A DNA stretch of 53,215 bases. It comes from a virus (lineage: Duplodnaviria > Caudoviricetes). A program made the translations under genes and the position numbers. The notes beneath the pieces are model-generated. The model did no database searches. It was not told where the DNA came from and saw only the letters and a list, made by a program, of their open reading frames with translations. Location: positions 1 to 53,215 of the IMG/VR virus record IMGVR_UViG_3300025769_000159; one strand, given 5' to 3'. This document shows, piece by piece, positions 1-53,215 of this stretch. Each line of letters begins with the position of its first letter. The stretch's first letter is position 1.

Positions 1-2
1 GT

Positions 3-464
3 TATGGTGATTTTGTAATGGATACATTACTAGTTAAAATGTTACCTGTTATGAAACAACATACAGGACTAGATTTGATACCAACTTATTCTTACACTAG
101 AGCTTATAAAAAAGGTGATTGTTTACATAGACACAAAGATAGACCATCTTGTGAGATATCTACAACACTTAATCTAGGTGGTGATCCTTGGCCTATATTT
201 ATAGATGGTACAGGTGCTGATAATGTTGTTAATGAAAGACAAAATATTGTAAAACCCAATGCTCCAGCGGGTACTAAAGTCTTGCTTGAAGTAGGGGATA
301 TGTTAGTATATAGTGGTTGCGAACTCGAACATTGGCGAGAGCCTTTTGACGGGAACATTTGCGGTCAAGTATTTCTACATTATAATCATGTAAACGGCCC
401 ATTTGCTGATAAAAATAGATTTGATGGAAGAGCTAAGTTAGGTCTACCTTCAGGTGTAAAATAG
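3..464 (+). CDS. 2OG-Fe(II) oxygenase (5'-truncated by the window edge)
   Basis: HxD motif (RHKDR), distal H plus R (EHWRE), YSYTRAY strand; the frame stays open upstream of the ATG at 18 (YGDFVM). Confidence 0.85.
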   Translation, partial: YGDFVMDTLLVKMLPVMKQHTGLDLIPTYSYTRAYKKGDCLHRHKDRPSCEISTTLNLGGDPWPIFIDGTGADNVVNERQNIVKPNAPAGTKVLLEVGDMLVYSGCELEHWREPFDGNICGQVFLHYNHVNGPFADKNRFDGRAKLGLPSGVK

Positions 465-481
465 TATTATAATGGAGTCGT

Positions 482-2665
482 ATGCTACAAAAGATAGGTT
501 TTCAACCAGGTATTAATAAACAACTAACACCTACTGGAGCAGAAGGTCAATGGACTGACTGTGATAACGTTCGTTTTAGATATGGTACACCTGAAAAAAT
601 AGGTGGATGGAAACAGTTAGGAGACGATGCTCTTACTGGTGCAGGTAGAGGACTTCATCATTTTGTAAATAGTAAAGCTAGAAAATACGCAATCATCGGT
701 ACAAACAGAATTTTATATGCATATTCAGGTGGTGTATTCTATGACATACATCCTATCAAATCTACAACAACGCTTACTAGTGCATTCAGCACGACCAACG
801 GATCACCGACTGTTACAATAACTTTTTCTAGTCCTCATAATATAGGGGAGCAAGACATAATTCTATTAGATAATTTTAGTACAATAACTAATTCTAATTA
901 TACAGCTGCAGATTTTAACGATAAAAAATTTATGGTAACAACTGTACCATCAAGCACAACTATTACTATTACAATGACAAGTAATGAATCTGGATCTGGT
1001 GCAACAACATCAGGCGGTATAAGAGTACAACATTATTATCCTGTAGGACCCGCTGTACAAGCTCAAGGTTTTGGTTGGTCACTTGGATCTTGGGGTGGAG
1101 AAACAGCAGGAGAACCTACAACAACATTAACAAATGGTATCAACAGCGCTGTAACTACTGGTATTATATTAGGAGATGTATCACAGTTTCCAGATGCAGG
1201 TACAAACTTTATAAAAATAGATAATGAAGAGATTTCATACACAGGTATATCTGGTAATGAACTTACTGGTGTTACAAGAGAAGTTAGAGGAACTTCTGCT
1301 GCAGCTCATAGTGGTGGAGCAACAGTTACGAGCACAACAAACTTTGTAGCATGGGGTGAAGCAGCATCAGGAGACTTGGTCCTTGAACCAGGGATGTGGT
1401 CACTTGATAACTTTGGTGATAAAGCTATTTGCTTAATTCATGATAGTGCTGTTTTTGAATGGAACTCTGCAGCAGCAAATGCTGAAACAGTTAGAGCAAG
1501 TATTATATCTGGTGCACCAACAGCTTCAAGACACATGTTAGTATCCACACCCGATAGACACTTAGTATTTTTTGGAACAGAAACAACTATTGGAGACACA
1601 TCAACACAAGATAATATGTTTGTAAGATTTTCAGATCAAGAAGATATAAATACATACGTGCCTACAGCAACTAATACGGCGGGTACACAAAGACTGGCTG
1701 ACGGATCACAGATTATGGGAGCTATTAGAGGTAGGGATGCAATTTATGTTTGGACTGATACAGCGTTATTCACACAACGTTTTGTTGGTCAACCATTTAC
1801 TTTTGCATTTGCACAAGTTGGAACTAACTGTGGACTTGCAGGACAAAATGCATGTGTTGAAGTTGATGGTGCTGCTTATTGGATGTCAGAGAATGGCTTC
1901 TTTAGATATGCTGGTAAACTAGAATCACTTCCTTGTTTGGTAGAAGATTTTGTTTATGACAATGTAAATTTAAAATCAGGTAATCAAATGATATCTGCTG
2001 GATTAAATAATTTGTTTGGAGAAGTTACTTGGTTCTATCCTACAACAGGATCATCAGTAGTTAATAGACAAGTTACATATAATTATTTTGATTCATCACC
2101 ACAAAGACCAGTATGGACTGTTGGATCACTTGCTAGAACTATGTGGGAAGACTCCGCAGTATTTGGTAATCCACATGCAACAGAATATGAAGCGGGAACA
2201 GATACATCTTTTGATGTTGTAGGTAACACAGAAGGTAGAACAATATACTATGAACACGAAACAGGGACTGATCAAGTTCAAGGCGGTGCAACAACAGCTA
2301 TTGTTGCAAGTATTGAATCAGGGGATTATGATATTACACAAGCAAGAGCTACATCAACAGGACAATCAACAGGTATGGCAACTTTTAAAGGAGATGGTGA
2401 GTATCTTATGAAGATAAGAAGATTTGTACCTGACTTTTTATCTCAAACAGGTGATACACAAGTTACATTTTTATTAAGAGATTATCCAAATGACACACAA
2501 ACTAGTTCTGCTTTGGGTCCATTTACAATTTCATCATCTACTAAAAAAGTAGATACACGTGCAAGAGCTAGAGCTGTTGCATTAAAGATTGCAAACACAA
2601 CAACTAATCAAAGTTGGAAATTAGGAACTTTTAGATTAGATATACAACCAGACGGAAGAAGATAA
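482..2665 (+). CDS. Tail nozzle / packaged-DNA stabilization protein (tail tubular B, P22 gp10-like)
   Basis: 727 aa, beta-rich, N-terminal PGINK...W.D.DNVRFR, RFSDQED motif, C-terminal DGRR; lies just upstream of the ejection proteins. Confidence 0.75.
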   Translation: MLQKIGFQPGINKQLTPTGAEGQWTDCDNVRFRYGTPEKIGGWKQLGDDALTGAGRGLHHFVNSKARKYAIIGTNRILYAYSGGVFYDIHPIKSTTTLTSAFSTTNGSPTVTITFSSPHNIGEQDIILLDNFSTITNSNYTAADFNDKKFMVTTVPSSTTITITMTSNESGSGATTSGGIRVQHYYPVGPAVQAQGFGWSLGSWGGETAGEPTTTLTNGINSAVTTGIILGDVSQFPDAGTNFIKIDNEEISYTGISGNELTGVTREVRGTSAAAHSGGATVTSTTNFVAWGEAASGDLVLEPGMWSLDNFGDKAICLIHDSAVFEWNSAAANAETVRASIISGAPTASRHMLVSTPDRHLVFFGTETTIGDTSTQDNMFVRFSDQEDINTYVPTATNTAGTQRLADGSQIMGAIRGRDAIYVWTDTALFTQRFVGQPFTFAFAQVGTNCGLAGQNACVEVDGAAYWMSENGFFRYAGKLESLPCLVEDFVYDNVNLKSGNQMISAGLNNLFGEVTWFYPTTGSSVVNRQVTYNYFDSSPQRPVWTVGSLARTMWEDSAVFGNPHATEYEAGTDTSFDVVGNTEGRTIYYEHETGTDQVQGGATTAIVASIESGDYDITQARATSTGQSTGMATFKGDGEYLMKIRRFVPDFLSQTGDTQVTFLLRDYPNDTQTSSALGPFTISSSTKKVDTRARARAVALKIANTTTNQSWKLGTFRLDIQPDGRR

Positions 2666-2829
2666 TGGCAAAAATTGTACAGGTTATAACTAGACCATCA
2701 AACGAATATGATGTACAGACTGCGGAAGCTCAAGTAAGAGATCTTGATGCGATTGTAGAAAAATTAAACTCAACGTTTCAAGAAGAATTGAAAGATGAAA
2801 TTGAAGCATTTAACTTTTTTATAAACTAA
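2665..2829 (+). CDS. Small hypothetical virion protein (54 aa, MAKIVQVITRPS...)
   Basis: Read by hand; TAATG coupling to both neighbours. Confidence 0.7.
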   Translation: MAKIVQVITRPSNEYDVQTAEAQVRDLDAIVEKLNSTFQEELKDEIEAFNFFIN

Positions 2830-3158
2830 TGGCTAATCAATATAAATTTGTAGGAACAGACAACAGTACATCAGGAAGTGCTATTAATCCTTTTGGAACG
2901 GGTAATCCTTTAGTAAGTGAAACATATGTAATTAAATCTATATTAGTAACATCAGCTGGTACACCAACAGTCACAGTTACAAACAACAGTATTACGACTA
3001 TAAAGTCAGCAGCTTTAACTGCTAATGTAACAACAGAATTACTTACTCAACCTTTGGTGGTTGAAGGTGGTAATACCCTAACTGTACTATCAAGCAATAC
3101 AGATTCATTTGATGTAGCAGTTAGCTATCTAAACATTAAGAAGGAGATAACAACATAA
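2829..3158 (+). CDS. Small beta-rich virion protein
   Basis: 109 aa, Thr/Val-rich, translationally coupled. Confidence 0.7.
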   Translation: MANQYKFVGTDNSTSGSAINPFGTGNPLVSETYVIKSILVTSAGTPTVTVTNNSITTIKSAALTANVTTELLTQPLVVEGGNTLTVLSSNTDSFDVAVSYLNIKKEITT

Positions 3159-3337
3159 TGAAAGATCTACCAGTAATAGAACCAAAAGAAATTATAACAA
3201 CAATCACAAATATGAAGACAGGTGAAGTATACAAAGATGATTCTGATTGGAAATCCAAAGGAATTGCAGAATCTGACATAAGAAAAGATGTTAGAGTTAT
3301 CATGCCTAGTCTTGATTTATTTGGAGAAACAAAATAG
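3158..3337 (+). CDS. Hypothetical protein (59 aa, MKDLPVIEPKE...)
   Basis: Read by hand; AAGGAG RBS and TAATG coupling. Confidence 0.7.
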   Translation: MKDLPVIEPKEIITTITNMKTGEVYKDDSDWKSKGIAESDIRKDVRVIMPSLDLFGETK

Positions 3338-3346
3338 AATAGATAA

Positions 3347-5107
3347 ATGGCCATAACAAACGCACAACAAGCAAAACAATTATTAGCACAAGGAGGACGT
3401 ATAGGTTTTCAAGGTGGTGGTGCTGATATGGGTGCTTCTGATAAAAAAAGTGTAGATTCAAGAGCTTCAAAAGGCTATGGTGCTCCCTCTGATTCAAAAC
3501 CAACTTACGGTGGAGGAGGTGGAGACGGGGTTAATAAAGTTGATGAAGTTGCATTAACTGGTGGCACTAAAACAAAACCTAAAGTTACAAAAACTAAAGA
3601 TAAAAACAAACGTAATATAGTAAAAGATTATTTTGATAAAAGAAAAGAATTAGCTTACAATCTTTCAAGACGATTACCTGGTGCAACACAATCTTCTTTT
3701 AAAAATTTAACTGATTTTAGAAATTATCTAGTATCTCAAGGAGCAGATACTTCTACAATAGATAGATTAACGGAAGGTGTTGATGAAGATAACCCTATAA
3801 ATTACGAAAACTTTCAAGAACTAGCTTATGATTATGAACCTAAAGGAATTACGGACATTGATAAATTAAGAAGTATATTTAAAGATCCGACAAGAGATCC
3901 TTTTGAAAAATTAACAGCTGTTCCACAAAATTTTTCTGAGTTTATGTTAACACAAAAAAATAATCCTAACTTATTCACTGCTGGTAATGTTGGAAATTTT
4001 AAAGACATGCCTAAACCTAAAGATTTAGTTAATCCTAATACAGGTGAATTATATACAAATACAGAATGGAATGATCTTAAAAGAGAAATAGTTCAAGACA
4101 GAGGTTTAAATGGAGGAGATGGACCACAAGACCCATGTAAAGGACCTAACCCACCAGCATATTGTTTCATAGGTCAGAGTGCAGATGAAACTCAAGAAGA
4201 TGTTATAACTAGAAATCTTGCAGGACTAACACCACGTATAGGTGGATCTATGTTTGATTTTACAGGTATGGCTGATGGTGGTTTAGCAGACATGGATAGA
4301 GAAGCATTCTTGTTAGGTGGTATAGCAAAAGGATTAAAGAAAGCTGTAAGAGGTGTTAAGAAGATAGCAAAATCACCATTAGGTAAGGCTGCATTAATAG
4401 GTGCAGGATTTGGTCTAGCAGGTATGGGTCCTTTTAAAGGTTTAGCTAGTACAAGTTTTGGTCAAGGTCTTGCAGGACTAAGGGGTACTTTACTTGGTCA
4501 AGCAGGTTCAAGAGTTGGTGAAGCTTTTGTTCCATATAAAGAAGGTTTACTTACAAAACTTGGTTTAACAAAAGGTGGTGGATCATTTATGCCGACATTT
4601 AAAGGTGGTATAACTCTTGCATCTATATTACCATTATTAGTAGGAAAAACAGACGAAGAAAAAGATGATATTTTAAAAGACTATTATGCCTCTCAAAAAC
4701 TAATACCATCAACAACAGCTAGACAAGCTGGTAGTGAGTTTGATTTTTATAACTACAATTTAGCAGAAGGTGGTATGCCTAGTAAAGAACCTGTGGCTAA
4801 AAAAGTTATGCCTTTATTAGATATGGATGGTATGGAAAAAGACTATAGAGCAGAAGGTGGATTTGTGCCTATTGGCCGTATGGAAAAAGCAGATGATGTT
4901 CCAGCTAGATTATCCAAAAATGAGTTTGTATTTACAGCGGATGCAGTAAGAAATGCAGGTGAGGGAGATGTAGACAAAGGTGCAGAAGTTATGTATAACA
5001 TGATGAAAAACCTCGAATCCGGGGGTGAAGTATCAGAAGAATCGCAAGGATTAGATGGCGCTAGAGAAATGTTTCAAACATCACAAAGACTAGGAGAAGT
5101 CATATAA
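3347..5107 (+). CDS. Putative ejection/internal virion protein with multiple x-x-GG motifs and a C-terminal DDVPARLSKNEFV domain
   Basis: 586 aa, Gly/Ala-rich hydrophobic segments, position after the nozzle gene; C-terminal motif resembles one seen in tape-measure proteins. Confidence 0.6.
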   Translation: MAITNAQQAKQLLAQGGRIGFQGGGADMGASDKKSVDSRASKGYGAPSDSKPTYGGGGGDGVNKVDEVALTGGTKTKPKVTKTKDKNKRNIVKDYFDKRKELAYNLSRRLPGATQSSFKNLTDFRNYLVSQGADTSTIDRLTEGVDEDNPINYENFQELAYDYEPKGITDIDKLRSIFKDPTRDPFEKLTAVPQNFSEFMLTQKNNPNLFTAGNVGNFKDMPKPKDLVNPNTGELYTNTEWNDLKREIVQDRGLNGGDGPQDPCKGPNPPAYCFIGQSADETQEDVITRNLAGLTPRIGGSMFDFTGMADGGLADMDREAFLLGGIAKGLKKAVRGVKKIAKSPLGKAALIGAGFGLAGMGPFKGLASTSFGQGLAGLRGTLLGQAGSRVGEAFVPYKEGLLTKLGLTKGGGSFMPTFKGGITLASILPLLVGKTDEEKDDILKDYYASQKLIPSTTARQAGSEFDFYNYNLAEGGMPSKEPVAKKVMPLLDMDGMEKDYRAEGGFVPIGRMEKADDVPARLSKNEFVFTADAVRNAGEGDVDKGAEVMYNMMKNLESGGEVSEESQGLDGAREMFQTSQRLGEVI

Positions 5108-6237
5108 TGGCAACAGAAACCGTAATAAATCGACCCGCACCATTTGTAGAAGATATAGGTAAAAAATTATCTGAACAAGCTTTAGGATTACAAAACGTTC
5201 CAGTTGTAACAACTGGTATAGGTGGTATTTCAAGACAAGCTGGTGAAACAGATGCGGGCTTTCAATCAAGACAAGATGCTGCAAGAGCATTTACAACTAG
5301 ACAACAAAATTTATCAGGACTTGCACCTAAAGTTGCTCCACAAGATAGATTACAATTAGAAGCACAAAAAAGAGCTGAAGCAGGTTTGGGATCATTTGAA
5401 CCATTTTTACAAAGAGCAGAAACAGAAGCACAACTTGCTAGTGGATTAGGAACCACGGCTCTTGGACAATTAGGAACAGCAGGATCACAATTAGGAATAG
5501 CAGGAACTACATTAGGTGGTGTGCCTTTAGGAGCACAATCTTTTCAACAAGACGTATCTCAATTTATGTCTCCATATCAACAACAAGTTATTGATGTGTC
5601 ACTCGCAGAATTTGATCGTAATAAACAAATGCAAGAACAACAGTTACGAGATCAACAAGCAAAATTGGGTGCGCTCGGCAGTGGTCGAGCGGGAGTGCAA
5701 CTCTCTGAGTTTGGCACAGGGGCAGCAAGAGAACGAGCATTACTACAAGCAGGACTTTTGCAACAAGGTTTTCAACAAGCTCAAGGAGCTAGACAACAAG
5801 ATATACAAAACAGATTTGGTCTTGGCCAAGCGCAAGCAGGATTAGCTGGTCAACAAGCAGGACTCGCTGGAGCAACACAAGGTTTAGGTTCATTTAGATC
5901 TGGTTTAGCACAACAACAAGCACAACTTGGATCTGCTACTCAAGGATTACAAGGAACAGACATAACTAGATTAGGTCAGTTAGGTTCTATTAATCAAGCA
6001 CAAGATCAAGCTCAAAGAGATGCAACAAGAGAAGCTACAAGAATGGCTGCGTTCCAACCACAGGAAGAGTTAAATAGATTTGCAGATATAACAACAGGTA
6101 TCATGGGTGGTATGAGAGGTACAGGAACTACTACAACAAACGTTCCTAACCCTACACCATTACAGTCAGCTTTAGGTGTTGGTTCAACACTTGCTGGTAT
6201 ATATGGTGCGTTCAACCCTAGACCATTATTTGGATAG
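5107..6237 (+). CDS. Putative DNA ejection/pilot protein
   Basis: Q/G/A-rich helical protein, FMSPYQQQV motif, hydrophobic Gly-rich C-terminus. Confidence 0.65.
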   Translation: MATETVINRPAPFVEDIGKKLSEQALGLQNVPVVTTGIGGISRQAGETDAGFQSRQDAARAFTTRQQNLSGLAPKVAPQDRLQLEAQKRAEAGLGSFEPFLQRAETEAQLASGLGTTALGQLGTAGSQLGIAGTTLGGVPLGAQSFQQDVSQFMSPYQQQVIDVSLAEFDRNKQMQEQQLRDQQAKLGALGSGRAGVQLSEFGTGAARERALLQAGLLQQGFQQAQGARQQDIQNRFGLGQAQAGLAGQQAGLAGATQGLGSFRSGLAQQQAQLGSATQGLQGTDITRLGQLGSINQAQDQAQRDATREATRMAAFQPQEELNRFADITTGIMGGMRGTGTTTTNVPNPTPLQSALGVGSTLAGIYGAFNPRPLFG

Positions 6238-6243
6238 TAGAAT

Positions 6244-7803
6244 ATGAATAGAACTTTAAAAAGACCTATGTTTAAAATGGGAGGTTCTGCAGGAACTGGT
6301 ATCACATCAGGATTAGATAAACCTAGACAACAGTACAATGAAGCTGGATCTGTAAATGTATTAGATATGTACCCAAGCGATAATTTTCCAACATTAGGAA
6401 CTAGGGAAATAAAACAAGATACACCACAATTTAATTTAAATGATCTTGCTACTATGCTCCAAGGTCAAAAAGAAGATAAATTTTTACCTAGTGAAGCTTT
6501 ACAAGAAGCTTTTAAAGATAGAAAAACTAAACCAGACCTATCTCAATTTTTAATTAATTTTGGATTAAATTTAGCGTCAGCAACTCCAAGAGGTAATATC
6601 TTCGCAACTGCTGCTGAGTCAGCTAAAAAACCTGCTCAAGCATTCTTTGCTGAACAAGCTGCAAACAAATCTTTTGAAAGAGATTTAAAATTAGCTGGTG
6701 TTAAAATGGACATTAATCAAAGAATAAAAGAAGAAGATGCTAAAAGAGGAGACAATAAATTTTATACATCTAAAAAAGTTTTAAACGTAGACACAGGTAA
6801 TATAGAATTTCAACCTGAAAAAAATATCCAAACTATGCTTTCAAAAGATAAACCCGGTGAAATGTTATTCCAACCTGTTCCTGAAGCAGATAAAACTAAA
6901 CCAGTAAAAGTTTACGACAATCAAACTAAAGGCACAGTGTTTGTTAATCAATCAGATATAATTGGTTCTACATTTACTAATGATAAAGGTAACGAAGAAT
7001 TAAGATATATTCCTGTACCACCTAAAGATAGAACAGTAAGAGCATTTGTTCTTGATAAGGATACAGGTGAATTTGGTGAAAACGCTAAATTTGTAAAAGA
7101 AAGTTTAATTTTAGAAAACCCTGACTTATACAAACCTGTAGAGGGTGATATAGCAATGATGTTAAAAGCAGAAAGTATGAAGATAGATACAGCTAATAGA
7201 AAAGTTGCTGACCAACAAATGTTAGCAGCAAACTCTGTTGCAAAAATTATTAGAAGACTAGAAAAAGATATTCAAGGAGGAGCATTTACAGGAGCTGCGG
7301 GAGATACAGTTCAATTTATTACAGGAGTTTCAGGATTTGTAGATCAATTTATAAATAAAGATAAGAAAACAGATCTTAAAACATTCAACACAGGATACAA
7401 AAGAATTGAAGATCGTATAACACAATTAGAAAATGACGGTTCTATAAATGCAAGATTAACAAGATTTTTAAATTCTCCTGAAACAACTGCTTCAAAAGCA
7501 GATGTTATAAATTTAGCATATGCTATAGCTAAAGCTAGAGAACCTGGTGGTAGATTTAGTATTACGGATATTGATTTAGCTTTACAATCAATAGGTGAAA
7601 GTTCAAATAAATTTAATTTCTTAGAAGGATTAAAAAGAGTTGGTCTATTTACAACTACAGAAGCATTAGATAATTACGTTATGGCTTACAACGTTGCTGA
7701 CGAAGATATACCTGTTAAATACAATGCTTTGGTAAATAATAATAAATACTTTAGAGGATTAGAGGTTGATAACGATATTAGTCCAAACAGTTTAAGTTTT
7801 TAG
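6244..7803 (+). CDS. Putative ejection protein
   Basis: MNRTLKRPMF start, FLINFGLNLAS segment, REPGGRFSITD motif; position in the ejectosome cluster. Confidence 0.55.
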   Translation: MNRTLKRPMFKMGGSAGTGITSGLDKPRQQYNEAGSVNVLDMYPSDNFPTLGTREIKQDTPQFNLNDLATMLQGQKEDKFLPSEALQEAFKDRKTKPDLSQFLINFGLNLASATPRGNIFATAAESAKKPAQAFFAEQAANKSFERDLKLAGVKMDINQRIKEEDAKRGDNKFYTSKKVLNVDTGNIEFQPEKNIQTMLSKDKPGEMLFQPVPEADKTKPVKVYDNQTKGTVFVNQSDIIGSTFTNDKGNEELRYIPVPPKDRTVRAFVLDKDTGEFGENAKFVKESLILENPDLYKPVEGDIAMMLKAESMKIDTANRKVADQQMLAANSVAKIIRRLEKDIQGGAFTGAAGDTVQFITGVSGFVDQFINKDKKTDLKTFNTGYKRIEDRITQLENDGSINARLTRFLNSPETTASKADVINLAYAIAKAREPGGRFSITDIDLALQSIGESSNKFNFLEGLKRVGLFTTTEALDNYVMAYNVADEDIPVKYNALVNNNKYFRGLEVDNDISPNSLSF

Positions 7804-7812
7804 GAGCACATT

Positions 7813-10800
7813 ATGTCATTACTTTCAGTTAATAATGTTCAAGAATACAGACAAAAATATGCTGATGCTTTAGAACAAAAATCTTCTGAAATAGGAAAAC
7901 CTATTACAGATGAAATGTTAACTAAATCTATATATCAAAAATTATCTTCAAAAGCAGACATCGATTATTTTTCTTTTTACAAATCTTTTAATCCTGAAGG
8001 TAAATATGCAAACTTAGATACTTATAGAGTTGCAACTAATGATTTAGATTCCAATGATAATGACACTATTAATAAAGCTTATGACGAATTACAGACTGTT
8101 GGTAGAGTTCGTTTTAAAGATTTTGTTAATGTGTTTTCTCCTAAACCTTTTGATAAAGAAGAATATTATGATAATTTTAACATAGTAACATTAAATGTTC
8201 CTGATGTTGAATATAATATAAAAGAAATAGCAGAAATGAGAGGGATTAATCCTGACACAGATGTTAATCTTGCAGAAGTTGGTTTTGCACAAGCTTTAGC
8301 TAGAGACGATGTTGATAAAGCAATAGCTGCTAAAGAAGTTTTAAATAAATATTTTGGAGAAGATATACCAATTAGAATGGGAGAAGAAACAGAAGAACTT
8401 GAATTTTTAAATCCTAATACAGGAAAATATGAATTATTAAATTCTTATGGGTTAGATGAAGGTGATTTAGCTAAATTTGGAACTTATGGTGCTTTTATAA
8501 TTCCTGAAATTGCTGCAACTCTTTTTGCAGCTGGAACTACAGGACCTACAGGAGCTGTAATAACTTCGGCAGCATCAAGTGCAGCACTTGAAACACTTAG
8601 ATTAGCCGCAGGTCATAATTTATATGGTATTAATAAAACTGAAAAAGGGTTTGTAGATTACTTAGAAAATGAAGGTAAAGACTTAGCTGTTTTGAATGGA
8701 TTACTTACAACAGCAGGATTTACAGTTCCTAAACTCTATAGAATGTTTAAAGACATAAGAAGATTTGGTAAAATTAATGCTGCTGAATTTGGTGGTAGAA
8801 TAGATGATGCCGAGGCAGCTAATAAATTAGTTACAAAAATAAATGATAGATTAGTTGAATTAGGAACTAAAAAGAAATTAAGGTTTTCTTTAGGCCAAGC
8901 AGGAGATGATCCTGAATTACTTGCTTTGCAAAATGCTTATGAAACAAATCCTAAATATGGTGTTAAAGGAATTTTTGATACATTTAACAAAGAACAAGCT
9001 GAGGCTTTGGATACTTATATGAATTTAATGGCTAAAGAATATAATTTTCAAGGTTTATCAGGTAAGGACAATATTTTATCAGATGAAATAGGAAAAATGA
9101 TTAGAACAAAGATAGCTGAAAGATTAGCTCCTAAACAAAAAATTTTAACAAATGCTTTAGAAAAAGCTGAAACTGATTTAACAAATGCAGTTATAAAATT
9201 ACCTGATGGAAGTACGAAAGAGGCAGGCACACAGATTAGAAATGTAATAGATAGTTTGTATGATGACTTTGAACAATCTTTTACAGATAAATACACAGCT
9301 TTATTTGCAGCAGGTGGTGGTAGGAAAGTTAACACAGATATTATTAAGACCGCAGTAAAAGAATTAAATCAAAGACAAAAAAATACTTTATTTAACAAAT
9401 ACCCTAACATTAAAACTTTTTTTGATGCACCAAAAGGTACAACAATAAGTATCAATAAATTAAAAAATACTTTAAGTGATTTAAGAAGATTTGATAGAGA
9501 TATTTCAAAAGGTCTTATACCAATAGAAGGAGCACCTGTAGAAGGAGCATTATCAAAATTAATAGGTGCTGTTAAAAATCAGTTAAAAGAAGATTTAGGG
9601 GCAGATGATATTTGGTATAGAGAATTTTTAAAATTAGACAAATCATATGCTAAAAATAAAGATCTTTATAAAGGAGTTATTTCTAAGTTAATGTCTACTA
9701 AAAACGGTAGGTTAGTTATTGCAGATGAGGATGTTTTCAAACAAACTTTTAAAAAAGGTAACGGTCAAATACAAAGAATAGATGATGTGTATGCATTAAT
9801 TAAAAAAAGACCTGATTTAATTCAAACATATAAAGAACAAATTTTAGGTGCTTATAAGGGTATAGTTGACCCAACAAATACAGGAAAAATAAATTTGGTA
9901 GCACATCAGAAATTTTTAAATGATTATAAATATGCTTTAGAAACATTTTTTGGTGGTAAAAATGGATATAAACAAATTGAAAAAATTGGTGAACTTGCAA
10001 AAAAAGTAGAAGTAACAGCGGTAAAAAGAAATAAGTTAATGAAACAATTAGGTACAACCACTAATGGTAGAATAGAGTCAATGGATCCTGATAAAATATT
10101 TGCTTTTCTTTACAATAATAAATCTCCTACAACTTTAAATAAAGTTATGACTATTTTAAGACAGGACAAAGATTTATTAAATGCTTTTCAAACTGTAGCC
10201 AAAGATGATCTATTATTTAAAGTAACTGACAATAGAGGTAATTTTGTGTTTGATAAATTTGCAGATTATTTAAAAAATAATAATCAAGTTTTAACAAGAA
10301 CATTTGCAGATAATCCTAAATTTTTAACAGATTTAAAAATGATGCGAGATGCTCTTGAAATTACTTCAAGAAAATCTGCACAAAAAACAATTGGTAAAGC
10401 TGAAACTGCATTGAATGATATTATTAGAGCAAGACTAGGACAATTTACCGTTGCTGGTAGAACATTTACTGCTTTAAAGAAAATTGTAAGATCAGATGTT
10501 GACAAACAATTAGCAGAAATAATAACAGACCCTAAGAGGTTAGAAGATTTATTAAAATTAAAAACTGTAAAAAAAGATTCAAAAGCTGCAAAACAAATTA
10601 TTACTAGATTATTTGGTTATTATATATTTGACGAAAGATTTTTTGAAGACGATCAATTCACACCTAACATGATTGATTTTGTAGACACACAACAATTAAC
10701 TCAAGATACTAAAGATGTAAATGAAGCTGAAAATCTATTGGCACAAAATACTGAAATAGATAATAGATTTAATCAAGCTGTATTACCTTCAGGTAGTGTG

Positions 10801-10932
10801 CCTCCACCACAAGCTGTTAATACAAGTCTCTTGGCTCAAGCACCAGATAATACAGGAATTATGAAAAATCTAAGTAGTACGGAAAGAGCTTTACTATCTC
10901 CGTCAGAACAAGAAATAGCAATGAGGTCATAA
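7813..10932 (+). CDS. Large putative ejection protein (1039 aa)
   Basis: Largest gene of the cluster; Gly/Ala hydrophobic segment near aa 230-260; C-terminal LSSTERALLSPSEQ. Confidence 0.6.
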   Translation: MSLLSVNNVQEYRQKYADALEQKSSEIGKPITDEMLTKSIYQKLSSKADIDYFSFYKSFNPEGKYANLDTYRVATNDLDSNDNDTINKAYDELQTVGRVRFKDFVNVFSPKPFDKEEYYDNFNIVTLNVPDVEYNIKEIAEMRGINPDTDVNLAEVGFAQALARDDVDKAIAAKEVLNKYFGEDIPIRMGEETEELEFLNPNTGKYELLNSYGLDEGDLAKFGTYGAFIIPEIAATLFAAGTTGPTGAVITSAASSAALETLRLAAGHNLYGINKTEKGFVDYLENEGKDLAVLNGLLTTAGFTVPKLYRMFKDIRRFGKINAAEFGGRIDDAEAANKLVTKINDRLVELGTKKKLRFSLGQAGDDPELLALQNAYETNPKYGVKGIFDTFNKEQAEALDTYMNLMAKEYNFQGLSGKDNILSDEIGKMIRTKIAERLAPKQKILTNALEKAETDLTNAVIKLPDGSTKEAGTQIRNVIDSLYDDFEQSFTDKYTALFAAGGGRKVNTDIIKTAVKELNQRQKNTLFNKYPNIKTFFDAPKGTTISINKLKNTLSDLRRFDRDISKGLIPIEGAPVEGALSKLIGAVKNQLKEDLGADDIWYREFLKLDKSYAKNKDLYKGVISKLMSTKNGRLVIADEDVFKQTFKKGNGQIQRIDDVYALIKKRPDLIQTYKEQILGAYKGIVDPTNTGKINLVAHQKFLNDYKYALETFFGGKNGYKQIEKIGELAKKVEVTAVKRNKLMKQLGTTTNGRIESMDPDKIFAFLYNNKSPTTLNKVMTILRQDKDLLNAFQTVAKDDLLFKVTDNRGNFVFDKFADYLKNNNQVLTRTFADNPKFLTDLKMMRDALEITSRKSAQKTIGKAETALNDIIRARLGQFTVAGRTFTALKKIVRSDVDKQLAEIITDPKRLEDLLKLKTVKKDSKAAKQIITRLFGYYIFDERFFEDDQFTPNMIDFVDTQQLTQDTKDVNEAENLLAQNTEIDNRFNQAVLPSGSVPPPQAVNTSLLAQAPDNTGIMKNLSSTERALLSPSEQEIAMRS

Positions 10933-11111
10933 TGGTTAAAAAATCTGCATTACAAAAAATAGAATCACATGAAAAGTTATGTAGAATTATGCAGAAACAA
11001 ACATTTGACCAAATAAAAGAAATGCAAGAACGAATTAAAAGATTAGAATATTGGATAGTTGGAGGTATGGGAGCTGTCCTAATAACTTTACTAACAGACG
11101 TAACAAAATAA
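10932..11111 (+). CDS. Small coiled-coil plus C-terminal TM protein (holin/XhlA-like candidate)
   Basis: Read by hand, 59 aa: MVKKSALQKIESHEKLC...LEYWIVGGMGAVLITLL; directly upstream of the endolysin. Confidence 0.6.
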   Translation: MVKKSALQKIESHEKLCRIMQKQTFDQIKEMQERIKRLEYWIVGGMGAVLITLLTDVTK

Positions 11112-11119
11112 AAAAATTT

Positions 11120-11605
11120 ATGCAACTTTCAAAACATTTTACTTTAAGAGAAATGACCAATTCTATGACTGCTCAACGTAAGGGTATAGACAACACACCA
11201 GGAGCAGGAGAGATCAAAAGTTTAGGTGATCTATGTTATGAGGTACTTGAACCATTACGTGCACACTTTGACAAAGCTGTGACAATTACCAGCGGATACC
11301 GCTCAGAAGCGTTATGTGAAGCGATCGGCAGCAAAAAGACTTCGCAGCATGCCAAGGGCCAAGCGGTCGACCTAGAAATATTTGGCGTGCCCAACATTAA
11401 GACAGCTTACTGGCTACAAAATAACGTGGATTTTGATCAATTGATCATGGAGTATTACGACAAGGATGATCCTGCGGGGGGATGGGTTCACATAAGTTAT
11501 CACGAATCAGGTTCAAACAGAAAACAAGTTCTTACTTTTGATGGGAAAAAATACACCGAAGGCCTTCCAGATATGGAATGGAAGGGTGGAAAAGTCGTAG
11601 GTTAA
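11120..11605 (+). CDS. Endolysin, peptidase M15 family
   Basis: MQLSKHFTLREM start, SGYR, SQHAKGQAVD and WVHIS zinc-peptidase motifs; ATG 11120 is the likely start. Confidence 0.9.
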   Translation: MQLSKHFTLREMTNSMTAQRKGIDNTPGAGEIKSLGDLCYEVLEPLRAHFDKAVTITSGYRSEALCEAIGSKKTSQHAKGQAVDLEIFGVPNIKTAYWLQNNVDFDQLIMEYYDKDDPAGGWVHISYHESGSNRKQVLTFDGKKYTEGLPDMEWKGGKVVG

Positions 11606-11608
11606 CTA

Positions 11609-11935
11609 TTAATACATTCCATATAACCCCCAATTGTACCAATAATAATCTATCGCATGATGAGAGTATGCTCCAATAATACATCCTAAAAAACTTGGTA
11701 ACTTTTTTTGTTTAAATAAAACAGATATAAAAAAACAGCCAAACCCTATAATAGATACCCCTAAAATAGTGTGAAAGAATTTGTGACTAGGATAACCAGT
11801 TGTTAAAAAATAGTAAACAACCTCAATGTCTATAAGTATATTTACAATTGAAAACCATATCAAACTAAAGTGTTTTGGAAACAAAAGTTTTATTGGTGTA
11901 GCTGCTGCAATGTGAAACGGTGTAATCATATCCAA
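11609..11935 (-). CDS. Membrane-bound metal-dependent hydrolase-like protein (YdjM/DUF4184-like)
   Basis: Several TM segments with TPFH, IDIE, HKFFHT and SHHAID motifs. Confidence 0.6.
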   Translation of the reverse strand: MDMITPFHIAAATPIKLLFPKHFSLIWFSIVNILIDIEVVYYFLTTGYPSHKFFHTILGVSIIGFGCFFISVLFKQKKLPSFLGCIIGAYSHHAIDYYWYNWGLYGMY

Positions 11936-13356
11936 TCCTTTAGTTCTTCACCCATAACTTCGGATGCAATGTTAATTTTTTTACGTAAGGCTTCTACTAT
12001 TTTTTCATCAACAGTATCTTCTGCAATTAAATCAATATAAGTTACAGTTTTCTTTTGACCTATTCGATGAGCTCTATCTTCTGATTGTAATCTTTTCTCT
12101 AAATCATATCCGTTAGAAAAATATATTACAGTATTAGCTTGTGTAAGTGTAATACCGTAACCACCTGTTTGTGGTGTACCTATAATAAATCTACATTTAG
12201 GATCGTTTTGAAATTTACGAATATTATCTTGTCTATCTTCTTGAGATGTTAAACCATAGTAATGAACATAAGAATCTTTACCATGTTCTTTAATTATTCT
12301 TTGTATAATCTCACCTACACTTAATTGATAGTTAGCCCAAATTATAGCTTTACCCTCTATGTCTTCAAGAATTGACATAAGTTCATCAAGTCTATTACTT
12401 TCAACTGATTGTGTTGAACCATCATCAGCAGTAAAATGACCACAAGTAATTTGATGTAAGCGCATTAACTGTGTGAGAACAGTCATGGTAGTTGTCACTT
12501 TACCATTTAATATAGCCATAGCTTCTTTTTTCATTTGTTCATAGATTCTTTTTTGATCTGGAGTAAGAGCTACGTGTCTCTTAATAAAATTTTTAGGAGG
12601 TAAATCTAGACAGTCTTCTTTTAAAACTCTGTATGAAAATCCTTTTACCTTATCGGATAGTTCACCCAAATTTTGAAAAGCATCTACTATCTGTATAGAT
12701 CTACCATGAAGATACATAGTTTTCATTTCTGCATATCTATTACGAAAAGCATAAAACGAATCATAATTCAATAACCACGGATCAAGGAACTCACATTGAC
12801 TAAACAAATCTAAAGGATTTTTTGTAATAGGTGAACCCGTCATAATACGTCTGTACTTAGCACACTTACCAAGACTTATAATATTTTTAGTTCTTTTTGT
12901 TGTAGGTGTTTTAATAGTAGTAGATTCATCTATAGCCATTAAAGTTTTATGAGAACTTAAAAATTTAGATGCAAATTTAACACCCTTATCTGTAGACAAA
13001 GACTCTACATTCATAATTAAAATATGTAAGTCTTGTCCTATTTCAAACAGTGATTCTAATTTTTCTCTTTGAGTTTTTGTTATGTTTGATTGCCATAAAA
13101 TATTTTTATACTCTATGTGATTAGGTAAGTGCGTTGGCAGCTCTTGTTCATACCAAGTTTTAACAACACCCTTTGGTGCAATAATTAAAGCGCCATCTAC
13201 TTTACCTTTATCATAAAGCATAGCTAAATTATCTATTAGCACTTTTGTTTTACCTGTACCCATTTCCATAAAATAAGCATAGGTTTCTTTATTCCATGAT
13301 TTTTCTAACGCAGTTAATTGATGAGCGTAAGGTTTTGTTTTAAATTTATAATTCAT
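11926..13356 (-). CDS. SNF2-family helicase
   Basis: MEMGTGKT, DEST, MTGSP, GYGITL and QSEDRAHRIGQ motifs. Confidence 0.95.
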   Translation of the reverse strand: MNYKFKTKPYAHQLTALEKSWNKETYAYFMEMGTGKTKVLIDNLAMLYDKGKVDGALIIAPKGVVKTWYEQELPTHLPNHIEYKNILWQSNITKTQREKLESLFEIGQDLHILIMNVESLSTDKGVKFASKFLSSHKTLMAIDESTTIKTPTTKRTKNIISLGKCAKYRRIMTGSPITKNPLDLFSQCEFLDPWLLNYDSFYAFRNRYAEMKTMYLHGRSIQIVDAFQNLGELSDKVKGFSYRVLKEDCLDLPPKNFIKRHVALTPDQKRIYEQMKKEAMAILNGKVTTTMTVLTQLMRLHQITCGHFTADDGSTQSVESNRLDELMSILEDIEGKAIIWANYQLSVGEIIQRIIKEHGKDSYVHYYGLTSQEDRQDNIRKFQNDPKCRFIIGTPQTGGYGITLTQANTVIYFSNGYDLEKRLQSEDRAHRIGQKKTVTYIDLIAEDTVDEKIVEALRKKINIASEVMGEELKDWI

Positions 13357-13377
13357 AAATATTTACTTCTTTCTGTA

Positions 13378-13414
13378 TTGACTTCTATATAATCGATGCT
13401 ATATCTTTTGTCAA
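13378..13414. promoter_or_regulatory. Overlapping divergent sigma70-like promoters (helicase / replication operon)
   Basis: TTGACT on + at 13378 and TTGACA on - at 13414-13409, with TATA-rich elements between them. Confidence 0.55.
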
Positions 13415-13809
13415 TGTCAGAAAGTATAGAGTATGAAAAAATAATGAAAACACATACGCCTGTCGTATATGTTATTCAACATATTCCTGGAACACAAGCA
13501 GGCAATCCCAAAATTAATATCATGGGTGCGTCTCAATATGGACAGTTTAAATTTTTGTTACCAGAATTTTCTCAAATGATTTTTTCTCCAGGTCCACTTA
13601 TTTATAAGTTAAGACAAGGTTTAAAAGATTATCATGTAAAAGATTATTTATTACTTACAGGAGATCCTGCAATCATTGGTGTTGCATGTTCTATTGTATC
13701 TGATATTACTCACGGTAAATACAATGTATTAAAGTGGGATAAGCAAGAAAGAAAATACTATCCAATAGAAATAAACTTATATGAAAGAGGAGAAATAGAT
13801 GACAATTAA
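13414..13809 (+). CDS. Conserved phage hypothetical protein
   Basis: DYLLLTGDP and LKWDKQERKYYP motifs; first gene of the replication operon. Confidence 0.75.
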   Translation: MSESIEYEKIMKTHTPVVYVIQHIPGTQAGNPKINIMGASQYGQFKFLLPEFSQMIFSPGPLIYKLRQGLKDYHVKDYLLLTGDPAIIGVACSIVSDITHGKYNVLKWDKQERKYYPIEINLYERGEIDDN

Positions 13810-14350
13810 TTTTGAAGAAGACCAACAAGATGCAATGAAGAAAACTGAAAACATTCAGTCTCTTGCAGATCAAGTTGAAAAGTTAGAATCTTTACATAAA
13901 AGATTAGAGCTACAAGAACAGAATACTAAAAATTTAAAATCAGAAATACAAAAAGTTTCTGGTGACATCATTCCAACTATGATGTCTGAAATGGGTCTTG
14001 CAGAATTAAAACTGCATGATGGATCACATTTAAAAGTTTCGACGACATATCGTGCTTCTATTACAGAGGCAAATAAAGAGATGGCGTTTAACTGGCTTCG
14101 GGACAATGGATTAGGTGATATTATTAAGAACGAGATCTTGGTATCATTTGGTCGTAACGAGGATAACAAGGCAGCAGATTATGCTGCTCTTGCGAAGGGT
14201 CAAGGGTTCCAACCGACACAAAAGATGAAGGTAGAACCCATGACCTTGAAAGCGCTAGTCCGTGAGCGTATTGAGGCGGGTAAAGAAATGCCAACGGAAA
14301 TCTTTGGGGTATTCTCAGAGAATAAGACAACAATAAAAAGGAACAAATAA
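13799..14350 (+). CDS. Conserved phage replication-module protein
   Basis: AFNWLRDNGLGDIIKN and VEPMTLKALVRE motifs; AGAGGAG RBS. Confidence 0.75.
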   Translation: MTINFEEDQQDAMKKTENIQSLADQVEKLESLHKRLELQEQNTKNLKSEIQKVSGDIIPTMMSEMGLAELKLHDGSHLKVSTTYRASITEANKEMAFNWLRDNGLGDIIKNEILVSFGRNEDNKAADYAALAKGQGFQPTQKMKVEPMTLKALVRERIEAGKEMPTEIFGVFSENKTTIKRNK

Positions 14351-14352
14351 AC

Positions 14353-15108
14353 ATGAACCAAGTAACAGAGAAAAAAGAAGGAGCATTAGCAGTCAACTTG
14401 TTTGAAGCTGATGCAAATCAAGGTGCTCAAAATATAGCGCAAGAAGATCTTGCTTTACCTTTCCTAAAAATTTTGGGACAACTATCTCCAGAGGTTAACA
14501 AAAGAGATGGTAAATATGTCGAGGGCGCTGAACCCGGCAAAATCATAAATACGGTTACTAATCAACTCTTCGATGAGGTCAACGTTGTACCATGTCATTA
14601 TAAAAGACAGTACATCGAGTGGCAAGATCGAGGACAAAGCACTGGTGCACCTGTAGCAATACATGATGCAGATAGTGATATAATTAGTCAAACCACTAGG
14701 GACAAATCGTATAAGGATAGATTACCAAATGGTAACTATCTTGATAACACTGCTAGTCATTTTGTGTTGCAGCTAGGTGATACCCCACAATCTGCTTTGA
14801 TTTCTATGAAGTCTACTCAACTTAAAGTAAGTAGAAAATGGAACTCAATGATGATGGGATTAAAAATGCAAGGTAAAAACGGTTTGTTTACTCCGCCTAC
14901 ATACAGTCACATTTATAAACTAAAAACTGTTCAAATGTCTAATGACAAAGGAACATGGTTTGGTTGGGATGTAGAAAAAGTTGGTCCTGTCACAGACAAA
15001 GGTATCTACGATATGGCTAAAAACTTTGCTCTAAGTGTAGGTAAGGGTGAGATCGAGGCAAAACATAGCTCAGAAGAACCTGCTAAACAAGGCTCTTCAA
15101 ACTACTAG
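14353..15108 (+). CDS. Putative single-stranded DNA-binding protein
   Basis: DLALPFLKILGQLSPEV, MKSTQLKVSRKWNS and NDKGTWFGW motifs; precedes the primase. Confidence 0.6.
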   Translation: MNQVTEKKEGALAVNLFEADANQGAQNIAQEDLALPFLKILGQLSPEVNKRDGKYVEGAEPGKIINTVTNQLFDEVNVVPCHYKRQYIEWQDRGQSTGAPVAIHDADSDIISQTTRDKSYKDRLPNGNYLDNTASHFVLQLGDTPQSALISMKSTQLKVSRKWNSMMMGLKMQGKNGLFTPPTYSHIYKLKTVQMSNDKGTWFGWDVEKVGPVTDKGIYDMAKNFALSVGKGEIEAKHSSEEPAKQGSSNY

Positions 15109-15118
15109 AATCCTAGGT

Positions 15119-15152
15119 AGTGGGCGGTTAAGCTAGCGTGGATCCGCCCACT
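15119..15152 (+). promoter_or_regulatory. GC-rich hairpin in the primase leader
   Basis: AGTGGGCGG / CCGCCCACT 9-bp stem, 16-nt loop, ending 10 nt before the ATG. Confidence 0.55.
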
Positions 15153-15162
15153 TAAAAAAGCT

Positions 15163-16668
15163 ATGGAAAATATTAGAAAGTTTATAGAAATATTTGAAGG
15201 ATTAAATCGAGCCCATGGTGTCACTATTGTTGGTGAATCAAATGGTAATGGATCTAAAATAAAAGGTAAATCTTTTGTTAAAAGAGAAATTATAACAGAT
15301 GAGCATTGGTCAAATCATTTACAAGGCTCACAGAGTTTAGGTGTTATACCAATCAATGATGATAACAAATGTAGATGGGGTTGTATAGATATAGACTCTT
15401 ATGCAGGATTTGATCACGCAAAATTAATTAAAAAAATAAAAGAACTCAGTTTACCACTGTTAGTATTTAGATCTAAGTCAGGTGGTGCTCATGTATTTAT
15501 ATTTACAGAAGATTATGTATCAGCTGGTTTGATGCAAGATAAACTAAATGAAATTAGATCTGTGTTAGGTTATGGTGGATCAGAAGTTTTTCCTAAACAA
15601 AGAGAATTAAAATCCAAAGATGATACAGGAAATTTTTTAAATTTACCATATTTTAATGGTGATAATACAGTAAGATATTGCTTTAATAATAATGCTGAGT
15701 CCGTTAATCTTCTAAACTTTTTTGAGTTGTATGAAACAACAAAAATTACCGAACAACAATTATCAGAGTTAAAAGTAAAAAGACCTGAAACACCTTACTC
15801 GGATGGACCACCATGTATAGAACTAATGATGCAAAACAGAGTGGGTGAAGGAGGTAGAAATAATGCTTTATTTCATTACGGTGTATATGCAAAATCTAAG
15901 TGGCCAGAGAATTGGAAGTCTAAGCTAGTAATATTTAACGAAGGTGCAATGGAACAACCATTGTCTGACACTGAAGTAAACATAATAACTAAACAACATG
16001 ATAAGAAAGATTGGGGTTATAAATGTAACGATCAACCAATGTGTAGTTTGTGCGATAAAAAATTATGCAAAACTAGAAAGTTTGGTATTGGTCAAGAAAT
16101 AATGTTTCCTAGCTTAACTGATTTACAAGTTGTTAATTTAGAAGAGCCTTACTATTATATGAATGTAGATGGAGATAGACTATATCTAGACTCAGCAAAA
16201 CATCTAACTAATCAAGTCTTGTTTCAAGAAGAATGTGTCAAGCAGCTTAGATTTAATCCACCAACACTTAAGACAAATGAATGGAAACAAAAGACAAATA
16301 TTCTTCTAGAAGGTGCTGAGATAACGGAGCCTGCTGAAGGAACAGGGACCAAGGACATATTAAAAAATTACTTAGAAGACTACTGTTTGAATAGAGTCAA
16401 AAAAGATGATTTTGAAGATCTTAAAAATGGTGGGACATATACAAAAGATGAATATCATTACTTTGTATTCGACAATTTTTTTCATCAATATCTTACTCGT
16501 AGACATTGGAAGGTGCAGTATCAAAGAACATCACAAATGTTAAAAGATTACTTACATTGTTTTACCAAAAGGGTTGGTAAGACTAAGCTTTCTGTTTTTG
16601 TGGTAGCTAGATTTGATAAAAAAATACAAACATATAAACAAAAAACTTTTAACAAGGATAACTACTAA
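15163..16668 (+). CDS. Primase-polymerase (AEP) with PriCT-like domain
   Basis: CIDID, RSKSGGAH, GNFLNLPY, PPC and GEGGRNNALF motifs, plus a Cys cluster. Confidence 0.85.
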   Translation: MENIRKFIEIFEGLNRAHGVTIVGESNGNGSKIKGKSFVKREIITDEHWSNHLQGSQSLGVIPINDDNKCRWGCIDIDSYAGFDHAKLIKKIKELSLPLLVFRSKSGGAHVFIFTEDYVSAGLMQDKLNEIRSVLGYGGSEVFPKQRELKSKDDTGNFLNLPYFNGDNTVRYCFNNNAESVNLLNFFELYETTKITEQQLSELKVKRPETPYSDGPPCIELMMQNRVGEGGRNNALFHYGVYAKSKWPENWKSKLVIFNEGAMEQPLSDTEVNIITKQHDKKDWGYKCNDQPMCSLCDKKLCKTRKFGIGQEIMFPSLTDLQVVNLEEPYYYMNVDGDRLYLDSAKHLTNQVLFQEECVKQLRFNPPTLKTNEWKQKTNILLEGAEITEPAEGTGTKDILKNYLEDYCLNRVKKDDFEDLKNGGTYTKDEYHYFVFDNFFHQYLTRRHWKVQYQRTSQMLKDYLHCFTKRVGKTKLSVFVVARFDKKIQTYKQKTFNKDNY

Positions 16669-18152
16669 TGAGAAAGATAATTTACGGACCACCAGGTACA
16701 GGCAAGACATACTATTTAATGAATGAACTAGAGAAGATTTTAGAAAAGGTTGAACCAAGTAAGATAGGATATTTTACTTTTTCTAGAAACGGTGCACAAG
16801 AAGGTAAAAATAGAGCTATGGATAAGTTTAATTTAACTGAGAAAGATTTACCTTACTTTAGAACTCTACACTCATTTTGTTTTAACATACTAGGTTTAAA
16901 AAAAGAAAACGTAATGCAAGAAAAAGATTACAAAGATCTAGGTAGAGATCTTCAAATAGAGTTTGAAGGTGTTAGGTATGACCATGATCATGAAGGTATA
17001 CTACACTCTAAAGATCCATACATATCCTTAATTAGTTTGGCTAGAAACAAAAGAATATCACCATTAGATCTCTATAATCAAAATGGTTACAGCTACAATC
17101 TTACATATGATAAACTAGATATAATTAGCAAAGAACTACATCAATACAAAAAACAAAAAGGATTAATTGATTATATTGATATGTTAGAAAAATTTTTAGA
17201 CAAAGGGGAGAGTCCGAAGTTTGAAGTTATATTTATAGATGAAGCACAAGATTTAAGTTTAATACAATGGGATATCGTTAAAAAATTAGAGAAGAGTTCT
17301 AAACGATCTATTATTGCAGGAGACGATGATCAAGCTATCTATAAATGGAATGGTGCAGACGCTGAAAGTTTTATAAATTTAGAAGGAGAAAAAGTTATAT
17401 TGCAGCAGTCTTATAGGGTTCCCAAAAACATATTTAATGTAGCAAACAATATTATTAAAAAAGTTAAGAATAGAGTGGAAAAGAATTGGATACCTAAAGA
17501 AGATTTAGGAAAAGTTAATTATCATTGGGAGATAGATAAGGTAGATCTATCTAAAGGAGAGTGGTTAATATTAGCTAGAACAAATTTATTTTTAGAAAAA
17601 ATAGCCTACTACTTAGATCAAAATGGTTTCTTCTTTCAACGTAGAAACTCAACTCCCAGAGTTCAAAACATATATTCTTTAATTGAAAATTGGAATAAAT
17701 TAAAGGAAGGAACTCCTATACATTATAATGATTATAAAAAGATAACCAATAAAATGAGTAAGAATGTTGATTTAAAATTAATGAAACATATGTCAAAAGA
17801 GAATTTTTACGACATAGACACTTTGAAAGAAAAATATGGTTTAAAAACAGATGATGAATGGTATGTTGCTTTTGATGATTTGGGAGATGATGAGATTAGA
17901 AAAATACAGAAACTAATAAAAAATGGAGAAGATTTATCAAAAGATCCTAGGATTAAAATATCAACTATTCATGGGGTAAAAGGTAATGAAAGAGATAACG
18001 TAATTTTATTAACTGATTTGAGTAATGCAGCATACTACAAATATTTAGATAATCCTGATGATGAACATAGATTGTTTTATGTAGGGGTTACTAGAGCTAA
18101 AAAAGAACTAAATATAATTTATGCAAAAACAGAAAGGGGTTATGACATCTAA
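16668..18152 (+). CDS. UvrD/Rep-like SF1 helicase
   Basis: GPPGTGKT, DEAQD, GDDDQAIY, STIHGVKG and YVGVTRAK motifs. Confidence 0.95.
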   Translation: MRKIIYGPPGTGKTYYLMNELEKILEKVEPSKIGYFTFSRNGAQEGKNRAMDKFNLTEKDLPYFRTLHSFCFNILGLKKENVMQEKDYKDLGRDLQIEFEGVRYDHDHEGILHSKDPYISLISLARNKRISPLDLYNQNGYSYNLTYDKLDIISKELHQYKKQKGLIDYIDMLEKFLDKGESPKFEVIFIDEAQDLSLIQWDIVKKLEKSSKRSIIAGDDDQAIYKWNGADAESFINLEGEKVILQQSYRVPKNIFNVANNIIKKVKNRVEKNWIPKEDLGKVNYHWEIDKVDLSKGEWLILARTNLFLEKIAYYLDQNGFFFQRRNSTPRVQNIYSLIENWNKLKEGTPIHYNDYKKITNKMSKNVDLKLMKHMSKENFYDIDTLKEKYGLKTDDEWYVAFDDLGDDEIRKIQKLIKNGEDLSKDPRIKISTIHGVKGNERDNVILLTDLSNAAYYKYLDNPDDEHRLFYVGVTRAKKELNIIYAKTERGYDI

Positions 18153-18396
18153 AGATATATTCAATAAATCGTTTCCACAAGATAAGCAAATCGGAGGATC
18201 CCACTACAAAAATTTTACCATACAGCCTTATGAATTTATTTCAAAAAATGATTTATCTTTCTTTCAAGGATGTGTTGTGAAATATGTTTGTCGTTATTTA
18301 AACAAAAACGGTATACAAGACTTAGAAAAAATAATACACTATTGTGAATTAGAAATTAAAAAATTGAAAGATGGAAAGAAAACTAAAAGTTCTTGA
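18142..18396 (+). CDS. DUF3310-like protein (T7 gp1.7 nucleotide kinase-like)
   Basis: QIGGSHYK, GCVVKYVCR and KNGIQDLEK motifs. Confidence 0.8.
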   Translation: MTSKDIFNKSFPQDKQIGGSHYKNFTIQPYEFISKNDLSFFQGCVVKYVCRYLNKNGIQDLEKIIHYCELEIKKLKDGKKTKSS

Positions 18397-19630
18397 TTTA
18401 TTTTCAGGCATAGGGGGATTTGCTTTAGGCTTAGACTCTACTGGATTTTTTGAAACTGTAAAATTTGTTGAGATGGACAAATACTGTCAGAAAGTTTTAC
18501 AAAAAAACTTTCCTAACATACCAATCGAGGAGGATATAAAAAATGTCAAAGGAAAAGAATACGAAGCAGATGTCATTACTGGAGGATTTCCCTGCCAACC
18601 CTTCAGCGTCGCAGGTAAACAAAAAGGAACAAACGACAACCGCTATCTCTGGCCAGAAATGTTTAGACTCATTAGGGAGATCAAACCCGAATTCGTTATT
18701 GGGGAGAATGTGCAAGGACTTATTAACCTCCAAAACGGCGTGGTACTCAGACAGGTGCAAGACCAATTGGAAAGTGAAGGTTTCGAAGTCCAATGTTTCC
18801 TTATTCCAGCTTCAGGCATCGGTGCTTGGCACCAAAGATACAGAGTCTGGATTGTGGGCCACTCCCAACACAATGGATTACTTGCCGCCGAGAAGCGCTG
18901 CAGGGACGAAAAAGATTATGGAGGGTCACAGAAAAGGGAGAACAAGACCGTCGAACCTAAGAGAACAAGTGGATCCAGAGACAATGAAGATGTATCCAAC
19001 TCCAAAGGAGAGAGACTACAAGGGTGGAGAAGGGAAGAGAGTAATAGAGACACAAAAAGGTTACGCCAAAATTCGAAAAGGAACGGGGACAAGATTTGGA
19101 GCGAGTCTGAACGATGTAGTGGAATATCAAGAGAAGAAGATGTATCCAACACCAACACAAGACTCAGCATCGGAGAGAACGAAGAAGTACAAGCAAGGAG
19201 GGACACCTCTACCACTAGCGGTGAAGATGTATCCAACACCGACAGCATCAGACATAGAAGGTGGAGCAGCGAAGGATGTACAAATAAAGGATGGTCATTT
19301 CTTCAGAGAGAACAAGAAGGGAGAGAGATGGGGAGTGAAACTCAGAGATGCGATGGAAATGTATCCAACACCAACAGCAAGGGATCACAAAGACATGGGT
19401 TATCAACCAACATGGAAACCGAGCAGAGACAAGTCAGTTCCGAGAACAGTGTTGAAGAACAACAAACCTGGTGGCAAACTGAATCCAACGTTTGTGGAGT
19501 TCCTAATGGGATTTCCTATGAATTGGACAAAAACAGAGCCAACAGAATCAAAACCCTCGGTAACGCAATCGTCCCACAAATCGCAAGAGAGTTCGGACTC
19601 GCAATCAAAAAAGTTTTATCCGACTCCTAG
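18371..19630 (+). CDS. C5-cytosine DNA methyltransferase, alpha subunit (motifs I-VIII and X; lacks IX)
   Basis: LFSGIGG, GFPCQPFS, ENV, QRYRVW and LGNAIVP motifs; the variable region is low-complexity in this frame. Confidence 0.9.
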   Translation: MERKLKVLDLFSGIGGFALGLDSTGFFETVKFVEMDKYCQKVLQKNFPNIPIEEDIKNVKGKEYEADVITGGFPCQPFSVAGKQKGTNDNRYLWPEMFRLIREIKPEFVIGENVQGLINLQNGVVLRQVQDQLESEGFEVQCFLIPASGIGAWHQRYRVWIVGHSQHNGLLAAEKRCRDEKDYGGSQKRENKTVEPKRTSGSRDNEDVSNSKGERLQGWRREESNRDTKRLRQNSKRNGDKIWSESERCSGISREEDVSNTNTRLSIGENEEVQARRDTSTTSGEDVSNTDSIRHRRWSSEGCTNKGWSFLQREQEGREMGSETQRCDGNVSNTNSKGSQRHGLSTNMETEQRQVSSENSVEEQQTWWQTESNVCGVPNGISYELDKNRANRIKTLGNAIVPQIAREFGLAIKKVLSDS

Positions 19631-20144
19631 GGCTAATGAACCTGGTAGAACTACAAAGGGTTATGGTAGAGGTTTGGCAGAGTTAATGGAAGGTAAAGAA
19701 CAAGTAGAGCCAAAGAAAATGTACAGAACTCCAACTGCGATGGACAAGGGGGACAACAGTTTTAAATACGCAGCTAAAATATTAAAAGGTAAATTAAACA
19801 GATCTGAGTCTAAACAACCTGTACAGAAAACATTATCTATGGATGTAGCGATGGAACACTTAAAAGATAATCAACATCTTATAAATGAATACGATGAAAA
19901 ATTTAAAACAAGGCCACACTTACCTCCTAAAGATATTTTTTTAGAATATTTACGAAATAACTTAGACAAGAAAAAGTTAGTTGAAGATGATATAATTAAG
20001 AAGACTACTATTGATCATTGGTTAAGATCAGATCATTGTTTTGCTTATCCAACTGTAGAATATTGGAACATGATTAAACCTTATTTAAAAGAAATAAGGT
20101 TTGATAAAGAAATGACTACTGAAATAGAGAGTGATTGGGAATGA
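18543..20144 (+). CDS. C5 methyltransferase beta subunit in the +1 frame (motif IX plus repeated TRD-like modules)
   Basis: 533-aa overlapping ORF with a GAGGAGG RBS, LNPTFVEFLMGFP motif IX and seven (W/Y)-x-T-P units. Confidence 0.8.
   Translation: MSKEKNTKQMSLLEDFPANPSASQVNKKEQTTTAISGQKCLDSLGRSNPNSLLGRMCKDLLTSKTAWYSDRCKTNWKVKVSKSNVSLFQLQASVLGTKDTESGLWATPNTMDYLPPRSAAGTKKIMEGHRKGRTRPSNLREQVDPETMKMYPTPKERDYKGGEGKRVIETQKGYAKIRKGTGTRFGASLNDVVEYQEKKMYPTPTQDSASERTKKYKQGGTPLPLAVKMYPTPTASDIEGGAAKDVQIKDGHFFRENKKGERWGVKLRDAMEMYPTPTARDHKDMGYQPTWKPSRDKSVPRTVLKNNKPGGKLNPTFVEFLMGFPMNWTKTEPTESKPSVTQSSHKSQESSDSQSKKFYPTPRANEPGRTTKGYGRGLAELMEGKEQVEPKKMYRTPTAMDKGDNSFKYAAKILKGKLNRSESKQPVQKTLSMDVAMEHLKDNQHLINEYDEKFKTRPHLPPKDIFLEYLRNNLDKKKLVEDDIIKKTTIDHWLRSDHCFAYPTVEYWNMIKPYLKEIRFDKEMTTEIESDWE
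18852..19860 (+). repeat. Dispersed direct repeats ATGTATCCAAC(A/T)CC starting the TRD-like units
   Basis: Copies at 18990, 19140, 19227 and 19359; degenerate copies near 18855, 19614 and 19719. Confidence 0.85.
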
Positions 20145-21982
20145 AGATATTATTTAAACCTCAAACAGAGTGGTTACCACCTGAAGAGTTCAAAGATCTA
20201 TCTAGTTACGATGAGATAGCAATTGACTTAGAAACAAAAGACCCAAGTTTAAAAGATATGGGGTCAGGATCTATAACTGGTAAAGCAAAGATAGTTGGTA
20301 TAGCTTTAGCAGTTGAGGGTTGGTCAGCATATTATCCAATAGATCACGAAGGTGGGGGTAATATGGATAAGAAAAAAGTAATGAATTACTTTAGAACCGT
20401 TCTAAACTATCCTTCAACTAAGATATTTCACAATGCTATGTACGATGTATGCTTTATTAGGGCTGCAGGGCTAAAAATTAATGGAAAGATTGTAGATACC
20501 ATGATTGCTGGCTCTCTCGTGGACGAGAATCGCTTTCGATACGATTTAGGTAGTTTGGGTCGTGATTATGTCGGAATCGGCAAAAATGAGGCTGTATTGA
20601 AGGAAACTGCGAAGGAATGGGGCATAGATCCTAAGTCTGAGATGTACAAGCTACCTGCAATGTATGTTGGTGAGTATGCCGAACAAGATGCGGTATTAAC
20701 TTTAAAATTATGGCAAGAAATGAAGAAAGAAATATTAATAGAAGAGATTTCTTCTATCTTTGAATTAGAGACTGAACTTTTTCCTTGCCTCGTTGATATG
20801 CGTTTCTTAGGAGTTCGTGTAGATGTTGAAGGAGCTCATGCATTGAAACAAAAATTAGTTCAAGTAGAAAAAGAATGCTTGCAACAAGTGAAGAAAGCAA
20901 CAGGAATAGACACACAAATATGGGCTGCAAGATCCATTGAGAAAGTTTTTCAAAAACTATCTTTAGATTACGAACGAACACAGAAAACAGATTCACCATC
21001 ATTTACCAAAAACTTTCTACAAAATCACGAACATCCAATTGTTAAACAAATAGCACGTGCTAGAGAAATAAACAAAGCACACACAACTTTTATTGATACC
21101 ATATTAAAACACTCACATAAAGGTAGAATACACGCTGACATAAATCAATTGCGTTCAGATAATGGCGGAACTGTGACGGGTAGATTCTCGTACTCTAATC
21201 CAAACTTACAGCAAATTCCAGCACGTAACAAGGATCTTGGACCAATGATCAGATCTCTATTTATACCTGAAGAAGGACACACTTGGGGTTGCTTTGATTA
21301 CTCACAACAAGAACCAAGGCTTGTAGTTCATTATGCAGCATTAGATAATTTATATGGAGTAAGTGATGTAATCGAAGCATATAAAGATGGTGAAGCTGAC
21401 TTTCATCAGATCGTAGCTGAAATGGCAGACATACCAAGATCTCAAGCTAAAACAATTAATCTTGGGTTGTTCTATGGTATGGGTAAAAATAAATTACAAG
21501 CAGAATTAGGTATTAATGAAGACAAAGCTAAAGATTTATTTAAACAATATCATAACAGAGTTCCTTTTGTAAAAACCTTAATGGATAGTGTTATGCGTAA
21601 AGCAGCGGATAATGGTAGAATAAGAACTTGGTTAGGCCGTAGATGTAGATTTAATTTATGGGAACCGAATCAATATGGTATACACAAAGCCTTGCCTCAT
21701 GATGCAGCGTTGGCGGAACACGGACCAGGGATCAGAAGAGCTTACACTTACAAAGCATTAAATAAATTAATACAAGGATCAGCTGCTGATATGACTAAAA
21801 AGGCTATGGTAGAATTGCATAAGGAGGGTATCATACCACATATACAAGTACATGATGAACTTGATATATCTGTTAAAGGTAATGCAGATAAGATAAAAGA
21901 AATTATGGAGTCTGCGGTTGAATTAGAAGTGCCCAATAAGGTGGACTATGAATCAGGTTCAAATTGGGGTAATATTAAATGA
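20135..21982 (+). CDS. polA: Family A DNA polymerase (3'-5' exonuclease plus polymerase; no 5'-3' exonuclease)
   Basis: DLET, HNAMYD, TGRFS..PNLQQIP, DYSQQEPR, KTINLGLFYGMG, IQGSAAD and VHDE motifs. Confidence 0.97.
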   Translation: MGMKILFKPQTEWLPPEEFKDLSSYDEIAIDLETKDPSLKDMGSGSITGKAKIVGIALAVEGWSAYYPIDHEGGGNMDKKKVMNYFRTVLNYPSTKIFHNAMYDVCFIRAAGLKINGKIVDTMIAGSLVDENRFRYDLGSLGRDYVGIGKNEAVLKETAKEWGIDPKSEMYKLPAMYVGEYAEQDAVLTLKLWQEMKKEILIEEISSIFELETELFPCLVDMRFLGVRVDVEGAHALKQKLVQVEKECLQQVKKATGIDTQIWAARSIEKVFQKLSLDYERTQKTDSPSFTKNFLQNHEHPIVKQIARAREINKAHTTFIDTILKHSHKGRIHADINQLRSDNGGTVTGRFSYSNPNLQQIPARNKDLGPMIRSLFIPEEGHTWGCFDYSQQEPRLVVHYAALDNLYGVSDVIEAYKDGEADFHQIVAEMADIPRSQAKTINLGLFYGMGKNKLQAELGINEDKAKDLFKQYHNRVPFVKTLMDSVMRKAADNGRIRTWLGRRCRFNLWEPNQYGIHKALPHDAALAEHGPGIRRAYTYKALNKLIQGSAADMTKKAMVELHKEGIIPHIQVHDELDISVKGNADKIKEIMESAVELEVPNKVDYESGSNWGNIK

Positions 21983-21991
21983 GGATAAATT

Positions 21992-22642
21992 ATGGCTTAC
22001 TTAAATGCAAATATACCACCAACTTATGCACAAATAAGAAAGGAGTATCTTTATGATCTTAAAAAAGGTTTTGGAGAAGTTAGTGACTGTATTATCTTTG
22101 GTCTTAGCGCTCTTACAGGTAGGGCTATATTATTTCATGCTATTATGGAAAACGGTGCAATATTTTATCGCCTCCCTATTAGCGCGTTTATTCAACAGGG
22201 ATTTGATGCATCCAGAGTGCCCACAAAAAGACTTGATGAACTACAGCTCTGGAATTGTTTTAGTTATTATCCTTCTGTCCATCGTTGGGATATTTTAGAT
22301 GGACAAGCTGGTAAATATATAGGTAAAGATAAAAAATGGCATCCAGGTAAATATTTATTTACCGTTGACTTTGCACATCCAGAGAGTAATATATTAGACA
22401 CTGATCATTCGGAGATCCCGCACGAGCATAAGTGCGCTCACATAATTGCATTAGACGACGGCAATTTTGCAGCACAACCTAACAATAGATGTATATGGGA
22501 CATACCTTCTTTTACTGTAAAAGATGATATTCCTGATTGGAAAGTGCAGACTTCTGAATGGAATGTTGAAGATAGTAGGGCTTGGCGAACTGAAGACACC
22601 GACAAGTTCTTCTATGAAATCGAGGAGAAAAAAAATGATTAA
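21992..22642 (+). CDS. Conserved phage hypothetical protein
   Basis: 216 aa with GAGG RBS; LQLWNCFSY, HEHKCAH and QPNNR motifs. Confidence 0.75.
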   Translation: MAYLNANIPPTYAQIRKEYLYDLKKGFGEVSDCIIFGLSALTGRAILFHAIMENGAIFYRLPISAFIQQGFDASRVPTKRLDELQLWNCFSYYPSVHRWDILDGQAGKYIGKDKKWHPGKYLFTVDFAHPESNILDTDHSEIPHEHKCAHIIALDDGNFAAQPNNRCIWDIPSFTVKDDIPDWKVQTSEWNVEDSRAWRTEDTDKFFYEIEEKKND

Positions 22643-22736
22643 TAAAATAAAAGATAAGGCTATGCATTACTGGTTAAATCACAAGGTTGAAAGCATTGTG
22701 TTTATAGTTTTAATAGTAGCTTTAATTATAAAATAA
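22635..22736 (+). CDS. Small membrane peptide (33 aa)
   Basis: ATG 22635 after GAGGAG; C-terminal TM segment. Confidence 0.55.
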   Translation: MINKIKDKAMHYWLNHKVESIVFIVLIVALIIK

Positions 22737-23047
22737 TGAATTTAGTAGATTTATTAAAAAAAAATATAGTAATGGTTCCAGTTGTAGCTTCGGTTATAGT
22801 TGGAACTTTTACTGGTGTACGTTATATTGTAAATCTTACAGATACTATTAATCAAAACGAATTAAGACTAACTAATCTTGAAAGAGATGTTGGTCAATTA
22901 GAAAAAAACATTACAGATATTAATACAAGATTATCTTCTGCGGAAGCTACATGGCAAATGGCAGAAAATTTATATAGAACTTTAGCTGATCAAGTTAGAG
23001 AACACACTTATGATATTAAAGATTTAAACAGAGAGATAAACTATTAA
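22736..23047 (+). CDS. TM plus coiled-coil protein
   Basis: N-terminal TM followed by a heptad pattern. Confidence 0.65.
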   Translation: MNLVDLLKKNIVMVPVVASVIVGTFTGVRYIVNLTDTINQNELRLTNLERDVGQLEKNITDINTRLSSAEATWQMAENLYRTLADQVREHTYDIKDLNREINY

Positions 23048-23056
23048 GGATGAACC

Positions 23057-23665
23057 ATGGAGATTGCCAGGATGAATTACTACTTTACAGGTATGTTAAT
23101 TATAATGCTAACTCTATTAGCATTTTGTGCTAGTCCAGCATATTCTAGAAATGACTATCTAAATAATGGTACTAATACTTGTAGCACTGGTGATCTTAGC
23201 ATATCAATCGATCAAAGAGACTCGGAGTCTAGGTATAGACACAATAATCCTGACAATAATTATAATAGCCCTAGCGATGATAGGTCATTACGTTTAACTT
23301 GGAGACACTATTTAGGTTCAGCCTGCACCGATGAATTTAAAGCTGTTCAACAAGAAAACATGGAACTAAAACAGCAGCTAGAACTCATGAAAATGTGCGG
23401 AAAAGTCAATAAAAACCCCACTTTAAAGTACAATCCAAACTTCCATTTGCTGGTTATGAAATGCTCTGGTATAGTGATTAATGATGAAAATCAGGAAAGA
23501 CCCGATGGTAGTGCTTGGGACGATTTAAGAGATGAATATCAAAACCTACCTGAACACAAGGATAAAAAATTTATGGGCACAAAAGATATAATGAAGGATA
23601 GCACTTTGAAAATGCCACCAAAAGATTATATATTGCCTTTACCAAAACCAAAAATAAATGAGTAA
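23057..23665 (+). CDS. Secreted/periplasmic hypothetical protein
   Basis: Signal-peptide-like N-terminus (LLAFCASPAYS) and several Cys. Confidence 0.6.
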   Translation: MEIARMNYYFTGMLIIMLTLLAFCASPAYSRNDYLNNGTNTCSTGDLSISIDQRDSESRYRHNNPDNNYNSPSDDRSLRLTWRHYLGSACTDEFKAVQQENMELKQQLELMKMCGKVNKNPTLKYNPNFHLLVMKCSGIVINDENQERPDGSAWDDLRDEYQNLPEHKDKKFMGTKDIMKDSTLKMPPKDYILPLPKPKINE

Positions 23666-24038
23666 TAAACCTTTAAATATCGGAGAAGAAGCACGGGTGC
23701 AGATGCCGATGAAGACGGTAGCTAGCCTAATCGTGCTCGTAGCAATGGGCGTGTTCGCATACACAGAGTTGACTGCAAGGTTGGTATCGTTAGAGACATC
23801 ACGTGAGTTGTTTGAAAATGATTTACTTAAAAAATCAGAACAAGTGCCCACGGATCAAGAACAACATTTTTTAATAGAGGATTTATATAAATCCGTAGAG
23901 AAAATGGAACAGACTCAAGAGATGAACATGACAAACAAAGTTAATATAGAATTTTTAAGAGAACAATTGGATAAAGCTTTAGCTGATATCGAAGTATTAA
24001 AAGATAAGGTAAGACAAAATGGCAACGGGACGCATTAA
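23658..24038 (+). CDS. TM plus coiled-coil protein
   Basis: TM segment VASLIVLVAMGVFAY followed by coiled coil. Confidence 0.65.
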   Translation: MSNKPLNIGEEARVQMPMKTVASLIVLVAMGVFAYTELTARLVSLETSRELFENDLLKKSEQVPTDQEQHFLIEDLYKSVEKMEQTQEMNMTNKVNIEFLREQLDKALADIEVLKDKVRQNGNGTH

Positions 24039-24189
24039 TAGAAAAGTTTTAGATCATATTGCACAGATAAACAAAGAGAATAAAGAAATAAGTTTATCAA
24101 AAAATTTAAAAAAAGAAGTTGAAACTGGCAAGCATGGTACACAAAAATATGTTATCAAGCAAGGTATCAACAAAGGTAAGGTTTTATGA
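24019..24189 (+). CDS. Small basic hypothetical protein (56 aa)
   Basis: Read by hand; ATGA coupling to the next ORF. Confidence 0.55.
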   Translation: MATGRINRKVLDHIAQINKENKEISLSKNLKKEVETGKHGTQKYVIKQGINKGKVL

Positions 24190-24401
24190 CAGAGTTAATT
24201 ATCGCCCTTCTTATGATTGTTCATGGAGAGATCAAGGAACACAGAATACAAGAGTCTATGTCTGATTGTTTAAAAGGAAAAAGAATTGCTATGAGAACCA
24301 ATAAAAATAATAATATTCAATATCAGTGCATAAAGTCGATGGCTGAGTTAGAGTCGAACATAGATGGCAGCAAAAGCATCAAAAAACTCATCCTCGAATA
24401 A
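24186..24401 (+). CDS. Small Cys-containing hypothetical protein
   Basis: Hydrophobic N-terminus; MSDCLKGKR...YQC. Confidence 0.6.
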   Translation: MTELIIALLMIVHGEIKEHRIQESMSDCLKGKRIAMRTNKNNNIQYQCIKSMAELESNIDGSKSIKKLILE

Positions 24402-24510
24402 GGTGGCTAAAGAATTAAAAGATAGACGTTATCACCAACGTGTGATAAAAAATAAGAAAGCATATGACAGGAAAAAAATACACATGGAAGTTTACACCAG
24501 AGGTAGTTAA
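24364..24510 (+). CDS. Small basic protein (48 aa, NKVAKELKDRRYHQRV..KKAYDRK)
   Basis: Read by hand; fills the gap between two ORFs. Confidence 0.5.
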   Translation: MAAKASKNSSSNKVAKELKDRRYHQRVIKNKKAYDRKKIHMEVYTRGS

Positions 24511-24691
24511 TGGTGTTTGTCCTACTTGTGAAGAGGATACTTTATTGGTTTCGATAACTAGAGAATACTATAGATGTGTAACTTGTGGTACAGATTTAGA
24601 GCAGCATGTAAATGGTAAAATAATTTATTTACCATCCCTAGCGGGTAAAACAGTACAATCTCAAATTGATAAATTTTTAAAAGATGGCTAG
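24464..24691 (+). CDS. Zinc-ribbon protein
   Basis: CPTC...CVTC. Confidence 0.65.
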   Translation: MTGKKYTWKFTPEVVNGVCPTCEEDTLLVSITREYYRCVTCGTDLEQHVNGKIIYLPSLAGKTVQSQIDKFLKDG

Positions 24692-24818
24692 ACAAAGTTT
24701 TAAATTTTTTACACCTCGTGATAAACCTAAGAAAAGAGGGGCTCGCCAACACAAGAAAAACAAGAATAAAAGCGAGAAAAGACAACAAAAACAGCTTCGT
24801 TACAAAGGACAGGGTTGA
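24684..24818 (+). CDS. Small highly basic protein (44 aa, ...RYKGQG)
   Basis: Read by hand; K/R-rich. Confidence 0.6.
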   Translation: MARQSFKFFTPRDKPKKRGARQHKKNKNKSEKRQQKQLRYKGQG

Positions 24819-24843
24819 CATATATCACATAATCTCCTATAAA
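24815..24843 (+). promoter_or_regulatory. sigma70-type promoter
   Basis: TTGACA-17 nt-TATAAA, then AGGAG RBS and ATG 24869. Confidence 0.75.
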
Positions 24844-24868
24844 TTAAAATTATACAGGAGAAATAATT

Positions 24869-27325
24869 ATGCACGAATATGTAAAAGAATGGTGGGAGAG
24901 TAAAGTCTTTAAGGGACATGAGAAGAGTGAAGAGAACTTAAAAAAGTTTGAAGATCATTTTGGTAGTAGAGATACTTTTTCTAAAAGAATGGAAGAGAGA
25001 GATAACCTAAAAGATGGTCAAAACTTTGCTTTTATTTTACCTAAAGTTGGTAGGAAAAAATCACTACAAATGATTAACTTTATAGCCGAACAAACTAAAT
25101 TAAATAAAGAAAGAGGTGATGGACATATCATAAAAAATTTATGGGTGCCTGAAATAGTAAATGTTGACTACTCAGAATATGTTGATGAACCTATGTACAA
25201 AGGTGCTTTGTTTGCAAAACATTACAAAGATGGGATCCTTATTGTTAACCACCCTTTAAAAGGCAACGAAGGTTGTGCGTTTTTTGAAATAGCCGGGGTT
25301 GGAGATGAAAATACAACTCCCGCAGGTAAAAGTGTTTTTAATATATTTAAGGAATCATTTTCTAATTATGGTCAAATAGATTGGAACCATAAAAATTTTG
25401 ACGAGAAAGTTGTAGTATATGTAGTTCAACCTAAAGTATCTAAAAATACTGCAGCAAGACTTGTTTTTAAAAATAATAAAGCAATGGATAAATTGTTAAA
25501 ATATTTAAGAACAGCAAATTACAAAACACTTGTGTATAATCCACCAAAAGATTTTAAAGATTTTTTTATTAAAAGAACTAAGGACACAGAATTTATTGGT
25601 CTTCTTAAACTAAAAGATAATAAAGAAAAACCTATAAAAGATATTATTGTTGACGAGACTTCAAAAAAAGACTGTTTAAAAACTAGTTGTGCTGTTGAGA
25701 TTTTAGCTTTGTATAATGAGTATCATTGTACAAGCATAGATTCAAAATCTAGAAGAGAGGAACCTAAAAATCTTTTAGAAAAACCCTTGTTCTTTGACGA
25801 ATTAAGAAGATTAAATACCTTTGATAAAATTAAAAATTATTACATGCAAGAAATATTTAACCATGAAAAACATATAGATATTTTTGATATAGCAGGTGAG
25901 AAAGATGATTTAGCTTTCGAAAAAAGAATCACTACTTATTTGAAAAAAGTTATAGTTAAAGCTGCCTTACTATACTACTGCGTAAATGAAGGATTAACTC
26001 TTTGTGATGGTAGAGAAATAAAATACGATACTAAATCTAAAACAGATTGTTTATTATTTTGGTACAAAATAGAAGTCACAGAATTAATATTTAATGTTTT
26101 AAATGTAAACAACTTTCCTCTTTGTATGATTGATTCAACTATTGTTAATGATGCAAAGCCTAGTGATAAAATAGTTGTAGATCAATTAGATGTTACGGTG
26201 GACTATGATGGTTTTATGGAAGAAGCAAAAAAACACCAACGTTCGTTTGATTTTAAAAACAAACATATCATAGAAGAAGCTATGAATAGTTCATTGGGTT
26301 ATACAATGCCTTATGATGGTGTGTTTGAAATACTGCATGACATGGTGTTTAGTTTTATTAAGTTTAGAGAATATCAAGATTATATTACTATTGTTATATC
26401 AGATGATAATGAAAGATATTTCTTTGAAGTGTTTGATAAGAAAAAAAGAGATTTTAAATACTTTTTATGGAATAATTTAAAACTAAATGAGAACTATTCA
26501 GAAGATTGTATTCAAGATATTTACACAAAACTTGCAACATGTATCAGAGATGCAAAGGTATTGATTGAAAGAGATAGTACAATGCAATACAGAGGTAGAA
26601 AAACCCCAAGTAATTGTAAAACTGACTCTGTCTATCATATTTACTTTCCTAAAGTTAGATACAGAAGAAGCTCACATGCTGCACAGGTAAAAAAAGAAAA
26701 AGATTTTTTTGATGAAAGTAGAAAGTTTAGTGGCACAAGAAGAGCTCATATTAGACGTTTAGTAACGGATCAAAAACCATCTAAGAAACAATTACTGTTA
26801 GCTAAAAGATTAGATATATGGATACCTGATGGACATACATTTGTTAGAGAATCCGAATGGGGCAGCAACATGACGAAAAGAGAAATACGTTATAGAAACA
26901 CTGCTTTAAATGGTTTGTTTTATTATGACAGCAGAGAGTTAACAGAAGCTGAAAAGATAGATCAGTTGGGTCCACTTGGTTTTGAAGAATACTGTAGGGA
27001 TTATGTTAAAAAATTAGGTTATGAGGTTAAGACTTGTCAAAACTATGACGGAGGTATAGACATTAGGGCTATGAAAGTATTAGATAACTTAGATACAGAA
27101 TATCTAATGGTTCAATGTAAACATTGGAAGACACCTATACCACCTAATGAGATGAGGGCTTTCAAAACAGCTTGTGACGAAGAACAATCTAACTATAAAA
27201 AAATTAAAATGTTTATAACTTCATCTAGATTTAGTCCGTCAGCTAAGGAGTTGGCTAACAAACATGATATTATAATGGTAGATGGAGATAATTTGATATC
27301 AAGAAAGGAGAGTAATGGCAGCTAA
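24869..27325 (+). CDS. 818-aa protein with a C-terminal Mrr-like restriction endonuclease domain
   Basis: FEE...LGYEV...DGGIDI...VQCKHW...FITSSRFSPSAKELA...VDG, the Mrr catalytic PD-QxK pattern. Confidence 0.8.
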   Translation: MHEYVKEWWESKVFKGHEKSEENLKKFEDHFGSRDTFSKRMEERDNLKDGQNFAFILPKVGRKKSLQMINFIAEQTKLNKERGDGHIIKNLWVPEIVNVDYSEYVDEPMYKGALFAKHYKDGILIVNHPLKGNEGCAFFEIAGVGDENTTPAGKSVFNIFKESFSNYGQIDWNHKNFDEKVVVYVVQPKVSKNTAARLVFKNNKAMDKLLKYLRTANYKTLVYNPPKDFKDFFIKRTKDTEFIGLLKLKDNKEKPIKDIIVDETSKKDCLKTSCAVEILALYNEYHCTSIDSKSRREEPKNLLEKPLFFDELRRLNTFDKIKNYYMQEIFNHEKHIDIFDIAGEKDDLAFEKRITTYLKKVIVKAALLYYCVNEGLTLCDGREIKYDTKSKTDCLLFWYKIEVTELIFNVLNVNNFPLCMIDSTIVNDAKPSDKIVVDQLDVTVDYDGFMEEAKKHQRSFDFKNKHIIEEAMNSSLGYTMPYDGVFEILHDMVFSFIKFREYQDYITIVISDDNERYFFEVFDKKKRDFKYFLWNNLKLNENYSEDCIQDIYTKLATCIRDAKVLIERDSTMQYRGRKTPSNCKTDSVYHIYFPKVRYRRSSHAAQVKKEKDFFDESRKFSGTRRAHIRRLVTDQKPSKKQLLLAKRLDIWIPDGHTFVRESEWGSNMTKREIRYRNTALNGLFYYDSRELTEAEKIDQLGPLGFEEYCRDYVKKLGYEVKTCQNYDGGIDIRAMKVLDNLDTEYLMVQCKHWKTPIPPNEMRAFKTACDEEQSNYKKIKMFITSSRFSPSAKELANKHDIIMVDGDNLISRKESNGS

Positions 27326-27518
27326 AGAAAAGATAATAACTATCAAACCAAAAGGTGCAACACCCAAACAATACAGTGCATTTTTGTTAGAGTTAAATTT
27401 AATGAAGCGAGCTTGGAAACCATATGGTGTAGACTTACAAGTTAGTGCACCAGGTCTTAGAAATATTATAAGATGGGGAACGAATGCTTACTCAAAGCCA
27501 ATTAGACAAGATAGCTAA
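27315..27518 (+). CDS. Hypothetical protein
   Basis: AAGGAG RBS, 67 aa. Confidence 0.65.
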   Translation: MAAKEKIITIKPKGATPKQYSAFLLELNLMKRAWKPYGVDLQVSAPGLRNIIRWGTNAYSKPIRQDS

Positions 27519-27657
27519 TTTATATAACAAGACTAAAGAACCACGGTACAAGGACCAGTGGTACAAGGAAGTGAGAAAGAATTATGGATCTAATAATATT
27601 AAACGATGGAATGTATCAGTTGATAAGTGTTACAAAACAAATGATGGAAGGAATTGA
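27484..27657 (+). CDS. Hypothetical protein (57 aa, LDKIANLYNKTK..YKDQWYK)
   Basis: Read by hand; GGGGA upstream. Confidence 0.5.
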   Translation: MLTQSQLDKIANLYNKTKEPRYKDQWYKEVRKNYGSNNIKRWNVSVDKCYKTNDGRN

Positions 27658-27793
27658 AATCATATCTAAGGTTGATTGTTTTGATTTATGTGACATACTA
27701 CGATTACATTTAACCACGTATCATGAACCACCATTTAATGTTCATGTGATGAAGGATGGAACAGGTGATTTTATTGGCTGTATTTGTAAGTAG
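27584..27793 (+). CDS. Hypothetical Cys-containing protein
   Basis: DCFDLCDILR...GCIC. Confidence 0.6.
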   Translation: MDLIILNDGMYQLISVTKQMMEGIEIISKVDCFDLCDILRLHLTTYHEPPFNVHVMKDGTGDFIGCICK

Positions 27794-27869
27794 TCTTTTA
27801 CTACTACCCGCTATTATTATGTTTTGGATCTGGGATCAAGAAACACCTACCCTAAAGAGGGAAAAATAA
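27756..27869 (+). CDS. Small membrane peptide (37 aa)
   Basis: MEQVILLAVFVSSLLLLPAIIMFWIW..., read by hand. Confidence 0.45.
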   Translation: MEQVILLAVFVSSLLLLPAIIMFWIWDQETPTLKREK

Positions 27870-27909
27870 GGATAGGTGATGATGAGAAGATAAAACCTCA
27901 CTAACATAA

Positions 27910-28125
27910 TTAAATTACCCTGTCAACTTTACACGAAAATTTTGTATAGACTTCCATACTATTAACCCATTCTGGGTCAAGTTCTGTTAATATTTTATGC
28001 GAATAATCATAACCATAAACTATGCAGCTATGGTAATCTTCAAATAATTTTTCTTTAGTAGGTATAACTTTACATTCATTCTGTACTACCCCCGAACAAA
28101 AAACCATTAATAAAATAAATTTCAT
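27910..28125 (-). CDS. Small secreted Cys-rich protein
   Basis: MKFILLMVFCS...C...C...KFSC; likely start ATG 28125. Confidence 0.65.
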   Translation of the reverse strand: MKFILLMVFCSGVVQNECKVIPTKEKLFEDYHSCIVYGYDYSHKILTELDPEWVNSMEVYTKFSCKVDRVI

Positions 28126-28152
28126 TGACAATCCTACATTATAAACTATAAA
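28125..28152 (+). promoter_or_regulatory. sigma70-type promoter
   Basis: TTGACA-16 nt-TATAAA upstream of a GAAAGGA RBS. Confidence 0.6.
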
Positions 28153-28178
28153 TTATTTAATTATGAAAGGAAACAAGC

Positions 28179-28358
28179 ATGACAGACATGAATAAATATA
28201 AAAATGTTTCGCTTCAAAAAGAAACATACTCTATTTTAGAGAAGTTGTCTAAAGTATTACTGCCCGACGGCAAATTGTCTATATCAAAAACAATAGAAGT
28301 ATTAGCAAACAAGGAAGCGAGAAAATTAAATGGTAAAATTAAAACTAAATCGGATTAA
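28179..28358 (+). CDS. Small DNA-binding protein (ribbon-helix-helix-like), 59 aa
   Basis: Read by hand: YKNVSLQKETYSILEKL...LSISKTIEVL; AAAGGA RBS. Confidence 0.6.
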   Translation: MTDMNKYKNVSLQKETYSILEKLSKVLLPDGKLSISKTIEVLANKEARKLNGKIKTKSD

Positions 28359-28530
28359 AAGAATAATTTGTACCGTTTGTAAAGGAAACGGATACATTAA
28401 AGCGAAAGGACATGATGGGAAAGATAAGATAAACCAATGTTTTGCGTGTGATTCAGAAGGAGAAGTCTATCAAACTGTTTCATCCAAACAATTTGTTGGT
28501 AACGGTAATAGCAGCCGAAGCATAAATTAA
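28330..28530 (+). CDS. CxxCxGxG zinc-finger protein
   Basis: CTVCKGNG...CFACDSEG. Confidence 0.7.
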   Translation: MVKLKLNRIKRIICTVCKGNGYIKAKGHDGKDKINQCFACDSEGEVYQTVSSKQFVGNGNSSRSIN

Positions 28531-28979
28531 TGGAAGAAAAGAATTTAGCTTATATAGCTGGTTTGTTTGATGGCGAGGGACATATTCAATACAAACAATA
28601 CATGCGTCAACGAAAGCATAACATTAAACCTTATCCAACTTGGTCAATTAGAATGGAAATGGCAATGACAGATCAATCTATTTTAATTTGGGTTTGTGAA
28701 ACTTTGGGAGTTGGAACTGTTGGAGAGAAAAGATATAAGACAAGGTACTCAAAAACTTGGAAAAAACAATGGCGTTGGAGGTGTTGTCACCGTGATGCTT
28801 ATTATGTTTCTAAACTTTTATGGCCTTTTGCTCACATAAAGTTAGATGGAATACAAAAAATAATAGCTCATTACGCTAAGAAAAAAATAAAAGTTAAAAC
28901 AAAAAACGAAGTAATAGATTTTAATTATTACAAATTTTGGAGAGAACACAATGTCAAAGAAAAAGAAAAAAGAAAATAA
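28530..28979 (+). CDS. Single-motif LAGLIDADG endonuclease-like protein
   Basis: LAYIAGLFDGEGHI. Confidence 0.8.
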   Translation: MEEKNLAYIAGLFDGEGHIQYKQYMRQRKHNIKPYPTWSIRMEMAMTDQSILIWVCETLGVGTVGEKRYKTRYSKTWKKQWRWRCCHRDAYYVSKLLWPFAHIKLDGIQKIIAHYAKKKIKVKTKNEVIDFNYYKFWREHNVKEKEKRK

Positions 28980-29616
28980 CCCACAGATAGAAGTCAGAAC
29001 TTTTAATTGGGGTCCTTGTGTCATAAAACTTAAGATACAAGATGATTTTAAAAAAGTGTTATTAAGTGAGATTAAAAAATCTAAAGAAGACTATAGACAC
29101 AAACTTGCGGGTCAAATAGAAAAAGAAATAGGTTATACTCAAGAGTCTAGAGATAAAATTATACCTTATCTTGCACCATACTTAGGTATTTATGATCAAA
29201 TGTTTCAAAAGTATCAAGGAAAGTTTTACGATTCAAAACCAGAATACGCACTAACGGCTCTTTGGTGTAATTTTCAACGTCAATATGAATTTAACCCACC
29301 ACACGATCATGATGGTAAATTATCATTTGTAATATATCTATCCGTGCCTGATCCTTTGAAGAAAGAAAACGAAAAGTATAGTGGTAAATCTTGCGGACCC
29401 GGAGGCATACAGTTTATGTATGGTGAAGGAATTAGAGATTGTATTACTTATATGTCTTACTTTCCTAAAGACTGTGAGATGTTTATCTTTCCTGCGTGGT
29501 TGAAACATTGGGTTAGTCCGTTTGACTCTGATTGTGTGAGAGTATCAGTCAGTGGCAATGTCCACGACTCAGCGCCCTTAAATCAAATTAAGAAAGGAAT
29601 GTTAGTTAAGGAATGA
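28951..29616 (+). CDS. 2OG-Fe(II) oxygenase
   Basis: EFNPPHDH, LSFVIYL, FPAWLKHWVSP and RVSVSGN motifs. Confidence 0.85.
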   Translation: MSKKKKKENNPQIEVRTFNWGPCVIKLKIQDDFKKVLLSEIKKSKEDYRHKLAGQIEKEIGYTQESRDKIIPYLAPYLGIYDQMFQKYQGKFYDSKPEYALTALWCNFQRQYEFNPPHDHDGKLSFVIYLSVPDPLKKENEKYSGKSCGPGGIQFMYGEGIRDCITYMSYFPKDCEMFIFPAWLKHWVSPFDSDCVRVSVSGNVHDSAPLNQIKKGMLVKE

Positions 29617-29813
29617 GACATTTGTTTGAAACATGCATCGATGTGGGTAGTGGTTTGCTGCTATCGACACTAATACAGTTGTTCATTTTTCCATTTTTTG
29701 ATATGTACCCAACAGTTCTTGAAAGCTTCCATATAGCTGTAATCTTTACGGTAATTTCTATATGTCGAAGTTGGTTTTGGAGAACGATATTTGGTAAACG
29801 GAGAAGAGTATGA
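29613..29813 (+). CDS. Small two-TM membrane protein
   Basis: Two hydrophobic segments; SICRSWFWRTIF tail; coupled to both neighbours. Confidence 0.65.
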   Translation: MRHLFETCIDVGSGLLLSTLIQLFIFPFFDMYPTVLESFHIAVIFTVISICRSWFWRTIFGKRRRV

Positions 29814-30547
29814 AGCACAGTAATAAGTATCAATATGTTCGAGGTAGACAAATCGATGAACACGGATCAAGGACCTATGATGTAAATGGTTCTAGACTTC
29901 CGTCAGTTACTACGATATTAGGAGCCACCAAAAACCAAGATTTTTTAAAACAATGGAAGGCCAAAGTTGGAGAAGCAGAAGCAGAGCGAATCAAAAACTA
30001 TAGTAGTAGTCGGGGGACAGCTATGCACAAATTCTTGGAACATCATGTACTCGGAACTAACATCGTTGATCTTACGAGGATTGGACAAGAGGCGCGTCCC
30101 ATGGCCGATAAAATTATTGAGATGGGTCTTACACCTGTTGAAGAGTATTACGGCTCGGAAGTCACTTTGTATTATCCTGGGTTATATGCTGGGTCTACTG
30201 ACCTCGTTTGTAGTCATAATGGTAAAGAATCTATTGTAGACTTCAAGCAATCTAACAGACCTAAACGAAAAGAATGGGTTGAAGATTACTATTTACAAAT
30301 TGCTGCATATGCCATGGCACACGACCACGTTCACGGGTCCCAGATCCGTCAAGGTGTGATCATGATGTGTACGCCAGATTTATATTACCAAGAATTTATA
30401 ATCACGGACCATGAATTAAGGAGCTATAAACATAAGTTTTTGAAGAGATTGGACATGTATCATGAGCTCAAGTTTGATGAGAAAGAACAACACAACACGG
30501 AAAAAGAAAACGAAGAATACTTAAAGGAGTTAGAAAGGAAGCTATGA
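29810..30547 (+). CDS. PD-(D/E)xK exonuclease (RecB/Cas4-like)
   Basis: PSVTTIL, RGTAMH, E...YAGSTD...DFKQS and LQIAAYA motifs. Confidence 0.9.
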   Translation: MKHSNKYQYVRGRQIDEHGSRTYDVNGSRLPSVTTILGATKNQDFLKQWKAKVGEAEAERIKNYSSSRGTAMHKFLEHHVLGTNIVDLTRIGQEARPMADKIIEMGLTPVEEYYGSEVTLYYPGLYAGSTDLVCSHNGKESIVDFKQSNRPKRKEWVEDYYLQIAAYAMAHDHVHGSQIRQGVIMMCTPDLYYQEFIITDHELRSYKHKFLKRLDMYHELKFDEKEQHNTEKENEEYLKELERKL

Positions 30548-30714
30548 CGGATCAAACAAGATGGGGTATAGATCAAGTGCAGCAAGAGAATAAGGCCAAG
30601 GCTCACGAAGCCCAAAAAGAGATGAGAGAAGAAGTAAAAGAATATGTTGGTAAATGTGGTATTTTTCAGCTACAAAAAATGTACCAAAAGATGAAGGACA
30701 TGAAAAATGAATGA
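30544..30714 (+). CDS. Hypothetical protein (56 aa, MTDQTRWGI...)
   Basis: Read by hand; AAAGGA RBS and ATGA coupling. Confidence 0.6.
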   Translation: MTDQTRWGIDQVQQENKAKAHEAQKEMREEVKEYVGKCGIFQLQKMYQKMKDMKNE

Positions 30715-30934
30715 CAATTTAAAAAAAGTTCTAACTGCAAGGTACAATGCAGAGATAGAAGACGCAAAATACAAGATAAAATGTTACAGTGAACACGAGC
30801 TTTTGATACCTGAACACCCTGATATTACGGCAGAAGTTGACAAATTATTACAAAAAATGTCCGAATCCCATGATAAATTAGCGGTTATTGAGCTACATTA
30901 TAGCAAAAAAGAGACAAAAAAAGAATTACTATAG
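30707..30934 (+). CDS. Hypothetical helical protein
   Basis: IPEHPDITAEVDKL motif. Confidence 0.7.
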   Translation: MNDNLKKVLTARYNAEIEDAKYKIKCYSEHELLIPEHPDITAEVDKLLQKMSESHDKLAVIELHYSKKETKKELL

Positions 30935-30939
30935 TATTA

Positions 30940-31110
30940 TTTTACAGATTTAAAAAAAATTTTTTTATTTCATGAAATAAAGTGTACTTTGTGTACTTTT
31001 GATCGTTTTTCAGCATAAAATATAGCGTTTTATGGGACAAATTATGGTACACTTTTTGTTTTTTGGTACACATTAATATGTACCAATACAAAATCGCTAT
31101 CGCGCGCACG
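30940..31110. other. Non-coding AT-rich region with a palindrome and GTAC-core repeats (candidate origin)
   Basis: 18-bp palindrome at 30964-30981 and five GTAC cores within 100 bp. Confidence 0.45.
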
Positions 31111-31152
31111 AACAATATTTTAAATTAATCAATCTGTGATATAAACCTATAC

Positions 31153-31440
31153 ATGCCTAAGAAAAGAAGAAAAGCTATCACCACTGAGACAACTCCTGAT
31201 ATACCTTTTCAGAAGGTCAGAGTGGAGTGGGTCGATTGCGTAAGTGATTCTGGCTGGGCTAGTGAAAAAGAATTTAATAAGATGAGATTAGCTAAACCCA
31301 TTAATGAAGGTTGGTTATACTCTAAAGATAAAATTTCTATAAAATTATTTGCATCATACGACAAAGATGAGGATGGAATTAATTTTGGGGATCGAACTAT
31401 GATTCCTCGTCAGTGGGTGAAGAAGATTCAGAAGATATAA
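31153..31440 (+). CDS. Conserved phage hypothetical protein
   Basis: VEWVDCVSDSGW...GWL...IP motif; TG-n-TATAAA ends 7 nt upstream, so possibly leaderless. Confidence 0.7.
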   Translation: MPKKRRKAITTETTPDIPFQKVRVEWVDCVSDSGWASEKEFNKMRLAKPINEGWLYSKDKISIKLFASYDKDEDGINFGDRTMIPRQWVKKIQKI

Positions 31441-31912
31441 CTTCACCTTCTATTTGTTTTGCATTAAGGATTGGTTCGTAATCTTCTAATATTTGTTTCA
31501 TTTTATTTTCTAATTCTTTTTCGGATAGATCCTCTAACTTACCTGTTTTAATTATTTTTCTATCGATATACAATCCTGCAGCTTTTCCTCTATTAGCTTC
31601 AGCATTTACTGCTGATGAAAACGATCCTTTCTTTAGTGCTGCCTCTCGTAATCTTGCAAGTTCTGCAACATGGCCTTCGTAAGTCACTTCATGTTTTCTT
31701 AATCTTTCTTCTTTTAGTTCTCCAATATGTTTCACTACGAGTGGAGACAATCTTGGGTTGGTGAGCTCCGAACCTTCTTGTCTAGCTCTTTTTGGAGAAT
31801 AACCTGCCCTAAGTGCCGCCTCAGTTTTTGTAACTGGACCATTTTCATCACCGAAAACCAGGAATTCTGCAAATCTTTGTTGCATTTCAGTTAATCTCTT
31901 AGGTACGCCCAT
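31397..31912 (-). CDS. terS: Terminase small subunit
   Basis: LTEMQQRFAE...TEAALRAGYS...L..P.V HTH and SAVNAE..RGKAAGLY motif. Confidence 0.85.
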   Translation of the reverse strand: MGVPKRLTEMQQRFAEFLVFGDENGPVTKTEAALRAGYSPKRARQEGSELTNPRLSPLVVKHIGELKEERLRKHEVTYEGHVAELARLREAALKKGSFSSAVNAEANRGKAAGLYIDRKIIKTGKLEDLSEKELENKMKQILEDYEPILNAKQIEGEVISSESSSPTDEES

Positions 31913-31915
31913 AAG

Positions 31916-31949
31916 TTGACAATTTAGGGTAACTCTCCTATAAAGTCAA
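31916..31949. promoter_or_regulatory. Overlapping divergent promoters
   Basis: + strand TTGACA-17-TATAAA; - strand TTGACT-17-TAAATT. Confidence 0.7.
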
Positions 31950-31951
31950 GA

Positions 31952-32104
31952 ATGAAAGTTTACAAGGGAAATGTGGTCTATTCTAATTTAGAACGAGAAA
32001 TAGAAAGATTAAAATTAGATAAAAGAAAACTAGAAAAAGTTAATAATAAGCTTAAAAAGGAGTTAAAAGATGTTCGTAAAGCACTTACAAGAGTACCTAG
32101 ATAA
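31952..32104 (+). CDS. Small coiled-coil protein (50 aa)
   Basis: Read by hand; ATG lies 7 nt after the -10 box. Confidence 0.55.
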   Translation: MKVYKGNVVYSNLEREIERLKLDKRKLEKVNNKLKKELKDVRKALTRVPR

Positions 32105-32312
32105 ATTCACTGAAGGATCCAACGGTATGAGGGGAAACGCAGTCAGTAATGCTAGAATTTACATCATGACTTCTAAGGGTTATTTAGAAGAAATTAAAAG
32201 AATTGAAGTTCATGAAAGCAATAATCCAAAAGACACATCAATAAGGGTAGTTTTAAAACCTAATACAGAGGAAAAATTAATATTACCTCAAGGCTACATT
32301 AAAGATTACTAG
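32070..32312 (+). CDS. Hypothetical protein
   Basis: AAGGAG RBS, 80 aa. Confidence 0.7.
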   Translation: MFVKHLQEYLDKFTEGSNGMRGNAVSNARIYIMTSKGYLEEIKRIEVHESNNPKDTSIRVVLKPNTEEKLILPQGYIKDY

Positions 32313-32341
32313 GGGCATGATATCTTACACTACCACGCCCC
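32312..32341. terminator. Hairpin between convergent transcription units
   Basis: GGGGCATG...CACGCCCC stem. Confidence 0.5.
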
Positions 32342-32351
32342 CATACTCATT

Positions 32352-32561
32352 TTAGGAGGATATATCTATTGGAAATACAGAGTTAGAGTCTTCGTTATCT
32401 TTATCCTTTCTCCATTTTTCAAACTCTACTTTGTCTTTTTCATCCTTATCCCATTGAGTTCTTAAAACTTGCATGGTTGTATCTTCTATTTTTTTAAGAC
32501 CTTCTTTGGTGTCAACTAAAGTAATTATTTTTTTAATTAAATCTAATTTATCTTTTTCCAT
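32352..32561 (-). CDS. Early-type hypothetical protein
   Basis: AGGAGG RBS. Confidence 0.7.
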   Translation of the reverse strand: MEKDKLDLIKKIITLVDTKEGLKKIEDTTMQVLRTQWDKDEKDKVEFEKWRKDKDNEDSNSVFPIDISS

Positions 32562-32577
32562 CTTTCTTACCTCCTTT

Positions 32578-32796
32578 CTAATAACAATCTGAACAATACT
32601 CTCTGTTTGATTGGCTATGATTTTTGTATAAATAATTATTACACTTCTTAGCCTTACAAATAATAGTTCCTTTTATTAATTTTTTCTTTTCTTCTTTCTT
32701 TTCAATCTCTATTAATTCATCAAAAGTTTCATTTCCTTTCAACTCTACACCACAAAAGGATTTTAATTTTTTAACTTCCTTATGGTTTATTTTCAT
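32578..32796 (-). CDS. Early-type protein with C-terminal Zn finger
   Basis: CKAKKC...CSDC. Confidence 0.65.
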   Translation of the reverse strand: MKINHKEVKKLKSFCGVELKGNETFDELIEIEKKEEKKKLIKGTIICKAKKCNNYLYKNHSQSNREYCSDCY

Positions 32797-32797
32797 A

Positions 32798-32944
32798 TCA
32801 ATACCCCAACCAACTTTTTACATCTTTTGTTTTGTAAACTTTTTTTCTTCCTAAAGTTTTAAAAAAGTCTTCCAACTCATCTAAGTTTCCATGTTGCTTG
32901 ATTATGAAAACTGCTCTTTTAAGTGTTATTGTTATTGGTTCCAT
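32798..32944 (-). CDS. Early-type small protein (48 aa, ...VKSWLGY)
   Basis: Read by hand; GAAAGGA RBS. Confidence 0.6.
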   Translation of the reverse strand: MEPITITLKRAVFIIKQHGNLDELEDFFKTLGRKKVYKTKDVKSWLGY

Positions 32945-33074
32945 TTTTTTTCTTCCTTTCTAACTTTAATTTATATTTAGTATGATACACTCCACCCACA
33001 CAACTCAAAATATTTCTCAAAGTTTGTTCCATGAGCCATTTTACATTATCTTGAGTTGGTAAGTTTTTTTTCAT
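32919..33074 (-). CDS. Early-type small protein (51 aa, MKKNLPTQD...)
   Basis: Read by hand; AAGGA RBS. Confidence 0.5.
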   Translation of the reverse strand: MKKNLPTQDNVKWLMEQTLRNILSCVGGVYHTKYKLKLERKKKNGTNNNNT

Positions 33075-33123
33075 TCTAAGTCCTTTATAGTCCTATTAAT
33101 AGTAAAATCAATAATTTTCTTCA

Positions 33124-33216
33124 TTACAGATCCTCAATTAAATGGACTATAATTATCATTAATAGGCATACAAAACCACCTACACCCAAAATCATTGGTA
33201 CATACCACCACTCCAT
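33124..33216 (-). CDS. Membrane micropeptide (30 aa, MEWWYVPMILG...)
   Basis: GGGAG RBS and TAATG coupling. Confidence 0.55.
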   Translation of the reverse strand: MEWWYVPMILGVGGFVCLLMIIIVHLIEDL

Positions 33217-33281
33217 TATTTATCTCCCACTAATCTTAATATTATTAATACAATTACCGTCGCAATAAAAAACCACTCCAT
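33216..33281 (-). CDS. Membrane micropeptide (21 aa, MEWFFIATVIVLIILRLVGDK)
   Basis: AAAGGAG RBS and TAATG coupling. Confidence 0.55.
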   Translation of the reverse strand: MEWFFIATVIVLIILRLVGDK

Positions 33282-33451
33282 TATTTCAACACTCCTTTCT
33301 TCTCTTTTACATAAGTTGTTAGTTCATCAAATAAAGCACTCAAACAAAAGTCCCCTAAATCCCCACTGTTTAAAGTGTGTATTTTTCCGTTTGGGTCTTT
33401 GATCTCAATTTTAAGACTTTCCCACTCCCATTCATTTTTTTTATTTTTCAT
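33281..33451 (-). CDS. Early-type small protein (56 aa)
   Basis: Read by hand; GGAGG RBS. Confidence 0.6.
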   Translation of the reverse strand: MKNKKNEWEWESLKIEIKDPNGKIHTLNSGDLGDFCLSALFDELTTYVKEKKGVLK

Positions 33452-33597
33452 TTTTTACCCTCCGTTAGTTTTTTTATTATTGATAATAACATTTTAATAA
33501 TAGTTTTAGATGAACCATCATAATTTTTTTGTGCAATATCCACATCATCTAATAACCAATTAGTTAAAAAGTCTTTTTCTTTTTTAGTTAGTTTCAT
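33448..33597 (-). CDS. Early-type small protein (49 aa, MKLTKKEKDFL...)
   Basis: Read by hand; AAAGGAG RBS. Confidence 0.6.
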   Translation of the reverse strand: MKLTKKEKDFLTNWLLDDVDIAQKNYDGSSKTIIKMLLSIIKKLTEGKK

Positions 33598-33611
33598 ATC
33601 TTTGCTCCTTT

Positions 33612-34058
33612 CTATTCGACCCTCATTATTTCGATGTCTTGCATCATTTCATCAACTTGATATTTTTCTCCAAGTTCCATTTCTTTTAAATCTTTAATGG
33701 TGTCATTGTCATATTGATACTCATTAAAAAATTTAATTGGATCGTCAACTCTGTTTGATGTATGGCAACCACATTTTTTATCAAATAGTTCATTATGGTC
33801 ACAAGCATCGCCACTCCAACGAACAATGAAAAATTTCATTCCTTTTAAATCTTTCACTAATTCTTCATAACTTGGTTGTGGTTCTTCTTTTAATGGTTCT
33901 AAATGTTTAAAATGAATTAATTCATCATCATTCAAACCATAGTATTGTTTTGGATCAACATTTGATCTCATGCATTCCGTAACATAAGGGTCTGTTATAA
34001 ATTGACCTTGACAGACGAAACCTTTCGCCCCACTTTGATTAGTTATTATTTTTACCAT
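33612..34058 (-). CDS. Early-type hypothetical protein
   Basis: 148 aa; GAAAGGA RBS. Confidence 0.7.
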   Translation of the reverse strand: MVKIITNQSGAKGFVCQGQFITDPYVTECMRSNVDPKQYYGLNDDELIHFKHLEPLKEEPQPSYEELVKDLKGMKFFIVRWSGDACDHNELFDKKCGCHTSNRVDDPIKFFNEYQYDNDTIKDLKEMELGEKYQVDEMMQDIEIMRVE

Positions 34059-34073
34059 TTTCTTTTATCCTTT

Positions 34074-34646
34074 CTATTTGTTTATTTCTTCTTCTGACCA
34101 AGTCCAACCAAGTGACACATCAAAAGCTTTGATTGTTTTACCGTTCACACTAAATTCAGATCTTTCAAGTGTGATTATCTCATCTTCGTTAAAATCTCTG
34201 ATAGATATATTTTCATCATCAATAATTTTAAAGATTGATGTAGGTTCACAATCCATAGTTTTTTTCTGAATTTGATTAAACTTTTTAATTTGGTCTAGTT
34301 CAACCATAGGAATTGACCATCCATTCCATTTATGATTAGTCACATATCCTTCAATATAATGTTCAATAGTATATTCTCCGTTTTCATTTACACTATCTGA
34401 CAACCAATGATCATGAAATAATTTTACCTTTTTCCATCTCATTGGCATATCGTTGGTGAATTTAATTTTTTCACTAACAACATCATCAATAAACTTTCCA
34501 TTGTCTATATCTATAGATTTAACAAATCCCCCACCTTGAGGACATATAGAAATTTTATTGTCTTTGAATTCTGTAATTTCCATATAATTTTTATTATCTG
34601 AATTACAGATATATTTATTGTTTTTTATTAACTCTTTTATATTCAT
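34074..34646 (-). CDS. Early-type hypothetical protein
   Basis: 190 aa; WNGWSIP and GWTWSE motifs; AAGGAG RBS just 3' of the ribozyme. Confidence 0.75.
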   Translation of the reverse strand: MNIKELIKNNKYICNSDNKNYMEITEFKDNKISICPQGGGFVKSIDIDNGKFIDDVVSEKIKFTNDMPMRWKKVKLFHDHWLSDSVNENGEYTIEHYIEGYVTNHKWNGWSIPMVELDQIKKFNQIQKKTMDCEPTSIFKIIDDENISIRDFNEDEIITLERSEFSVNGKTIKAFDVSLGWTWSEEEINK

Positions 34647-34669
34647 CTTATCTTCTCCTTTTTGTTTCT

Positions 34670-34721
34670 GATCTCATCAGTTGAGGATTAACCTCAAGAC
34701 CCCCTTGAGGGGGTTTCGATC
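34670..34721 (-). ncRNA. Hammerhead ribozyme, type II
   Basis: Minus strand reads GAUC-GAAA-CCCCC-UCAA-GGGGG-UC-UUGAGG-UUAAU-CCUCAA-CUGAUGA-GAUC: the full conserved core with three perfectly paired stems. Confidence 0.93.
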
Positions 34722-35323
34722 TATTTCAAATTGTTTTTAATCAAACTTTGATTGTAAGTGTTATTGATAGCATTTACAATTTTACCTTTAATTTGATTTT
34801 GTTCTTGTTCTCTCTTTTTAGTTTCTTCCGAGTTGTTTTCTCTTCTCATTCTTATTAGGTCGAGAGGGTCGGAAAGATTATATTCAGAAACTTTTTCAAC
34901 CTTAAAAGAAACTTTCTCCATTACTTTGTTTACTGCTTTAATTCTCTCAATCTGTTTCTTTTGCAACAAACTTAAAGAATTATAATCAATCTTAAAAAGA
35001 AAGCTTTCAAGATCAATTTCAGTTGTTCCATATTTCCAAAGTCCAATTGATTTGATGTGTTCATTCTCGTCTATAAATAAAACATCAACTGCATTATATG
35101 TTGATTTTTTAACTGCACACCATTTATTAGTTTTAGGATTTAAAGTACAAAAACAAACTCTGTCGCCTTTTGTTTTGTTTGTTTCAATCCATGTTCTTCT
35201 TTTAGTTTTTAATCTAAAACCCCAAGGATAATTTGAAACCTCTAAAGCATTATCAAAACTGTCTTTGTTGTATATATATTTAGTCATTGTTTCTTCTTTC
35301 GTTTTGTTTTTTATATTATTCAT
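34721..35323 (-). CDS. First gene of the early-type operon, hypothetical
   Basis: YPWGFRLKT...W..K.STY motif; its stop codon overlaps the ribozyme 5' end. Confidence 0.75.
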   Translation of the reverse strand: MNNIKNKTKEETMTKYIYNKDSFDNALEVSNYPWGFRLKTKRRTWIETNKTKGDRVCFCTLNPKTNKWCAVKKSTYNAVDVLFIDENEHIKSIGLWKYGTTEIDLESFLFKIDYNSLSLLQKKQIERIKAVNKVMEKVSFKVEKVSEYNLSDPLDLIRMRRENNSEETKKREQEQNQIKGKIVNAINNTYNQSLIKNNLK

Positions 35324-35490
35324 ATCAAGGAGATTATAGGATAATAAAGAGTAATCAAGTCAATAATTGAATAATTTTCGATAGCTCTTGAATTTACTAC
35401 ATATAGTAGGTCCTAATTTCCAGGCACAAGATATTGTGTTTTCAACTTGAAATTGTTTCTTTTTAAATGTAAGTGTCACCTTAAATAATA

Positions 35491-35853
35491 ATGAAGAATG
35501 AAAGTAAATTTTATCACGAAATCAAAAAGAATATATCTGAAATTAGTTGGATTAGACTTGAAAATTCTGTCCTTCTTGGGGTTGCTGATCTATTGGCTTA
35601 TAATGATAATGGCACCTTTTTCACAGTAGAGTTAAAAGTTGCAAGAGGTAACAAGGTTACGTTCTCACCTCATCAAATCGCATTCCATTTTAAACATTCA
35701 AAGAATACTTTCATCCTAGTTAAAGGGCAAAGTCAGAGGTCGCCCAAACTTTTTGAGGGGTCAAAGATCCATGAACTTTTAAACGTGGGTTTTAAATCAA
35801 GGGCATTGGCTCAAGGATATGAAGATATTAAAAAGGTTCTTGGTTCTTTGTAG
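35491..35853 (+). CDS. VRR-NUC / Holliday junction resolvase-like nuclease
   Basis: ESKF...RLEN...GVADL...VELK...SPHQIAFH. Confidence 0.8.
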   Translation: MKNESKFYHEIKKNISEISWIRLENSVLLGVADLLAYNDNGTFFTVELKVARGNKVTFSPHQIAFHFKHSKNTFILVKGQSQRSPKLFEGSKIHELLNVGFKSRALAQGYEDIKKVLGSL

Positions 35854-36111
35854 GTTTTCCGATAACGATTAATTATCACTATTGATATCGCACACTTATC
35901 ACTAGTAATAAATCAAGGTTCTTGATCCGTGTTTCTTGGTCAATGGATCCTAAGCCAAAGCCAAAAACCAAAGAACACGGAACACCGACCCCCCTAAAAA
36001 ATTAAAAGGGATCCTAATACTAGGTGCTAGGTGCAAGAGTTAGACTGTTAATGTTGGTAAAAACGTTTTGATTAGGTATAGTGACCTCAAAAAAATTTTA
36101 AAAATTTTTAA

Positions 36112-37593
36112 ATGAATTTGGATAAAGTAGACATAAGTAAATTACCTTCTGATGTAAGGAGACAGTTCTTGCAGCTAAAAGTAATGCACGCTGAAAAAAA
36201 GATACAGAATAAGGCTAAGGATGACTTCTTATCTTTTGTAAAATGCGTGTGGCCTGATTTCGTAGAAGGTTCTCACCACAGACATATTTCTGACAAATTT
36301 AATAAATTAGCAAACGGCGAAATAAATCGTTTGATAATCAACATGCCACCTAGACATACCAAGTCGGAGTTTGCCTCATACTTACTTCCTGCTTGGATGG
36401 TGGGCCGTACCCCTAAGTTAAAAATAATCCAAGCAACCCACACGGGTGAACTAGCAATAAGGTTTGGTCGTAAAGCAAAAAATTTAATTGACAGTGAAGA
36501 CTACACAAAAATTTTTGAAACAAGATTACAAGAAGACAGCAAAGCCGCTGGTAGGTGGGAAACGGCACAAGGCGGAGAATACTTTGCAGCTGGAGTAGGC
36601 GGTGCTATCACTGGCCGGGGTGCCGACCTTTTAATAATTGATGATCCTCATTCAGAGCAAGATGCAATGTCCAAGACTGCATTAGAGTCAGCCTATGAAT
36701 GGTATACGTCTGGTCCACGTCAACGTCTTCAACCTGGTGGTAAGATAGTTGTGGTTATGACACGTTGGTCTACCAAAGATCTAACAGGTATGCTTGTTAA
36801 AAATCAAACAGAGGCTAAAGCTGATCAGTGGCACGTGGTCGAATTTCCAGCAATCATGGATCAAGGAACAGAAAAAGCAAAACCTGTTTGGCCACAATAT
36901 TGGAAACTAGATGAACTTGAGAAAGTACAAGCAACACTACCCGTTGCTAAATGGAATGCACAGTGGATGCAGCAACCAACTAGTGAAGAAGGTGCAATTC
37001 TTAAACGTGAGTGGTGGAGAACTTATACCAAAGATTATATCCCACAGTTATCACATGTAATACAATCTTATGATACTGCGTTTCTTAAAAAAGAAACCGC
37101 AGATTATTCAGCTATCACCACTTGGGGTGTATTTTATCCCAGTGAGGATGAAGGGGCTAACCTTATTCTTCTCGATTCTATCAAAGGCAGATACGAGTTC
37201 CCTGAGTTACGTAGGTTAGCCCTTGAACAATATGACTATTGGAAACCTGAAACAGTTATCGTTGAGGCGAAAGCGAGTGGACTACCTCTTACTTATGAGC
37301 TCAGAAAGATGGATATCCCCGTTGTCAACTTTACGCCATCCAAAGGAAATGATAAGCATGCACGTGTAAATGCGGTTGCACCTTTGTTCGAAAGTGGTAT
37401 GATATGGGCTCCTGAACAAAAATTTGCTGAGGAAGTCATTGAAGAGTGTGCTGCATTCCCATATGGCGATCATGATGACTTGGTGGATAGTACCACACAA
37501 GCAATCATGCGTTTTAGACAAGGTGGTCTAATAGATCATCCAGAAGACTATGTGGATGAAGTAAAAGAAAAACGTAAAAGGATTTATTATTAA
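36112..37593 (+). CDS. terL: Terminase large subunit
   Basis: NMPPRHTKSE, ITGRGADLLIIDDP, VMTRW, YDTA and HDDLVDS motifs. Confidence 0.96.
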   Translation: MNLDKVDISKLPSDVRRQFLQLKVMHAEKKIQNKAKDDFLSFVKCVWPDFVEGSHHRHISDKFNKLANGEINRLIINMPPRHTKSEFASYLLPAWMVGRTPKLKIIQATHTGELAIRFGRKAKNLIDSEDYTKIFETRLQEDSKAAGRWETAQGGEYFAAGVGGAITGRGADLLIIDDPHSEQDAMSKTALESAYEWYTSGPRQRLQPGGKIVVVMTRWSTKDLTGMLVKNQTEAKADQWHVVEFPAIMDQGTEKAKPVWPQYWKLDELEKVQATLPVAKWNAQWMQQPTSEEGAILKREWWRTYTKDYIPQLSHVIQSYDTAFLKKETADYSAITTWGVFYPSEDEGANLILLDSIKGRYEFPELRRLALEQYDYWKPETVIVEAKASGLPLTYELRKMDIPVVNFTPSKGNDKHARVNAVAPLFESGMIWAPEQKFAEEVIEECAAFPYGDHDDLVDSTTQAIMRFRQGGLIDHPEDYVDEVKEKRKRIYY

Positions 37594-38567
37594 TGTCTTC
37601 ACTATCTGATGAATATATCAAAAACTTTTCTGATGAAAGAAAAGGAATCTTTAACAAAAGATTTAGTGATGACTATGATCCAAATGAATCAGAAGAAATA
37701 AATATTATAAGAATTTTGAATGAGATGAGAGAACTTGGCCTAGCAGACGGTGGACGTATTGGTCTAGGTTATCTTTTCAGTAAAGGAGGTCGTGTTGCAT
37801 ATCAAGATGGCACACCAGAAAGAAAAAACTATGAGACTCCAGTCACTGATGTAATTAAATCTGTAAATGAAACATCTAAAGATTATATAATGGATGGTAT
37901 GGAAGCATTCGATAAGTATACAGGAGTAGATCAAATAACTTCTTCTAATTTTCCAGGATCCTTTGACGATCCATCAGGAATTCCTTCAGATTTTAGACAT
38001 CAAGCTGCAGCAAATGCTTTAGCTAAAAGTTTAGGAAAAGGCCAGTATACAGATCCTATAATGGGACCTATTAGTTATTTATCGGGCGCTTTAGGTTCTT
38101 CGGGATTAGGAGCAATAAAAGAAATCGGTGATCTTGCAGTTGGGCTGTATGATGATCCAAAAAATTATAAAGATGTTTTTGGTGAATTTGTAAGAGACAA
38201 TCTTAGTAACATTAAAGGAGCATTTGCAAAAGACAAAACTAGTGAAGAGTTATATGCTGAAATAATGAAAGATTATGTACCAATGAATCGTTTTGATATG
38301 ATGCCTATATCATCAAGACAAATGTTTCTAAAACAAAAACAACTTGAAGATGCAAAGAAAAAACAAAAAGATACAATTACTCCTATTAAAAAACCAACTA
38401 GAACTGTAACAGGAACCACGAAACCTGGAACAGGAGGAGGTGGTTTTGATACATCAGCTGCTGATAAAGCAGGAACATCTTTAGGAAGTGGTCAATTTTC
38501 ACCAAAGACAAGTAGAGGAAGATCGGGTTATACTTTAGGTGGACTAGCCAGAATGTTAGGCGAATAA
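37593..38567 (+). CDS. Hypothetical putative virion cargo protein with x-x-GG motifs
   Basis: LADGGRIG, FSKGGRVAYQDG and YTLGGLARMLGE; lies between terL and portal. Confidence 0.6.
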   Translation: MSSLSDEYIKNFSDERKGIFNKRFSDDYDPNESEEINIIRILNEMRELGLADGGRIGLGYLFSKGGRVAYQDGTPERKNYETPVTDVIKSVNETSKDYIMDGMEAFDKYTGVDQITSSNFPGSFDDPSGIPSDFRHQAAANALAKSLGKGQYTDPIMGPISYLSGALGSSGLGAIKEIGDLAVGLYDDPKNYKDVFGEFVRDNLSNIKGAFAKDKTSEELYAEIMKDYVPMNRFDMMPISSRQMFLKQKQLEDAKKKQKDTITPIKKPTRTVTGTTKPGTGGGGFDTSAADKAGTSLGSGQFSPKTSRGRSGYTLGGLARMLGE

Positions 38568-38749
38568 TGAAAAAGTTAACAACTACAATACCACCATTAC
38601 GTGGACCTAACCCACAAGGGTTGAATATTACTTATAATACTGTTAAGACAATAAAACTGGAGAAATTAAATGGCAGAAATGGACAAAGGTCTTCCGAACA
38701 CTCGGACGAAACTAGAAGTTCCTTCGCAAGAGGAAATAGAAGAAGTTAG
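38567..38749 (+). CDS. Small hypothetical protein (LTTTIPPLRGPNPQGL)
   Basis: TAATG coupling; overlaps the portal start. Confidence 0.5.
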   Translation: MKKLTTTIPPLRGPNPQGLNITYNTVKTIKLEKLNGRNGQRSSEHSDETRSSFARGNRRS

Positions 38750-41117
38750 CGTTCAAGAACCAGAAGATAGTAAAGGACCGATAGAAGTTATACCCGAAGA
38801 AGATGGTGGTGTAACATTAGACTTTGAACCGGGTGCAATCAATGTACCAGGAACCGAGAATCATTTTGATAATTTAGCAGACATTTTACCAGATGATATT
38901 TTAAATCCAATTGGATCTGAAATGGTTAGTAACTATTTAGATTATAAATCTTCTAGAAAAGATTGGGAACAATCTTACACACAAGGTTTAGATCTATTAG
39001 GTTTTAAATATGAGAATAGAACGGAACCGTTTCAAGGAGCTAGTGGTGCAACTCACCCAGTTCTTGCAGAAGCAGTTACACAGTTTCAAGCACAAGCTTA
39101 CAAAGAATTATTACCAAGTGATGGCCCTGTAAGAACACAGATCATAGGAGTTAAAAACCAACAAACAGAATCACAATCACAACGTGTTAAAGATTACATG
39201 AATTATTTAATCATGGATCAGATGAAAGAATACGAAGAAGAGTTTGATGCAATGTTATTTCATTTACCACTTGCTGGTTCTACGTTTAAAAAAATTTACT
39301 ATGATGTACCGTTAGGTAGAGTAGTTTCAAAATTTGTACCAGCTGATGAATTAGTAGTACCATACACTGCAACTTCAATTGATGATGCAGAAGCAGTTAT
39401 ACATGTTGTTAAAATGTCAGAGAATGAATTGAGAAAACAACAAGTAAATGGTTTTTATGTGGATGTAGATCTTGCACCACCAAGTAATGTTGAACAAAAC
39501 TCAGTTGAGAAAAAAGAAAAAGAATTAGATGGGACTAAGAAAACTGGTAAACAAGAAACGATATATACTTTACTTGAGTGTCATGTAAACTTAGACTTAG
39601 AAGGTTTTGAAGATCAAGGACAAGAAGGACCCACAGGAATTAAATTACCATACATTGTAACTGTTGAAGAAGGTAGTAGAACAGTTCTTGCAATAAGAAG
39701 AAATTATGCGCCCACAGATCTAAAGAAAAATAAAATCCAATATTTTGTTCATTTTAAGTTTCTTCCCGGTTTAGGATTTTATGGCTTTGGGTTAATTCAT
39801 ATGATTGGCGGATTAAGTAGAACTGCAACTTCTGCTCTCCGTCAATTATTAGATGCGGGTACATTATCAAACCTACCAGCAGGATTTAAACAACGTGGAG
39901 TTAGAGTCAGAGATGAAGCCTCACCAATTCAACCAGGTGAATTTAAAGATGTAGATGCACCAGGTGGTAATTTAAGAGATGCATTTTTCCCTTTACCATA
40001 CAAAGAACCATCACAAACATTGTTACAATTAATGGGTGTTGTAGTTCAAGCTGGTCAAAGGTTCGCTGCTATTGCTGATATGCAAGTGGGCGATGGTAAT
40101 CAAGCAGCGGCTGTTGGAACTACAGTTGCGTTATTGGAACGTGGTTCAAGGGTCATGAGTGCTATTCATAAAAGATGTTACGCAGCCATGAAAGATGAAT
40201 TTAAATTATTGGCTAAAGTTGTTTCACAATATCTACCGCCAGAATATCCATACGACGTTGTCGGTGGAGCACGGAACATTAAACAAGCTGACTTTGATGA
40301 TAGAATAGATGTAGTACCCGTTGCAGATCCTAATATATTTTCTATGTCTCAGAGAATTAGTTTAGCACAAACACAGTTACAACTTGCAACAAGTAATCCA
40401 CAGATACACAATCTATATCAAGTATATCGAAATATGTATGAAGCAATTGGTGTTAAAAATGTAGACGCAGTTCTACCACCACCAGCTCCAAACGCTCCTA
40501 TGGATCCAAGTATGGAACACATTAATGCTTTAAATGGCAAACCTTTCCAAGCGTTTCCAGGTCAAGATCATAGAGCTCATATAACTGCACACTTAAATTT
40601 CATGTCAACCAACATGGTTAGAAATAATCCTGCATTTATGGCTGCTATACAAAAAAATATATTAGAGCACATAAGTCTAATGGCACAAGAACAAGTACAA
40701 TTAGAGTTCAGAGAGCAAATGCAAGAGATGATGTTGATGCAACAACAAGCAGCAATGAATCCAATGGTACAACAACAGTTACAAATGCTAACAAATCAAA
40801 TTGAAGCTAGAAAATCTGTGTTAATTGCAGAGATGACTGAAGAATTTATGAAGGAAGAAAAGAAGATTACCTCTCAATTCGACAATGATCCATTATTAAA
40901 ACTAAAATCTAGAGAAGTTGACTTACGTGCAATGGAAAATGAACGTAAAAAAGACTATGACAAATCTCAAAACGATATTGCAAAGGCAAGATTAATGCAA
41001 TCAGGTGAAAATTTTGATGAAAAATTAGAACAGAATGAAGATTTGGCTAAGTTAAGAGCTGGAGTTAGCCTTGCAAAGAGCGGTGTACAACAAGCTAAAG
41101 TTATGATAGATGATTAA
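38670..41117 (+). CDS. Portal protein
   Basis: 815 aa after terL; HPVLAEAVTQFQA, FLPGLGFYG and QLLDAGTL motifs; Q-rich barrel-like C-terminus. Confidence 0.9.
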   Translation: MAEMDKGLPNTRTKLEVPSQEEIEEVSVQEPEDSKGPIEVIPEEDGGVTLDFEPGAINVPGTENHFDNLADILPDDILNPIGSEMVSNYLDYKSSRKDWEQSYTQGLDLLGFKYENRTEPFQGASGATHPVLAEAVTQFQAQAYKELLPSDGPVRTQIIGVKNQQTESQSQRVKDYMNYLIMDQMKEYEEEFDAMLFHLPLAGSTFKKIYYDVPLGRVVSKFVPADELVVPYTATSIDDAEAVIHVVKMSENELRKQQVNGFYVDVDLAPPSNVEQNSVEKKEKELDGTKKTGKQETIYTLLECHVNLDLEGFEDQGQEGPTGIKLPYIVTVEEGSRTVLAIRRNYAPTDLKKNKIQYFVHFKFLPGLGFYGFGLIHMIGGLSRTATSALRQLLDAGTLSNLPAGFKQRGVRVRDEASPIQPGEFKDVDAPGGNLRDAFFPLPYKEPSQTLLQLMGVVVQAGQRFAAIADMQVGDGNQAAAVGTTVALLERGSRVMSAIHKRCYAAMKDEFKLLAKVVSQYLPPEYPYDVVGGARNIKQADFDDRIDVVPVADPNIFSMSQRISLAQTQLQLATSNPQIHNLYQVYRNMYEAIGVKNVDAVLPPPAPNAPMDPSMEHINALNGKPFQAFPGQDHRAHITAHLNFMSTNMVRNNPAFMAAIQKNILEHISLMAQEQVQLEFREQMQEMMLMQQQAAMNPMVQQQLQMLTNQIEARKSVLIAEMTEEFMKEEKKITSQFDNDPLLKLKSREVDLRAMENERKKDYDKSQNDIAKARLMQSGENFDEKLEQNEDLAKLRAGVSLAKSGVQQAKVMIDD

Positions 41118-41141
41118 TAAAAAAACAAGGAGCAAAAAACT

Positions 41142-41321
41142 ATGATGAACTATAAAAAAGCAAAAGTTAGTTCTGTTCCAGAGCAAAGTGTTGAAATAGA
41201 TCCAAGATCTAAGACAACTGCTGATGGTGCTTTCAATTATATTGCTAAACCCGACGTGGTTAAGGTAAATGGCACTAAAAGAATGCTTGCTGGAAAAAGA
41301 AAAACTGCAATAGTAGTATAA
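41142..41321 (+). CDS. Small basic protein (59 aa)
   Basis: Read by hand; AAGGAG RBS. Confidence 0.6.
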   Translation: MMNYKKAKVSSVPEQSVEIDPRSKTTADGAFNYIAKPDVVKVNGTKRMLAGKRKTAIVV

Positions 41322-41323
41322 TT

Positions 41324-41710
41324 ATGTGGTTTCAGGCGATTAAACTAGCCGTTTCTGCTGGAAGTAAGATTTATGCTAACAAGCAGAAGACTAAAATGGC
41401 AATGTCGGATGCACAACTGATGCATGCGTCTCGTATGGCCGAAGGTAAGGAAGCTTACCAAGGAAAACTACTTGAGGCCAGACAATCGGACTGGAAAGAC
41501 GAGGCAGTTTTGATAATTTTAAGTTTGCCCGTGGTAATTTTGGCTTGGGCAGTCGTATCGGATGATCCAACCGCTATGGACAAGGTAAAATTGTTCTTCG
41601 AGATGTTCTCAGAGCTCCCGAAATGGTTTACAAATTTATGGATCCTTGTCGTGGCGAGCATTTATGGTATAAAGGGTACACAGATTTTTAAAAACGGAGG
41701 CAAAAAATAA
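41324..41710 (+). CDS. Membrane protein, 3TM-holin-like
   Basis: SDWKDE + TM + LPKW + TM pattern. Confidence 0.55.
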   Translation: MWFQAIKLAVSAGSKIYANKQKTKMAMSDAQLMHASRMAEGKEAYQGKLLEARQSDWKDEAVLIILSLPVVILAWAVVSDDPTAMDKVKLFFEMFSELPKWFTNLWILVVASIYGIKGTQIFKNGGKK

Positions 41711-42231
41711 TGGCTAACAAATATTACAGACAAAATTTAAGAAATGGAACTAATCCATCTAAAAGAAAATCCAACATTGCAAAAATAATGGAAACTTTTG
41801 GACCTAAGAAAAAAGTTAAAAAAGAAAAACCTAAAAAGAGAATGTTTGCTAACAAAGGTGGTGGAGCAGACAGTGGTAGAATGGGTGAGATCAAAAGTAA
41901 AGTTACACTTGCAGCAGATCGAATTAGAAAATTAAATAATGATATGGGCATATCAAAAGGAGGTTTAACTAAAGAACAAATTGAAAGATTAAAAGAAATC
42001 ATGAAAAAAAGAAGAGGGGAAAAAGAAATGACTCCTTTAGATACAGGTAGATTTTCCGAAAAAGATATTTCGATGGCAAAAAAATTAGTAAACATGAAAA
42101 AAGGTGGTAGAGCTGCTCTTAAAAAAGGTTCCAAGTTCCCTGATCATTCTGGTGATGGTAAGATTACTCAAAAAGATATTTTAATGGCAAAAGGTGTAAT
42201 ACCTAAAAAGAAAAATAAAAAGGTAATCTAA
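41710..42231 (+). CDS. Basic putative internal head protein with an EF-hand-like loop
   Basis: K-rich; KKGG motifs; DHSGDGKITQKD. Confidence 0.55.
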   Translation: MANKYYRQNLRNGTNPSKRKSNIAKIMETFGPKKKVKKEKPKKRMFANKGGGADSGRMGEIKSKVTLAADRIRKLNNDMGISKGGLTKEQIERLKEIMKKRRGEKEMTPLDTGRFSEKDISMAKKLVNMKKGGRAALKKGSKFPDHSGDGKITQKDILMAKGVIPKKKNKKVI

Positions 42232-42479
42232 TGGCAAAACTATGTCCTAGAGGTAAAGCAGCAGCAAAGCGTAAATTTAAAGTGTACCCTTCGGCGTACG
42301 CAAACATGTACGCATCAGCTGTATGTTCAGGCAAAGTTACACCAGGTGGCAAGAAGAAAAGAAAAAAAGCTATGGGTGGTGGAATGATGATGGATACACC
42401 TCGTATTACTTACGGAAGTGGTGGAATGTGTAAATTAGCTACAAAAGGTAAAGGAAAAGCTTACGGAAAGAATTCGTAA
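42231..42479 (+). CDS. Small basic protein (YPSAYAN motif)
   Basis: 82 aa, translationally coupled. Confidence 0.65.
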   Translation: MAKLCPRGKAAAKRKFKVYPSAYANMYASAVCSGKVTPGGKKKRKKAMGGGMMMDTPRITYGSGGMCKLATKGKGKAYGKNS

Positions 42480-42733
42480 TGCGTACACACTTTTCAAAAG
42501 GTGGTTTAAGACAATGGGTAGCGGAAAAATGGGTAGACATTGGAGCACCGAAGAAGAACGGAAAGTATCAGCCGTGCGGGAGAAGCAAAGGCTCGAAACG
42601 GAAATATCCAAAATGCGTCCCACTTGCAAAAGCCACACGGATGACAAAAGGGCAAAAGGCGAGTGCTGTCAAACGAAAACGATCAGCAGGTAATCCCGGT
42701 GGTAAACCAACCAACGTAAAAACATTTGTATAA
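42479..42733 (+). CDS. Small basic protein (GLRQW..EKWVD, YPKCVP)
   Basis: 84 aa, translationally coupled. Confidence 0.65.
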   Translation: MRTHFSKGGLRQWVAEKWVDIGAPKKNGKYQPCGRSKGSKRKYPKCVPLAKATRMTKGQKASAVKRKRSAGNPGGKPTNVKTFV

Positions 42734-43026
42734 TGAGAAGAGAATATTATTCAAAAGGAACAAATCCTCCAAAAACTAAAAAGTATTTCAGATCTACAAA
42801 GTCTGGAGCAGGGATGACTAAAGCTGGGGTCGCCCGATATAGAAGAGATAATCCCGGTTCAAAACTAAAAACAGCCGTGACTGGAAAAGTGAAGCCAGGA
42901 TCAAAAGCTGCAAACCGACGTAAGTCGTACTGTGCAAGAAGTGCAGGTCAAATGAAAAAATTTCCAAAAGCTGCAGCTGATCCTAATTCACGAATAAGGC
43001 AGGCTCGTAGAAGATGGAAATGTTAA
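42733..43026 (+). CDS. Small basic protein (RRKSYCARS...WKC)
   Basis: 97 aa, translationally coupled. Confidence 0.65.
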   Translation: MRREYYSKGTNPPKTKKYFRSTKSGAGMTKAGVARYRRDNPGSKLKTAVTGKVKPGSKAANRRKSYCARSAGQMKKFPKAAADPNSRIRQARRRWKC

Positions 43027-43254
43027 ATGCAATTAGAAAACGTATTAAGAAAACTAATCAATTTTATAAATACTAGAATAGAAGCACTATCCATAACAGT
43101 AACATCAGGAGGTGTTGACAATATGGAAAAGTATCAGTATATAATAGGACAGATAAACGCCCTAGAGGCAACCAAACAGGAAATCTCTAACCTGCTAAAC
43201 GATAAGGAGCAAAATGAAAAAGGAACAGTCATCAATCTTAACACCAAACAATGA
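43027..43254 (+). CDS. Hypothetical protein preceding GroES
   Basis: GGVDNMEKYQYIIG; contains an internal TTGACA...TATAAT. Confidence 0.65.
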   Translation: MQLENVLRKLINFINTRIEALSITVTSGGVDNMEKYQYIIGQINALEATKQEISNLLNDKEQNEKGTVINLNTKQ

Positions 43255-43624
43255 TCTTATTGGTGTAAAGAAATCAGAGAAAAAAGAAGAACCAAAATTA
43301 CCAAAACCGACAGGTTGGAGAATGATAGTTTTACCTTTTAAAATGAAAGATAAAACTAAAGGTGGATTAGTATTAGCTGAAACAACTTTAGAAAGGCAAC
43401 AAGTTGCATCTCAAGTTGGTTTAGTTTTAGCTATGGGTCCAGATTGTTATAAGGATAAGGAGAGATATCCTAAAGGTCCATGGTGCAAGGTCAATGATTG
43501 GGTAATGTTTGCGCGTTACGCTGGATCACGGATCAAGATAGATGGTGGGGAAATGCGTCTGCTAAACGACGATGAAGTGTTAGCAACAATAGATAGTCCA
43601 GAAGACATATTGCATGAGTTTTAA
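43214..43624 (+). CDS. groES: Co-chaperonin GroES
   Basis: PTGWR..V.P, KTKGGLVL, MGP, FARYAG and LLNDDEVLA motifs. Confidence 0.9.
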   Translation: MKKEQSSILTPNNDLIGVKKSEKKEEPKLPKPTGWRMIVLPFKMKDKTKGGLVLAETTLERQQVASQVGLVLAMGPDCYKDKERYPKGPWCKVNDWVMFARYAGSRIKIDGGEMRLLNDDEVLATIDSPEDILHEF

Positions 43625-43643
43625 TCATAGGAAGGAGTAAACT

Positions 43644-44597
43644 ATGCCAGACGAAGAAAAAAAGACAGTACCCATCGATACATCAGGATCTGATGTTACG
43701 GTAGATATTGAAGAAGCAAAAGAAGAAGCTGTAATTGAACAGCCAGAAGAAAACAAGGAACAAGAAACAGACAAATCATTTGAAAATGAAAGAGAAACAA
43801 AGTTAGATGAAAAAAAATCTGACGGTGAACTAGAAGACTACAGCAAAGGTGTACAAGCGAGAATAGGAAAACTAACTCGTAAATTAAGAGAGGCTGAAAG
43901 AAGAGAACACGCAGCTCTTGATTATGCTAAAGGTGTAGAAGAATCTAGAAAAAAATTAGAATCTAAATTTAAGAAAACAGATTCTGATTATGTTAAAAAA
44001 TTTGAGACTAGTATTCAAACAGGGTTGGAAGCTGCACAAAAAGAATTAGCTGCTGCGATCGATACTGGAGATTCTAAAGCTCAAGTTGAAGCTAATAAGA
44101 GAATTGCAACTTTAGCCTTTGAAAATGCAAAGCTTGAACAAATAAAACAAGGGCAAGAGGAGATAGTAGAAGAGGATAAACTAACAAAACCTTCTCAAGT
44201 GCAAAACGCACCTGATATTACAAAACAACCAGATAATCCTGATCCTAGAGCAGAAGCTTGGGCATCAAAAAATACTTGGTTTGGTAGTGATAGAGCGATG
44301 ACTTATACTGCATTTGAGATACATAAGGATCTTACTGAAAAAGAAGGGTTTGATCCTAGCTCTGACGAGTATTATGTGGAAGTTGATAAACGTATTAGAG
44401 TTGACTTTCCCCATAAATTTGGTAATACTGAAACAACTACGACAGCTCCCGTGCAAACGGTCGCCTCAGCACAAAGAAGCGTAAAGCCAGGTCGCAAAAC
44501 TGTGAGACTCACTTCTTCACAAGTAGCAATAGCTAAAAAATTAGGAGTGCCACTCGAAGAGTACGCAAAACAATTGAAAAACACGGAAGGAGCGTAA
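43644..44597 (+). CDS. Capsid scaffolding protein
   Basis: Acidic coiled coil; C-terminal LTSSQVAIAKKLGVPLEEYAK; upstream of the capsid genes. Confidence 0.75.
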   Translation: MPDEEKKTVPIDTSGSDVTVDIEEAKEEAVIEQPEENKEQETDKSFENERETKLDEKKSDGELEDYSKGVQARIGKLTRKLREAERREHAALDYAKGVEESRKKLESKFKKTDSDYVKKFETSIQTGLEAAQKELAAAIDTGDSKAQVEANKRIATLAFENAKLEQIKQGQEEIVEEDKLTKPSQVQNAPDITKQPDNPDPRAEAWASKNTWFGSDRAMTYTAFEIHKDLTEKEGFDPSSDEYYVEVDKRIRVDFPHKFGNTETTTTAPVQTVASAQRSVKPGRKTVRLTSSQVAIAKKLGVPLEEYAKQLKNTEGA

Positions 44598-44598
44598 A

Positions 44599-45057
44599 AT
44601 GGAAAAAGATAAAAATACTTCTCGTGCGAGCCAAACACGAACAAAGTCGGAAAGACCTAAAGTGTGGGTTCCACCATCTTCTCTAGATGCACCCCCTGCA
44701 CCTGATGGATTCAGGTATAGATGGATAAGAGCTGAAGTCGTAGGATTTCAAGATACGAAAAATATAACTGGACGTTTAAGAGAAGGTTATGAATTAGTTC
44801 GTGCCGAAGAAGTCGAAAACGCAGGCGATTATCCTGTTCTCGAAGACGGGAAATACAAGGGAGTGATTGGGGTCGGTGGCCTTCTGCTTGCGAAGGTACC
44901 TAACGAGATCGCACAACAAAGACAAGATTACATGACTGGTAGACACCAAGACCGTGATCAAGCAGTAAAAAACGATCTAATGAAGGAGCAGGATAGTAGG
45001 ATGCCTATCAATGTTGAAAGGCAATCCCGTGTAACCTTCGGTGGTACGAAAAAGTAA
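44599..45057 (+). CDS. Conserved head-module protein
   Basis: WVPPSSLDAP..PDGFRYRWIR...REGYELV. Confidence 0.7.
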   Translation: MEKDKNTSRASQTRTKSERPKVWVPPSSLDAPPAPDGFRYRWIRAEVVGFQDTKNITGRLREGYELVRAEEVENAGDYPVLEDGKYKGVIGVGGLLLAKVPNEIAQQRQDYMTGRHQDRDQAVKNDLMKEQDSRMPINVERQSRVTFGGTKK

Positions 45058-45131
45058 TTTTAAATATCATCGATTAACGTTAACCGTGCTGGAGGTCTTT
45101 TCGGAGACAGGCACATAAGGAGAAAACAACT

Positions 45132-45791
45132 ATGGCTAACACAAGTACAACTGGTTTTGGTGCTAGAATGTCTCTTGCGTTGGGGAATACACCTGCAACG
45201 TCTGGACAGTCTAAATACAAAATCAAAAGTGGCTTGGGTAAAAATATCCACAGTCATGCTCCCGTTTCTTTACAGTATTCATCTGGCGGAGATGCGAGCT
45301 ACATTCAGGATATAACTCATGCTACTATGGACGATGGTCTAACTGGTGGTGCTTCTTGGGATGCGGATGCTTCAAACGTGCAACCAATCCTAGGAGTGTT
45401 CAATGGTGCGTTCTATATTGACAACTCAACTAGCAAACCAACATTTGCTAATTTTGTAGCGTCAGGAACTACTTTTGCAACAAACAACAACACTGGTAAT
45501 AATGATGGCATTGGTTTTGTTAATGATAACCCCTTCCAAGAATACATTGTAAGAGCAGACGCAGCAGTGGCTGACTCTAACATTGCTGGAAGATGCAATC
45601 TTAACAACCACGGTTCACATAAAAACGGCACATCAATCGTAACTCTAGACATTCAAGCCGATAATGACGGTAGAGCGTTTAGAATAATCAGATCAGCAGA
45701 AGTTCCAAATCAAGAGGATCTAGCTGCAGCTGGTGCAGACATTGTCGTTGTATTCAATAACAGAGCAACTCTATGGACTAGAGACGCTTAA
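45132..45791 (+). CDS. Putative capsid decoration / minor head protein
   Basis: MANTSTTGFG start; ILGVFNG; directly upstream of the MCP. Confidence 0.6.
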   Translation: MANTSTTGFGARMSLALGNTPATSGQSKYKIKSGLGKNIHSHAPVSLQYSSGGDASYIQDITHATMDDGLTGGASWDADASNVQPILGVFNGAFYIDNSTSKPTFANFVASGTTFATNNNTGNNDGIGFVNDNPFQEYIVRADAAVADSNIAGRCNLNNHGSHKNGTSIVTLDIQADNDGRAFRIIRSAEVPNQEDLAAAGADIVVVFNNRATLWTRDA

Positions 45792-45812
45792 GCCTAGAAT
45801 AGGAGAACAATC

Positions 45813-46724
45813 ATGGCAATATCACGATCACAACTAGTTAAAGAACTAGAGCCAGGTTTGAACGCACTGTTCGGCTTGGAATACAAGAGGTATGAAAATC
45901 AGCATGCTGAGATTTATACTAACGAATCATCTGACAGAGCTTTTGAAGAAGAAGTTATGTTATCAGGATTCGGAAGCGCACAAGTAAAAGGTGAAGGTTC
46001 TGGAGTAGCATTTGACGATGCACAAGAGACTTTCACAGCTCGTTACTCACATGAGACTGTAGCTTTAGCATTTGCTATCACAGAAGAAGCTATCGAAGAT
46101 AACCTCTACGATAGATTAGCTGCTAGATACACAAAAGCTTTAGCTAGATCTATGAGTAATGCTAAACAAGTAAAATCTGTTGAGCCTTTAATCAACGGTT
46201 TACCATCAACTGATACATTTGATTCAGGTGATGGAGTTAGCTTGTTTAATACAGCTCACCCTACGTTAAATGGTACTTTTCAAAATACCCTTACAACGCA
46301 GGCAGACCTTAACGAAACTTCGTTAGAACAATCACTTATAGATATAGGTGCTATGACTGACGAAAGAGGTCTTAAAGTTGCAGCAAGAGGAGTAAAAATG
46401 ATTATTCCTCAAGAGCTTCAGTTCACAGCTGAGAGATTAATGAAATCTCAAGGTAGAACTGGAACAGCTGATAATGATATCAATGCAATCGTATCTATGG
46501 GTATGATTCCGCAAGGATACAGAGTTAATAACTATTTAACTGACTCTGATGCATTCTACATCATTACAGACGTACCAAATGGTATGAAAATGTTCACAAG
46601 AGCTCCATTGACAACTGCAATGGAAGGTGACTTTGATACTGGAAACGTTAGATACAAAGCTAGAGAAAGATACAGCTTCGGCGTATCAGACCCTAGAGGT
46701 ATCTTCGGCGTTGAAGGTGCGTAA
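45813..46724 (+). CDS. Major capsid protein (Mu gpT-like HK97 fold)
   Basis: MAISRSQLVKELEPGLNALFG, ITEEAIEDNLY and YKARERYSFG..DPRG motifs; strong RBS; followed by a hairpin. Confidence 0.9.
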   Translation: MAISRSQLVKELEPGLNALFGLEYKRYENQHAEIYTNESSDRAFEEEVMLSGFGSAQVKGEGSGVAFDDAQETFTARYSHETVALAFAITEEAIEDNLYDRLAARYTKALARSMSNAKQVKSVEPLINGLPSTDTFDSGDGVSLFNTAHPTLNGTFQNTLTTQADLNETSLEQSLIDIGAMTDERGLKVAARGVKMIIPQELQFTAERLMKSQGRTGTADNDINAIVSMGMIPQGYRVNNYLTDSDAFYIITDVPNGMKMFTRAPLTTAMEGDFDTGNVRYKARERYSFGVSDPRGIFGVEGA

Positions 46725-46736
46725 TCATTAAATTTT

Positions 46737-46762
46737 ATGGGGCGGTCTAAAAATCGCCCCAT
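46737..46762 (+). terminator. Terminator-like hairpin after the MCP
   Basis: ATGGGGCGG / TCGCCCCAT stem followed by a short T tract. Confidence 0.65.
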
Positions 46763-46785
46763 TTACAACATAAATTGATAAGAAG

Positions 46786-47040
46786 ATGAAAAATTTCCTA
46801 ATAAATATATGGGCTTACGATCATCATGCAAAATTTAAAGTTTTGTCTGAAGATGATGCCGTTTCTCTAGAACAATCGATCCTTGACAAATTGGGAGAAA
46901 AAAGTATAAATTGGGAATATCTTGGTATATCATATGATAACCGAGTAAACAGAATAACCTATGAGGAGGTTGTTGATGATACAAGACCTATACAAACAAA
47001 AAAGGTCCTTGGAGTTGAAGTGGGAACAGGAGCATATTGA
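46786..47040 (+). CDS. Hypothetical protein
   Basis: 84-aa ORF. Confidence 0.55.
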   Translation: MKNFLINIWAYDHHAKFKVLSEDDAVSLEQSILDKLGEKSINWEYLGISYDNRVNRITYEEVVDDTRPIQTKKVLGVEVGTGAY

Positions 47041-47185
47041 TAATAATAGATATACTCTTGAGATGGTCAGAATTGATGACAAAGTTAAACAAGTCATTAC
47101 TGAGATCAAGCTGGAAGAAGCAGCTATTGCTCACAGACAAAATAGCGTTGAAGGCGCTGCTCCACAAGTTTCTGTAGCTACTTAA
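46976..47185 (+). CDS. Hypothetical helical protein
   Basis: ATG 46976 after GAGGAGG. Confidence 0.65.
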   Translation: MIQDLYKQKRSLELKWEQEHIDNNRYTLEMVRIDDKVKQVITEIKLEEAAIAHRQNSVEGAAPQVSVAT

Positions 47186-47228
47186 TCAAAAGCTACATCG
47201 CTGAAATGCATAAATACCGTAGGCTCTC

Positions 47229-47257
47229 TTGCACTCTATTCAAAACTAGTATACAAT
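47229..47257 (+). promoter_or_regulatory. sigma70-type promoter
   Basis: TTGCAC-17-TACAAT. Confidence 0.6.
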
Positions 47258-47280
47258 TAAATTACTATATAAATTAATTA

Positions 47281-47321
47281 GAACATAGACCCATATAGTG
47301 GACGGCCTAGAGACTATGTTC
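47281..47321 (+). ncRNA. Candidate structured leader RNA
   Basis: GAACATAG/CTATGTTC 8-bp stem enclosing a CCA-TATAG-TGG hairpin, between promoter and RBS. Confidence 0.45.
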
Positions 47322-47342
47322 GGAAACTAGGAGGATATAATT

Positions 47343-47897
47343 ATGGCTTCAACAACGTTTAACGGACCAGTCCGTTCGGAAAAAGGTTTCCAAGTTGCAA
47401 CTAAAAATGCAACTACGGGAGCAGTAACAACTAGAATGAGTTCAGGTATGCCTGACTTAACTGGTTTATCAATCGCAGATGTAGCAACAGCTACTAATAT
47501 TACACTAGCAGATAACACTATTTCTGTAATAAATTATACAGGTGCAGCAGCTGCAACTTGTACTTTGCCTGCGGCATCGCAAGGTTCAGTAGTAGTTTAT
47601 TGTCAATCAAAAGATACTACAGGTGGAACAGCTACATTAGTTTTTGATGCAGCGGGATCTGATGTTTGGGCAACTGGTTCAGTAATTGAATCAAGAGCTA
47701 CAGCAGAAGTTACTTTTGACACTTCAGCAGCAAATGAAACTAAATTAACTTTTACACCAGCTAACGCAGCAACTAATTTGTTGACTACTGGTGGAAAAAT
47801 TGCTTTCATTTGTTATGAAAAAGGCACATGGCATATTGCAACACAACTAGCAGCTGAGACTACTCAGACTACTGGTGCGTTTGTATTTGCAGCGTAA
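47343..47897 (+). CDS. Virion structural protein (head fibre/decoration candidate)
   Basis: MASTTFNGPVRSEKGF start; TCTLPAA motif; AGGAGG RBS. Confidence 0.65.
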   Translation: MASTTFNGPVRSEKGFQVATKNATTGAVTTRMSSGMPDLTGLSIADVATATNITLADNTISVINYTGAAAATCTLPAASQGSVVVYCQSKDTTGGTATLVFDAAGSDVWATGSVIESRATAEVTFDTSAANETKLTFTPANAATNLLTTGGKIAFICYEKGTWHIATQLAAETTQTTGAFVFAA

Positions 47898-47912
47898 TTA
47901 ATAATAAACTCG

Positions 47913-47936
47913 GAGCGCTTGGTAATGCAAGCGCTC
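47913..47936 (+). terminator. Intergenic hairpin (terminator or processing site)
   Basis: GAGCGCTTG / CAAGCGCTC 9-bp stem followed by TTT. Confidence 0.55.
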
Positions 47937-47955
47937 TTTAAAAGGAGGACAACAC

Positions 47956-48363
47956 ATGGCAGACACAGTATTAAATACAACTGTATTCGACGGATCAAAA
48001 AAACTTATCACTCACTACAATGTGGTTTCTGATAGTTCTGGAAGTACAACTAAAATAGTTGACGTTTCTACATTAGCATCAAACAATGGTAAAACTTGCA
48101 AAACTGTAAGACTAAACAAAGTTAGTTTTAATGTTTCAGTAACAGCACCAGCTGATGCAATTAGAATGCAATGGGATGCAACAACAGATGTTGTATTTCA
48201 AACTTTAGCAGGTGAAATGGAATACGATTATACATCTTTTGGTGGATTAAAAAACACTGATGCTAGTGGATTCACTGGTGATGTAAATGTCGTTTTACCA
48301 GCTTGTACAGATGGAGATACAGGTACAATTGTTTGTGAATGGATTAAAGTTTACGAATCGTAG
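47956..48363 (+). CDS. Virion structural protein
   Basis: 135 aa, beta-rich; DYTSFGGL..GFTGDV. Confidence 0.6.
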   Translation: MADTVLNTTVFDGSKKLITHYNVVSDSSGSTTKIVDVSTLASNNGKTCKTVRLNKVSFNVSVTAPADAIRMQWDATTDVVFQTLAGEMEYDYTSFGGLKNTDASGFTGDVNVVLPACTDGDTGTIVCEWIKVYES

Positions 48364-48371
48364 GAGTATAA

Positions 48372-49121
48372 ATGGCTAATACTACTTCGGAAACAACAAC
48401 TTTCGATAAAACTTTTGCTATTGATGAAATAATAGAAGATTCTTTTGAACGTATTGGATTGCAAAACGTTGCAGGTTATCAACTTAAATCTGCTAGAAGA
48501 TCTTTAAATATTTTATTTCAAGAATGGGGAAACAGAGGAATTCATTATTGGGAAGTAGGAGAACTAGATTTAGATTTAGTAGAAGGACAAGCTGAGTATA
48601 AATTCTTTAGAGAAGCTGCAGATGGTACAAGTGCTACATCAAATCCCAATGGTGTTTATGGAATATCCGATGTCCTTGAAGCACAATTAAGAAACAATAG
48701 AACAGCAACAACTCAATCAGATTCACCAATGACAAAAGTAGATAGATCTACTTATGCAGGTTTTTCAAATAAACTTTCTAAAGGAACACCTAATCAATAT
48801 TGGGTCCAAAGATTTATTGATCATGTAAGTATCAGTGTTTATCCTACACCAGATTCAACAAATGCATCTAAAGATATGCATTTTTATTACATTAAAAGAA
48901 TTCAAGATGTAGGAGACTATACAAATGCAACAGATGTACCATTTAGATTTGTACCTTGTATGGTTGCAGGTTTAGCATTTTATCTTTCACAAAAATTTCA
49001 ACCACAATTAGTTCAACAAATGAAATTATATTATGAAGATGAATTAGCTAGAGCTCTTGCAGAGGATGGTTCAGCTTCAAGTACGTTTATTACACCAAAA
49101 GCTTATTACCCAGGAACTTAA
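48372..49121 (+). CDS. Head-tail adaptor (tail tubular A-like)
   Basis: ARRSLNILFQEWGNRG, GTPNQYW, VYPTPD and LAFYLS motifs. Confidence 0.7.
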   Translation: MANTTSETTTFDKTFAIDEIIEDSFERIGLQNVAGYQLKSARRSLNILFQEWGNRGIHYWEVGELDLDLVEGQAEYKFFREAADGTSATSNPNGVYGISDVLEAQLRNNRTATTQSDSPMTKVDRSTYAGFSNKLSKGTPNQYWVQRFIDHVSISVYPTPDSTNASKDMHFYYIKRIQDVGDYTNATDVPFRFVPCMVAGLAFYLSQKFQPQLVQQMKLYYEDELARALAEDGSASSTFITPKAYYPGT

Positions 49122-49759
49122 TGTCAAAATACGCAACAGGTAAATATGCAAAAGCAATATCAGACAGATCTGGTATGGAATTTCCATATAAAGAAATGGT
49201 TAGAGAATGGAATGGTGCGTTTGTACATAATTCAGAATTTGAACCAAAACAACCACAACTTGATCCAAAATCAACGGGAGGTGATGGTGTTGCATTATTG
49301 AATGTAAGACCCGGAAGATTAGAACCATCTGTTTTAATATCCCTAAGAGATAATCCATTTGAAACTTTTAAAGCGGGTTCTAGTATTATAAATATATTTG
49401 CACCCGGTCATGGTTTAACAAATGGAACTACTTATAGATTTAGAGGTTCCGTTACTACATCACCTGGAACGGGTACACCTTACAACCCAAATACAGGAGT
49501 GTCAGGTAATCCTGTAGCAGGATTTTCCAATATATTAAATTTTGATGGTATTTTAGGATCTAATGTACAAAGATCAGCAGGTTATACAATTACAACAGGT
49601 ATTTATAAAACTGTTAGTGGAGTTGATCAAAGAATTACAACAGATTATTCTTTAACCAATTTTTTTCATTTTACTGTAGTCACAAATACTGCTACAGTGG
49701 GCCAAACAAGAGGTGGAGGAAATGGCTGTTCCGTTGGTCCAGTCAGTTTAGAATCATGA
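49121..49759 (+). CDS. Conserved virion-module protein
   Basis: AISDRSGMEFPY.EMVREWNG...EPKQPQL. Confidence 0.65.
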   Translation: MSKYATGKYAKAISDRSGMEFPYKEMVREWNGAFVHNSEFEPKQPQLDPKSTGGDGVALLNVRPGRLEPSVLISLRDNPFETFKAGSSIINIFAPGHGLTNGTTYRFRGSVTTSPGTGTPYNPNTGVSGNPVAGFSNILNFDGILGSNVQRSAGYTITTGIYKTVSGVDQRITTDYSLTNFFHFTVVTNTATVGQTRGGGNGCSVGPVSLES

Positions 49760-49905
49760 TTAAAAAAATTATTAATAAAATTAAAAGTTGGTTTCTACCT
49801 AAAGTAGAAGAACCAATTATTTTAACTGAAAAAAAACCAGAACACTGTTTAGGACATTTAAGATTTAGAAAATCTTGTCCTCGTTGTCAGGAGATAGTAG
49901 CATAA
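49756..49905 (+). CDS. Small Zn-binding protein (49 aa, HC..H.RFRKSCPRC)
   Basis: Read by hand; coupled on both sides. Confidence 0.6.
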   Translation: MIKKIINKIKSWFLPKVEEPIILTEKKPEHCLGHLRFRKSCPRCQEIVA

Positions 49906-50618
49906 TGGCTGGTATAAGTTATTCAACTTTAGTTACACAGATTAGAAATTACACTGAAACAGATTCTAATGTTTTAACTACAGATATTTTAGAAAATATA
50001 ATTCTTAATTCTCAATATAGAATTATGAGAGATGTACCTATTGATGCAGATAGAAAACAACAATTAGGTAATTTTGCGGCAGGACAAGAATCTATAAATG
50101 CACCTGCAGGGTGTTTATTTATTAGAGGTATACAAGTCTATGATACCGCGGGATCTGCTATTACAGGAGCTAACAGATGGCTAGAGAAAAAAGATATGAC
50201 CTATCTTCAAGAGTATCAAGATATAACGGGAACGTCAGCAGCCCAAGGTCAACCTAAATATTATGCTTCATTTGGTGGTGCAACTGGAGCCTCAGACACT
50301 ACATCAGGTAGAATATTTTTATCACCAACACCAAATACAACATATAGATTTAGAGTTCATTACAATAAAATGCCAGACACTTTAGAGTCTAGCAATCAGA
50401 CTAATTATATTAGTATGAATTTTCCAAATGGTCTATTATATTGTTGTTTATCAGAAACATATGGATTTTTAAAAGGTCCAATAGATATGTTGACACTTTA
50501 CGAAAATAAATATAAACAAGAGGTACAGAAGTTTGCTAACGAGCAAGTAGGTAGAAGACGAAGAGACGACTACACAGACGGCGCAGTTAGAATACCAATA
50601 AACTCGGCAAACCCGTAG
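49905..50618 (+). CDS. Second adaptor-like tail protein
   Basis: GQPKYYA, LSPTP, LLYCCL.E...FLK and RRRRDDY motifs; likely start ATG 49905. Confidence 0.65.
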   Translation: MAGISYSTLVTQIRNYTETDSNVLTTDILENIILNSQYRIMRDVPIDADRKQQLGNFAAGQESINAPAGCLFIRGIQVYDTAGSAITGANRWLEKKDMTYLQEYQDITGTSAAQGQPKYYASFGGATGASDTTSGRIFLSPTPNTTYRFRVHYNKMPDTLESSNQTNYISMNFPNGLLYCCLSETYGFLKGPIDMLTLYENKYKQEVQKFANEQVGRRRRDDYTDGAVRIPINSANP

Positions 50619-50629
50619 GAGAATAAATT

Positions 50630-51082
50630 ATGGCAATAACATCGGCAATATGTTCAAGTTTTAAACAAGAACTTTTACAAGGTAAGCACAATTTTGCATC
50701 ATCTGGCGGTGATACTTTTAAATTAGCATTATTTACAAGTTCAGCTTCTTTGGGTGCAGCAACAACAGATTATTCAACTTCTAATGAAGTTACAAACACA
50801 TCAGGAACAGCTTACACAGCTGGAGGTGCAACTCTTACAAGATCAGGAGTTGGTTTAACAGGAACAACAGCATTTACAGATTTTAGTGATGTTACATATT
50901 CGTCAGCTTCTTTCACTGCAAACGGTGCAATGATTTACAATACAACTACAGGAACAGGAACAAGCACAACTGACTCTGTAGCAATTATTGCTTTCGGTGG
51001 TGACAAAACAGCAAGTAATGGAACTTTTAAAATTGAGTTTCCTGCAAACGACGCTACAGCAGCAATAATCAGATTAGCATAG
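50630..51082 (+). CDS. Tail/fibre-associated structural protein
   Basis: SFKQELLQG.HNF...FKLALFT...YTAGG...FGGDKT. Confidence 0.65.
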   Translation: MAITSAICSSFKQELLQGKHNFASSGGDTFKLALFTSSASLGAATTDYSTSNEVTNTSGTAYTAGGATLTRSGVGLTGTTAFTDFSDVTYSSASFTANGAMIYNTTTGTGTSTTDSVAIIAFGGDKTASNGTFKIEFPANDATAAIIRLA

Positions 51083-51092
51083 GAGGCCGACC

Positions 51093-52031
51093 ATGTCGGT
51101 AAACTCAGGATGGGGACGGTTCACCTGGGGCCAAGCTGAATGGAATGAAGATACAACTTTAAAAACAGGTTGGGGTGCTCAAGCGTGGAGTGGTGACGGT
51201 GGCTGGGGAGATCTTTCAGATCAAACAATTTCTTTAACAGGTATACAAATTACAACTAGCCTTGGTTCAGTTGATGTTCCTGATCAAGTTATAACACCTA
51301 CAAGCTTTGAAATAACACTATCACAGGGTGAAGCTTTTGTTCCTGTGGTTCTTGATACAACTTTATCAGCAACATTCTCAGTTGGTTCATTAACCGTGAA
51401 CGATGTAACTATGGGCCTAACAGGTCAAGAAGTTACCGCAGTGTTAGGCACACCAGTTGTAGCTGACATGACTGTCGGAATGACAGGTCTTGATCTTACA
51501 TTATCTCAAGGAACTGCATTTGCTCCAAACGATACAGTAATTATTTCTGGTCAAGAAATAACTTTAACACAAGGAACTGCAATCGGATCTTCTTCACAAG
51601 AAGCAGACTTAACAGGTATTGCAGCAACGTTTACTTTAGGTTCAATAACTGTACCGAACGATACAGTTATTATTTCTGGTTTATCTATGGAAACCACTCT
51701 TGGTTCTATAGTTGGATTAGGTGGTGCTGTTGCTAATCCAACTGGAATTAGTATGACATCTAGTGTGGGGTCTTTAACTGTAGAAGAAGGTTTAGGATTA
51801 ACAGGAATATCATTTAGTGCTAGTTTAGGAACAATTTCATTAACAGATATTACAGTAGGATTAACTGGACAATCTGCAGCGTTTAGTATAGGAACTGTAG
51901 ACATATTTGCTTATGGCGATGTTGACACTGGTTCTAATACATCGTATAGTAATATTTCAACGGGTTCGAATTCTTCATATTCGGATGTTGCAACTGGATC
52001 AAATACCAGTTATAACGATGTAGCAGCGTAG
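51093..52031 (+). CDS. Tail spike/fibre protein with internal repeats
   Basis: WG repeats at the N-terminus; repeated LTG.......G units. Confidence 0.6.
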   Translation: MSVNSGWGRFTWGQAEWNEDTTLKTGWGAQAWSGDGGWGDLSDQTISLTGIQITTSLGSVDVPDQVITPTSFEITLSQGEAFVPVVLDTTLSATFSVGSLTVNDVTMGLTGQEVTAVLGTPVVADMTVGMTGLDLTLSQGTAFAPNDTVIISGQEITLTQGTAIGSSSQEADLTGIAATFTLGSITVPNDTVIISGLSMETTLGSIVGLGGAVANPTGISMTSSVGSLTVEEGLGLTGISFSASLGTISLTDITVGLTGQSAAFSIGTVDIFAYGDVDTGSNTSYSNISTGSNSSYSDVATGSNTSYNDVAA

Positions 52032-52042
52032 GAGAATTTTTT

Positions 52043-53215
52043 ATGGCATCAACATACACCCCTCTGGGTATAGAAAAACAAGCAACTGGTGAAAACGCAG
52101 GAACTTGGGGTACAAAAACAAATACAAACTTAGAAATCGTAGAACAAATATCTGGCGGTTATACAGCTCAAGCTGTCGCTGATTCAGGAGACACAACTCT
52201 TTCAGTATCCGATGGTTCAACTGGTGCAACTCTTGCACACAGAGTTATAGAGTTTACAGGATCACTTACAGCATCTAGAAATGTTACAATACCTTTAGAT
52301 GTACAAAACTTTTATTTTTTAAAAAATGCAACATCAGGATCTCAAAATGTTGTATTTAAATATGCAACAGGAACAGGAACTTCTGCTACAGTTACAAATG
52401 GTAAAACTGTAATTGCATACGCAAAAGCAGATGATGGTACCAATCCAAACATTTCTACAATATCTTTAGCTAGTGATTTAGTTGATGATACTACACCACA
52501 ATTAGGTGGTAACTTAGATACTAACTCTTTCATGATAGACTTCGATGATGCTCACGGTATCAGAGATGAAAGTGGAAACGAACAATTAATATTTGAAACA
52601 ACTGGATCTGCGGTAAACCACATTGATATAACAAATGCTGCAACAGGATCAGGACCAGAGATTGGTGCAGTTGGAGATGATTCAAATATTAATTTAGAAT
52701 TAAGACCAAAAGGAACTGGTGAAATACAAATTGGTACAGGGGCAGCAAACGCAACACTAACCTCAAGTGGTGCACACGATTTAATTTTAGATACAAATGG
52801 TGGTACAAACTCTGGTAACATTACAATTACAGATGCAGCCAACGGTAATATTACTGCAACACCTAACGGAACAGGTACGGTTGTTGTAGGAGGTAATACA
52901 AACCCAGGTACTCTCGTTCTTAACTGTGAATCTAACAGTCACGGAATTAAATTACAGTCACCTCCACACAGCTCATCTCAAAGCTATACACTAAAATTTC
53001 CCACTGGAAATGTTACAGCAGATAGATTTTTAAAAGTAGCTAGTATTACAGGTTCAGGTACAACAGCAGTTGGTCAATTATCTTTTGCTGAAGTATCAGG
53101 TGGTACATCATGGCAAGCAGTAAAAACTTCTACTTTCACAGCAGTAGCTGGTGAAGGTTATTTTGTAAACACTACAAGTGGTGTTGTAACTATGAATTTA
53201 CCTGCAGGTACATTA
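52043..53215 (+). CDS. Tail fibre protein (3'-truncated by the window edge)
   Basis: ATG 52043 after AGGAG; MASTYTPLGIE..ATGENAGTWGTKTNTNL, DTTPQLGGNLD and PKGTG motifs; no stop before the end. Confidence 0.8.
   Translation, partial: MASTYTPLGIEKQATGENAGTWGTKTNTNLEIVEQISGGYTAQAVADSGDTTLSVSDGSTGATLAHRVIEFTGSLTASRNVTIPLDVQNFYFLKNATSGSQNVVFKYATGTGTSATVTNGKTVIAYAKADDGTNPNISTISLASDLVDDTTPQLGGNLDTNSFMIDFDDAHGIRDESGNEQLIFETTGSAVNHIDITNAATGSGPEIGAVGDDSNINLELRPKGTGEIQIGTGAANATLTSSGAHDLILDTNGGTNSGNITITDAANGNITATPNGTGTVVVGGNTNPGTLVLNCESNSHGIKLQSPPHSSSQSYTLKFPTGNVTADRFLKVASITGSGTTAVGQLSFAEVSGGTSWQAVKTSTFTAVAGEGYFVNTTSGVVTMNLPAGTL

What the first reader, a model, noticed from the sequence alone, without database searches (positions are those of the whole stretch)
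34670..34721. Type II hammerhead ribozyme splitting the early-type operon between genes 1 and 2
On the coding (minus) strand: stem II GAUC/GAUC, GAAA, stem III CCCCC-UCAA-GGGGG, the GUC cleavage triplet, stem I UUGAGG-UUAAU-CCUCAA, then CUGAUGA. Every core nucleotide is present. Predicted cleavage is between 34698 and 34697. The ribozyme starts in the stop codon of the 200-aa gene and ends about 10 nt before the AAGGAG RBS of the next gene. Self-cleavage would give the downstream mRNA a 5'-OH, hairpin-protected end, which is a poor substrate for 5'-monophosphate-dependent RNase E decay. Hammerheads in phage intergenic regions are known, but their function is largely unresolved. Inference: protein-free mRNA processing or stabilisation of early genes.
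Basis: partly seen in the sequence, partly recalled or inferred. Interest (0 to 1): 0.85.

Follow-up and report, generated by a model that had tools for sequence, protein, structure and literature searches.

The report
Type II hammerhead ribozyme between phage genes
A small self-cutting RNA (a hammerhead ribozyme) sits between two small genes of a marine phage, and it belongs to a large, compact family of such ribozymes that mark gene borders in related uncultured phages; the kind of element is already known.

Summary
On the minus strand at 34670-34721 there is a complete type II hammerhead. All core nucleotides are present, with stems of 6 (I), 4 (II) and 5+1 (III) base pairs. Cleavage is predicted between 34698 and 34697. 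Chance does not explain it: a loose descriptor gave 2 hits in 300 shuffled windows and a strict one gave 0.

Rfam Hammerhead_II is the only meaningful match, at 28.8 bits, below the cut-off of 37.

The main evidence is comparative. A 17-nt word from the element occurs 131 times in IMG/VR viral contigs. Of these, 127 are hammerheads, with many compensatory changes in the stems. All 71 occurrences in bacterial and archaeal genomes are chance hits with no hammerhead.

Family members sit tightly between cistrons, overlapping the upstream stop codon. They end mostly 20-27 nt before the next start codon. They often lie at mosaic breakpoints. They lack the loop I-tail pseudoknot usual in type II hammerheads.

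Self-cleavage and its effect on mRNA fate are inferred, not shown. "Early operon" is unverified. Verdict: a real new member of a known kind, of moderate interest.

The parts
34662..34723 (-). Whole element as matched by the family model R1 (2 nt 5' flank, 52-nt hammerhead, 8-nt tail)
   Evidence: 83.1 bits; Rfam RF02276 28.8 bits at 34662-34721
34718..34721 (-). Stem II, 5' strand GAUC (11.4-11.1); G34721 is also the last base of the UAG stop codon of the upstream gene
   Evidence: In the family, the upstream stop overlaps stem II by 1 nt in 55 of 95 contexts
34714..34717 (-). Core G12 A13 A14 plus A15.1 (GAAA)
   Evidence: invariant in 69 of 69 aligned relatives
34700..34713 (-). Stem III hairpin CCCCC-UCAA-GGGGG
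   Evidence: 5 of 6 helix pairs show changes on both sides across relatives
34698..34699 (-). U16.1 and C17; predicted cleavage 3' of C34698, between 34698 and 34697
   Evidence: The triplet is GUC in 54, GUA in 14 and UUC in 2 of 70 distinct relatives
34681..34697 (-). Stem I hairpin UUGAGG-UUAAU-CCUCAA (6 bp, 5-nt loop). It becomes the extreme 5' end of the downstream RNA after cleavage
   Evidence: 6 of 6 pairs show changes on both sides; every loop variant starts with U
34674..34680 (-). Core C3-A9 (CUGAUGA)
   Evidence: invariant in the alignment, but fixed by the way relatives were collected
34670..34673 (-). Stem II, 3' strand GAUC (10.1-10.4)
   Evidence: compensatory variants GACC/GGUC, GAGC/GCUC and GGAC/GUCC occur in relatives
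34664..34669 (-). Conserved 3' tail AGAAAC. Its AG completes a possible alternative hairpin CUGAU-GAG-AUCAG (34680-34668) that would sequester half of the core
   Evidence: Present in all 11 hammerheads found through the flanking proteins. In a tail-unbiased sample AG follows GAUC in 77 of 124, and a 5-bp CUGAU:AUCAG pairing is possible in 85 of 124 against 17 of 124 with shuffled tails. The hairpin is predicted in the MFE folds
34644..34660 (-). RBS AAGGAG (34660-34655) and ATG (34646-34644) of the downstream gene; 23 nt lie between stem II and the ATG
   Evidence: The family spacing from stem II to the start codon is mostly 20-27 nt. The region is unpaired in the fold of the 3' product
34074..34646 (-). 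Downstream gene, 190 aa, function unknown
   Evidence: no Pfam match and a weak phrog_9945 match; no usable Atlas hit; homologs in 32 IMG/VR loci
34721..35323 (-). Upstream gene (ORF of 200 aa; probable true start at the second ATG, 35287), function unknown
   Evidence: Relatives conserve GAAAGG..AACAATGACT at the second ATG
35333..35363 (-). Promoter-like site TTGACT - 19 nt - TATAAT upstream of the first gene of the minus-strand block
   Evidence: Read. The automatic scan allows spacers of 16-18 nt only and did not list it. Comparable sites lie before homologs in L038, L043 and L046. A consensus match only

Best explanation
The element is a genuine type II hammerhead self-cleaving ribozyme. 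It is encoded on the minus strand between the first and second genes of a block of small accessory genes in an uncultured marine phage that resembles Pelagibacter phages of the HTVC023P/HTVC027P type.

Proposed mechanism:
- The block is transcribed from a promoter upstream of gene 1.
- Once the 52-nt motif has emerged it folds into the three-way junction and cuts itself 3' of C34698.
- The two products are held together only by the 4-bp stem II, so they separate.
- The upstream mRNA then ends just after its stop codon, in the G+C-rich stem III hairpin with a 2',3'-cyclic phosphate.
- The downstream mRNA begins with a 5'-OH directly at the stem I hairpin. It can refold its leftover core into a second hairpin (CUGAU/AUCAG), which leaves the A-rich RBS region unpaired.
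- The net effect is that one polycistronic transcript becomes separate, end-protected messages with a standard 5' leader, so each gene's expression is uncoupled from its neighbours.

Shown here: the motif, its significance against chance, its conservation and covariation, and its fixed placement between cistrons. Inferred: transcription through the site, catalysis, and the consequences for mRNA stability and translation.
For: Motif and statistics.

Family:
- 10 of the 30 informative loci that encode a homolog of the 190-aa gene carry the same element just upstream. These copies show compensatory changes in stems I and III and a GUC or GUA triplet.
- The 17-mer CUGAUGAGAUCAGAAAC occurs 131 times in 113 IMG/VR stretches. 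127 of these have CGAAA upstream plus a stem I of at least 4 bp, and 108 pass the strict descriptor.
- The same 17-mer in 596 Gb of prokaryote genomes gives 71 hits, about the number expected by chance, and 0 of them are hammerheads.
- In an alignment of 69 distinct copies, 13 of 16 pairs change on both sides. The covariation score is 0.599 against 0.129 in shuffles (0 of 500 reach it) and 0.075-0.119 when the partners are slid.

Placement, over 97 distinct contexts:
- 95 have an upstream ORF ending within -40 to +4 nt of stem II; in 55 the stop overlaps stem II by 1 nt.
- 95 have a downstream ORF, mostly starting 20-27 nt after stem II.
- 21 of 90 loci have 2-4 copies, all on one strand and typically 250-730 nt apart, flanking single small genes.

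Product folds: the 3' product forms two 5'-terminal hairpins and a free RBS; the 5' product ends in the stem III hairpin.

Precedent: hammerheads flanking genes in prophages cleave about 2-kb polycistronic RNAs in vitro, and in vivo in E. coli (PMC3088659, passages read). Engineered hammerhead insulators (RiboJ) normalise the 5'-UTR and increase mRNA stability (PMC7536230, passages read).
Against: - No experiment and no transcript-end data exist. RNA-library contigs cover only small pieces. One contig (X3 record 9) runs across the whole element, which could be uncleaved RNA or DNA.
- The Rfam score is below the curated cut-off (28.8 against 37). Only 1 of 31 family copies in 17 loci reaches it.
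- The loop I-3' tail pseudoknot is not detectable here. The longest Watson-Crick run between loop I and tail averages 2.73, against 2.90 for permuted partners. In the type II ribozymes tested by Perreault et al. this pseudoknot was critical for fast cleavage at 0.5 mM Mg2+. The tertiary contact needed for activity at cellular Mg2+ is therefore unidentified.
- The thermodynamic MFE fold forms the competing CUGAU/AUCAG hairpin rather than stem II.
- The element is dispensable. It is absent from 20 of 30 informative homologous loci, from 12 of 13 loci directly downstream of gene-1 homologs, and from the three nearest deposited phages.
- The alignment rows were picked by a descriptor that demands paired stems, so '100% paired' is by construction. 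19 copies with a mismatch or bulge were left out.
Confidence: 0.8

Rival explanations
1. The sequence is kept mainly for a DNA-level role. A nearly invariant linker of about 60 bp between small genes offers homology for recombination, so genes or gene cassettes are exchanged between co-infecting phages at these points. On this reading ribozyme activity is secondary, or is what makes such a linker tolerable inside an operon.
For: Homology between relatives starts or stops exactly at the element:
- Window versus L002: unrelated upstream gene, identical hammerhead, near-identical downstream gene.
- Window versus L042: homologous upstream gene, identical hammerhead, unrelated downstream gene.

Among 93 contexts, 36 pairs share only the upstream flank, 36 share only the downstream flank and 5 share both.

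In a like-for-like count over the same 113 loci, junctions with a hammerhead gave 48 one-sided pairs against 6 two-sided. Junctions without one gave 365 against 196. The odds ratio is 4.3 and Fisher p is 2e-4.

The flanking genes are extremely diverse: 86 distinct downstream proteins fall in 63 clusters.
Against: - A DNA linker needs no RNA fold. Yet the stems vary by compensatory changes while the 11 catalytic core positions stay fixed, which shows selection on the RNA structure.
- The pair counts are not independent, because related contigs are counted many times.
- The loci were sampled because they hold the element.
- Exact duplicate contexts were removed first.
- High mosaicism is also seen at junctions without the element (365 one-sided pairs).
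Confidence: 0.12
2. The ribozyme is a regulated switch rather than a constitutive cutter. The CUGAU/AUCAG hairpin and the ribosome compete with the active fold, so the amount of cleavage depends on translation. A ribosome terminating on the stop codon unwinds stem II. A 30S subunit binding about 9 nt downstream opens the alternative hairpin.
For: - The stop codon overlaps stem II in 55 of 95 contexts, and the spacing to the start codon is narrow.
- AG after stem II, and therefore the 5-bp alternative hairpin, is enriched: 85 of 124 copies against 17 of 124 with shuffled tails.
- Three copies in L079 have a different stem II sequence and carry an extra AUCAG further downstream.
- The alternative hairpin is in the MFE structure.
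Against: - The CUGAU side is invariant core, so no covariation can test the hairpin.
- The AG enrichment is partly inherited; about half of the sample is the AGAAAC subgroup.
- 39 of 124 copies lack the full 5-bp pairing.
- The overlap with the stop codon may simply reflect genome compaction.
- Nothing here measures translation or cleavage.
Confidence: 0.06
3. The element is not a functional ribozyme. It could be a chance or decayed hammerhead-like sequence, or merely a pair of hairpins acting as a terminator or RNase barrier.
For: - The Rfam score is below the gathering threshold.
- The plus-strand reading of stem III was flagged as terminator-like.
- No activity data exist.
Against: - 0-2 hits in 300 shuffled windows.
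- 127 of 131 occurrences of the 17-mer in viral contigs are complete hammerheads, against 0 of 71 in cellular genomes.
- The core is invariant while the stems covary.
- There is no U-run after either hairpin on the coding strand.
- Terminator-like sites in the region are no more frequent than in shuffles: 3 found, 2.3 expected.
Confidence: 0.02

Closest known systems
Type II hammerhead ribozymes (Rfam RF02276 Hammerhead_II; Perreault et al. 2011, PMC3088659)
   Same: The catalytic core is the same (CUGAUGA, GAAA, A15.1-U16.1, cleavage after C17). The permuted topology is the same, with loops on stems I and III and an open stem II. It is the best and only meaningful Rfam match.
   Different: The score is below the curated cut-off (28.8 against 37). 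Stem II has 4 bp where the model has 2. No loop I-3' tail pseudoknot is detectable, although most type II examples have one. Instead there is a conserved A/AG (often AGAAAC) after stem II and a 5-nt loop I that always begins with U.
Multiple hammerheads flanking genes in prophages (Clostridium scindens, Azorhizobium caulinodans, Agrobacterium tumefaciens ardA locus; PMC3088659, passages read)
   Same: The ribozymes lie between cistrons of one transcript and flank single genes or short blocks. Family relatives of the window's element occur 2-4 times per operon. The published examples cut polycistronic RNA in vitro and in E. coli.
   Different: The published examples are in prophages of cultured bacteria. 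This family was found only in viral contigs: 0 of 71 word hits in 185,579 species genomes are hammerheads. It is not in 50,697 deposited phage records at blastn sensitivity. The window has a single copy. I could not see that paper's figures or supplementary alignments, so I cannot say whether marine copies of this subgroup were already in its data set.
RiboJ-type synthetic ribozyme insulators (hammerhead plus a downstream hairpin; PMC7536230, passages read)
   Same: It works alike in principle. A hammerhead placed just upstream of an RBS removes the upstream RNA context, leaves a hairpin-structured 5'-OH leader and a free RBS, and raises mRNA stability.
   Different: RiboJ is engineered from a satellite-RNA hammerhead and has an added 23-nt hairpin. 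In the natural element the second hairpin would form from the leftover core itself, and the upstream product is a complete mRNA rather than a short leader. This is an analogy of function, not of descent.
Conserved intergenic linkers at mosaic boundaries of phage genomes (for example promoter-stem-loop elements in hyperplastic regions of T4-type phages; recalled, no call)
   Same: A short conserved sequence between small accessory genes at which homology between related phages begins or ends.
   Different: Those elements are promoters or terminators, not ribozymes. The comparison rests on my memory of the literature, and a recombination role for hammerheads is untested.

Membership tests
Hammerhead ribozyme (clan CL00010) | Conserved catalytic core: C3 U4 G5 A6 N7 G8 A9, G12 A13 A14, A15.1-U16.1 pair, and H (not G) at position 17 | tested here: met
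   All are present at 34680-34674, 34717-34714 and 34699-34698. They are invariant in 69 aligned relatives. Position 17 is C or A.
Hammerhead ribozyme (clan CL00010) | Three helices around the core, supported by covariation | tested here: met
   16 pairs were counted, and 13 change on both sides. The covariation score is 0.599, against 0.129 in shuffles and no more than 0.119 for slid partners. Caveat: the rows were preselected for paired stems, and 19 imperfect copies were left out.
Hammerhead type II (RF02276) | Topology: stems I and III closed by loops, with the 5' and 3' ends in stem II | tested here: met
   Order on the RNA: stem II 5' strand, GAAA, stem III hairpin, cleavage site, stem I hairpin, CUGAUGA, stem II 3' strand.
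Hammerhead type II (RF02276) | Score at or above Rfam's gathering threshold (37 bits) | tested here: not met
   28.8 bits. Only 1 of 31 family copies in 17 loci passes, at 37.9 bits. This is an annotation threshold, not a biological criterion.
Hammerhead type II (RF02276) | Pseudoknot of 4 or more bp between loop I and the 3' tail after stem II. It is present in the majority of type II examples but not in all (about 40% of all hammerheads) | tested here: not met
   Loop I (UUAAU) is not complementary to the tail (AGAAAC...). Over 124 copies the mean longest Watson-Crick run is 2.73, against 2.90 for permuted partners. This is a common feature, not a defining one.
Hammerhead ribozyme (clan CL00010) | Site-specific self-cleavage giving 2',3'-cyclic phosphate and 5'-OH ends | not testable with these tools
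   Only assembled contigs of RNA libraries were available, and they cannot show molecule ends.

The most novel reading that the evidence does not exclude
This hammerhead family may be a dual-purpose module border in marine phages. At the RNA level it would cut operons of small accessory genes into insulated, end-protected single-gene messages with a standard leader, like a natural RiboJ, possibly tuned by the CUGAU/AUCAG alternative hairpin. At the DNA level its near-invariant stretch of about 60 bp would serve as the homology at which genes are swapped between phages. Ribozyme-bounded genes would then behave as exchangeable cassettes. The family would also use a tertiary contact other than the type II pseudoknot. 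The invariant U at the start of loop I and the near-invariant A after stem II are candidates for that contact.
Probability: 0.25. Interest if true: 0.7.

Novelty: new member of a known kind. Interest (0 to 1): 0.42.

Why it matters
What genome-encoded hammerheads do in bacteria and phages is still open (review PMC6765202, passages read). This element itself is an ordinary example of the kind. It does, however, lead to a large, very uniform family with several useful properties:
- The copies are fixed in register between a stop codon and the next RBS.
- The family is almost invisible to Rfam at its curated threshold.
- It was absent from the cellular genomes scanned for its 17-nt word and from the deposited phages compared by blastn.
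- It is enriched at mosaic breakpoints.

Together these give many natural "experiments": the same ribozyme with different neighbours, and the same genes with and without the ribozyme. They could be used to test whether such ribozymes act as mRNA insulators, as stabilisers or as recombination linkers. The family is also a compact natural part of about 58 nt for operon design.

Tried and rejected
- **Second copies in the window.** None were found. The family model R1 was run with filters off and the next best hit scored 13.7 bits. My descriptor found one site only.
- **Pseudoknot between loop I and the tail.** No signal.
- **Extension of stem II by the flanks.** The pairing UUUG/CAAA is possible in the window, but by eye it is not conserved in relatives whose upstream gene differs.
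- **Terminator reading.** Rejected. There is no U-run on the coding strand, and terminator-like sites are at shuffle level.
- **Function of the neighbouring genes.**
  - No Pfam family matched either flanking gene. There was only a weak phrog_9945 match for the 190-aa protein.
  - ESM Atlas gave nothing usable.
  - Of 63 representative proteins encoded downstream of family members, 5 match Pfam families, all of unknown function. The 14 matched PHROG families are all unannotated.
  - The 200-aa protein is not homologous to the equally long gp33 of HTVC027P.
- **Deposited phages.** blastn of the 71-nt element against 50,697 records found no match. R1 found no match at E<=1 in HTVC027P, HTVC023P or 023Pt_psg01. 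That tool warns that an empty answer without a positive control in the same call shows little.
- **Cellular genomes.** 71 word hits and 0 hammerheads. Only the exact 17-mer was sought, so diverged prophage copies would be missed.
- **Expression.**
  - 22 runs were listed, with no RNA run above a 0.10 share of words.
  - Four RNA-library runs were laid at 90% likeness. They gave 15 short contig pieces from related phages and no table of ends.
  - This says nothing for or against transcription or cleavage, and no habitat claim is made from it.
- **Papers.**
  - 'hammerhead' plus 'pelagiphage' returned one unrelated essay.
  - 'type II hammerhead' + phage + metagenom returned two papers.
  - 'self-cleaving ribozyme' + phage + flank + hammerhead + marine, from 2012 on, returned six papers, none about this family judging by title and abstract.
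  - From these three searches I found no description of this marine-phage subgroup.
The alignments of PMC3088659 (its Dataset S1) could already contain such sequences.
Full report
**What is there**

Read on the minus strand, the window shows, directly after the last sense codon of ORF 34721-35323:

UAG AUC GAAA CCCCC-UCAA-GGGGG UC UUGAGG-UUAAU-CCUCAA CUGAUGA GAUC AGAAAC AAA AAGGAG ... AUG.

This is a complete hammerhead in the type II permutation:
- Stem II: GAUC/GAUC, 34721-34718 with 34673-34670.
- G12-A14 and A15.1: 34717-34714.
- Stem III hairpin: 34713-34700.
- U16.1 and C17: 34699 and 34698.
- Stem I hairpin: 34697-34681.
- C3-A9: 34680-34674.

Cleavage is predicted between 34698 and 34697.

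**Is it more than chance?**

- A loose descriptor (core plus stems I>=4, III>=3, II>=2 bp) finds one site in the real window. It finds 2 sites in 300 dinucleotide-preserving shuffles. The strict version (6/5/4 bp) finds 0 in 300.
- Rfam lists nothing at gathering thresholds for the whole window.
- With E-value reporting, the only meaningful match is RF02276 Hammerhead_II at 34662-34721(-). It scores 28.8 bits against a cut-off of 37. E is 6.3e-4 for the 401-nt search and 2e-5 for the record.

**Genomic setting**

- The window is a complete IMG/VR virus record of 53,215 bp, estimated about 85% complete.
- Its large terminase DNA is about 70% identical to Pelagibacter phages HTVC027P and HTVC023P and to phage 023Pt_psg01.
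- Primase, helicase, DNA polymerase and exonuclease lie on the plus strand up to about 30.5 kb. Large terminase and portal follow from 36.1 kb.
- Between them lies a minus-strand block of small genes (31.4-35.3 kb) that ends in a TerS-like gene.
- HTVC027P and 023Pt_psg01 show the same arrangement: exonuclease, a minus-strand TerS with small genes, then TerL.
- The hammerhead lies between the first gene (ORF of 200 aa) and the second gene (190 aa) of this block.
- Upstream of gene 1 there is a TTGACT - 19 nt - TATAAT site at 35363-35333. Comparable sites precede homologs of gene 1 in three of ten printed loci.
- Those loci also show that the conserved start of gene 1 is the second ATG (35287). 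It is preceded by GAAAG-type RBS sequence.
- Both flanking proteins are of unknown function.
- Nothing tells when the block is expressed, so "early" remains a guess.

**Comparative evidence**

Relatives found through the flanking proteins:
- Homologs of the 190-aa protein occur in 32 IMG/VR loci. Two of these are cut off at the gene start.
- Of the other 30, the ten closest (L002-L010, L015) carry the element immediately upstream. The remaining 20 have an ordinary intergenic region.
- The copies differ by compensatory changes. Stem I is UUGAGG/CCUCAA, UUGUGU/ACACAA or UUAGGG/CCCUAA. Stem III varies in sequence and length. The triplet is GUC or GUA.
- Of 13 loci with a homolog of gene 1, only L042 has the element directly downstream.

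Relatives found through a 17-nt word (CUGAUGA, the 3' strand of stem II, and the tail AGAAAC):
- It is present 131 times in 113 IMG/VR stretches.
- 127 occurrences have CGAAA upstream and a stem I of at least 4 bp. 108 pass the strict descriptor. 4 are unrelated sequence.
- The 19 copies that pass only the relaxed test mostly have two U-U oppositions, a bulge in stem III, or one mismatch in stem II.
- As a control, the same word in 596 Gb of bacterial and archaeal genomes gives 71 hits. That is roughly the number expected by chance for a 17-mer. None has a hammerhead.

Covariation:
- I aligned 69 distinct strict copies.
- The core positions are invariant.
- 13 of 16 base pairs show changes on both sides. 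Some positions carry up to five pair types.
- The covariation score is 0.599. It is 0.129 in shuffles (0 of 500 as high) and 0.075-0.119 when partners are slid by 1-3 columns.
- The figure "100% paired" follows from how the rows were chosen and carries no weight. The variety of pair types and the slid controls do.
- Stem II also covaries: GACC/GGUC, GAGC/GCUC and GGAC/GUCC.

Coverage by existing resources:
- Rfam at its curated threshold recognises only 1 of 31 copies in 17 loci.
- The element is not found by blastn in 50,697 deposited phage records.
- The family model does not find it in the three nearest cultured or deposited phages.

**Anatomy of the family**

- Stem I is always 6 bp with a 5-nt loop, and the loop starts with U in all 20 loop variants.
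- In 97 distinct contexts, 95 have an upstream ORF whose stop lies within -40 to +4 nt of stem II. In 55 of them the G of UAG is the first stem II nucleotide.
- 95 have a downstream ORF. Its start is mostly 20-27 nt after stem II (23 nt in the window). The median length is 89 aa.
- 21 of 90 loci have two to four copies, always on one strand. They are typically 250-730 nt apart and so bracket single small genes.
- In a few contexts the element is followed not by an RBS but by a conserved promoter-like stretch and then a gene.

The tail:
- In that sample, A follows stem II in 117 of 124 and AG in 77 of 124.
- The tail AGAAAC accounts for roughly half of a slightly larger sample: 67 of 142.
- No complementarity between loop I and the tail is detectable. 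The pseudoknot typical of type II hammerheads, which was critical for fast cleavage in the cases tested by Perreault et al., is therefore missing.
- The AG does extend a 5-bp inverted repeat, CUGAU-GAG-AUCAG. This pairing is possible in 85 of 124 copies, against 17 of 124 with shuffled tails.
- It is retained through an extra downstream AUCAG in three L079 copies whose stem II has another sequence.
- The hairpin is mutually exclusive with the active fold. ViennaRNA prefers it both in the uncut RNA and in the 3' product.
- Its role is open. It could lock the product, act as an inhibitor, or be irrelevant.

**Mosaic junctions**

- Window versus L002: the upstream genes are unrelated. Identity begins at the element and continues through the 190-aa gene.
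- Window versus L042: the upstream genes are homologous and the element is identical. Similarity ends just after the RBS.
- Over 93 contexts, 36 pairs share only the upstream flank, 36 share only the downstream flank and 5 share both.
- With one ORF-junction procedure applied to all 113 loci, junctions holding the element gave 48 one-sided and 6 two-sided pairs. The 1,182 junctions without it gave 365 and 196. The odds ratio is 4.3 and Fisher p is 2e-4.
- The pairs are not independent and the loci were sampled through the element. I treat this as suggestive only.

**How it most likely works**

The best-supported reading is the ordinary one for this kind of element:
- The minus-strand block is transcribed as a polycistronic RNA.
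- The hammerhead folds and cuts after C34698.
- The 4-bp stem II lets the halves separate.
- The upstream message ends in the stem III hairpin with a cyclic phosphate.
- The downstream message starts with a 5'-OH at the base of the stem I hairpin and has an unpaired A-rich RBS.

By analogy with prophage hammerheads that cut polycistronic RNA and with engineered ribozyme insulators, this would uncouple the stability and translation of neighbouring genes.

The motif, its conservation and its placement are shown. Transcription, catalysis and the downstream effects are inferred.

The available RNA data were assembled contigs of four marine RNA libraries. They cover only short pieces from related phages and cannot show ends.

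**Comparison with what is known, and novelty**

- The element meets the defining features of a hammerhead and of the type II topology.
- It fails only the Rfam score threshold and lacks the common, non-defining pseudoknot.
- Type II hammerheads, their abundance in bacteria, and hammerheads flanking genes in prophages were published in 2011 (PMC3088659, passages read).
- A 2019 review still lists their function as unresolved (PMC6765202, passages read).
- Three literature searches found no description of this marine-phage subgroup.
- I could not see the supplementary alignments of the 2011 paper.

I therefore rate the finding as a new member of a known kind. At family level there are some variant features: no pseudoknot, a conserved tail, strict intercistronic register, and enrichment at mosaic borders.

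**Verdict**

The ribozyme identity is very likely (about 0.9 or more). The processing and insulating role is plausible but untested. "Early operon" is unsupported. Interest is moderate (0.42), because the kind is known. The family is nevertheless a good substrate for testing what phage hammerheads are for.

Noticed in passing
window 35285-35323 (-): The 200-aa ORF probably starts at its second ATG (35287, giving 188 aa). Relatives conserve an RBS-like GAAAGG..AACA just before ATGACT at that position, and the first ATG lies only about 10 nt after the promoter-like -10 box.
   Followed up: partly
window 31397-35323 (-), compared with L310 and L311: A minus-strand block of small genes ending in a TerS-like gene sits between the replication and packaging modules. 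HTVC027P and 023Pt_psg01 have the same layout, but the small genes are not the same. The 200-aa protein is unrelated to the equally long gp33 of HTVC027P.
   Followed up: partly
L047, L101, L106, L116 (about 70 nt downstream of their hammerheads): In several relatives the hammerhead is followed not by an RBS but by a conserved stretch (AAUUAUAUUUUUUAUAGUUGAUUUUACUAUUUAUAGGACUAUAAAGG). It resembles a promoter (TTGATT - 16 nt - TATAAA) and precedes the next gene, so in these cases the ribozyme would end one transcript just before another begins.
   Followed up: no
L079 3333-6289 (+): One contig carries four hammerheads on one strand. Three of them have a different stem II (GGAC/GUCC or GACC/GGUC) and an added AUCAG a few bases downstream, which keeps the potential pairing with the core CUGAU.
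   Followed up: partly
L210 and L213, downstream of their hammerheads: The leaders after the ribozyme consist of C/A-rich short repeats (AACC or AAACCC units) instead of the usual A-rich spacer with an RBS.
   Followed up: no
L052, L067, L084, L092 and others: A subgroup has stem III of the form C-UU-GGGGG ... CCCCC-UU-G, with two consecutive U-U oppositions next to the core. It recurs in many contigs, so it looks like a tolerated or selected feature rather than decay.
   Followed up: no
L056 11459-11578 (-): A viral contig that carries a family hammerhead also matches the Rfam Betaproteobacteria-1 sRNA well above its threshold (87.2 bits against 49.4).
   Followed up: no
window 18371-21982 (+): Two long overlapping ORFs (18371-19630 and 18543-20144) precede the ORF that matches DNA polymerase (20135-21982). 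This may be a split or frameshifted polymerase region.
   Followed up: no
window 28951-29616 (+): A 2OG-Fe(II) oxygenase-like gene (phrog_81, E 1.9e-29) lies at the end of the replication module. It is a common auxiliary gene of marine phages.
   Followed up: no
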